Shown here in pieces: positions 1-31,733 of a stretch of DNA of 31,733 bases (positions within the stretch are counted from its first letter, which is position 1; every line of letters begins with the position of its first letter). Source of the DNA: a virus (taxonomy: Duplodnaviria; Caudoviricetes). The DNA lies in the IMG/VR virus record IMGVR_UViG_3300020044_008191, positions 1 through 31,733 of that record; one strand, written 5' to 3'. The notes beneath the pieces were generated by a model. The model saw only the letters and a program-made list of their open reading frames with translations. It was not told the DNA's origin and did no database searches. The translations under genes were made by a program, and so were the position numbers.

Positions 1-121
1 AATTTATATTCATTAAACAAAGCATTTTTAAACTCAATAGCATAATCAGTTTCAAGTCCGTCAAAATCAATTGTTAGTAATCCTGTAAACCGTTCAATAT
101 TAATATATTTTCTTTGATTTT
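1..121. repeat. Exact 121-bp copy of 1563-1683 at the contig end (probable chimeric or assembly junction)
   Basis: Bases 1-121 match 1563-1683 base for base (offset 1562) and diverge at 122/1684. Confidence 0.95.
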
Positions 122-1014
122 AAACGCTCTACTGTTGTATTTTTTTCAATAACAGTTTCGTCAATCATAATAATATTCTTTGTTGCATAGATTGAGTTAA
201 AGCCTCTTGCCACGTCATCAGGCGAAATAAGAACTGTATTCTCACCAAATATCATATCAATCCAATTTAAAAAAGTAGTTTTCCCTGTTCCTCGTTCGGT
301 GCTTACTAAAGATAAAATAGGCAAAATTTGTTTTGGATGTTCATAAAGTAATTTCATATATTTTAGTCCCAAATGCAATTGTTCCCCAAAAATATGTTTC
401 ATTAAATTTAGTGAATATCTTATATCATCATCTCCTACAATTTCAAAATATGGGTCATGTGGAAATTTGCAATAAAGATTGTAACAACTATTTTTTGAAG
501 GTAAAAAATTAAGATTATCAGGTATTATATCAAAGTCATCATATTTATAAATATGGTTTACAAAATGTGCTGAATGGTCTTGCTTTATTTCATCTTTTTT
601 CCAATGCTTTAATAAAACCGCTTTACCTCCGTATCTATTTTCTTTTAAAATAGTTTTATAATAATCTGTTCCAACTCTTATGTATGGTATTTCTTGTTTC
701 ATTAAAAAGAAACGAACAAATGACATAGCCGAATGATAATCAGCCTTAAATCTAACTTTACAAAACAACATAAATTTAGTGCATTTTGAACCAGTAGCTA
801 TATCAAAATACTCATCGCCAACAACTTGTATAATACCATATTCTTTTAATGTAAAAACAACCTCATTTTGCTTTTTAAGAGTAGATACCTCTGTATCACT
901 TTTATAAAAATGGTTTTTATCATTTTTAAATACCTCTTTAAAATCTCCAAACAAATTAAACCAATCAACTGGGTTTAATTCTTTATTTTTTGTTTCGTCT
1001 TTAAATTTTTCCAT
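100..1014 (-). CDS. Primase-associated helicase (DUF5906/SF3-like P-loop NTPase), C-terminally truncated
   Basis: Walker A ERGTGKTT and Walker B IIMIDE; follows the primase gene; the stop codon lies inside the duplicated 1-121 segment, so the true C-terminus is probably missing. Confidence 0.8.
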   Translation of the reverse strand: MEKFKDETKNKELNPVDWFNLFGDFKEVFKNDKNHFYKSDTEVSTLKKQNEVVFTLKEYGIIQVVGDEYFDIATGSKCTKFMLFCKVRFKADYHSAMSFVRFFLMKQEIPYIRVGTDYYKTILKENRYGGKAVLLKHWKKDEIKQDHSAHFVNHIYKYDDFDIIPDNLNFLPSKNSCYNLYCKFPHDPYFEIVGDDDIRYSLNLMKHIFGEQLHLGLKYMKLLYEHPKQILPILSLVSTERGTGKTTFLNWIDMIFGENTVLISPDDVARGFNSIYATKNIIMIDETVIEKNTTVERLKSKKIY

Positions 1015-1903
1015 CTATAAATAATTTTTGGGTTTGTCCTTTTATAATCATTGTCTTGGCTGTTTTTTTATAAACATCAGCCATGTTTATTCCGCTTGCT
1101 CTCCTTGATAAGTAAGTATTATTATCAATACATTTATTTATTAAAATAATTGCATCATTTTCAGATATGTATTCTGCTGAAACATAACCACCTAAAGCAA
1201 AAGAAACGGCTCTTAATTGCGGATGTCCATTTGATGATATTTTATTGATTGCCGAATGTATGATTTTTTCAACGGTTGAGCTATCATTGTTAATAAAATA
1301 CTGTTGAATAATAGGCTTAATATTCGGTATGTATTTTTTTGTCCAAGTACTAAAATCTTTCCTAAATAAAATATCTTTATCATACGACATAAACATCGGT
1401 AAAACGCAATTTTTAGGAGCTTTATCAAATCCTTTATAAATACCAAGCTCTTGTTCTATTGCGTCAAAATATTGTTTAAATTCGTATACATCGTTAGCAA
1501 TTGGTATTTTAATTAACGCCCTAACTCCTTTTTTTGAGGCTGATAACCATGCACAAATAATAAATTTATATTCATTAAACAAAGCATTTTTAAACTCAAT
1601 AGCATAATCAGTTTCAAGTCCGTCAAAATCAATTGTTAGTAATCCTGTAAACCGTTCAATATTAATATATTTTCTTTGATTTTTTATTATAACGCAAGGT
1701 GTGAAATAATATAATTCACGTTTAAGTTTATCTTTTTCAGCTTTATTTTGACTTTTTGAAGCTTCTGAAATAGCCAAAAATATAGATTCAAATTTTTGCT
1801 TAGGATTTATCATTGAATTAATCCAATATTTTAGACTAACAAATCCTAATGGGCGTGTGCTTTTAATATCACTTTCGTAATATTGAAAAAAAATAGATTC
1901 CAT
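1001..1903 (-). CDS. Primase/prim-pol-like protein with BT4734-like (VirE N-terminal) domain
   Basis: Motifs YFTPC, FTGLLTIDFD and WLSASKKGVRALIKI are typical of this Bacteroidota family; adjacent to the helicase. Confidence 0.75.
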   Translation of the reverse strand: MESIFFQYYESDIKSTRPLGFVSLKYWINSMINPKQKFESIFLAISEASKSQNKAEKDKLKRELYYFTPCVIIKNQRKYINIERFTGLLTIDFDGLETDYAIEFKNALFNEYKFIICAWLSASKKGVRALIKIPIANDVYEFKQYFDAIEQELGIYKGFDKAPKNCVLPMFMSYDKDILFRKDFSTWTKKYIPNIKPIIQQYFINNDSSTVEKIIHSAINKISSNGHPQLRAVSFALGGYVSAEYISENDAIILINKCIDNNTYLSRRASGINMADVYKKTAKTMIIKGQTQKLFIDGKI

Positions 1904-2511
1904 TACAATTTAAGTTTATTGTAATTTTCAATGTGTAATCCTTTAATTTCTTTCGTATGCCAGTTTTTTTCAGTAGTAAAAATTATTTTGTTACTTAACG
2001 AAAAATAAAAGCTTTTATCAAAGTTTCTTCTAACTTCACCAATATTAAAGCCTCCTAATAACCCATTAAAAGTATGGTGCTTATCGTGTAACTGGTGCCT
2101 GTCCTGATGCCATAACAAATAAGAATCATCATTATAATGTTTGAATAAATTTGACTTAACATTTAATTTTTCTTGATGCTCATTTAATAAGAAATAATTA
2201 TAAGATAATGCAGGGCAAATAAATATTGGTATTTTTTTAAAATTTAAATTATCTTTTTTTACATCAAATTCTAATCTTGAATAGTCCATAGCTTGTAAAA
2301 TATACTTTGCTATTTGTTCACCCCTTTTTTTGTCTGGTCGTTTTGCTTCAATTCCAAAATAAACTTCTGTTTGTGGTATTTGCAAAACTAAATCTATTCT
2401 TTTAGTCTTGCATTTAGACCAACATTCTCTTTTTACAATAAAGAATTTTTCAAATTCTAAAACAATTCTATCTACAAATTGTTGCTCCGTTAATTCATTT
2501 GTTTTCTTCAT
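1903..2511 (-). CDS. Putative PD-(D/E)xK nuclease
   Basis: RIDLVL...FGIEAKR fits the D...ExK catalytic pattern; the gene has its own promoter. Confidence 0.5.
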   Translation of the reverse strand: MKKTNELTEQQFVDRIVLEFEKFFIVKRECWSKCKTKRIDLVLQIPQTEVYFGIEAKRPDKKRGEQIAKYILQAMDYSRLEFDVKKDNLNFKKIPIFICPALSYNYFLLNEHQEKLNVKSNLFKHYNDDSYLLWHQDRHQLHDKHHTFNGLLGGFNIGEVRRNFDKSFYFSLSNKIIFTTEKNWHTKEIKGLHIENYNKLKL

Positions 2512-2618
2512 AATATTTTAAATAACAAAATCCGCTAACAGCTACCACACTATTAACGGATTTGTTGGTTTAGTTTTTACACTAAAATATCTTATCGTAA
2601 GTGGTAGATTACTGATTA

Positions 2619-2650
2619 CAAACCTACAAAATTACTTCCATATACGCAAA
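2619..2650 (-). promoter_or_regulatory. Bacteroidota sigma-A promoter
   Basis: -7 TAGGTTTG (2619-2626) and -33 TTTG (2647-2650) with a 20-nt spacer. Confidence 0.7.
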
Positions 2651-2684
2651 CATAATTTGTGTATAAAATCTTCTATTGCGTCTC

Positions 2685-3038
2685 TCATAATAATAATTTT
2701 TTAATAGTTAATTCTTCCTCCGTTAATGCGAAATATAAGTTTTGAAGTTGGTGTACATATTTTAAGCAAACATGCATGTCAATGTTTTGCATAACAAATG
2801 ATTTATTTAAAATAAAATCATAATAATGATAGCACTCTGTTTTTTCATTATATGTAAATCCAAACTTAAATAAATATTCTTCTGTTAATGGGACTGGTTC
2901 TATTTCTTCATAACTTAGGTAATCAAAAGTAATCGTGTCAATAAAAGGACTTTCTTCTGTTATTCCTGTTGTTTTTTGTACTTCATTTGTTCCCAAAGAA
3001 TAAACATAATTACCTACCATTAATTCTCGTGCTTTCAT
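2685..3038 (-). CDS. Phage hypothetical protein (YopX-like N-terminus)
   Basis: 117-aa ORF starting ELMVGNYV and containing KYVHQLQNLYFALT, a pattern familiar from Bacteroidota phage proteins; overlaps the upstream gene. Confidence 0.6.
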   Translation of the reverse strand: MKARELMVGNYVYSLGTNEVQKTTGITEESPFIDTITFDYLSYEEIEPVPLTEEYLFKFGFTYNEKTECYHYYDFILNKSFVMQNIDMHVCLKYVHQLQNLYFALTEEELTIKKLLL

Positions 3039-3484
3039 AATACTTCACTTTTTAAATAATAAGTTACATTCCCTTTAAATCTTTTTTTAATCCATTTATT
3101 GCGATCTGCTTTGTCAAATAATTGCCAACTATTCCATCCTTTAATATCTCTTAATTCTTTGCCAGAAATATAAATATCAGGGACTTTATTATCTTTGATT
3201 ACTTCAATTTCAATTTCGTTTATATCTTTCACTTTATAGTAAATAGTACCTCTTGACGAATAGCAATGATATTTATTACCATTTTCTAGTATCTTACTTT
3301 TAATCACCTTTGCGCTGACTCCTAATTTTTTAACAGCTATTTTCCCATTTATGTAATCAGCATTATCCGTTAGGTCTTCGGACAAGAATCTAAATGTACT
3401 ATTTTTAAGTTCAAAGCGAATATCTGTTATTTTACCAAACATGGTTATCGGATTATGATTTGTGTTCCAAAAATCTTGTATCAT
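3035..3484 (-). CDS. Hypothetical protein (possible DNA-binding)
   Basis: 149-aa basic ORF with ATGA overlaps on both sides. Confidence 0.65.
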   Translation of the reverse strand: MIQDFWNTNHNPITMFGKITDIRFELKNSTFRFLSEDLTDNADYINGKIAVKKLGVSAKVIKSKILENGNKYHCYSSRGTIYYKVKDINEIEIEVIKDNKVPDIYISGKELRDIKGWNSWQLFDKADRNKWIKKRFKGNVTYYLKSEVL

Positions 3485-3729
3485 AATCTATTTATTTCTA
3501 TTTTTAATTCTTTTTCTTCATCAATTAATTCCTGCAATCTAAACAAATAGACTTTATCATTTTCAATTAACCCAGAGGAACGTAAATTAAATAATTGTTC
3601 TCTTAACGAATAATATTCATTTTCAATAGCAATTACCGCACATTGTTTAGCCTGAACAATATCACAATATTCATTTGTAGTAAATAAAAAATTATCAATT
3701 ATTTTAGTTGCTTTTTCTTTTGTTATCAT
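3481..3729 (-). CDS. Phage hypothetical protein
   Basis: 82-aa ORF translationally coupled to both neighbours. Confidence 0.7.
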   Translation of the reverse strand: MITKEKATKIIDNFLFTTNEYCDIVQAKQCAVIAIENEYYSLREQLFNLRSSGLIENDKVYLFRLQELIDEEKELKIEINRL

Positions 3730-3887
3730 AACTCATTTATTTTTGATTCAACAATATAAAAACTTCCTTCTAAATGAACTGTTACAGGAAATTCTTTTTT
3801 TAATTTTTTTCTTTTTTCAACCGATTTAGTGTATAGATTTTCACTTTGTCGGATTGCTTTTCTTTTTTGGTCAGGTGAATATTTCAT
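3726..3887 (-). CDS. Small hypothetical protein (53 aa, not in ORF track)
   Basis: Hand translation MKYSPDQKRKAIRQ...IVESKINEL*; fills the gap exactly with ATGA overlaps at both ends. Confidence 0.7.
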   Translation of the reverse strand: MKYSPDQKRKAIRQSENLYTKSVEKRKKLKKEFPVTVHLEGSFYIVESKINEL

Positions 3888-4093
3888 AGTAAGTCATTTA
3901 CAAGTTTTACATCGCTCTGGCTTATGTTTTGATTCTGTTTCAGATAATCTATTCCTAATCTTTCTGCCTGGCCTAATAAGTCTGATAAGTGTACTACATT
4001 CTTTCTTTTAAGCGTAATATCTTGCTTAAATTTAGGAAAGGATATGAATGTACTGGTAGTCTTTATTTTCTCTTTAAATTGTTGTTCTGTCAT
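3884..4093 (-). CDS. Hypothetical protein
   Basis: 69-aa ORF with A-rich leader, in operon context. Confidence 0.65.
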   Translation of the reverse strand: MTEQQFKEKIKTTSTFISFPKFKQDITLKRKNVVHLSDLLGQAERLGIDYLKQNQNISQSDVKLVNDLL

Positions 4094-4104
4094 GTTTTTT
4101 TTGT

Positions 4105-4326
4105 TTAAAATGGGTAATCTGATTTTGGTATCAACTCTGTATGTTTGTTTATATCTGATTTTTTATAGAATTTACCTGATATGAAATATCCAACTGAACC
4201 TCCGTTCTTAGTACATTTTAATATCCTACCTGTCTGGCAATTAATTATTTTCTTACACGTTGTTACTTTGTAATGATTACGCTCACTGAACTGCCATTTT
4301 ACTGTGAAGTTTACTTGTACAATCAT
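4105..4326 (-). CDS. Small basic hypothetical protein next to the cassette array
   Basis: 73-aa ORF; HYKVTTCKKIINCQTGRILK loosely resembles a NUMOD4-type beta motif. Confidence 0.65.
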   Translation of the reverse strand: MIVQVNFTVKWQFSERNHYKVTTCKKIINCQTGRILKCTKNGGSVGYFISGKFYKKSDINKHTELIPKSDYPF

Positions 4327-4384
4327 ACTTTAACTTATTAATACTTAATTATATAGGGTATATCTTAATTTCTATTAGCCAATA

Positions 4385-4395
4385 GTTAGTAGCAA
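4385..4395 (+). other. GTT core site opening the first cassette (attI-like or degenerate attC)
   Basis: GTTAGTAGC (4385-4393) is the exact reverse complement of GCTACTAAC (4674-4682) at the other end of the cassette. Confidence 0.6.
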
Positions 4396-4397
4396 GA

Positions 4398-4640
4398 CTA
4401 CCTATATCCTTGAAACCAGCATTCCATTGTAGTAGCGTACCATTTTACTATGTTTTTATCATTTCTTATTCTAAACATAATTTTACTGTTTTGCATTCCG
4501 TATTCAATCTTACCTTTTTCAGCAACAATTTCAATATAGTATTTTTTGCCTATTGTAACATCTTTCAAAGTTCCGTTACCATCTTTCAATACTTCGATAT
4601 AATCACCTACTTGGCAGTTTTCCAATCTAATCTTTTCCAT
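4398..4640 (-). CDS. Hypothetical protein, cassette gene 1
   Basis: 80-aa ORF bounded by complementary core sites; stop codon 2 nt from GTTAGTAGCAA. Confidence 0.7.
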   Translation of the reverse strand: MEKIRLENCQVGDYIEVLKDGNGTLKDVTIGKKYYIEIVAEKGKIEYGMQNSKIMFRIRNDKNIVKWYATTMECWFQGYR

Positions 4641-4673
4641 TTCAATAATATTTAGTTTTTAATTATCCGTCCA

Positions 4674-4758
4674 GCTACTAACAGCAGCTACACAATACCA
4701 GCCGAACATACGCAACCACATAGGCTGGCATCGTGTAGCTGCGCAACGTTATGGGTAA
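4674..4758 (+). mobile_element. attC-like recombination site 1
   Basis: CTAAC-A-GCAGCTACAC-AATA-CCAGCC...GGCTGG-CATC-GTGTAGCTGC-GCAAC-GTTATGG: a GC-rich imperfect palindrome bounded by AAC and GTT. Confidence 0.7.
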
Positions 4759-4761
4759 TAG

Positions 4762-5022
4762 CTACCACGTTTCGGTTTCAATAACTTTTGAATACCTATT
4801 AATTTCTCCATATAAAGCCCAAAAAGTTCCCACGAAAGTTGCCGATAATTCCAAAGCATCGGGTGTGAATTCGTGTTGATACCAAGTTAGCTTTCTGTAT
4901 TTTCTATACCACTTAAAATCATTTAGATAGTAATCAGTCCAAATAGGCTTCTGCTTATAAGTACTGCCACTAATAGCGTTTTGGCAAGATGCAGGATTTT
5001 CGTTTATTCCGTTTTTCATCAC
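4762..5022 (-). CDS. Hypothetical protein, cassette gene 2
   Basis: 86-aa aromatic-rich ORF whose start lies in the loop of attC-like site 2. Confidence 0.65.
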   Translation of the reverse strand: MMKNGINENPASCQNAISGSTYKQKPIWTDYYLNDFKWYRKYRKLTWYQHEFTPDALELSATFVGTFWALYGEINRYSKVIETETW

Positions 5023-5096
5023 GTTTTGTTTTTAATTAATAAAATTTAGTTTTCATAAGTCCTGCACCTCGCCAAGACGCAGGACGTTAGTGGCAA
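4965..5096 (+). mobile_element. attC-like recombination site 2
   Basis: TGCCACTAAT (4965-4974) and GTTAGTGGCA (5086-5095) outer boxes; inner arms 4976-4999 and 5057-5080 are complementary at 20 of 24 positions. Confidence 0.7.
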
Positions 5097-5099
5097 CGC

Positions 5100-5288
5100 C
5101 TATCGTTGTGATTTAGACTTCATTTTTTCAATTGCTTCATAAATCTTACGTTTAGTTTCGAAAGATTTAGGCTCTTTTTTGCTCCAATTGAATAGCGTAT
5201 CATCTGATACTTTTGCCTCTCTCAAAACATCGCTAATTTTCAAACCAAGCGTTTTACATAGCTTTTTTATTTCGTCTGCCTGTTTCAT
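5100..5288 (-). CDS. Cro/XRE-like HTH regulator
   Basis: LGLKISDVLREAKVSDDTLFNW fits a helix-turn-helix pattern; near divergent promoters. Confidence 0.65.
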   Translation of the reverse strand: MKQADEIKKLCKTLGLKISDVLREAKVSDDTLFNWSKKEPKSFETKRKIYEAIEKMKSKSQR

Positions 5289-5473
5289 TGTACAATTATA
5301 TCGGTTAATGCCTCTATTACGTATTCTTTAATATGCCATGATACGTCCATATCATTTATTTTTATTGTCATCCAGGAAAAACCGCCTTTGTACCCTGTTG
5401 TTTCATCTGCCGAATCCCATTCCCCAGACACTTCATAATCTACGCCTTCGTATGTAATGTTATATGTTTCCAT
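5285..5473 (-). CDS. Small acidic hypothetical protein (start revised to METYNITY)
   Basis: The ATG at 5473 lies downstream of the promoter at 5499-5506, whereas the longer track start overlaps that promoter. Confidence 0.65.
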   Translation of the reverse strand: METYNITYEGVDYEVSGEWDSADETTGYKGGFSWMTIKINDMDVSWHIKEYVIEALTDIIVQ

Positions 5474-5498
5474 TATTATAATGTTTTTAAGTTCATTG

Positions 5499-5561
5499 CA
5501 AATATACGACGTAAATTTCCAATATTTTATTTTTTTATTCAAAATGTTTATCGTACGTTTG
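5499..5561. promoter_or_regulatory. Divergent promoter pair
   Basis: Leftward TATATTTG (5499-5506, minus) and rightward TACGTTTG (5554-5561, plus) between divergent operons. Confidence 0.7.
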
Positions 5562-5581
5562 CGGTATAAAAATATAAAACT

Positions 5582-5878
5582 ATGAGTAAACTACTTTACG
5601 GAAGCTTAGACTTCACAAAACTATTAGAATTGGCAAAATCAGGAAACAAAGCGTTTTCAAAAGCCTCAAATGGTAAAATTTATCTTAATGTAAACGTTTG
5701 GATAAATGACGAAAAAGATAATTATGGCAATGACGCTAGTGTTCAGATTACTTTTAAAGACGCAACAAAAGAAGAAAAAGTTTATTGCGGAAATTTAAAA
5801 GTAAGCGAACAACAATCTCCTAAACCATTAGAAGAAGGAAGTAATGAAATTCCAGAAGCTGATGACCTTCCTTATTAG
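5582..5878 (+). CDS. Single-stranded DNA-binding protein (Bacteroidota phage type)
   Basis: NGKIYLNVNVWIND core and acidic tail ADDLPY; located in the recombination operon. Confidence 0.7.
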   Translation: MSKLLYGSLDFTKLLELAKSGNKAFSKASNGKIYLNVNVWINDEKDNYGNDASVQITFKDATKEEKVYCGNLKVSEQQSPKPLEEGSNEIPEADDLPY

Positions 5879-5894
5879 AAAGGTGTAAAAATAT

Positions 5895-5925
5895 TTTGTT
5901 TTTACCATTTTAAACATTATCTTTG
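5895..5925 (+). promoter_or_regulatory. Internal promoter for the Zn/HNH gene
   Basis: TTTG (5895-5898), 19-nt spacer, TATCTTTG (5918-5925). Confidence 0.65.
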
Positions 5926-5951
5926 TGAATATAATTTTAAAATCAGTAATT

Positions 5952-6494
5952 ATGATGCCGTTACAATTCACAAAGATTTGTTTTAAGTGCAACGAACAAA
6001 AAGAATTTAAATATTTTTACAAGCACCCTAAAATGTCTGATGGATATTTAGGAAAATGTAAAGATTGCACAAAAAAAGACTCTAAAATAGCTTTAGAGTT
6101 GAAAGTATCTACACCTGATGGTTTGGAAAAAGAAAGAGAAAGGCATAGGGAAAAATACTATCGATTAGGGTATAAAGAAAAACACAAGCCTACTCCTGAA
6201 AAGAAAAAAGAAATAATGGATAGATACAAACTTAGGTATCCTGAAAAAATAAAAGCAAAAAATCTATGCAGTAATTTAAAGCCAAAAAAACAAGGAAATG
6301 AATTGCATCATTGGAGTTATAATATAGAATTTGCGAAAGATGTAATTGAATTAGCAAGTTCAGATCATTCAAAAATACATAGATTCATTAAATACGATAA
6401 AAAAACTTTCATGTACAAAGACTTGAACGGTGTGTTACTAGATACAAAAGAAAAGCATTTAGAGCTAATAAATAAAATATTATCAAATTTTTAA
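5952..6494 (+). CDS. Zinc-finger/HNH-like endonuclease
   Basis: CFKC...CKDC at the N-terminus and ELHHWSYN...DHSKIH HNH-like motif; start moved to the ATG downstream of the promoter. Confidence 0.65.
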   Translation: MMPLQFTKICFKCNEQKEFKYFYKHPKMSDGYLGKCKDCTKKDSKIALELKVSTPDGLEKERERHREKYYRLGYKEKHKPTPEKKKEIMDRYKLRYPEKIKAKNLCSNLKPKKQGNELHHWSYNIEFAKDVIELASSDHSKIHRFIKYDKKTFMYKDLNGVLLDTKEKHLELINKILSNF

Positions 6495-6505
6495 AACTAT
6501 CAATT

Positions 6506-7033
6506 ATGGAAACAACAACGCATACAGACTGGCGAAAATATCGAAAGTCAACACACTTAGCTAGTGCTGATTTAGATGCATTAGAAACGGAAGGAATACC
6601 CCTAATTTTTACAATTAAGGAGGTAAAATATGAAACAAATGTAGATGTATCAGGAACAAAAATGGATGGTATATTTTGCTATTTTACGCAGCCAATAAAA
6701 CCATTAAAATTAAATTCAACTAATAACAAAATATTAGCTGGATTTGCAAAGAAAAACGGTTTAATTGGAAAGGAATGTCATGTTATAGAAAATTGGAAAG
6801 GCATGACAATTGAATTGTATGTAGATAGAAATGTCCGTATGATGGGTGCTATTACAGATGGGGTTAGGATTAAGCCTATTATGCCTATATTAAAAAAAAC
6901 ACTTCCAGAATTTACGGAGTCAAATTTTGAAGCTGCAAAAAAAGCAAACGCAACAATTGAACAGATAAAAACTAAATATACAATAACTCCAGAAATGGAA
7001 CAAAAATATATACAACATGGAACAAAGGAGTAG
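6506..7033 (+). CDS. Putative ssDNA-annealing (recombination) protein
   Basis: Position between SSB and the YqaJ exonuclease, with a gene overlap; no family motif confidently identified. Confidence 0.5.
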   Translation: METTTHTDWRKYRKSTHLASADLDALETEGIPLIFTIKEVKYETNVDVSGTKMDGIFCYFTQPIKPLKLNSTNNKILAGFAKKNGLIGKECHVIENWKGMTIELYVDRNVRMMGAITDGVRIKPIMPILKKTLPEFTESNFEAAKKANATIEQIKTKYTITPEMEQKYIQHGTKE

Positions 7034-7658
7034 TGAATGGTTTGAACTTAGAAACGGACGTTTTACCGCTTCTGAGGTTCATAAATTAATGGGCGTAAAA
7101 GGATTAGGTGAAACGGGTAAAACCTATGCTTTTGAAAAAGCTATTGAAGATCTTTTTGGTCAAATAGACGAGCCTTTCGAATCTTACGATATGCAACGAG
7201 GAACAGAATTAGAACCGCTTGCCTTTGAAAAGTTTAAGCAAATTAAAGCGATGGATTTTATAGATGTAGAAACCTGTTCTTTTTTTGAATATGAAAAAAA
7301 TGCAGGAGCTTCTCCTGATGGTTTAGTTGGTGAAAATGGTCTTTTAGAAATTAAATGCCCAAAATCAAACGCTTTTTTTAAGATGGTCGCTGAAAATGAA
7401 TATAGCAAAAACTATTTTTATCAAGTTCAGTTTCAAATGTTATGTACAAATAGGAATATAGCATATTTATTTTTCTATACCGTACATGATGGTTCTGAGT
7501 ACTATCACGAAATAGAAATACCAAGATGTGAGGAGACAATTTCATTAATGCTAGAAAGAATAAAAGAAGCTTCAATTATTAAAAATGACTATATTTTAAA
7601 AATACAAAAAAATAGTCAATGGGAAAGAAAAGAATTTGATATTGAAGTAAAATTTTAA
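7017..7658 (+). CDS. YqaJ/lambda-exonuclease family protein
   Basis: QRSSEWFELRNGRFTASE, MQRGTELEP, GASPDGL, LEIKCP and YFYQVQFQM motifs. Confidence 0.92.
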   Translation: MEQRSSEWFELRNGRFTASEVHKLMGVKGLGETGKTYAFEKAIEDLFGQIDEPFESYDMQRGTELEPLAFEKFKQIKAMDFIDVETCSFFEYEKNAGASPDGLVGENGLLEIKCPKSNAFFKMVAENEYSKNYFYQVQFQMLCTNRNIAYLFFYTVHDGSEYYHEIEIPRCEETISLMLERIKEASIIKNDYILKIQKNSQWERKEFDIEVKF

Positions 7659-7682
7659 CTATCTTTACCTCGATAGTTTTTG

Positions 7683-7703
7683 CCCTCTACGGAGGGTTTT
7701 TTT
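7683..7703 (+). terminator. Rho-independent terminator of the recombination operon
   Basis: CCCTC-TACG-GAGGG followed by T7. Confidence 0.8.
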
Positions 7704-7707
7704 ATGC

Positions 7708-7735
7708 AAAAAAATAACCACTTAAAAAGTGGTTA
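7708..7735 (-). terminator. Rho-independent terminator of the late/lysis operon
   Basis: TAACCACTT/AAGTGGTTA stem followed by T7 on the minus strand. Confidence 0.75.
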
Positions 7736-7806
7736 GTATCTACATCTTACATCTTTCTCAAATAAAAAGCTTGATACTTTGTCGTAGAATTTTTCAAATA
7801 GTTTTT

Positions 7807-8241
7807 TCATAATAATTTTAATGATTTAAGATAGAAGTATAAAAACAAAAATAATGCCACAACTGTAAAAATACCTAAAATTAATATAGTGTAATCTGTT
7901 TTTTCTGACTGCTTATTTTTTGAGGTGATTTCGGAGCCAGTATAGCTTAGATTTTCTTTACCTTCAATCTTTGTGCCTGTGCTGATACTTTTATCGAAAT
8001 GCAATGATACATTAAAATACTCCTTGCCGTCTATTATCATAGGTTTAAGCGCATCAAATGGTTTAATTGAACCTATATTGCTCCAAGTAATATTTTGGCT
8101 TAAAACACGTGTATTTTCGGTATTCAAAGAATCAGTTTTAATTTGCTTTTTCTCGGTTGCAGTTGTTCGGTGTCCGCATGAATATAAAATCACCAAAGCA
8201 ATAACAGCACAAAAGATTAAATTGATAGTTCCTTTTTCCAT
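7807..8241 (-). CDS. Putative unimolecular spanin (lipoprotein with C-terminal TM)
   Basis: Hydrophobic N-terminus ending in lipobox-like LYSC, C-terminal TM helix ILILGIFTVVALFLFLYFYL, directly after the endolysin. Confidence 0.65.
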   Translation of the reverse strand: MEKGTINLIFCAVIALVILYSCGHRTTATEKKQIKTDSLNTENTRVLSQNITWSNIGSIKPFDALKPMIIDGKEYFNVSLHFDKSISTGTKIEGKENLSYTGSEITSKNKQSEKTDYTILILGIFTVVALFLFLYFYLKSLKLL

Positions 8242-8690
8242 TACCTTGTAAAGTATATATATGACTCGTAATTTCTTCTTTTAACTAATCCTTTTAAAGT
8301 TTTTCCGCCCGCTTTTGTCCATCTCATGAACTCTTTACTGATTGTAATATCATTAGGGTCTTTATTTACTTTCGCTAAAAGCGTCGAAGTTGTAAAATTA
8401 CCCAAACCAACATTATAGGCAAATGAAACTAAAGCGTTAAATTGATTTTGGTTTACTTCTTTTTTCAAATGCTTCAATACATTTTTAGCAAATTTATCCG
8501 CAACTACTTTAAGAATTTCTAAAGCTTCTTTTTCAGTTATTTTTTTATCCAACATAGTCACGCGTCTACCATCTGGATAATAAGTATTACCATATCCAAT
8601 TGTTGGTATTTTTGCAGGGCATAAATAAGGTTTTAAAGAAAGTCCTTCGAAGTCTGCTATTAATTTGTACCCGTGGTTGTCTAGTTTCAT
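8241..8690 (-). CDS. Endolysin, GH24 phage lysozyme
   Basis: FEGLSLKPYLCPAKIPTIGYG, QNQFNALVSFAYNVG and GLVKRR motifs. Confidence 0.95.
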   Translation of the reverse strand: MKLDNHGYKLIADFEGLSLKPYLCPAKIPTIGYGNTYYPDGRRVTMLDKKITEKEALEILKVVADKFAKNVLKHLKKEVNQNQFNALVSFAYNVGLGNFTTSTLLAKVNKDPNDITISKEFMRWTKAGGKTLKGLVKRRNYESYIYFTR

Positions 8691-8696
8691 AATTTT

Positions 8697-8996
8697 TTAT
8701 TTTTGAAATAACCAGAAAATAAACCCAATCAATCCAGTAATAAAACCACGCGTGACCCATTTAACAGTCTTCATATCTTCCTTTAAAAGCAAATTTTCAT
8801 CACTCAAATCATGTACTTTTTTATCAATTTCATTTATCAGGTGAAGGAATCCTTTATTTCCATTGATATTATTGCCGATTATTGCCGTTTTTAAATCCTT
8901 AATTGAATCCTTAACGTCGGTCATATCTTCTTTGTAAACTTTGAAATGGTTTTCTAATCTGTCTACTTTTTCCATGATGAGTTTGTTTTCTTCCAT
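8697..8996 (-). CDS. Coiled-coil protein with C-terminal TM (holin/hemolysin-like lysis accessory)
   Basis: Heptad-like N-terminal region, hydrophobic C-terminus, immediately upstream of the endolysin. Confidence 0.55.
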   Translation of the reverse strand: MEENKLIMEKVDRLENHFKVYKEDMTDVKDSIKDLKTAIIGNNINGNKGFLHLINEIDKKVHDLSDENLLLKEDMKTVKWVTRGFITGLIGFIFWLFQK

Positions 8997-9038
8997 CTTT
9001 TAAATAAATGTGCGCATTATTGGGGCTTATAATATAAA

Positions 9039-9046
9039 CAAAGATA
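9039..9046 (-). promoter_or_regulatory. Possible promoter for lysis genes
   Basis: TATCTTTG -7 element in the intergenic gap. Confidence 0.5.
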
Positions 9047-9099
9047 AGCATAAAAGCAAATATTCCCACACCATTAGGATGGGAATATAAGTGATTGCT

Positions 9100-9333
9100 T
9101 TATTTACCGATTGAACTAACCATTTCATTAAGCTTTTCAGCGTTTTGAGTTGGTAAAGATTTTTTCAATTTGATAATAGCATATAATCCGAAGATTACTT
9201 TTATTACCGTCAAAACCTTTCCTTCAACTCCTAAATCTGCCAAAAATGGATTTACAACATCAAAACCTAAATCCAGAATTGTTAAAACTCCGGTTACGAT
9301 GGCGAACCACCAATTTTTTAATTTACTTATCAT
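9100..9333 (-). CDS. Putative holin (two hydrophobic segments)
   Basis: WWFAIVTGVLTIL and VLTVIKVIFGLYAII segments with a basic tail; lysis-cassette position. Confidence 0.6.
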   Translation of the reverse strand: MISKLKNWWFAIVTGVLTILDLGFDVVNPFLADLGVEGKVLTVIKVIFGLYAIIKLKKSLPTQNAEKLNEMVSSIGK

Positions 9334-9345
9334 ATTTATTTAATT

Positions 9346-12300
9346 TTAATTTATATTATATTGAAATGTTACGCTGCCAGCGTAAGTACCTGTACTGCTT
9401 GGGTACAGGTATATTACTCCCTGTGTAGTGTTTCCACTTGTTTGAAAACTAGCAGGCAACCTTGTATTACTTTGAAAAATAGCACCAGAACCCGAATTTA
9501 AAACATTTGATACAGTTCTCGCAATAGGTAAAGTTATAGTAAGAACAGTATTTGTGTTCGCTGCCGTTGGGGCAACACTAAATCCGATGTTTACGGTCAC
9601 AATATCTCCGATACGTGTGTAGGTTGCATTAGTCAATGAGCTAGTTGTTATATTAGCGGTATTAGTCAAAGTTGGCGTATAATTCCCCCCTGATGCCTGA
9701 GCCTGCACAAAAGCCGTTGTAGCAATCTGTGTTGTATTTGTTCCCGCTGCTGCCGTTGGAGCTGTTGGTGTACCTGTTAGAATTGCCCCACCAGTGTATG
9801 ACGATGCGGTAACTGTTGAAGCGAATGTTGCTGCTCCTGAAGTGTTCAATGTAAATTGGGGTGTCGAGCTTCCTGCTGCTAAAAATATCTTGCCCGAGTC
9901 GTTCCTAAGTCCCATATCAGAAGCTACACCACCAACAAAAACGGTTCCTCCTGCGAACATTTGATTTGTTTGGACGCCATTGTTTAATACGTATCGAAAA
10001 TTCGTGTTAATAATACCGTTAACATCTAAAGGAGTAGATGCTGTTACAGTTCCTAATCCTAAATTAGCACCATTATAAAATAAATTACTATTTGAAAAAG
10101 TGCTGTTCGTTGTTATTTTAGGCACGTACCCCGTCGTCGCTTCGTTTGAGAAAACAGAGATTCCCGCCGCGTTATTGGAAGTAAACGCTCTTGAAACAAT
10201 GTCCCCTACCCATTTAGTCCCTACAGGAAAAGAAGGGTGAATTCCGTCACTCGTTAAAGTAGGAATGGTTTGTAAATTAAATTGAGACAAAGAATACAAG
10301 TCTACACATTGGACTGAGTAGTACTTGCATATACTGCTTATAGTTGAGGACAGCATTTCAAGACTCCACCCTCCGAACCCTACATGAGACTTGTAAGTCC
10401 TTCCAGAAGTTCCTCCATCTGCCTCTGGTGGCGTTATGATAAAAATTTTTATTATGGGATTGGCGGTCAAAGCTACCTGTATAAATTCTTTTATATTTGC
10501 CGACACACTGCCGTCTCCTATGACAGAATTTACACTGCCCAAGGGGATAGTTCCATTAGACTGATCATTAACGCCTATATGTAGACTTATAATGTCAAAA
10601 TTATTTAAAAAAGCTGCATTAGCAAGTATCTGTGCTTTCAGAACAGCCAATTGTCCCGATGAAACATCCCCCGAAACAGCATACGTAACTGCTGTCATAT
10701 CTAAATTATCTTTAACCGTACCTACATAGTCATTGACCAAATCATTGGAGAACGAATCGCCAAATATAACCCATCTTTTAGCCGCTAAATCGGTGAAGTT
10801 TTTAGCATTCAAATTACCTGAGAATGCCCCTTTGCCATCTACTTCAAATTTATAACCAACGGTTCCGAGTGTTTTGTTCACTAACAACCCTCCAGTAGCT
10901 GAATTGAATCTTCCAACCTCTATCCCTGCATTCTTAAAAGAAACGTAAGAGCTACCCCCTCCTGCGTTTATACTAAAATTGAATCCTGTGTCTTCGTACC
11001 CAATGCTGGCGGCAGGTGTGTTGTCCAGTGAGCGAAAAAAACCTATTCTTTGTTTAAAATTTTTTGTTCCGTCAATATTCTGATTCCCTGTCACTTTAAC
11101 AACATTAGAATCATTTGCCGGCACATACCCATTATAAGTTCCTCCTATGACATCCCCCGCTCCAGTTACAGAAAATTTAGTAGTTCCTGCATTGTTCTTA
11201 CCAACATAGATATTATTAGCGTCATTACCTGTACCTTCTTGTACGGTAACTGCTCCTAGTGCCGTGGTTGTTATTGTATTTCCTTTATCGTATGAACTTT
11301 GTAAGTCTATTTCTTGTAAAGCATCATATACCGCATCTTCACTTGGCGACTTATCAGTTACTCCGTTTGTGATTGTTTGGGTGATTTTTGAATCCAATTG
11401 ACTTTTTACAACAACTTCATTGCTTAAAGTAGCAGGATTGGCTTTTACAGTTCCATTAAAAATTGAATTTCCTGCGACTTGAAGTCTGTGTATTCTGTCA
11501 TCTGTCACACTTCCTATTATAGTATTTCCTCTTACTACATAAGAAGCACTTGTTCCTAAAAATATTGAACCATTATATAAATTATTGTCAGTAGGTGAGT
11601 TGTTTCCCCATCCAGCGGTCAAATAAACGCTACCACCAAATCCCAATGCAGAACTATTATTTCCTGCTTTTAATTGAGCTGAACCTGGATTTAGATATGA
11701 CGTACCTGCTTGTAAAATAGCGTCCCCACCTCTTCCCGGAAATAAAGTCCCTGTACCAGTAGCCACCCCTCCATCACCTGCCAGAATAGATATATCTCCA
11801 CCATTGCCTGAAAGACCAGTTCCTGTAACTCCAAAAACGTTACCTCCATTTCCCGCTTTAATATTTATAGCCATAGCATTTCCAGCTACTACTGTCCCCG
11901 TTGTATTTGTATTTCCTCCACCATTACCACCTGTAACAACCAACGGAGTGATTGCATTTAATGCAGTAGTTCCGCTAGCTATGTTTGGCGTTATTAGACT
12001 TAGCGTTCCTATTTTAGTTTCATTCCCTGTTTTATGAACAACGTCAGCATCGTTTGCTTTTAAAGCCAAAACGTTATTAACAGCATCAACAGTTGGGAAT
12101 TTTACGCCAGTACCATCAACCGCTAATGAGTTTTGTTTGTTTGAAGCATTTATAACTCCTGCTCCGCTAACCGAAAAAGTAGTAGTTCCTGCATTGTTTT
12201 TAACAACTAAAACGTTATTAGCGTCATTTCCTGTACCTTCCTGCACGGTAACTGCTCCCAACCCTGTAGAGGTTGTTATTGTATTTCCTTTATCGTATGA

Positions 12301-12609
12301 ACTTTGTAAGTCTATATCTTGTAAAGCATCATAAACAGCATTTTCACTTGGGGCAATAGAATTAATGCCATTACGAATAGTGTCTGATACTTTTCCGTCA
12401 ATAGCTATTTGAGTTTGAGTTGATACGGGTAAATTAGCAGGCAAAATTTTCCCCTGTGTGCCATCTGTTCCTGTTGTGGTTAGGAAATTTGGTGAGGTTA
12501 CTGTTTGCGCTGAATTGTTTTTAATTCCATAGTCAAACTCCTGTTCTTGACCAGTTGTGGTCTGTGCTATACTCCATAATGGAAGTAATAATAATATTAG
12601 TTTTTTCAT
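9346..12609 (-). CDS. Tail fibre/spike-like protein with SGNH/GDSL hydrolase domain
   Basis: Gly/Thr-rich fibre modules (LTGTPTAPTAAAGTNTTQIATTAFVQ, KANDADVVHKTGNET); SGNH blocks FGDS, GVND and DGIHP; signal-peptide-like N-terminus. Confidence 0.75.
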   Translation of the reverse strand: MKKLILLLLPLWSIAQTTTGQEQEFDYGIKNNSAQTVTSPNFLTTTGTDGTQGKILPANLPVSTQTQIAIDGKVSDTIRNGINSIAPSENAVYDALQDIDLQSSYDKGNTITTSTGLGAVTVQEGTGNDANNVLVVKNNAGTTTFSVSGAGVINASNKQNSLAVDGTGVKFPTVDAVNNVLALKANDADVVHKTGNETKIGTLSLITPNIASGTTALNAITPLVVTGGNGGGNTNTTGTVVAGNAMAINIKAGNGGNVFGVTGTGLSGNGGDISILAGDGGVATGTGTLFPGRGGDAILQAGTSYLNPGSAQLKAGNNSSALGFGGSVYLTAGWGNNSPTDNNLYNGSIFLGTSASYVVRGNTIIGSVTDDRIHRLQVAGNSIFNGTVKANPATLSNEVVVKSQLDSKITQTITNGVTDKSPSEDAVYDALQEIDLQSSYDKGNTITTTALGAVTVQEGTGNDANNIYVGKNNAGTTKFSVTGAGDVIGGTYNGYVPANDSNVVKVTGNQNIDGTKNFKQRIGFFRSLDNTPAASIGYEDTGFNFSINAGGGSSYVSFKNAGIEVGRFNSATGGLLVNKTLGTVGYKFEVDGKGAFSGNLNAKNFTDLAAKRWVIFGDSFSNDLVNDYVGTVKDNLDMTAVTYAVSGDVSSGQLAVLKAQILANAAFLNNFDIISLHIGVNDQSNGTIPLGSVNSVIGDGSVSANIKEFIQVALTANPIIKIFIITPPEADGGTSGRTYKSHVGFGGWSLEMLSSTISSICKYYSVQCVDLYSLSQFNLQTIPTLTSDGIHPSFPVGTKWVGDIVSRAFTSNNAAGISVFSNEATTGYVPKITTNSTFSNSNLFYNGANLGLGTVTASTPLDVNGIINTNFRYVLNNGVQTNQMFAGGTVFVGGVASDMGLRNDSGKIFLAAGSSTPQFTLNTSGAATFASTVTASSYTGGAILTGTPTAPTAAAGTNTTQIATTAFVQAQASGGNYTPTLTNTANITTSSLTNATYTRIGDIVTVNIGFSVAPTAANTNTVLTITLPIARTVSNVLNSGSGAIFQSNTRLPASFQTSGNTTQGVIYLYPSSTGTYAGSVTFQYNIN
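11159..11346. repeat. Intragenic direct repeat, copy A
   Basis: Encodes PSEDAVYDALQEIDLQSSYDKGN...FSVTGA and closely matches 12161-12351. Confidence 0.9.
12161..12351. repeat. Intragenic direct repeat, copy B
   Basis: Encodes PSENAVYDALQDIDLQSSYDKGN...FSVSGA; offset 1002-1005 nt from copy A. Confidence 0.9.
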
Positions 12610-12611
12610 TT

Positions 12612-13304
12612 TTATTTAGAGATTATGTATACATAATTGTTTACTACGGTAGGCTTTGTAAGTGTAACTACATTTCCAGATTGCGACCATCTTGCAACCC
12701 TAGCGGCATTATTACTGGTTGTCTTTGGAATGTTTGCATCGTTTACCATTACTAAAAATGCTTTTGTACCGTCTGGTATTGTAAAATCTTGTGTGCCAGC
12801 TATTGTAATTATTGCATCAGTATAGTAAAATACATTAATGTCTGACAAATTTGCTTTTAAATCTAAAGCTGTTTTTACCGCATCTTCTGAAGGGGTTGTG
12901 TTTGTGAATCCTGCACGTATAAATTGCGTAATTCCTGCCAATTCTACGTTTACTGGTATTTCAACCCCTACAAACCAATAAGCCCCATTACTAACAAGCG
13001 CATTTAGTTCTTCTGTCAAAACAATAGTCGAACCCCCTGAAACATTATAATAAGTGCCTTTTCCAACTAAAATAAATTCTTCTGTTGTTGTTGTTGGCAA
13101 TGTCTGACCATCCGTGACAGATATAGCCCTAAATCCAACGCCGCCGCTCGCTCCAATATATGAAGCTATAAATATAGATAAATCCTCTAACGTAGTTTTT
13201 TTCAATTCCGTGCCTACTTCATGAGGAAATTTACTAGCAAGCGACAGTACTTCTGTTGGAAGTTCGCCTACTCTAATTGTGCTTACTGCGTTTGGATCTA
13301 TCAT
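12612..13304 (-). CDS. Minor tail/baseplate protein
   Basis: Tail-tip gene position; N-terminus paralogous to 13301-13858. Confidence 0.65.
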   Translation of the reverse strand: MIDPNAVSTIRVGELPTEVLSLASKFPHEVGTELKKTTLEDLSIFIASYIGASGGVGFRAISVTDGQTLPTTTTEEFILVGKGTYYNVSGGSTIVLTEELNALVSNGAYWFVGVEIPVNVELAGITQFIRAGFTNTTPSEDAVKTALDLKANLSDINVFYYTDAIITIAGTQDFTIPDGTKAFLVMVNDANIPKTTSNNAARVARWSQSGNVVTLTKPTVVNNYVYIISK

Positions 13305-13858
13305 AGTTTCATTATCATTAATGTTACTAAATAAGGCTGCATATTATTATGAGCCTGTCCCCCTCCTGCTGTGTTTGTTTGAATATTTCCTGCATTATCG
13401 GTCTCTCTTCTAAAATTTATACCAGATGAAAATGTACTACCCCCATCTGAAGGACAACCATGACTATGTATAGGCATTTCAGATTCAGTTAGTGTATGTG
13501 TTGCTGAACCACCTGTAATGCCCACAGTTGAATAGTTTGTTCCGTATCCAATTCCCACGCGTCCGTCTCTGTTTTTCGTGCCGTTATTGCCGTTGCATAT
13601 TGCATAACCCAACATTAAATTAGTGCCTAATCCTGTAACATCAAAATTATCTATAATAAACTGTTGAGGCACATCTAATTCAATGACTTGGTAATCTAAA
13701 GCACTAACCAAAGGAGCAAGAAAAGATACTAATTCACTTATGGTAAAGTAATTCAAATCCGTACCGACTTCATGCGGTAACTTACTTGTTAGCGTTGGTA
13801 ACGATGTTGGCAATTCACCAACACGTGTTGTTGTTATTAAATTTGGGTCTATTGCCAT
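13301..13858 (-). CDS. Short tail fibre/baseplate protein with collar-like domain
   Basis: GYAICNG...GRVGIG...GGSATHTLTESEMPIHSH...GGGQAHNNMQPY is typical of tail-collar-containing proteins. Confidence 0.8.
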   Translation of the reverse strand: MAIDPNLITTTRVGELPTSLPTLTSKLPHEVGTDLNYFTISELVSFLAPLVSALDYQVIELDVPQQFIIDNFDVTGLGTNLMLGYAICNGNNGTKNRDGRVGIGYGTNYSTVGITGGSATHTLTESEMPIHSHGCPSDGGSTFSSGINFRRETDNAGNIQTNTAGGGQAHNNMQPYLVTLMIMKL

Positions 13859-13860
13859 AA

Positions 13861-14373
13861 TTATATTTCGTTAGTTCTTAGAATTATATTCGGGTCTCCA
13901 TTATTAATAACAATATTTGGGTCTCCATTATTTAATATTACAGTTCCCAACGGAGCCGTCAAAGGAATGCCAAAACCAATAGCCGAACCAGAAAAAGAAA
14001 TAAATTCACCTACTATATTAGGGTCGGATAAATTAGAAATATAACATTTTCCATAGTCAACAATAGGGTAAATTGTGCCTTGAAATTTCCAATCCAATAA
14101 AATCTTATTTCTTTTTAATTGTTTTAATTTATCCAAACTAGCTATGTCAAACTGACCTCCTGCTACTGTTGTATTGATTTGCAAACCAGCAAAACTAATT
14201 GTATAAGACTGTTGTATTGGTCTTGAAGTGCTCCATCCTTGATTATCTCTAGTGGTTGTATCTATGAACTCGCTAGTTTCATCAAATGTATTTTCAGTCA
14301 AACAACCTACAGGAACCCATGAGTTATTTATCTTAAAAAACAAAATCCTATCTTCTCCGTTGATAAATGCCAT
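13861..14373 (-). CDS. Tail tube-like protein (second paralogue, possibly distal tail)
   Basis: PVGCLTENTFDETSEFIDTTTRD...YGKCYISNLS...FSGS parallels the major tail protein pattern. Confidence 0.65.
   Translation of the reverse strand: MAFINGEDRILFFKINNSWVPVGCLTENTFDETSEFIDTTTRDNQGWSTSRPIQQSYTISFAGLQINTTVAGGQFDIASLDKLKQLKRNKILLDWKFQGTIYPIVDYGKCYISNLSDPNIVGEFISFSGSAIGFGIPLTAPLGTVILNNGDPNIVINNGDPNIILRTNEI
13886..13939. repeat. 27-bp imperfect tandem repeat encoding NNGDPNI twice
   Basis: ATATT(C/T)GGGTCTCCATTATT occurs at 13886 and 13913. Confidence 0.85.
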
Positions 14374-16595
14374 TAGCTTGTTATTGTAGGTTTGACACTA
14401 TTTCCATAGTCTAAAGCAAATTTATACAAAATATCTTGAATTTCTTCAGAATATAGTTCTAAAAGCTTAAATGTTGTTATATTTTTTGCTGTATCGTATG
14501 AATAATCTATAGCCATGAATTTTCCTGATATGTTATTTATACTAATTATAGACAAATAAGGAACATATCCAAATGTTGAGCCGGAAAATAACTTCAAAGG
14601 CTTTTGGTTAATTCTAAGTTCTTCCTCTGCTGCAATTCTTAATATTGCATAACTTTCAAAACTCCCGCGTCTTGACCATGTAGATGTAGGTGTTGTTTCA
14701 TCATCTTTGAAAATAGCTCCTAAATATATAACACCCGCATTATCACCGTTATAAACTGTTTTATTTTCTTTTACAATAGAACTTACTTTTTCAATTCTTG
14801 AAACTGTGTGAAATTCTCCGACAACTCCTCCTAGTCCTGCTAAGTTTGGGATAATATTAAAGTCGGTTATTTCAATTGGGTAATATGCATAAAAATAACT
14901 CTCAACCTCTGATCTGTATATTTCTGCATAAATATCGCCTGAGATAGGCGTTTCTTGAGCTGATATAGTATAGTCAAAATTAGCCCTAGAACCCGTTTGT
15001 TCAACTTTTATAATAATAAAAGTAGGCGATGTTGTCCAACTTCCGTCTTTTTTTAAATAATAAGTACCTATTCTTACTCTAAAAACTAAATAAGCTGGAT
15101 TAAATCCACCTGTTTGAGCGTTATAGGATATTTTAATATTTACCAAATCAGTTTCTGATATTTCAGATAATTCAGATGTCAACATTAAAGTTCTGGACGT
15201 GCTTATTCTTGATAATGGATTATGTAAAAATCCGTTAGTTGTAGATGGGTTGTTTATCCATCCAACCAAACTATTTTCAGTCCAATTTAAAAAATCTGTT
15301 GATTCTCTTTTAAAAGAACTATTAAGCAATAATCCTTCTACAAAACCGTACTTATACCCCAATCTAAACGCTGAAACTCCTCCTTTAATTTCTATTTTCT
15401 GATTTCCAGAACAATGATGTGGGTAATAATTATCAATTTGAGAACCTATTGATTTATTCATGTTTACCGTAACATTGCCTATATAAACATTATTTATGTC
15501 GTATCTGCGAAATAAAACGTAATGGTTAACATAAAATTCGTTTGGCTTATAAATGTACCATTCTCCGTTTTCTTGTGTTATACACGCACAAAACACGTCT
15601 AAAACAGATTTTAAAACTTCCTCGCAACTCATTAATGTGCCGTCTCCTGTTCCTTGGCTGTCCGATTTGAAAAATCGGTCTGCGTTCATGTTTATTTTAG
15701 TTAAAATATCCAAGTTATCGCTTGGAATTAATCCATCGTAAAGCGTATTAATTGAAGTATTTATAGGTAATAAAATACCGGTTCTTTTTAAGCAGTAATA
15801 AACAATATCACTGGCTTTCATTTTGCCAACAAAACGCAATCCGTTATCTTTTACAAATGATAAATTACTCAATGCCCCTAACCCGTCAACACAATCCAAC
15901 GACAACATCCATGTGTCACGAACAAATGATTGAAACACACCATCAGGTTTTAAGAATCCACGAAATAAAATAACGTTGTTTTTATAAAATTTAACCGTAA
16001 ATTCCTGCTCGTTATCCGTGTATAAATCATCTAAAGTTAACGATTCAGTAGCCTCCAATTGAAGCGACAAACCTGTGCCTCTAATGCTATCTAAATGGTC
16101 TTTTACGCTTCCTTTTTCTAGTGTAGCTGTTCCGCTTATTTCTATTTGCTCGCCTACATATTGCTTTTTATATATTTGGCATAAAAAAGAATCACCAACC
16201 GTATTAGTATACTGAAAAAAGTATCTAAGATTAAGGTTTTCAGATTCTAAAACGTCTTGAACTAAAACGGTAATATTTGCGTTACTTCCTCCTATTCCTA
16301 TACCTACATCATCCGCATTTACAAGTATTTCAACAGTATCGTTTACACGTTTGTAGCTCACAAAATCCGCAACCCAATAAGCGGTTAAAAAAGATAGAGT
16401 TTTGTCAATTGTTTGTGATAAAGTAGCCTGAACCTGTATCTTTGTTGGGATAGTGTCTGCCACATCATATTCTAAACTCATATAAGTCTGACCCAATCCA
16501 TATACAACATTTAAGCTGTTTACGGTTATGCCTATATTGAAGCCAACACCAATAATTGGATTATCTGTAAAAGTTAATATTACTCTTTTTGCCAT
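14373..16595 (-). CDS. Tail tip/baseplate hub protein
   Basis: 740-aa ORF directly after the tape measure gene; FRGFL...SLDCVDGLGAL and CITQENGEWYI are hub-like segments. Confidence 0.65.
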   Translation of the reverse strand: MAKRVILTFTDNPIIGVGFNIGITVNSLNVVYGLGQTYMSLEYDVADTIPTKIQVQATLSQTIDKTLSFLTAYWVADFVSYKRVNDTVEILVNADDVGIGIGGSNANITVLVQDVLESENLNLRYFFQYTNTVGDSFLCQIYKKQYVGEQIEISGTATLEKGSVKDHLDSIRGTGLSLQLEATESLTLDDLYTDNEQEFTVKFYKNNVILFRGFLKPDGVFQSFVRDTWMLSLDCVDGLGALSNLSFVKDNGLRFVGKMKASDIVYYCLKRTGILLPINTSINTLYDGLIPSDNLDILTKINMNADRFFKSDSQGTGDGTLMSCEEVLKSVLDVFCACITQENGEWYIYKPNEFYVNHYVLFRRYDINNVYIGNVTVNMNKSIGSQIDNYYPHHCSGNQKIEIKGGVSAFRLGYKYGFVEGLLLNSSFKRESTDFLNWTENSLVGWINNPSTTNGFLHNPLSRISTSRTLMLTSELSEISETDLVNIKISYNAQTGGFNPAYLVFRVRIGTYYLKKDGSWTTSPTFIIIKVEQTGSRANFDYTISAQETPISGDIYAEIYRSEVESYFYAYYPIEITDFNIIPNLAGLGGVVGEFHTVSRIEKVSSIVKENKTVYNGDNAGVIYLGAIFKDDETTPTSTWSRRGSFESYAILRIAAEEELRINQKPLKLFSGSTFGYVPYLSIISINNISGKFMAIDYSYDTAKNITTFKLLELYSEEIQDILYKFALDYGNSVKPTITS

Positions 16596-16598
16596 TAT

Positions 16599-18386
16599 CT
16601 AAATTGTTATTGAACCGCCTAATCTTTTATTTTTATCTAAAGTGTTTGAAAGCACTCCTATTAATGACTGTCCTGATATTTCAAAAACTACAGTACCTCC
16701 GGAAAATGAACCTCCGCCACTTGAACTTCCTACTGAACTCGTAGGGCTTGAAACGGAATTGCCAGCCTGAACAGACCCTCCAGAAGTAACGGGATTTGAT
16801 GCTGCGGATTTAGATATCGAAGCACTCATGGCTGAACCCAAAGCAACCATAGTTACACCTGCAGCAACTGCTAGGTATGGGTTTTTAATAGCGGTCTTTA
16901 CGGCTATAAGCCCAACTCCGTAGGCAATAGTTGCTTTTCCTAACTCTTGCAACATTGCACCCATACTTGATAAGATTGTTTTTCCAACCGCATCAATAAC
17001 GTTTCCCCCGCTTGCCATAGCATTACCGATGGATTCCCCAATTCCAGCCAGTGCGTTCACTGTCCCATTTGTAACAATAGAGCCTAATTCGGCATTAAAA
17101 TCTGCTATTGTTTTTTTCTGTAATTCTAATGCTGATTTTAGTTTTTCATTAGCTATAATAGCAGCTTCATCAACTCCTAAATCTGGCGTTACTAATCCTA
17201 AATTAGGATTAACTATACCTCCCGGAATAAACCCCTGTTTAAAATCAACTTTTTCTCCTTTCGGAGCTTTCGGAGCTTTCGGAACGGTCGTTGGTTTTTG
17301 GGCTTTTGGTTTATTTATATTCGCCAAGCCTAAAGATTCTTGATATGATTTATTTATTTCATTAGTCCATTTGGACTGTTCTTCTTTGTTTTTACGAAGT
17401 TGTTCTTGAATTTGTTTTAATTTATTATTCTCATTTACATAATTATTCCCAATCTCTGCGCCAGCCTCAGAAGCTAATCTTTTTTTATCTTTTAATAAAA
17501 TATTTACATTATCTAATGCTTTTTTAGTTTTTTCAGATTGTTTAATCTCCTCTTGCCTTAGCTTAACTTCTTCAACTGACAACTTTGATACTTCAGAACT
17601 GTATGCTGCTGCTTTTGCTTTTGCCATTAAAGCCGCGGTTACTTCTTTTACAGATCCAGCAACACCCCCATTTAATATTTGCTCTTGGGAAAGATTGCCA
17701 AAGTAGTTGGGATATTCATCCTGAAGTTTTTGTACGGCTATCAATCTATCTTTCATTGATAAATTAATATTTTTAGCAGCAGCGGCATACGCATTAACAG
17801 CCGATATTTCGCCTTGTGCATTTTTAACAGATTCCTCAGTAGCAACTCTTATAGAGTTAGAAAACTCATTATAAGTCCCCGTTAATTTTTCAAATACATC
17901 TTTTACTGTAATTCCATTTTGAGCTAAATAGGTAAGCCCTGTAGTAAGCAATGATACCCCCAGCAATATACCACCACTCCCTAAAATGGAAGCTCCCATA
18001 GCTTTTAAAGCTGAACCAGTACTTCCTGTTGCGTTTCTTAAATGCCCGAATGATTCAACGGTTGCGGTGATATTGTTGCCAATACCAATAATCCCATATG
18101 GTGCATCCTGCGCAATTCTTGAAAACTGCATAAGTGCATTCCCTCCGCTTGCAACTTTTGGCTGCATTGCTCCAAATGAATTCCCTGTATCTTTTAAAGT
18201 GGTTTTTAAATCTGTTAAAGATTTTTTAACGTCCTTGATATTTCCGTCGATTTCTTTAGTATCTAGTCCTAATTTAATACGGTCAATCTTTACGTTTGCG
18301 AGTTCTTTTAAATTAAATTCTGCCTCTTTAATCTTTTTATTTAATTCCGAATTATCGGCACCAATTTGGATTTGTAAACCTGCCAT
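16599..18386 (-). CDS. Tail tape measure protein
   Basis: LQIQIGADNSEL start, RIAQDAPYG motif, Ala/Gly-rich helical content; lies downstream of the tail chaperones. Confidence 0.85.
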   Translation of the reverse strand: MAGLQIQIGADNSELNKKIKEAEFNLKELANVKIDRIKLGLDTKEIDGNIKDVKKSLTDLKTTLKDTGNSFGAMQPKVASGGNALMQFSRIAQDAPYGIIGIGNNITATVESFGHLRNATGSTGSALKAMGASILGSGGILLGVSLLTTGLTYLAQNGITVKDVFEKLTGTYNEFSNSIRVATEESVKNAQGEISAVNAYAAAAKNINLSMKDRLIAVQKLQDEYPNYFGNLSQEQILNGGVAGSVKEVTAALMAKAKAAAYSSEVSKLSVEEVKLRQEEIKQSEKTKKALDNVNILLKDKKRLASEAGAEIGNNYVNENNKLKQIQEQLRKNKEEQSKWTNEINKSYQESLGLANINKPKAQKPTTVPKAPKAPKGEKVDFKQGFIPGGIVNPNLGLVTPDLGVDEAAIIANEKLKSALELQKKTIADFNAELGSIVTNGTVNALAGIGESIGNAMASGGNVIDAVGKTILSSMGAMLQELGKATIAYGVGLIAVKTAIKNPYLAVAAGVTMVALGSAMSASISKSAASNPVTSGGSVQAGNSVSSPTSSVGSSSGGGSFSGGTVVFEISGQSLIGVLSNTLDKNKRLGGSITI

Positions 18387-18388
18387 AA

Positions 18389-18895
18389 CTAAATATTTTT
18401 ATAACGTTCTAATCTTTTTATTTTTCCTATTGTTGCTCTATTAACTAAATAAATTTCAGCTAATTTAGTTTCACTTAGTTTACTTTTCCTAATATCAATA
18501 ATATCTTGTTTTAAAAATCTACTATTATAATGTTCAAATGCTTTTTTAGGGGTTCTCAATCCTATTAAATCAGCGTGCCTAATGTTTTCACTACGTGTAC
18601 ACCATTCTAAATTACACAATCTATTATCTGATTTAATGCCATTAATATGATTAACGTGTGGTTTGTTTTCTGGGTTGTCTAAAAAAGCTAAACAAACTAA
18701 TCTGTGAATAGTAAAACTTCTTAATTTTTTATTTTTAGTTAATGTATAATAAACATAACCTAATTTATTAGTGTTGCTTTTAATAATTTTACCATATACA
18801 GATACTTTATAGCTTTTAATCCTTCCTAAATTAGAAACATAATAATCTCCATCAAACCCTTTAATTTCTTTCCATATTTCAGTTACTTGATCCAT
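18389..18895 (-). CDS. NUMOD4-HNH homing endonuclease
   Basis: EIWKEIKGFDGDYYVSNLGRIKS (NUMOD4) and IHRLV...VNHINGIKSDNRLCNLEW (HNH). Confidence 0.92.
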   Translation of the reverse strand: MDQVTEIWKEIKGFDGDYYVSNLGRIKSYKVSVYGKIIKSNTNKLGYVYYTLTKNKKLRSFTIHRLVCLAFLDNPENKPHVNHINGIKSDNRLCNLEWCTRSENIRHADLIGLRTPKKAFEHYNSRFLKQDIIDIRKSKLSETKLAEIYLVNRATIGKIKRLERYKNI

Positions 18896-19241
18896 TATTG
18901 AACCTGTTTAAGATAATCTTTATACGCTTCTAAGAATCTGTTTTTTTGTTCTTCACTAACTCCGTTACTTTTTCTTTCGCCTCCTGATAAATCCATAAAT
19001 TTATCCATTGTTTTTGGCAATTTCTTATAATCCTGATAAGGAGCTACTAAAGCATTATATGCTACTAACCTAAACTTTTTCCAGTCTTCTAGCTGCATCC
19101 TTTTATAAGCAAAAAGGCGAATTTGGAACTCGGCAAAGGTCATGTCATAAACATCACTTAATCGCATAATTCCAAGCTCGCCACACGCAAAAGCTATAAC
19201 ATCCTTTTTAAAATCTATTTCACTGCCTTCGCTTTTTTTTT
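18895..19241 (-). CDS. Tail assembly chaperone GT extension (reached by -1 frameshift)
   Basis: The frame of 18895-19167 stays open upstream to the A9 run and reads SEGSEIDFKKDVIAFACGELGIMRLSDVYDMT. Confidence 0.8.
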
Positions 19242-19550
19242 ATCTTCTGGAACTACAGGAACATCTTTAAACATTGATTCGTTAAAAGCTATCTTAAAGT
19301 CAAACCAAAATTTACCACCAATACCTCCGTTATCATCAATCAAATCAAAAATATCAATCAACGTAAAATCGATATCTTTTCCTTCTCTTTTATTAGCATA
19401 CACCCTAGAATAGTACATTATTTTAGGCATAAGAATTTCGTCTGGCTGTGCCCCTAATTCTTCAATTTTCAAGCCTGTTCCGTCTAATAATTCATTAAGG
19501 AATCCGATTCCAAAATGAAAATCAATTCCTAATAAGTTTTTTTTATTCAT
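19215..19550 (-). CDS. Tail assembly chaperone G (start revised to MNKKNLL)
   Basis: Follows the major tail gene; ATG at 19550 lies just after the upstream stop; ends EDKKKAKAVK. Confidence 0.8.
   Translation of the reverse strand: MNKKNLLGIDFHFGIGFLNELLDGTGLKIEELGAQPDEILMPKIMYYSRVYANKREGKDIDFTLIDIFDLIDDNGGIGGKFWFDFKIAFNESMFKDVPVVPEDKKKAKAVK
19233..19241 (-). other. Programmed -1 ribosomal frameshift site (A9, containing A AAA AAA)
   Basis: GAT AAA AAA AAA GCG; a -1 slip joins G to the downstream frame as in lambda G/GT. Confidence 0.8.
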
Positions 19551-19554
19551 AAGA

Positions 19555-19995
19555 TTAAGCTTCTGGGTCAACCGTTACAATCGCTCCGTCACCTTCTAAA
19601 GTAACAGAAAAAGTACTAATTTCATCTCCTGCTCCTTGGTCTAAGGATAAGTCTGATAAAATAGCCGACCCATAATAAACAGCCCCGGTAACCCCTGTAT
19701 CAAGTTTCCAAACAATAGGGAGTTTTGCTTGTTGCTTAGTTAATAAATAATCATGTGAAGCCTTTGTGGTTTCACCTCCTACAGATGTCGTATCGATGTA
19801 CTCTCCTTCTGCGTCAATTGAATAGCTAAAAATTCCAGCTTGTTTTTTAACTACACCCGGAAAGCATTTTGTTTGTGATTCAATTATTGAAACTGCCGAA
19901 CTCAAAGAATTAGACGTTAAGCACGCAACTGGTCGGTAAATAGTGCCATCGTGTACATAAAGAATCCCCACTTCTCCTTTTACTGGTAATGCCAT
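19555..19995 (-). CDS. Major tail (tube) protein
   Basis: Canonical position; C-terminal YYGSAILSDLSL...TFSVTLEGDG motif. Confidence 0.85.
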   Translation of the reverse strand: MALPVKGEVGILYVHDGTIYRPVACLTSNSLSSAVSIIESQTKCFPGVVKKQAGIFSYSIDAEGEYIDTTSVGGETTKASHDYLLTKQQAKLPIVWKLDTGVTGAVYYGSAILSDLSLDQGAGDEISTFSVTLEGDGAIVTVDPEA

Positions 19996-20001
19996 AGTAT
20001 T

Positions 20002-20430
20002 TTATATTAATGTTAAATTTAATCTCATGAACGACCTAAATATATTTTCAGCATCCGTTACTGTTTCCAACTGAGTTTCAAAAGTTATATTTTGCGTTAA
20101 ATTCTGAAACCCTGACACTGTTATTTTTGGCAATAATAATGTGTAAATAGCTTGTTCAATATCATTTAATAATAATCGACTTCCGCTATTCCCTGCGCTT
20201 GACGATTTTGTATATATTTCAATCAGCAATGATGTTGTCCACCTATATTCACATTTCGTATTTTTTTCAACTTCTTTTGTTTGTGCTGTGAATAAAACAT
20301 ATTCGTTTATATCAGCATTTCCGCTAACTCTACTATCAAAACAATTTATGATTTTCCCACTAACAACAATGTTATTAATTTGGTCGTAAACCGCTTTTCT
20401 AATATATTTATCAGGGTTAACTGTTGTCAT
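20002..20430 (-). CDS. Tail terminator/completion protein
   Basis: Position between the gp10-like gene and the tail tube gene; 142 aa. Confidence 0.65.
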   Translation of the reverse strand: MTTVNPDKYIRKAVYDQINNIVVSGKIINCFDSRVSGNADINEYVLFTAQTKEVEKNTKCEYRWTTSLLIEIYTKSSSAGNSGSRLLLNDIEQAIYTLLLPKITVSGFQNLTQNITFETQLETVTDAENIFRSFMRLNLTLI

Positions 20431-20442
20431 GGTTCAAAAATA

Positions 20443-20958
20443 CTAAATTTTTTTATTATATCGCTTCAATAATTTAGTTAAGTTGTTTAAATATTCTGAT
20501 TTGCCTTTTACATAAGCAGGATAAAGAAATGGTTTTGGATTAACACCCGCTCCTAAAATCTTTGCAAATATTGGATAAGCTGCTTTTTCATCGATTCCTT
20601 TTGCCCTACACCATATTTTTATAGATTCTAACCCGTCCTTAAAGGAACCGCTTTTTTGATTCTTAAATGAATTTGCCATGTCTTTAAATTCAGCTGGTAC
20701 ATTTACTTTTTTACCAGTTCCAAACTCCATATAAGCACCGTATTTTTCATTAACAGCAACTTTATATTTTGATTCCTTTACTTTTAAATGACTTATGCTT
20801 TGCGCTAATTTACCAAAGTTTTTAGGAGCCATTTGCTTAGCATCATTTTCAATTTGTATTGCCGTTGCTTCAGTTTCTGCATCAATCATTTTCTCAACCT
20901 CATCACCAAATTTACGAAGCTCTGAAATAGTTTTGCTTAATCCTTTAACCGTTGCCAT
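20443..20958 (-). CDS. HK97 gp10-like neck/tail completion protein
   Basis: APKNFGKLAQSI, YGAYMEFGT and PKPFLYPA motifs. Confidence 0.85.
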   Translation of the reverse strand: MATVKGLSKTISELRKFGDEVEKMIDAETEATAIQIENDAKQMAPKNFGKLAQSISHLKVKESKYKVAVNEKYGAYMEFGTGKKVNVPAEFKDMANSFKNQKSGSFKDGLESIKIWCRAKGIDEKAAYPIFAKILGAGVNPKPFLYPAYVKGKSEYLNNLTKLLKRYNKKI

Positions 20959-21271
20959 TAGCTGTAATATTTACAAATCTAAATAACTCATCATCGTAAC
21001 GAATGTCATTTATAACATATTTTTTTGAACGATATATAATACTAAGATTATCTAAATCAGGCGTTAAGTTTGCATTAGCTCTAATTTTAAAAGAATAGTT
21101 ATTTTTAATATCGGACTTCCCAGCCGCATTATCTTTAAAAGAGCTATTTTGTTTTACTTCAGCCCAATAAGACCCTATTAAAACATCAGTTACCGTATTA
21201 CCTCCGTATCCATCGGATACGTTTGTTGTTTTGTAAATAGATATTTTTCGTGTGTATTGTCTGGCTATCAT
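20945..21271 (-). CDS. Head closure/head-tail adaptor protein (SPP1 gp16-like)
   Basis: DGYGG...WAEV pattern, 108 aa, canonical position. Confidence 0.8.
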   Translation of the reverse strand: MIARQYTRKISIYKTTNVSDGYGGNTVTDVLIGSYWAEVKQNSSFKDNAAGKSDIKNNYSFKIRANANLTPDLDNLSIIYRSKKYVINDIRYDDELFRFVNITANGNG

Positions 21272-21714
21272 AAAAATCTTCTATAAATATCAATTGCTTC
21301 TTTTACTGATTCTGGGATAAGTGTTGTGTTCACTTGTTTTTCTGACTCATAATAAAATACTTTAATCATTTGTAAAGCAGCTTGTATTAATTCATCTGGA
21401 ACTTCATCAACTCCGTAACCGACGTTTAAAACAACTTCTTTGTCATTTGGAAATATCTTAAACATAGAGTAATCCACGTTAAACGGTTCGGGGGTTGTAA
21501 CGATGGAATTTATAGGAAAATCATGAACTTTAACTTGACAAACCCCTGTATATGTTTTATCTTGAGCATACATTATATGATTAGTGCGCTTTTCAATATA
21601 ACGTAAAGACGCATTTATCATCGAAGTAATTTCAGTATCATCATCCGCTAAATCAGAATCGATGCGAAGATAATTCTTTGCTCGTTCTAATGTTATTACG
21701 TCTATATAAGCCAT
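21268..21714 (-). CDS. Head-tail connector (HK97 gp6-like)
   Basis: ITLERAKNYLRID and VPDELIQAALQMIKVFYYE motifs. Confidence 0.85.
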   Translation of the reverse strand: MAYIDVITLERAKNYLRIDSDLADDDTEITSMINASLRYIEKRTNHIMYAQDKTYTGVCQVKVHDFPINSIVTTPEPFNVDYSMFKIFPNDKEVVLNVGYGVDEVPDELIQAALQMIKVFYYESEKQVNTTLIPESVKEAIDIYRRFL

Positions 21715-21869
21715 TATTTTTTTGATTTAAGTTTGTCTTCCTTAATTTCTACAACGTACCAATTCATAGACTTTGCGTCTTCTGCTGATAATTCAATAAT
21801 ATCATTAATTACGTAGTTCTTTTGCTCTGATAGCTTGAAAAAAGGCTTTATTACTTTATATTTTTTCAT
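21714..21869 (-). CDS. Small post-capsid protein (51 aa, not in ORF track)
   Basis: Hand translation MKKYKVIKPFFKLSEQKNY...KSKK*; stop overlaps the next ATG; promoter immediately upstream. Confidence 0.75.
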   Translation of the reverse strand: MKKYKVIKPFFKLSEQKNYVINDIIELSAEDAKSMNWYVVEIKEDKLKSKK

Positions 21870-21888
21870 TTATAAAATGTTTTATTCA

Positions 21889-21896
21889 CAAATATA
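21889..21896 (-). promoter_or_regulatory. Promoter -7 element after the capsid terminator
   Basis: TATATTTG directly after the terminator U-tract. Confidence 0.6.
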
Positions 21897-21897
21897 C

Positions 21898-21922
21898 AAA
21901 AAACCCCTAATTAAAGGGGTTT
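21898..21922 (-). terminator. Terminator after the major capsid gene
   Basis: AAACCCCT/AGGGGTTT stem with a T-tract on the minus strand. Confidence 0.8.
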
Positions 21923-21951
21923 AATTAAATTAATTTACAACTAATTTATTG

Positions 21952-23088
21952 TTAAGCGATTGCTGTAAAGTCACCGTAAACGATAGCTGCTGGTTGTTCA
22001 ACTGCCAAACCTACTTGGGCTTCGATACGTGCTGTAATGTTATTAGTTACAAAGTTTGTACCTTCAGTTTCTGAAAACTCTAAAGACAAACCTTCAGTTA
22101 CAATTTTGTTAACTCTTGACCAGTCCCCAACATAGTACTTGTTAGCGGCTAACCAGTTTGCTTTCAACAATGGAATACCATTAATTCTTAATTGTCCACC
22201 TTCAAGGGTAACAATGCCAGGCAATCCATACCCTGCACCTGTTGATTTTTCAGTTTTCAAAATATCCCAATAATCAGCAGGACGAACCACAATTGCATTA
22301 ACTGGATAGTTCAATCCTTCTTGTTTTGCGATTTCATTCAACAACATTTCAATTTTGTTTTTCCCTGTGATGATCTCAGTTGATGCAGTTGCGGCAGCAG
22401 CTAAAACACCGTTAAAAATTGAGTTCTCCGCAATTGCATAATCTCTACGCAATGCGTTCGGAATAAATGAAGTCAAGAAAGGAAGGTTATTAGCCATTTT
22501 TTTGCTGTATCTTGTAAAACCAGCAATGAAATTAGTTGCCAAATCTACCATTGTGAAGTCGTAATCTCTTTGAGATTTTGCAGAGCCTTCAGTTTGAGTA
22601 GCAATTGAACCCTCACCCGCTCCCTCACGTGGATAAGTGTACGTTCCGCCTGAAATATTAACAGAACCTACCAAATCCGAAACGTTAACCATCTGTCCCG
22701 GAATCATAACAACATTTAAGTTGTAATCTCTTGGAGCGTCACCTGTTAGGTTTGCCAATGTCATGTTTCCAACTGCTTTTACTTGCAAAGCGTTTCCTTT
22801 TCTTACTTCAGAAATACCTTTGAAGTTTTCAGTAATAGATTTTACTAACAAATCTTCATTTTTTACTTCGATTGCATTTGCTTTCAATTTAACATCTAAT
22901 TTGTCAGCGTGAGCTTGAATAGCTGTTAAGTCAGCTTTTAATGCTAAAACATCAGCATCTTTTTCTGCTTTCATTTTAACTTCTAAGGCTTCAATAAGTC
23001 CTTTTACTTCAACTGTTTGCTCAGTTGCTTTTGTTTCAACTTGTGCTTTAATTCCTTCTAAGGCGTTTTTAATTTCTAATGCTTCCAT
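21952..23088 (-). CDS. Major capsid protein, HK97 fold with N-terminal delta domain
   Basis: Coiled-coil N-terminus; EGSAKSQ, YYVGDWS and FVTNNITARIEAQVGLAVEQPAAIV motifs. Confidence 0.92.
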   Translation of the reverse strand: MEALEIKNALEGIKAQVETKATEQTVEVKGLIEALEVKMKAEKDADVLALKADLTAIQAHADKLDVKLKANAIEVKNEDLLVKSITENFKGISEVRKGNALQVKAVGNMTLANLTGDAPRDYNLNVVMIPGQMVNVSDLVGSVNISGGTYTYPREGAGEGSIATQTEGSAKSQRDYDFTMVDLATNFIAGFTRYSKKMANNLPFLTSFIPNALRRDYAIAENSIFNGVLAAAATASTEIITGKNKIEMLLNEIAKQEGLNYPVNAIVVRPADYWDILKTEKSTGAGYGLPGIVTLEGGQLRINGIPLLKANWLAANKYYVGDWSRVNKIVTEGLSLEFSETEGTNFVTNNITARIEAQVGLAVEQPAAIVYGDFTAIA

Positions 23089-23103
23089 TTTTTGTTTTTG
23101 TTT

Positions 23104-23928
23104 TTAAAGTTTGAATGATTTTAACGTGTCTAAAATAAGCGGCTGTTCATTCAAAGTGTCAGGTTCTGACGACTTCTTACTAAGTGCTTTCATTATTTCA
23201 ATCTCTTTCGACTGAGATGTGATAATATCTTTAGATATTTTTACTAACGTATTATTCTTTAGTAAACTTTCATATTTTTTAGCCATTTTAATAGCTGCCT
23301 CGTGATGTGGTATCATCATATTAATAAACTCCACATCCTTGTCGTCTTGATCCTCCATTTGAGCCATTTTCAACAGCGTTTCAATTTGTCTTAATCTACC
23401 ATCAGAATAATCCAAATTATATGCTTTTTCTATAAGTTCTAAAATACCATACGTAGATTTTATTGATTTTATCCCTTGTACGGTACTTAGTTCATTTGCT
23501 CCCCAGCTAGACAAAAATGAGTATTCTCGAAGCATATATTCTTTAATGATGCTTTTGTCTTTTTGGTCACGCTGCAACACCTTATACCCAATGGATAATT
23601 CAGCATTAAGTCCATTATCGTGCATCAATTTCACGTCAGTAAACATGTCTTTTCCTAAATCTTTTTTTAGATTAAATTGAGTCGTTGTAAGCAATCCATA
23701 AGTGTCTTTAGTATCAATAGCCAATGGGACACCCACCATCATTGTTGGATTATGGTCTTTCAAAACACGAATTCGTTTAAAACTTTCTGCTACCGTTTTA
23801 TCAAATGACCCATAAGCCGAAACATCCCCGTCTGAATCTTTGAAATTGTAAGTGTTTGCGTAAGCAATTACCACGCCTTTTTCTTCGTCAAGTTCTTTTA
23901 AATTGTAAGATAACTGTTTAAAATCCAT
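23104..23928 (-). CDS. HK97-type prohead protease with DUF305-like insert
   Basis: DSDGD, LKDHN, ELSIGY and LREYSFL...GAN protease motifs; later DVEFINMMIPHHEAAIKMA. Confidence 0.88.
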   Translation of the reverse strand: MDFKQLSYNLKELDEEKGVVIAYANTYNFKDSDGDVSAYGSFDKTVAESFKRIRVLKDHNPTMMVGVPLAIDTKDTYGLLTTTQFNLKKDLGKDMFTDVKLMHDNGLNAELSIGYKVLQRDQKDKSIIKEYMLREYSFLSSWGANELSTVQGIKSIKSTYGILELIEKAYNLDYSDGRLRQIETLLKMAQMEDQDDKDVEFINMMIPHHEAAIKMAKKYESLLKNNTLVKISKDIITSQSKEIEIMKALSKKSSEPDTLNEQPLILDTLKSFKL

Positions 23929-23933
23929 ATCTT

Positions 23934-24701
23934 TTATTTTTTAAAAATTAACATCCCATCATCGTCTCTTTTAGCTCTAAAAGCTACTGTACACCTACAG
24001 TTAATTACATTTCCTGCGCTTGCTTTTGTGTCTCCCGGATATTGGATATTTTCTCCTCCCACAAAAAAAGGAGCTTCTAAATCCTGCACCTGATTATTCA
24101 TGTCTAAATGATCGAAAGGCGTTAATCTGGTTCTATCATCTTGCACGCTTATCCAAACCTTTTCCATTAATAAATTACTTGCTTTTGCCGTTTCAAATGC
24201 GCTAAAATTTGATGCACTAGTGGTTTCAGTTCTTGCAATTCTTAACGCCTGCCATTTATAAAACGTTTGTGAACGTCTAACTATTGCATATATAGCATTT
24301 TGTAAATCTATAACGGTTGCGTTTTCACCTAGGCTATCTTTAATGCTTTTTATTACATCAGCTATTAATGTTTCTCTGACAGATGTGACTTTTACCGCAC
24401 CTTCATTAGACAAAAATAGTAAAATTTGTTGTAATAAATATTCATTAAACAACATATTAAGCTTTTTAGTCTTTTCAATCTCTTTATTTACACGATTAGC
24501 ATAATTTAAACCAATTGTATTATATAACTCTAGCAACATAGCTTTTATCTGTTCCTCAGTTATATTGCCTTGAATCAACCATTCATAAGTAGATAAAGAA
24601 ACATTATTTACAGGTATTTTCTGCAATATTTTTTTAATATGCTTTTGAATGATTCTATACGCTTTTCGTTCGTATAGGGAATGTAATTTTTTCCATTCCA
24701 T
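23934..24701 (-). CDS. Head morphogenesis protein (Mu gpF/SPP1 gp7-like)
   Basis: RIARTET, KVWISVQDDRTR...H and YPGD...VINCRC motifs. Confidence 0.9.
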   Translation of the reverse strand: MEWKKLHSLYERKAYRIIQKHIKKILQKIPVNNVSLSTYEWLIQGNITEEQIKAMLLELYNTIGLNYANRVNKEIEKTKKLNMLFNEYLLQQILLFLSNEGAVKVTSVRETLIADVIKSIKDSLGENATVIDLQNAIYAIVRRSQTFYKWQALRIARTETTSASNFSAFETAKASNLLMEKVWISVQDDRTRLTPFDHLDMNNQVQDLEAPFFVGGENIQYPGDTKASAGNVINCRCTVAFRAKRDDDGMLIFKK

Positions 24702-24703
24702 TG

Positions 24704-26074
24704 TTATTGATTTGCATTATCAATTACACCCTCGCTAACATCGTCAATCCTTTGTAAGTTTGTCGGCATCCACACTATATCCATGCCATCATCTTCAAGG
24801 GTTCCATATCTAAAGACTAGCCTCTTTTCGTTAGGGGTTAAAGGAATCATGTTTAACGCTTCAGCCTGCATTTTCATGTCCGTTTGCATTTCTGGCAATT
24901 CTGTTACATCCCACTCAATAACAGCGTTTTCATAACCTTTGAATCTAGGTAAAAACTCTTTGTTTAATGAATTTTGAAGTAACACTAAATCAGGCTGTAT
25001 GTCGTCTGTTATAAGCTGCTTACGAGCCTCATTTGTATCTGTACTTCCTAAAGATGCTTTGCCGTCATTATTCAATAACTCATCAGGGAAATTCAATACA
25101 TTGCAGATTGTTTTTCTGTCCCAATTTAAAAAATCAAATGGCTTTAACTCATCAGTTGTAAGTGATATTCTTTGAAACCCAACCTCGCCACTAGCTCCTG
25201 CAATCTTACCTAAGCGTTCAGGGCTTTTATCCATTTCTTGTAATCTTTCTTTCATAGATTGCGCTTGTTCTGGAGTCCATGGAGTCCCCTTACCATAAAC
25301 AAAACCAAACGCTCCACTTGATTGCAACATTTTAATATTATTATCAATAGCACTATTTTGGCTATTAATATTTCTCAATGCTGAACGCAAAGGGCTCATC
25401 CCGTAAAGGTGTGATCCTTGCATGTCAAAATTAGGATTTGAATACTTAATATGAATCACGTCTTTTTCCTCAAACTCAACATATTTATTTCCTTCAATTA
25501 AAACATAATGGTCAATAGGGCTTTCAACTGTTAACATCGAAGCGTCTTTCTTTAATACTATTTCAATTAAATGAGATGGTAATACGTAAACTTGAATAGG
25601 TATTCCAGAGTTCATTCCATCCTCAGGACTCATAAGGTAAATATAACAATTACCTGTAATTTTCATGTATGTTTTGTATAATCCGAATATATCAGCCCAT
25701 GTTTGATTAGGGTTTGGTTGCTCTAAAGGGAAATTCATTTCTTCCTCAGAATAAGCCTTGCTTTGAAGTTTTACCTTTTGGATAAATTGCGATAAATTTA
25801 AATTTCCTTTCGTTGCAAGTTCTAACTGATTAAGTTTAGAATGCGATTTTTTATCTTCAATCTGTTTAATATAATAAGGAACAGAAACTGTCTTGACCGT
25901 CTGTTTATTAATAATTGCATAAACATCAGGATTGGTGTTATATCCCTTTTCTAAGTATGTTTTATTATTAGTATCGTATTTGGTATAACCACCGCCTAAA
26001 AATTGATAGAAAGCTCTATTGAAGTAGTTTTCAATATCTTTATTGCCGAAAAGTCTCTGAATAATATTTGCCAT
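24704..26074 (-). CDS. Portal protein (HK97 family)
   Basis: PNPNQTW, ITGNCYIY, VIHIKY, YGMSPL and LTPNEKR motifs. Confidence 0.92.
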   Translation of the reverse strand: MANIIQRLFGNKDIENYFNRAFYQFLGGGYTKYDTNNKTYLEKGYNTNPDVYAIINKQTVKTVSVPYYIKQIEDKKSHSKLNQLELATKGNLNLSQFIQKVKLQSKAYSEEEMNFPLEQPNPNQTWADIFGLYKTYMKITGNCYIYLMSPEDGMNSGIPIQVYVLPSHLIEIVLKKDASMLTVESPIDHYVLIEGNKYVEFEEKDVIHIKYSNPNFDMQGSHLYGMSPLRSALRNINSQNSAIDNNIKMLQSSGAFGFVYGKGTPWTPEQAQSMKERLQEMDKSPERLGKIAGASGEVGFQRISLTTDELKPFDFLNWDRKTICNVLNFPDELLNNDGKASLGSTDTNEARKQLITDDIQPDLVLLQNSLNKEFLPRFKGYENAVIEWDVTELPEMQTDMKMQAEALNMIPLTPNEKRLVFRYGTLEDDGMDIVWMPTNLQRIDDVSEGVIDNANQ

Positions 26075-26098
26075 AAAACAAAACTAATAAAAAATATA

Positions 26099-27493
26099 TT
26101 AAAAAAAGAAAAAATTACTATCTATTAAATTCCGCTCAATACCATAGCACGTCAAATCGATATGCTCATCGTGTTTTCCGTTTGGGAATATAGCAACTTG
26201 ATGTAAAAAATGTTCGTTCCAAGCTCCTTTTATTAAAATTACACGACCACCTTCTATAAAATGAGAACAAGCCCTTGCATTTTCTATTTTAGAACTGTTT
26301 ACAAATGTAGTTTTTATTTCTGCAATATTTACACTTGTTTGTTGCCTAATTATCTGTACAATAGACTTTCCGCTAGCTTTTGGCTCAACTAAAGACAAAG
26401 ATACATCAACTCCACTTATATTTATATGATTAGGTATGAATTTAATTAGCTCAGGCATTTCTAAATATTTGTCAATACTAGACCAAATCACATAATTATT
26501 ATCCCATTTTGCCCCAATCTGGAATCCAGAAGGGTCGTTTTTAGTGTCTTTAGTATATGCTCCATCGATTATTAATTCCCATTTTAAAGACTGTATAGGA
26601 ATTTCGCTTTTGTCCATTATTCTAAACCAATCTTTTCTCCATTCTCCACCCTCAGCAGGAGCAGGAGTTTGCATATATTGACCAGCAAAATTATAACGAT
26701 TTGCTTGTCTAATTTGCTCTAATTCTTGAAACGTGTGTTTGTCTTCCCACAACGGATTATTATTGTCGTCTAAAGCAGGCAAACATAAATGTGTCCATTC
26801 TTCACCGCTTCCACCTCCTAAAAGAAAGCCGCTTAAATCTTCTTCATGCAATCTCTGCATTATTACAATTATAGGTGTCTCACGGTCATTTACACGGCTT
26901 CTAATCGTTGAATTATATCTTTCGTTAACTGCGCTTCTTTTAGCGTCCGAATTTGCATCATCAGGCTTTAATGGATCATCAATTATAATTGCACCTGAAA
27001 ACATTTCACTTTCGGCTACACCGGCTCCAAATCCTGTAATTGCTCCCCCGCTGGCAGTAGCATAAACACCGCCTCCTGATTCATTAAACCACTTCTTTTT
27101 TCCTTGCGCGTCTTTCTTTAACTTCATTTTCCATAAAGCTTGAAAAGGCTCTGATTCTATATATTCTTTTGTTTGGCTTGAATTATCTAAAGCTAAATCA
27201 TCAGAATATGATAAATGTATAAATTTTGAAGCTGGATTTTTAGCCAAGCACCAAGATATAAAACATTTCACAGCTAATTCAGTCTTTCCGTATCTAAGTT
27301 ACGGGGGGATGTTAATAACGAGCCTTTTTATTTTCCCGTTAAAAACATCCATCAATGTATTAGATATTAAACTTAAATGTTTGGTTTTTATAAAATTTCT
27401 TTTATGATTTTCTTTATATATATACCTAGTGAAAAACATTAAATCGTTTTCGCATTTTATTTTTATGATCTTTTGTTCGTTACTTAATATCAT
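26099..27493 (-). CDS. terL: Terminase large subunit, interrupted by an in-frame TAA at 27299-27301
   Basis: One continuous frame reads RLVINIPP*LRYGKTELAVKCF; Walker B IIIDDP, IMQRLHEED and C-terminal HDEHID nuclease motif are intact. Confidence 0.9.
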
Positions 27494-27995
27494 TTAACGC
27501 GTTTTGATAAGCGTTGTGCGCTTGTATTTCTGTTGCAAATCTACCTAAATATTTTCTAGTATTACCAATTCTTATTTGAGATTCAAATTTACCTTTATTT
27601 TTGCGAACGCCTAAATAAATACTCGTAGTGCCTCTTTTTGTTTTACTACAATTAATTCTATTTGTCGTTATTCTTAAATTATCTAAATAATTATTTAATT
27701 TATTTTCGTCAATATGGTCTATGACTTTTTTATTTGTTTTATCTGGTTTTAGCCCTAAAAAACAAATCCCCATTAATTGATGAACGTTGTATTTTTTCAC
27801 TTTACCTCCTTCAGATAAACTAATGTATATATAGCCTGTTTTTTTATTCAAAGTAGGATTTAAAATTCTGCCTACTAAAAATCTTATTCCAAATCCATTT
27901 GCGTGTGGAACGTCTCTTGAAATACTTCTAACATTTCCGAAGTTAGATATTTGATAAATTCCTTCGTATCCTAAAACATCAATATAATTTTCCAT
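27480..27995 (-). CDS. NUMOD4-HNH-AP2-like homing endonuclease (start revised to MENYIDV)
   Basis: GYEGIYQISNFGNVRS (NUMOD4), IDHIDENKLNNYLDNL (HNH) and SIYLGV...YLGRFATEIQAHNAY (AP2-like). Confidence 0.88.
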   Translation of the reverse strand: MENYIDVLGYEGIYQISNFGNVRSISRDVPHANGFGIRFLVGRILNPTLNKKTGYIYISLSEGGKVKKYNVHQLMGICFLGLKPDKTNKKVIDHIDENKLNNYLDNLRITTNRINCSKTKRGTTSIYLGVRKNKGKFESQIRIGNTRKYLGRFATEIQAHNAYQNALNDIK

Positions 27996-28058
27996 AATAA
28001 AAGAATCCCCAACGCTCACCACGAACGAAAGGGATTAAAAGTTAAGTGTGGTGAATAA

Positions 28059-28088
28059 CAAATATACGATTAATACTTAGATTCCAAA
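28059..28088 (-). promoter_or_regulatory. Promoter for the HNH-AP2 gene
   Basis: TATATTTG (28059-28066) and TTTG (28085-28088). Confidence 0.6.
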
Positions 28089-28360
28089 CTATAATTTATT
28101 TTTTTTATTTCTTCATCTGTAAGTTTTCCTGCATCAATATTTTTATTAGTCTGCTCTACTATTTGCTTAGGCATTCCGTAACGATAATTTAACCATGTTT
28201 TAATTGCTTGTACGTCCCCGTCCTCTACTTTACAAGACAAAGCCATCCATACAGCTTCAGGAATCATGACAGCGTCCATTTGCTCAGCTATTAAGATTTC
28301 ATCTGCTTTAGGCTTTCTACCAGCCCCTTGTCTTGCTCCTCCGTGTGAATTTTCCGCCAT
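28070..28360 (-). CDS. terS: Terminase small subunit
   Basis: HGGARQGAGRKPK N-terminus and GDVQAIK...YGMPKQ; upstream of terL. Confidence 0.7.
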   Translation of the reverse strand: MAENSHGGARQGAGRKPKADEILIAEQMDAVMIPEAVWMALSCKVEDGDVQAIKTWLNYRYGMPKQIVEQTNKNIDAGKLTDEEIKKINYSLESKY

Positions 28361-28446
28361 TTTGAAATAATTTGATTATTCAAATTTATTAAAAAAAACA
28401 ACCGCCTCACAAGGCGTTTAGCGGTTGAAAAATTGATTATGATAAG

Positions 28447-28454
28447 CAAATATA
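28447..28454 (-). promoter_or_regulatory. Promoter upstream of terS
   Basis: TATATTTG; a second element TAACTTTG lies at 28540-28547. Confidence 0.6.
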
Positions 28455-28548
28455 GTGAATTTAAATTAATATTCTCGAGTATTATTTCAATACTTCTTTA
28501 TAATGGTATCATCCATAATGAATATTAATTTTATTAAAACAAAGTTAA

Positions 28549-28578
28549 TAAAAAACCCTTACAATTATGCAAGGGTTT
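28549..28578 (-). terminator. Terminator overlapping the end of 28565-28774
   Basis: AAACCCTTGCA-TAAT-TGTAAGGGTTT followed by Ts on the minus strand. Confidence 0.75.
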
Positions 28579-28774
28579 GAAAAAATGTTTTTTTAAATGT
28601 TTCTAATTCTTCGGTTGCTGATGATATTTCGTATCTTCCGGGTCTGAAATAAATTCTAAAATACTTATTGCTTAACCATCCGGAAACACTTATAAAATCT
28701 TCCGTACAGTACTCTGAAACGTACGTAACATTACTGTTAGTTTTCGCTTTGTGTAAAAATTCTTCTGCTTTCAT
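28565..28774 (-). CDS. Hypothetical protein
   Basis: 69-aa ORF coupled to the upstream gene by ATGA. Confidence 0.65.
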   Translation of the reverse strand: MKAEEFLHKAKTNSNVTYVSEYCTEDFISVSGWLSNKYFRIYFRPGRYEISSATEELETFKKTFFQTLA

Positions 28775-28968
28775 GGTTTTATAATTACGTGTTTACTTTC
28801 AATAACATCAATATCAAACATTTTAGCCCATAAAATTAGTTTTGTATGGTTTATGTGCTTAAAACGCTTTTGTTGGCTTAAATAGCTCTCAGATGTTCCT
28901 ACGTAAGCAGCAAACTGTTTATTGTTCAATCCTGATTTAAATATCAGGTCGTTGATTAGTTCTTTCAT
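28771..28968 (-). CDS. HTH DNA-binding protein (XRE-like)
   Basis: SGLNNKQFAAYVGTSESYLSQ helix-turn-helix pattern. Confidence 0.65.
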   Translation of the reverse strand: MKELINDLIFKSGLNNKQFAAYVGTSESYLSQQKRFKHINHTKLILWAKMFDIDVIESKHVIIKP

Positions 28969-29207
28969 AACTTAGTAGCTTTTAAAAATTCATCAAAGAA
29001 AAGTTTTTCAGCGTAAGAAAGCTTGTCGTAAGGCATCCCGTTCACTAACCACTTTCCGTTTGTTTTAGTTATTTCAACCTTATTAAGTGGTTGTTTGAAA
29101 ACTTCATCGTTCGGGTCAATTGTCGAATTACCATAAATAGGCAAATCACGCTCTGGAATTAAGCCGTTTAATAGGCTTTTATTGTTGTTGTTGATTATAT
29201 CTTTCAT
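28965..29207 (-). CDS. Hypothetical protein
   Basis: 80-aa ORF with coupled overlaps. Confidence 0.6.
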   Translation of the reverse strand: MKDIINNNNKSLLNGLIPERDLPIYGNSTIDPNDEVFKQPLNKVEITKTNGKWLVNGMPYDKLSYAEKLFFDEFLKATKL

Positions 29208-29293
29208 ACTCCAAAAAATAAACTTATTAATATTCTGACTGGCAAATAGGCTGCTATCGTACAGCCTATTATAATTTGTGTTTTTAGTTTCAT
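29204..29293 (-). CDS. Small hydrophobic peptide (29 aa, not in ORF track)
   Basis: MKLKTQIIIGCTIAAYLPVRILISLFFGV*; ATGA overlap with the next gene. Confidence 0.55.
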   Translation of the reverse strand: MKLKTQIIIGCTIAAYLPVRILISLFFGV

Positions 29294-29295
29294 AA

Positions 29296-29451
29296 TTAGT
29301 CGATATAAGCTGATATTGCTCTTTTTACTCGCTCATGAGTCGTAACGCTCATTCTGTAATTATTTATAGCTTTATTAGCCTCTTTTTTAGTATTAAAATC
29401 TTTTGTTTTAATTACTTGACCATTTTCGAAAAATTTTACTGTAGCTTTCAT
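29296..29451 (-). CDS. Small basic protein (51 aa, not in ORF track)
   Basis: MKATVKFFENGQVIKTKDF...SAYID*; variant promoter TATCTTTA at 29489-29496 upstream. Confidence 0.65.
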   Translation of the reverse strand: MKATVKFFENGQVIKTKDFNTKKEANKAINNYRMSVTTHERVKRAISAYID

Positions 29452-29525
29452 AATCTGATAGTTTTAATTATTATTTATTTCTATGGTGTAAAGATACAAC
29501 TATTATTTAGATAAACAATACATTT

Positions 29526-29663
29526 TTAATAAATAATTCCAAAATTTATATAATCTATTTTTTTATTTAATTCATCAAGTCTTTTTGGATTGTCCTGAGA
29601 GACTAGCAAAGCATTGCGTTCTTTGATTAGGTCGTTTAGAGTTGCTTTAGGTTGTTTTTTCAT
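29526..29663 (-). CDS. Small hypothetical protein (45 aa, not in ORF track)
   Basis: MKKQPKATLNDLIKERN...GIIY*; ATGA overlap with the upstream gene. Confidence 0.6.
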   Translation of the reverse strand: MKKQPKATLNDLIKERNALLVSQDNPKRLDELNKKIDYINFGIIY

Positions 29664-29899
29664 TTATATTCTTTATTAAAAATATAATTGAATTTATTTT
29701 GCATTGTTATAAAAAAAGTACTTTTTTTAACTTCTTTATTGTTGTAAAAATTTGACAATACAGGCTCTAACAATTCCTGTAATTCTCTAGCTTTGTCCTG
29801 AATTATTTTAGTTTGTTTAGTTGGTGTTTTAACTGGATCGTCAATTTCTTGTATAAGTAAATCTACTAGGACAAATATTTTTGATAATTTTTTTTGCAT
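29660..29899 (-). CDS. Hypothetical protein
   Basis: 79-aa ORF in operon context. Confidence 0.6.
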   Translation of the reverse strand: MQKKLSKIFVLVDLLIQEIDDPVKTPTKQTKIIQDKARELQELLEPVLSNFYNNKEVKKSTFFITMQNKFNYIFNKEYK

Positions 29900-29905
29900 T
29901 TTATT

Positions 29906-30019
29906 CTATTTTAGTTTTAGTATTTTTCTATAAATTTCGTTTACTTTTTCTTTGTTTACTCCCATCCTGCAATAATGATTCATTATGCGGGTGATTCTAA
30001 ATAGTGGTGTTTTGTTCAT
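29906..30019 (-). CDS. Small hypothetical protein (37 aa, not in ORF track)
   Basis: MNKTPLFRITRIMNHYCRMGVNKEKVNEIYRKILKLK* fills the intergenic gap. Confidence 0.55.
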   Translation of the reverse strand: MNKTPLFRITRIMNHYCRMGVNKEKVNEIYRKILKLK

Positions 30020-30030
30020 GTGTGTAGGTT

Positions 30031-30288
30031 TTAAGGATAAATTTTACCTTTGCCATCTTGTAGGCAATAAGCATTTTTACCAAGGTTATTTAATTCGTCA
30101 ATTCTAAATTTTTGCAATGCTTTTAATGTGTCGTTTTTTTCTTTGCATTCAATCCAGATATCAATTTCTCCTTTTTTAATACATTGTAAATCAGGATAGC
30201 CGTTTTTTGAAAGTTTTATAATATTCAAAACTGTATATCCATTAGATTCAAACTCTGATATTATTTTACTTTGAAATTTGCTTGCCAT
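30031..30288 (-). CDS. VRR-NUC domain nuclease (Holliday junction resolvase-like)
   Basis: GYPDL...WIECK...LQKFRIDEL motifs; next to the SF2 helicase. Confidence 0.85.
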   Translation of the reverse strand: MASKFQSKIISEFESNGYTVLNIIKLSKNGYPDLQCIKKGEIDIWIECKEKNDTLKALQKFRIDELNNLGKNAYCLQDGKGKIYP

Positions 30289-31493
30289 GCTTTAAACTGT
30301 TTATTGTTAAAATTTTCTTTTTTTGAAACTGATTTATAAATAGATTCTGTCAAACTACCTTTTTCAAATATAAAATATACATTGTTTTCTTTTCTATCTT
30401 TTAAAGTAAGTCTATCAATGGCTTGTATAAAATTTTTACCACTGTACCCAAAATTATAAAAAACTAGACAATCCGCTTTTGACAAACTTATTCCTTCGCA
30501 AGTACTAACCTGTTGACCTAAATAATTTTTGTTAGTTGTATTAAACTCATTCAAATCTAAAGTATAGTTCTCTTTAAATATTTCTTGTAAAAGTAGCAAT
30601 TCAGTTTTAAAATTATAAATTATAGCTATTTTTTTATTTTTGAAATATTCTTTTATAAATTCCCCTTTTGAATAATCTAGTATTTTACTATTACCACTTT
30701 CAAAAATAATTGTACCGCTTTCCAGTTGGTGTATTTTTTGCATCAGCTTAACGCCTGTATCGGCTATTATTATTTCGTTTTTTCCTTGGATAATATTATT
30801 TTTTTTTAGTCTATCAATTAAGTTTTTATTACTACTTTCAAAGTTTAATATAGTTTTATTTATGTTTGATATAAAACCACTTTCTTTTTGCGTAAATTTA
30901 AGAGTATAAGGCTCTATTATTTTATTTACTTCTGCTATGTTGCAATTTGAATAATCGTTTATTATTCCGTAGCCTAAATGCTTCTGCTTAATATTTACAT
31001 AATCTTTCGCCCATTTATAAAAATTAATATACTGTTTGAATGGTGAAAAGTTTGAAACTTGGAATTGGTGAAATATTTGTGAACCACTTTCTACGCACAT
31101 AGTCCCACTTAATAATATTACAGGTACATTCCCAAATCTTTTTTTATATATTTTATAAAAATTATTTGGCTTTGGAAATGTGCTAAATAGTCCATGTGCC
31201 TCATCACATACAATAACATCGAAATCATTGTCTGAAATTTTATGTATTGATTCTTTATTTATAATTATGAGTTTAAATTTATAGCCCATCATCTCATAAT
31301 CTGAATTAATATTTGAAAACGCTTTTATCTTTGTTATAAATAATACTTTGTTCGCTTTTACATTTTCGCAAGTTTGAAATGCTGTTAATGTTTTTCCAAC
31401 TCTAGGACTAAAGTTATAATAAACAATCTTTAATCTGTTTAATATATCCGCTCCTTTTTTTGCTAATCTAATTTGATAATCTCTAAGTTCCAT
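30261..31493 (-). CDS. SF2 (SNF2-like) helicase
   Basis: LRDYQ, PRVGKT, CDEAH, LSGT, EGISL and QAIDRL motifs. Confidence 0.88.
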   Translation of the reverse strand: MELRDYQIRLAKKGADILNRLKIVYYNFSPRVGKTLTAFQTCENVKANKVLFITKIKAFSNINSDYEMMGYKFKLIIINKESIHKISDNDFDVIVCDEAHGLFSTFPKPNNFYKIYKKRFGNVPVILLSGTMCVESGSQIFHQFQVSNFSPFKQYINFYKWAKDYVNIKQKHLGYGIINDYSNCNIAEVNKIIEPYTLKFTQKESGFISNINKTILNFESSNKNLIDRLKKNNIIQGKNEIIIADTGVKLMQKIHQLESGTIIFESGNSKILDYSKGEFIKEYFKNKKIAIIYNFKTELLLLQEIFKENYTLDLNEFNTTNKNYLGQQVSTCEGISLSKADCLVFYNFGYSGKNFIQAIDRLTLKDRKENNVYFIFEKGSLTESIYKSVSKKENFNNKQFKAWQANFKVK

Positions 31494-31494
31494 A

Positions 31495-31644
31495 TTATTT
31501 CAGATAAGGTTCAATTGTTCCAAAATCAAATGTTTCAAATTTATCTGTATCAATCCATTTTATAACACATTCCCAACCATATTTTGTTTTAGCTATTTTA
31601 GAAAGTCTAAATGGTCTGTTTTTTTTGCTGTAGTATGTTTTCAT
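31495..31644 (-). CDS. Small hypothetical protein (49 aa, not in ORF track)
   Basis: MKTYYSKKNRPFRLSK...IEPYLK*; stop 1 nt before the helicase ATG. Confidence 0.6.
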   Translation of the reverse strand: MKTYYSKKNRPFRLSKIAKTKYGWECVIKWIDTDKFETFDFGTIEPYLK

Positions 31645-31708
31645 TGTTTTTTACCTTTTGGTTGTTTTTTACCTTTTTTTACCTATGTTTTTTACCTTTT
31701 TTTACCTA
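31645..31708. repeat. Iteron-like T-tract/ACC repeats (possible replication origin)
   Basis: Perfect 23-bp tandem pair at 31663-31685 and 31686-31708 plus a partial copy at 31645; five TTACCT units in total. Confidence 0.8.
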
Positions 31709-31733
31709 GCAAAATCTTTGTTAAGCCTTACTA

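Follow-up and report, generated by a model that had tools for sequence, protein, structure and literature searches.

Integrons, and the sedentary chromosomal ones in particular, are built on GTT/AAC cores closing imperfect palindromes of conserved structure and variable sequence. Their cassettes are single-gene units with complementary ends that enter at a site without a hairpin, and the available part of PMC7790495 presents the I2 insertion as the defining innovation of integron integrases. In phages, the closest described counterparts are the integrase-less attC clusters (CALINs) of Qi et al. 2023 (PMC9892861), who reported 17 of them in 10,705 phages. The available text of that paper lists no Flavobacterium phage, interprets the sites as classical attC lying in "divergent directions" and attributes the gain of attC to off-target or illegitimate recombination. 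Integrons with an inverted integrase (Cury et al. 2016) were, according to the accessible text of PMC4889954, defined among proteins that match the IntI profile, which the Bacteroidota enzyme discussed below fails; the string "Bacteroid" does not occur in that text.

The locus described here lies in the early region (around 1-7700) of the window, the whole 31,733-nt stretch of DNA that was analysed, which is an entire 31.7-kb virus record with a CheckV completeness of 82%. Its structural genes are siphovirus-like, and among cultured phages its closest DNA matches are Flavobacterium phages. The locus is, with good confidence, a two-cassette array whose units are gained and lost at G^TT, likely through a host-supplied, I2-less tyrosine recombinase that is predicted to act on a folded single strand. 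Its cassette nature is close to certain and, judged from sequence comparison, it is real, active and small, one case of an integron-like cassette system that is widespread in Bacteroidota phages and has its cargo reversed. With the phage CALINs of Qi et al. it shares integrase-less attC clusters, lytic phages and methyltransferase cargo, whereas a reversed class, a docking site and an I2-less recombinase are not described in the available text of PMC9892861. Open-licence PMC and bioRxiv papers yielded no description of the reversed class or of the I2-less system. What appears new is that strains almost identical to one another differ by an exact excision, that there is a docking site and that hairpins are swapped at the inner core. 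The features are as follows.

4105-4326, minus strand: conserved 73-aa gene, the fixed flank next to the docking site (74 homologs, 24 viral loci)
4373-4393, plus strand: attI-like docking site, consisting of a box, a spacer (4380-4384), G^TT at 4385/4386 and then the box of the first cassette
4386-4748, plus strand: cassette 1 (363 nt), with matching end boxes, a reversed 80-aa gene and hairpin 1
4398-4640, minus strand: 80-aa gene of cassette 1, start codon outside the hairpin
4674-4750, plus strand: attC-like site 1, with inner box 4674-4682, 1-nt spacer, 5-nt spacer and G^TT at 4748
4684-4703 and 4723-4742, plus strand: arms of site 1
4749-5086, plus strand: cassette 2 (338 nt), with a reversed gene and hairpin 2, its two boxes unmatched
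4762-5019, minus strand: 85-aa gene of cassette 2, starting within the loop of hairpin 2
4966-5088, plus strand: attC-like site 2, with inner box 4966-4974 (AAT), 5-nt spacer and G^TT at 5086
4976 to 5080, plus strand: span of the arms of site 2
5086-5099, plus strand: fixed box beside the HTH stop, kept in two relatives (L001 and L002) with other hairpins next to it
5100-5288, minus strand: 62-aa HTH-like gene, the fixed upstream flank (phrog_4779, E 8e-4)
5499-5506, minus strand: predicted -7 box of a leftward promoter, TAnnTTTG type, a sequence match to the consensus

The first-pass annotation had proposed an attC array with three GTT cores, each leading into the stop of a leftward gene. 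The cores are indeed there (GTTAGTAGCAA-GA-CTA at 4385-4400, GTTATGGGTAA-TAG-CTA at 4748-4764 and GTTAGTGGCAA-CGC-CTA at 5086-5102), and in each case the CTA corresponds to the TAG stop of an open reading frame on the minus strand, of 80, about 85 (85/86) and 62 aa, respectively. The core motif, in a pattern drawn up after the sites had been seen, occurs 4 times in the window where 0.68 occurrences are expected, and 1 of 100 shuffles attained that count of 4. The end boxes of cassette 1 are exact reverse complements (4385-4393 versus 4674-4682), and the A.C mismatches of site 1 become G.T pairs on the minus strand, both as noted before. Two of the three cores close hairpins that fold far better than shuffled sequences, with z values of -5.0 (minus strand) and -2.8 (plus strand) for site 1 and of -4.5 and -3.7 for site 2. 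At both sites, R''/R' cores (AAC...GTT) close an imperfect palindrome, the inner core of site 2 reading AAT. A detector of the geometry AAC + 5 nt + arm..arm + 1 nt + GTT gave scores above 30 in the window for these two sites only (48.0 and 46.5; next best 25.5). Its control was a set of 54 other viral loci, 53 of them chance matches from a viral scan with the end motif of cassette 2; in their 249,562 bases it found two sites, which belong to a single locus, itself a genuine cassette array. Set against the definition of a CALIN (at least two attC sites by covariance model and no IntI nearby), the window has two attC-like sites as counted by this detector, and no integrase was found in it.

The right-arm motif of site 2 retrieved 37 viral and 121 cellular loci, the latter mostly Bacteroidota. 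In phage and host sites, Watson-Crick pairs make up 78-79% of 14 arm positions, compared with 42-52% once the arms are shuffled between sites. Ungapped pairing extends through position 18, with conserved wobbles and no conserved bulge. The commonest spacer is 1x5 (131 of 225 viral and 213 of 267 host sites, a count biased by a detector itself built around 1x5), compared with about 5x6 in integrons. The extrahelical bases on the L''-R'' arm and the roughly symmetric unpaired spacer, attC features as defined in the available part of PMC2727003, are absent from these sites, and no extrahelical bases are conserved. An unannotated array of the same type, with a hairpin like site 1 of the window, occurs in the long-sequenced Flavobacterium phage 11b (L030 2107-3010).

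The remaining core, at 4385, is not an attC site: the stretch 4300-4400 does not fold (z +1.2/+1.4 against shuffles), and the hairpin-less core belongs instead to a conserved attI-like docking site, which has the spacing of the hairpin sites without their arms. A motif resembling TAAC-TAYYN-GCTAAC is found on the gene strand upstream of the 73-aa gene in 18 of 20 related loci, and the DNA on its array side is unrelated between loci. These 20 are the 24 viral loci minus two duplicates and two with less than 100 nt upstream, one of which shows no docking site. Loose contig ends fall at 4385 and 4388, in the docking site. From such boundaries it can be inferred that the docking site acts as an attI-like entry site. 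In Flavobacterium hosts, attI lies 30-110 nt behind the recombinase stop (L338-L367) and is a long imperfect palindrome ending in TATA-N4-6-GTT, which is absent from the phage docking site.

The flanks of the array are fixed. On the docking side, the 73-aa protein has an Atlas NUMOD4 row at 0.84, below 0.9 and therefore a lead only, the other rows being unnamed viral clusters, and a fold search with its low-confidence model (pLDDT 59) gave no match. A role as a recombination cofactor was considered for this protein and found to be unsupported, and it was dropped because cultured phages carry a different gene at the docking site. On the other side, the 62-aa HTH-like protein is 95-97% identical in two relatives, and the box at 5086-5099 is likely left over from the distal part of the site as it was when empty.

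The proposal that single-gene cassettes are exchanged at G^TT is borne out by an exact skip and by breakpoints in relatives. In contigs of runs X1, X3 and X4, from two studies, position 4745 is joined to 5084, so that the 338 nt of cassette 2 are skipped; the skip contigs otherwise show no differences from the window. The junction is ambiguous by 6 nt that include G^TT, which places the crossover within ACG^TTA. No excised circle was seen in the contigs, in which rare circles would not show. The form bearing cassette 2 rests on the window assembly, which begins with a 121-nt duplication, the runs compared having no coverage of the middle of this cassette. Other contigs show cassette 1 behind a different hairpin end (run X2, loose end 4385) or a different cassette after the 4385 site (run X1, loose end 4388). 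In alignments of related phages, gene content likewise changes at the cores. Homology between the window and a complete relative (G001) ends at 4393 and restarts at 5084, and three close relatives keep the HTH flank and have other cassettes. L001 and L002 have the HTH gene and its box in common with the window and diverge at the AAC or a few bases from it. Among cultured phages, a single 506-nt unit of mumin6-1 is missing from mumin6-4, and the sequences to either side of it are 99.9% identical. Over eight cultured Flavobacterium phage arrays, which are related so that their breakpoints are not independent, an outer core is no more than 14 nt away from 44 of 53 distinct breakpoints, compared with about 5% expected by chance; three others lie at an inner core and six at neither.

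These comparisons also show that a hairpin moves together with the gene next after it, as read along the gene strand. The mobile unit, as judged from the breakpoints because box matching alone cannot tell on which side the hairpin travels, is thus shown to be hairpin, gene and end box on the gene strand. End boxes match in at least five of six positions in 111 of 121 viral single-ORF units (9% when shuffled) and in 79 of 88 host units (16% when shuffled).

Cassette 1 was sought in other arrays, as had been suggested, and the same gene with the same hairpin was found in L003. The 80-aa protein, which has no Pfam family and a weak PHROG match only, is 70% identical to its homolog there; the arms and flanks are alike, and both boxes have changed together. 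Arms nearly identical to those of site 1 occur in L002, L003 and phage 11b with other genes attached. For the cassette 2 protein, a viral scan gave no relative, and a metagenome scan gave a single homolog, which is an ordinary phage gene beside which no hairpin was seen. Since the cassette 2 gene starts in the hairpin loop, one arm and the inner box encode the N-terminus of its product. Among 24 homologs, six have leaders derived from other hairpin arms and the rest have none, which implies that ordinary phage genes are put into cassette frames.

The earlier caveat that the ends of cassette 2 do not match is correct; its inner box matches the HTH-side box and not its own end. The inner box is native to the gene, as homologs show, and the end box pairs with another frame in L328. 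The mismatch is best read as a replaced end box, possibly replaced through microhomology recombination. The pairing of the cassette 2 hairpin with the HTH-side box is good and would favour the excision observed. Two other explanations were dropped: conversion of the inner box to match the HTH box is contradicted by its native state in homologs, and copying of the neighbour is not usual in mismatched boxes, since only the window's unit matches its neighbour among 10 viral units with an own-match of at most 4.

Odd junctions of this kind occur elsewhere. Of 23 viral pairs whose bodies are nearly identical, nine show a different arm or box. They go back to about four independent swaps, and several switch at the inner GTT; none of six host pairs differs. 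Inner-core swaps at sites without extrahelical bases fit the result of Bouvier et al. in the available part of PMC2727003, in which removal of these bases led to recombination of the top strand at R'' and relaxed the strand choice. Between mumin6-1 and mumin6-4, three of only four differences in 4.2 kb fall within one 6-nt inner box (L028 ~5325-5336, L029 ~4819-4830), which matches the cassette's own end in mumin6-4 and not in mumin6-1. This looks like templated conversion or inner-core exchange.

Breakpoints can be placed only within a common word of 6-7 nt, which microhomology recombination of the phage could use as well. Shuffling of cassettes at TAACGTT by a Red-like system of the phage (YqaJ exonuclease plus annealing protein), the hairpins being relics or replication stallers, is the foremost of the alternatives, and an improbable one. 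A YqaJ domain is encoded at 7017-7658, some junctions intrude into boxes or arms by a few bases, and the end box of cassette 2 appears swapped. Homology of 6-7 nt is, however, very short, and such shuffling does not account for arm pairing that is kept while the arm sequence changes (78% versus 42% shuffled), for both end boxes co-varying, for the conserved docking site or for the same geometry beside a recombinase in hosts. Red-like recombination probably accounts for a minority of odd junctions and not for the system.

Site-specific exchange by a recombinase supplied in trans, the preferred reading, agrees with the gene content of the phages. As the first-pass annotation had stated, no integrase is present: PF00589 has no match in the window (82% complete) or in five relatives, one of them complete with terminal repeats, and no tyrosine recombinase is annotated in mumin6-1. 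Host arrays, by contrast with those of integrons, lie 3' of a co-oriented recombinase, starting behind a tyrosine recombinase of 280-420 aa. In 10 of 11 such host genes a GTT core, read by eye, lies 50-130 nt behind the stop. A protein-first search found the array-linked enzyme in 59 of 101 Flavobacterium genomes (E below 1e-60). Among 29 short Flavobacterium loci, a co-oriented site lies downstream of the gene in 13 and upstream in two, one further match being left out as the attI palindrome itself; among loci with at least 1.2 kb, the downstream site is found in 12 of 18. Large phages (L199-L201) have a 266-aa recombinase of their own at the docking end of a reversed array, in the place of the 73-aa gene of the window phage. 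Among the best 80 viral recombinase loci, 25 have a detector match, mostly single and near classical IntI-type genes, and only L199-L201, L209 and L220 fit the window-type system. It is likely, by linkage, that the host I2-less tyrosine recombinase moves the phage cassettes.

The idea of "IntI-type" recombination holds for the integron-like function and not for the enzyme, which lacks the IntI-specific insertion and stays below the profile cut-off, or for the sites, which lack extrahelical bases. As in integrons, the best profiles of the tyrosine recombinase include TIGR02249, which it matches in two pieces, with 197-208 bits for host and 132-161 bits for phage enzymes (cut-off 265; control IntI 470). 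In an alignment, the I2 insertion of about 31 residues is absent from the array-linked enzyme and present in three IntI-type controls. The XerA-like NF040815 is the best profile for three of four host and three of three phage enzymes tested, and the scores fall below the XerC and XerD cut-offs. The enzyme has the fold class of XerA, XerC and XerD and, like them, no I2; unlike them, it lies beside cassette arrays and occurs in part of the genus only.

Action in trans of a classical, I2-bearing IntI or of the host XerC/XerD, which would make the locus an ordinary CALIN, is a shade less probable again than Red-like shuffling. The GTT/AAC cores, folded sites and cassette logic are integron-like, genes resembling XerC/D occur in nearly all Flavobacterium genomes searched, and IntI1 recombined five of six phage sites according to the accessible part of Qi et al. 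2023 (PMC9892861). However, the sole failure of IntI1 there, P12002L_attC1, is a hairpin of the window type. Moreover, no match over the TIGR02249 cut-off was found in five array-bearing host genomes, the scores of the array-linked enzyme are well separated from the XerC/D band, and IntegronFinder 2.0 names, in the available text, only Salinibacter for a complete Bacteroidetes integron (PMC9024848). On the long-spacer-first strand, P12002L_attC1 is followed by a methyltransferase gene, whose end box agrees with the inner box of the site. The attC2 that Qi et al. give for P12002L coincides with a docking-type end as defined here, and this Polaribacter phage appears to be a member of the window-type system. 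The strict detector gave no site scoring at least 28 in P12002L, and the site was located from the table of Qi et al.

Full IntI-type integrases are present on viral contigs L229, L230, L235, L251, L253-L255, L261, L263, L270, L272 and L274. Immediately before several of these genes stand a stop codon and a TAAC/AAC word, and the integrase of L229 reaches 470 bits on TIGR02249. Phage-borne classical IntI looks commoner than reported.

Gene orientation separates the phage arrays from those of their hosts, in line with the suspicion that the genes run antisense to the host polarity. Counting as a unit the DNA between adjacent sites, and as reversed a unit whose longest ORF lies on the long-spacer-first strand, in 46 viral and 34 host loci, 149 of 154 viral units are reversed, versus 14 of 121 host units, five of which sit in one contig of phage-derived appearance. 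The phage cargo does not consist of host genes, and phage cassettes form a reversed class of their own. The distance from stop to core is at most 12 nt in 94 of 117 phage units, and in 31 the stop is inside TAAC. The longest ORF begins within the hairpin in 55 phage units, although the longest-ORF rule may overcall starts. Contig L143 (8720-18640), labelled Saccharibacteria, has a phage-type reversed array and is probably a misbinned phage or prophage. Single phage-type reversed cassettes stand beside host-type ones in Bacteroidota contigs (L073 1-340; a 455-nt unit in L105), possibly reflecting exchange between the phage and host pools.

A leftward promoter reading the reversed genes had been postulated, and a predicted one is found upstream at 5499-5506, its TAnnTTTG-type consensus being taken from the available part of PMC9723704. 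It would read the HTH gene, cassette 2 and cassette 1, entering, unlike in integrons, at the end opposite to the docking site. A promoter-like box together with several tiny genes is found in some phage cassettes (L028 ~4700-5400; L001 ~5366-6160), which suggests that promoters too travel as cassettes and could re-start transcription inside arrays.

On one and the same site strand in phages and hosts, a G.T pair stands at arm position 14 in 88 of 128 phage and 159 of 210 host sites, and a C.A pair at arm position 5 in 77 of 128 and 134 of 210. This strand is transcribed only in phages, so the asymmetry follows recombination polarity and not transcription. The folding energy of the whole site favours the bottom strand in 103 of 128 phage sites but in 106 of 210 host sites, which hints at added selection on phage RNA. 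That the hairpins act in RNA, as RNase III sites, terminators or translational control of the early operon, with gene turnover incidental, is the least likely alternative: the better-folding strand is the predicted transcript in the window and in those 103 viral sites, and gene 2 starts inside hairpin 2, but 4000-5700 holds no terminator-like site, an Rfam search gave no family at the sites and two chance-level matches outside them, the wobble positions recur in hosts, where the strand is antisense, and matched end boxes and exact excision are left unexplained. A secondary RNA role is possible.

For recombination of folded sites by an I2-less enzyme, the following course can be proposed. During phage replication, the minus (bottom) strand would fold into a stem in which the R boxes are paired and a 1x5 loop makes the structure asymmetric. 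The array-linked recombinase of the host, or one supplied by a large phage infecting the same cell, would act on this stem. Cassettes would be excised by attC x attC recombination, and the circles would be inserted at the docking site or at another hairpin. As the docking site faces against the leftward early promoter, only reversed, phage-built cassettes would be read in sense, their translation start being supplied by the hairpin or by bases after it. Sites without extrahelical bases would allow occasional use of the inner core, so that hairpins would be swapped between genes.

Gain and loss at G^TT with complementary ends, the crossover lying within a 6-nt word, and an attI-type entry site are shared with integrons; because the IntI insertion, the extrahelical bases and the gene orientation of integrons are lacking, the system is called integron-like and not a classical integron. 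A wider interpretation, somewhat short of probable, is that a second Bacteroidota integron lineage without the I2 helix has been hijacked by lytic phages, the docking site serving as an orientation filter and recombination at both cores as a route of cassette genesis. If the filter operates, phage-built reversed cassettes (host-range methyltransferases, orphan early genes) would be expressed and captured host cassettes silent. If both hairpin cores recombine, gene bodies would change or flip their hairpins, a visible route for new cassettes. Cassette origin would become testable with lab-grown phage-host pairs in which ordinary phage genes occur with and without frames, or in different frames. 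Much of the early-region mosaicism of Flavobacterium-type phages would be site-specific cassette exchange and not random recombination. Over half of the sampled Flavobacterium genomes would have integron-like platforms missed by standard tools, and the view that the I2 helix is required for folded-strand recombination would be challenged.

Methyltransferase genes are cassette cargo in the cultured Baltic phages, and the isolating study (PMC7077304) linked these methyltransferases, in its available text, to plating efficiency; the words "integron" and "integrase" do not occur in that text. The system may thus tune host range.

Two further observations concern the window outside the array. Positions 1-121, in which the primase ORF (100-1014) ends, are an exact copy of 1563-1683; the copy is probably an assembly artefact of the contig end. 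Within the gene of the 1087-aa tail protein (9346-12609), 194 nt are repeated (11156-11346 and 12158-12351, 85%), and inspection by eye showed a stretch of the protein that resembles GDSL/SGNH.

Follow-up and report, generated by a model that had tools for sequence, protein, structure and literature searches.

A short stop-containing insert in the terminase Walker A motif recurs in related phages and may be skipped by a ribosomal stop-hop

Gene order and the interrupted Walker A motif

The window, by which we mean the whole stretch of DNA analysed here, is an IMG/VR virus record of 31,733 nt that is rated 82% complete. Its minus strand carries, in this order, an open reading frame (ORF) of 96 amino acids (28070..28360), a free-standing NUMOD4-HNH endonuclease gene (27480..28022), the gene for the large terminase subunit, terL, and the portal gene. 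The first of these, which has a marginal PHROG match only, is a terS candidate by its position and forms the left border of the variable cassette. The endonuclease gene, with a GTG at 28022 and an ATG at 27995, overlaps the start of terL by 14 nt; its product matches Pfam NUMOD4 (E=1.5e-13) and HNH_3 (E=6.5e-8) as well as PHROG HNH families and is likely, from these domains, a homing nuclease. An inverted repeat at 27989-28041 (minus strand), which gave a sub-threshold Rfam hit to CRISPR-DR66 (30.5 bits against 45), surrounds the start of this gene and may form a hairpin that limits translation of the nuclease. A second HNH endonuclease gene with matches to PHROG HNH families is found at 18389-18895 (minus strand), where it follows the ORFs of the tail module that presumably encode tail chaperones. 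In the same module, a run of nine A residues at 19233-19241 (minus strand) lies near the end of the ORF at 19215-19571, and from this run the -1 frame stays open up to 18895, where the next ORF ends, as would be expected of the usual tail-assembly-chaperone -1 frameshift.

The terL gene runs in one frame from ATG 27493 to TAA 26099 (464 codons), and its sole internal stop is a TAA at 27301-27299. At the Walker A motif the minus strand reads ATC CCC CCG TAA CTT AGA TAC GGA AAG ACT, which translates to IPP-stop-LRYGKT, so that six extra bases including a stop lie within the ATP-binding loop. The gene is thereby divided into ORF1 (27299..27493), with 64 codons ending in I-P-P before the TAA and PHROG terminase matches that reach the profile start, and ORF2 (26099..27295), which begins at the putative resume codon AGA (27295-27293), reads R-Y-G-K-T and contains the remainder of the ATPase and the nuclease domain. 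ORF2 matches the PHROG terminase large subunit with E=1e-73 and is open to its end. All seven short homologous proteins found (clusters of 64-68 aa) end in INIPP. The interrupted gene is the only terL match within the window record. The next ATG, GTG or TTG after the internal stop is GTG 27271, 7 codons past the Tyr of YGKT, and there is no table-11 start codon between the stop and YGKT in this gene. The first-pass annotation, which was made from the letters alone, had the minus-strand reading, its coordinates, the common frame of the two terL pieces and the position of GTG 27271 after GKT right.

The second Pro codon of IPP, CCG (27302..27304), is the putative take-off codon; it is followed by the in-frame TAA (27299..27301; TAG in relative L001), the first half of the insert, and by CTT (27296..27298; CCT in some relatives), the putative landing triplet. 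Two hairpins are predicted around these codons. The small one (27288..27304) has a 5-bp stem, a 7-nt loop and the take-off codon in its 5' arm; it had been described before as a perfect 5-bp hairpin and folds with -5.0 kcal/mol. The larger 5' hairpin (27307..27350) consists of a lower stem of 7 bp (27350-27344/27313-27307) and an upper stem (27341-27335/27322-27316), and is separated from the take-off codon by 2 nt and from the landing codon by 8 nt. This larger hairpin, as well as a one-nucleotide allele described below, had escaped the first-pass annotation.

The window's capsid protein shares 72% identity with its counterpart in Flavobacterium phage 11b, so that the host is likely a flavobacterium, in line with the earlier guess. 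Protein and DNA searches found no cultured phage with a close terL (the best had about 40% protein identity), and no host genome with a prophage copy was found among the GTDB genomes, where all six pattern matches were unrelated sequence.

Recurrence, alleles and mobility of the insert

Our comparison with related terL genes revealed that the six-nucleotide insert is real, conserved and mobile. A search with the downstream protein yielded 23 viral loci, two with the same insert, 20 with an uninterrupted [IV]PPRY[GS]KT and one in which the region is missing. Pattern scans that allowed inserts of 1-30 nt hit terL loci in 10 of 11 viral, 10 of 21 metagenome and 0 of 6 genome matches, and one further terL insert locus was found with a different upstream codon. 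These scans returned inserts of 1 and 6 nt only and none longer than 6 nt; after CCG-TAR, every terL match among those listed (at least 119 stretches, from 39 of 64 parts of the data) had 6 nt. The Walker A site was intact in 72 of 80 terL loci examined, and five of the eight missed ones were intact on inspection. Together with an insert-less comparison set of at least 120 listed terL loci, clustering at 97% identity gave 127 groups: 110 insert-less, 15 with the six-nucleotide insert (window included) and two with a single extra nucleotide; as the carriers had been searched for by pattern, the shares should not be read as population frequencies. The same insert is present in other IMG/VR and JGI contigs and in Logan contigs of runs X2, X3, X5, X6 and X11 (five studies), which span it without gaps and extend 31 letters or more to either side; runs X7 and X8 cover the site with fewer than 31 letters on one side. 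We therefore reject a sequencing or assembly error as the source of the six bases. The first-pass annotation had considered that the insert might be unique to this contig, and it is not (15 of 127 groups, five other studies). Within the window there is a single exact copy of the 17-nt hairpin motif, and 8 of its 12 viral matches are this terL site. The other four (L028, L030, L034 and L032) lie outside terL in contexts unrelated to the site, three of them in one related context; we take them as chance matches and reject the hairpin as a free-standing mobile motif.

Across the carriers the site varies in a restricted way. The six-nucleotide allele has the consensus CCY CCG TAR CYT AGR TAC GGN, with C always following the stop. 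TAA or TAG stands directly after the second Pro codon in all 17 insert groups, and the take-off codon is CCG in 15/15 six-nucleotide groups compared with 5/110 insert-less ones. The triplet after the stop is CTT in 14 and CCT in one of the 15 groups, and no other Leu codon occurs there, TTA being the main Leu codon of the phage (361 against 79 CTT), while silent variation is seen all around it (TAA/TAG, AGA/AGG, CCC/CCT, GGA/GGT/GGC). Such a triplet is more in keeping with landing of tRNA-Pro than with decoding as Leu; since insert variants number only four, the lack of synonymous Leu changes rests on few events. CCT appears in two backgrounds: in L163, which reads CCG TAA CCT AGA and thus Pro-stop-Pro, and, through A>G at 27297 among the differences listed, in one window-like contig each of runs X6 and X8. 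[quoted passage not shown] In 14 of the 15 six-nucleotide groups, including the window, CUU mismatches the CCG pairing at the middle base, where a G-U pair would be needed, so that the efficiency of a hop should be lower.

Two related records, L159 and L166, have an out-of-frame one-nucleotide allele, CCT CCC TAG A TAT, which comes with the same 5' hairpin and with an HNH gene; the pair shows 100% identity over 698 nt and may therefore not be independent. Over 27286-27447, a contig of run X7 that includes the end of the HNH gene lacks 5 nt relative to the window, a length consistent with this allele; by inspection, the L163 allele equals the one-nucleotide allele plus five bases. L159 has a further ORF directly after terL, about 1.3-1.8 kb past the Walker A Tyr, the start of which resembles NUMOD4 as judged by eye. 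In L187 (record G005) the sequence CCT CCT TAG A likewise contains one extra base; its terL is distant and otherwise intact, with neither hairpin nor HNH gene. This case may be a sequencing error, and a +1 slip there would land on CUU.

The cassette seems to behave as a mobile unit. A related HNH gene lies between terS and terL in 6 of 17 insert groups and in none of 110 insert-less groups, 73 of which have at least 800 nt upstream. With this amount of upstream DNA the numbers are 4/12 carriers against 0/73 (Fisher p=2.4e-4, the groups not being independent), and 2 of 5 carrier groups with shorter upstream sequence also have the gene. Presence was scored with five HNH queries, by which unrelated nucleases could be missed; eight of the 12 carrier groups with enough upstream DNA have no HNH gene. 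The correlation with the HNH gene that the first-pass annotation had suspected is thus borne out, and the gene is optional between conserved genes, as in a free-standing homing endonuclease cassette. On the final tree of the downstream protein (63 rows, 300 residues, without L187 and three long-branch rows) the insert needs seven changes, at least four of them forced, and a single insert-bearing clade is rejected (p-AU 3.8e-10); a first tree of 67 rows, for which the careful search was unfinished, had given nine changes, at least seven forced. Repeated loss combined with ordinary recombination is a possible alternative source of this incongruence. Over the 60 nt 5' of the insert L163 and L026 are 100% identical, and their downstream 150-nt windows are 76-84% identical. 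L029 compared with insert-less L272 is 90-100% identical from -180 to -90, 66-70% from -60 to 0 and 83-96% downstream. By these profiles, about 60 nt before the insert seem to behave as a donor, or co-conversion, tract; intronless homing and co-conversion have been described (PMC2988022, in the text available). In run X1, an 855-nt contig follows window positions 26453-27289 with one difference and then has the insert-less allele (over 18 loose letters only), and a separate contig follows 28094-28347 with one difference and is joined to 27459, the HNH gene being skipped.

How an intact terminase could be made

Several observations indicate that terL remains functional downstream of the stop. 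ORF2 is open in 16 of 17 insert groups, in 14 over 396 codons and in two to the contig end; the exception, L177, has a frameshift 32 codons past the site in a contig that contains Ns. For the 250 codons after the site, dN/dS is 0-0.11 in ten computable insert-insert pairs (three pairs were saturated) and 0.019-0.054 in five insert-less pairs; for the window's ORF2 it is 0.059-0.067 against L159 and L001, and 0.018-0.043 among close insert-bearing relatives. As judged from these ratios, which the first-pass annotation had named as a check and which we have for the 3' half, the downstream coding sequence is under purifying selection, although recent homing into working alleles could leave dN/dS low even with a harmful insert. 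Moreover, the 100%-complete insert-bearing record G001 has one terL, which bears the stop, and no second one.

The segment of the 5' hairpin has a mean folding energy of -16.3 kcal/mol in 16 insert groups compared with -5.6 (sd 3.5) in 110 insert-less ones, and the lower stem is complete in 15/16 and 13/110 groups, respectively. Compared with synonymous recodings the window's hairpin reaches z=-6.6, the strongest of 54 windows along terL, and six carrier types reach -3.5 to -7.9 (L187: +0.7). In eight aligned carriers three pairs are changed on both sides, with a covariation score that 0/500 shuffles reach, in a control that can be beaten by related sequences. The hairpin is not exclusive to carriers, as z is below -3 in 14/110 insert-less groups. 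Among these, L216 and L248, which have neither insert nor HNH gene, keep a carrier-type 5' hairpin, and L248 reads CCT CCT AGA; they may be relics after insert loss, or precursors. The carriers fall into six main tract types, L187 aside, and conservation of the hairpin may come in part from shared descent of the tract. The small hairpin gives a different picture: equally good folds occur in 4/200 shuffles at 26 nt and in 106/200 at 61 nt, its stem is invariant across seven aligned six-nucleotide rows, with three variable loop positions, and therefore provides no covariation support, and it is absent from the one-nucleotide allele. It may merely be a scar of fold-back copying.

We consider it probable, with moderate confidence drawn from the comparative sequences, that translation passes over the insert through a +6 stop-hop of peptidyl-tRNA-Pro and that the insert spreads with a mobile HNH cassette. 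The ribosome would stall when the stop occupies the A site and peptidyl-tRNA-Pro sits on CCG, release being slow after Pro-Pro, with which the nascent chain ends at the site; the upstream residues are common to insert-less homologs. Slow release after a C-terminal Pro has been described, an effect that may be species-specific (PMC7246954, in its accessible part). The tRNA would then let go of CCG, aided by the small hairpin competing for this codon, while the 5' hairpin would zip as the mRNA leaves the ribosome and push the ribosome forward. As its stem stops 2 nt short of the take-off codon, the 5' hairpin cannot close as long as CCG occupies the P site. The small hairpin contains both the landing and the resume codon and thus cannot be folded at landing. 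Finally, the tRNA would re-pair on CUU (CCU in some relatives) and translation would resume at AGA, giving the normal IPPRYGKT; for the one-nucleotide allele, we envisage a +1 slip of this tRNA at UAG, from CCC onto CCU. The 5' hairpin is the likely forward driver of such a hop; this role of the zipping stem is deduced from what is accessible of 10.1101/2024.12.09.627546 and PMC6321510, the latter reporting that an upstream hairpin adjoining the shift site stimulates +1 slippage in 70S ribosomes. At the DNA level the insert would spoil the nuclease target, so that carriers resist nicking, and insert-less terL alleles would be nicked and converted during mixed infections. Both the recoding by a hop and the link to the adjacent HNH gene that the first-pass annotation had put forward gain from the comparative data, the hop itself being what we infer.

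Among the alternatives readthrough survives best, and we regard it as unlikely. Here a near-cognate tRNA would decode UAA or UAG to give IPPxLRYGKT, with a P-loop that tolerates two extra residues. The six-nucleotide insert keeps the frame, the invariable C after the stop would suit this reading, and in AlphaFold modelling the fold is preserved when Gln is placed at the stop (mean pLDDT 74.6 against 75.9 for insert-less P0009); at residues 61-70 the pLDDT is 56 compared with 68 in the insert-less homolog, and any insertion opposite alignment gaps lowers this value. No solved structure matched by sequence. However, all of the best 120 full-length homologs read N[IM]PPRY[GS]KTE and none has extra residues, even though the query carried two extra positions, and a 6-nt scan that accepted any two codons found stop versions only (2/2). 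Furthermore, UAA is the main working stop of the phage, TAA ending 19 of the 27 ORFs counted, there is no tRNA gene in the window or five related records, the codon after the stop switches between Leu and Pro but never silently, and a one-nucleotide allele cannot be read through. The readthrough option of the first-pass annotation is thus disfavoured for the six-nucleotide allele and retained as a lesser possibility. The same counts of stops and tRNA genes led us to reject stop reassignment or a suppressor-tRNA phage.

Next in order, and also improbable, is a parasitic or leaky allele, in which the insert is kept only by homing and protection from nicking, TerL comes from an unprogrammed leak or a co-infecting phage, and the hairpins are passengers. 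Since few copies of TerL are needed, even a small leak might suffice. Alleles with and without the insert are found together in the same runs, the tract is mobile, and the 5' hairpin is shared with some insert-less alleles, all of which would fit. But at least six tract types keep the stem by paired changes, one of which couples a silent Asp change with an Ile to Val change, the cassette persists in the eight groups without an HNH gene, and the low dN/dS among close insert-bearing relatives argues against a non-functional gene.

Removal at the RNA level, by host or phage enzymes that cut and ligate a micro-intron or by an RNA polymerase that skips it, seems highly improbable to us. The two adjacent hairpins and the 7-nt loop could be an enzyme substrate, but deleting six loop bases alone leaves the stop, so that part of the 5' stem arm would have to go as well, and a 1-nt intron is implausible. 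The scans for inserts of 1-30 nt returned nothing longer at the site, and Rfam gave no match there, which leaves the minimal intron remnant of the first-pass annotation without support and, with only 1- and 6-nt inserts present, speaks against a group I or other self-splicing intron. A split gene, with ORF1 and a re-initiated ORF2 as separate products that combine to an active terminase, is hardly credible: homing-nuclease insertions have given working split phage genes, Topo2L and nrdA (10.1101/2022.08.31.505936, as far as its text was available), but we reject re-initiation because in 17/17 groups the ORF2 frame contains no table-11 start from the stop to YGKT, and the first ATG, GTG or TTG follows 5 to 55 codons past the Tyr at no conserved position, so that the catalytic GKT would be lost.

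Relation to known recoding and homing systems

Taking the stop-hop and the cassette together, we tentatively propose a wider picture that we regard as quite possible: a selfish HNH nuclease would immunise the Walker A motif of terL with a minimal insert, an essential gene would depend on a natural, hairpin-driven in-frame stop-hop even onto a mismatched CUU, and one site with its 5' hairpin would carry both +1 and +6 alleles, a stepping-stone series from frameshifting to bypassing. Such a case would illustrate the small beginnings from which bypass signals can arise, would put to the test the idea that sliding is driven forward by mRNA pairing at the ribosome exit, and would add a third route of self-protection for homing nucleases, beside introns and inteins. 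The whole signal fits into about 65 nt and comes with natural controls (matched and mismatched landing codons, UAA and UAG, +1 and +6, with and without the nuclease). Moreover, such terL genes risk annotation as split or broken. To our knowledge, few natural settings are established for programmed bypassing: T4 gene 60 with its homologues, the mitochondria of Magnusiomyces and the Hau3 candidates. A literature search, with most subscription papers outside its scope, found no published description of this terL case.

Synthetic stop-hops in E. coli (Weiss et al. 1987) translate 9 nt into one amino acid (PMC5009743, 10.1101/2024.12.09.627546, in the parts available). L163, with CCG UAA CCU, has the same geometry of a codon, a stop and a matched codon, and a hop there would give two residues fewer than readthrough. 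Unlike this terL site, the synthetic examples are, in the same parts of these sources, low-level and come from constructs without stimulators. A 2016 review held that natural in-frame stop hopping could underlie some presumed readthrough and that no natural example had become known (PMC5009743, in the text available); if the proposed hop takes place, terL would be a natural case of this kind, in an essential gene. The one-nucleotide allele, CCC UAG A, resembles the CCC-stop sequences prone to +1 shifts in pheL and in the tail genes of Listeria phages, Q54 and SPP1 (PMC3082878, in part). In the tail genes the shift yields an extended second product (same source, same part), whereas in terL it would be required for active protein and would correct an insert.

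The Streptomyces phage Hau3, StrepC.1 and S. catenulae cases likewise have a short insert at a conserved junction in a large terminase gene. In the available part of PMC10732093, the Hau3-type junction appears in or beside the P-loop (KGWG|KD) and bypass is supported by an E. coli junction peptide. Unlike the terL insert described here, the Hau3-type inserts are led by the rare codon UUA, comprise 7-10 nt, are out of frame and have been proposed as a developmental sensor; they belong to another terminase lineage, and that part of the source describes no homing nuclease for them (PMC10732093).

The closest parallels are T4 gene 60 and MobA. The window's locus is no member of MobA, as it has no Topo2L split, NTE/CTE tails or gap of ~50 nt, and the affected gene is terL rather than a topoisomerase gene, with 6 nt in frame (or 1 nt) instead of 50 nt out of frame. 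Pro takes the place of Gly or Asp, the landing codon is mostly mismatched (CUU), and a C-run of Pro codons stands about 6 nt 5' of the landing site, where T4 gene 60 has a mini Shine-Dalgarno. The T4 5' stem-loop lies 9 nt before take-off (10.1101/2024.12.09.627546, in its accessible text), compared with 2 nt in the window. In contrast to MobA, the nuclease gene lies between terS and terL, the host gene is not split, landing falls within the small hairpin, and the 5' hairpin is conserved here and not across the MobA clades. The site nevertheless would work like MobA. As in T4 gene 60 and MobA, a stop-led insert lies at invariant codons of an essential gene beside an HNH gene, together with a stem-loop whose 5' arm contains the take-off codon and a further stem-loop 5' of it. 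In the MobA case, no phage has the nuclease without the bypass insert, several have kept this insert after losing the nuclease, and the insert blocks nicking (10.1101/2022.08.31.505936, in the part available); in the terL groups, too, the HNH gene always comes with the insert, the insert is retained in nuclease-less relatives, and a short donor tract 5' of it seems to travel along.
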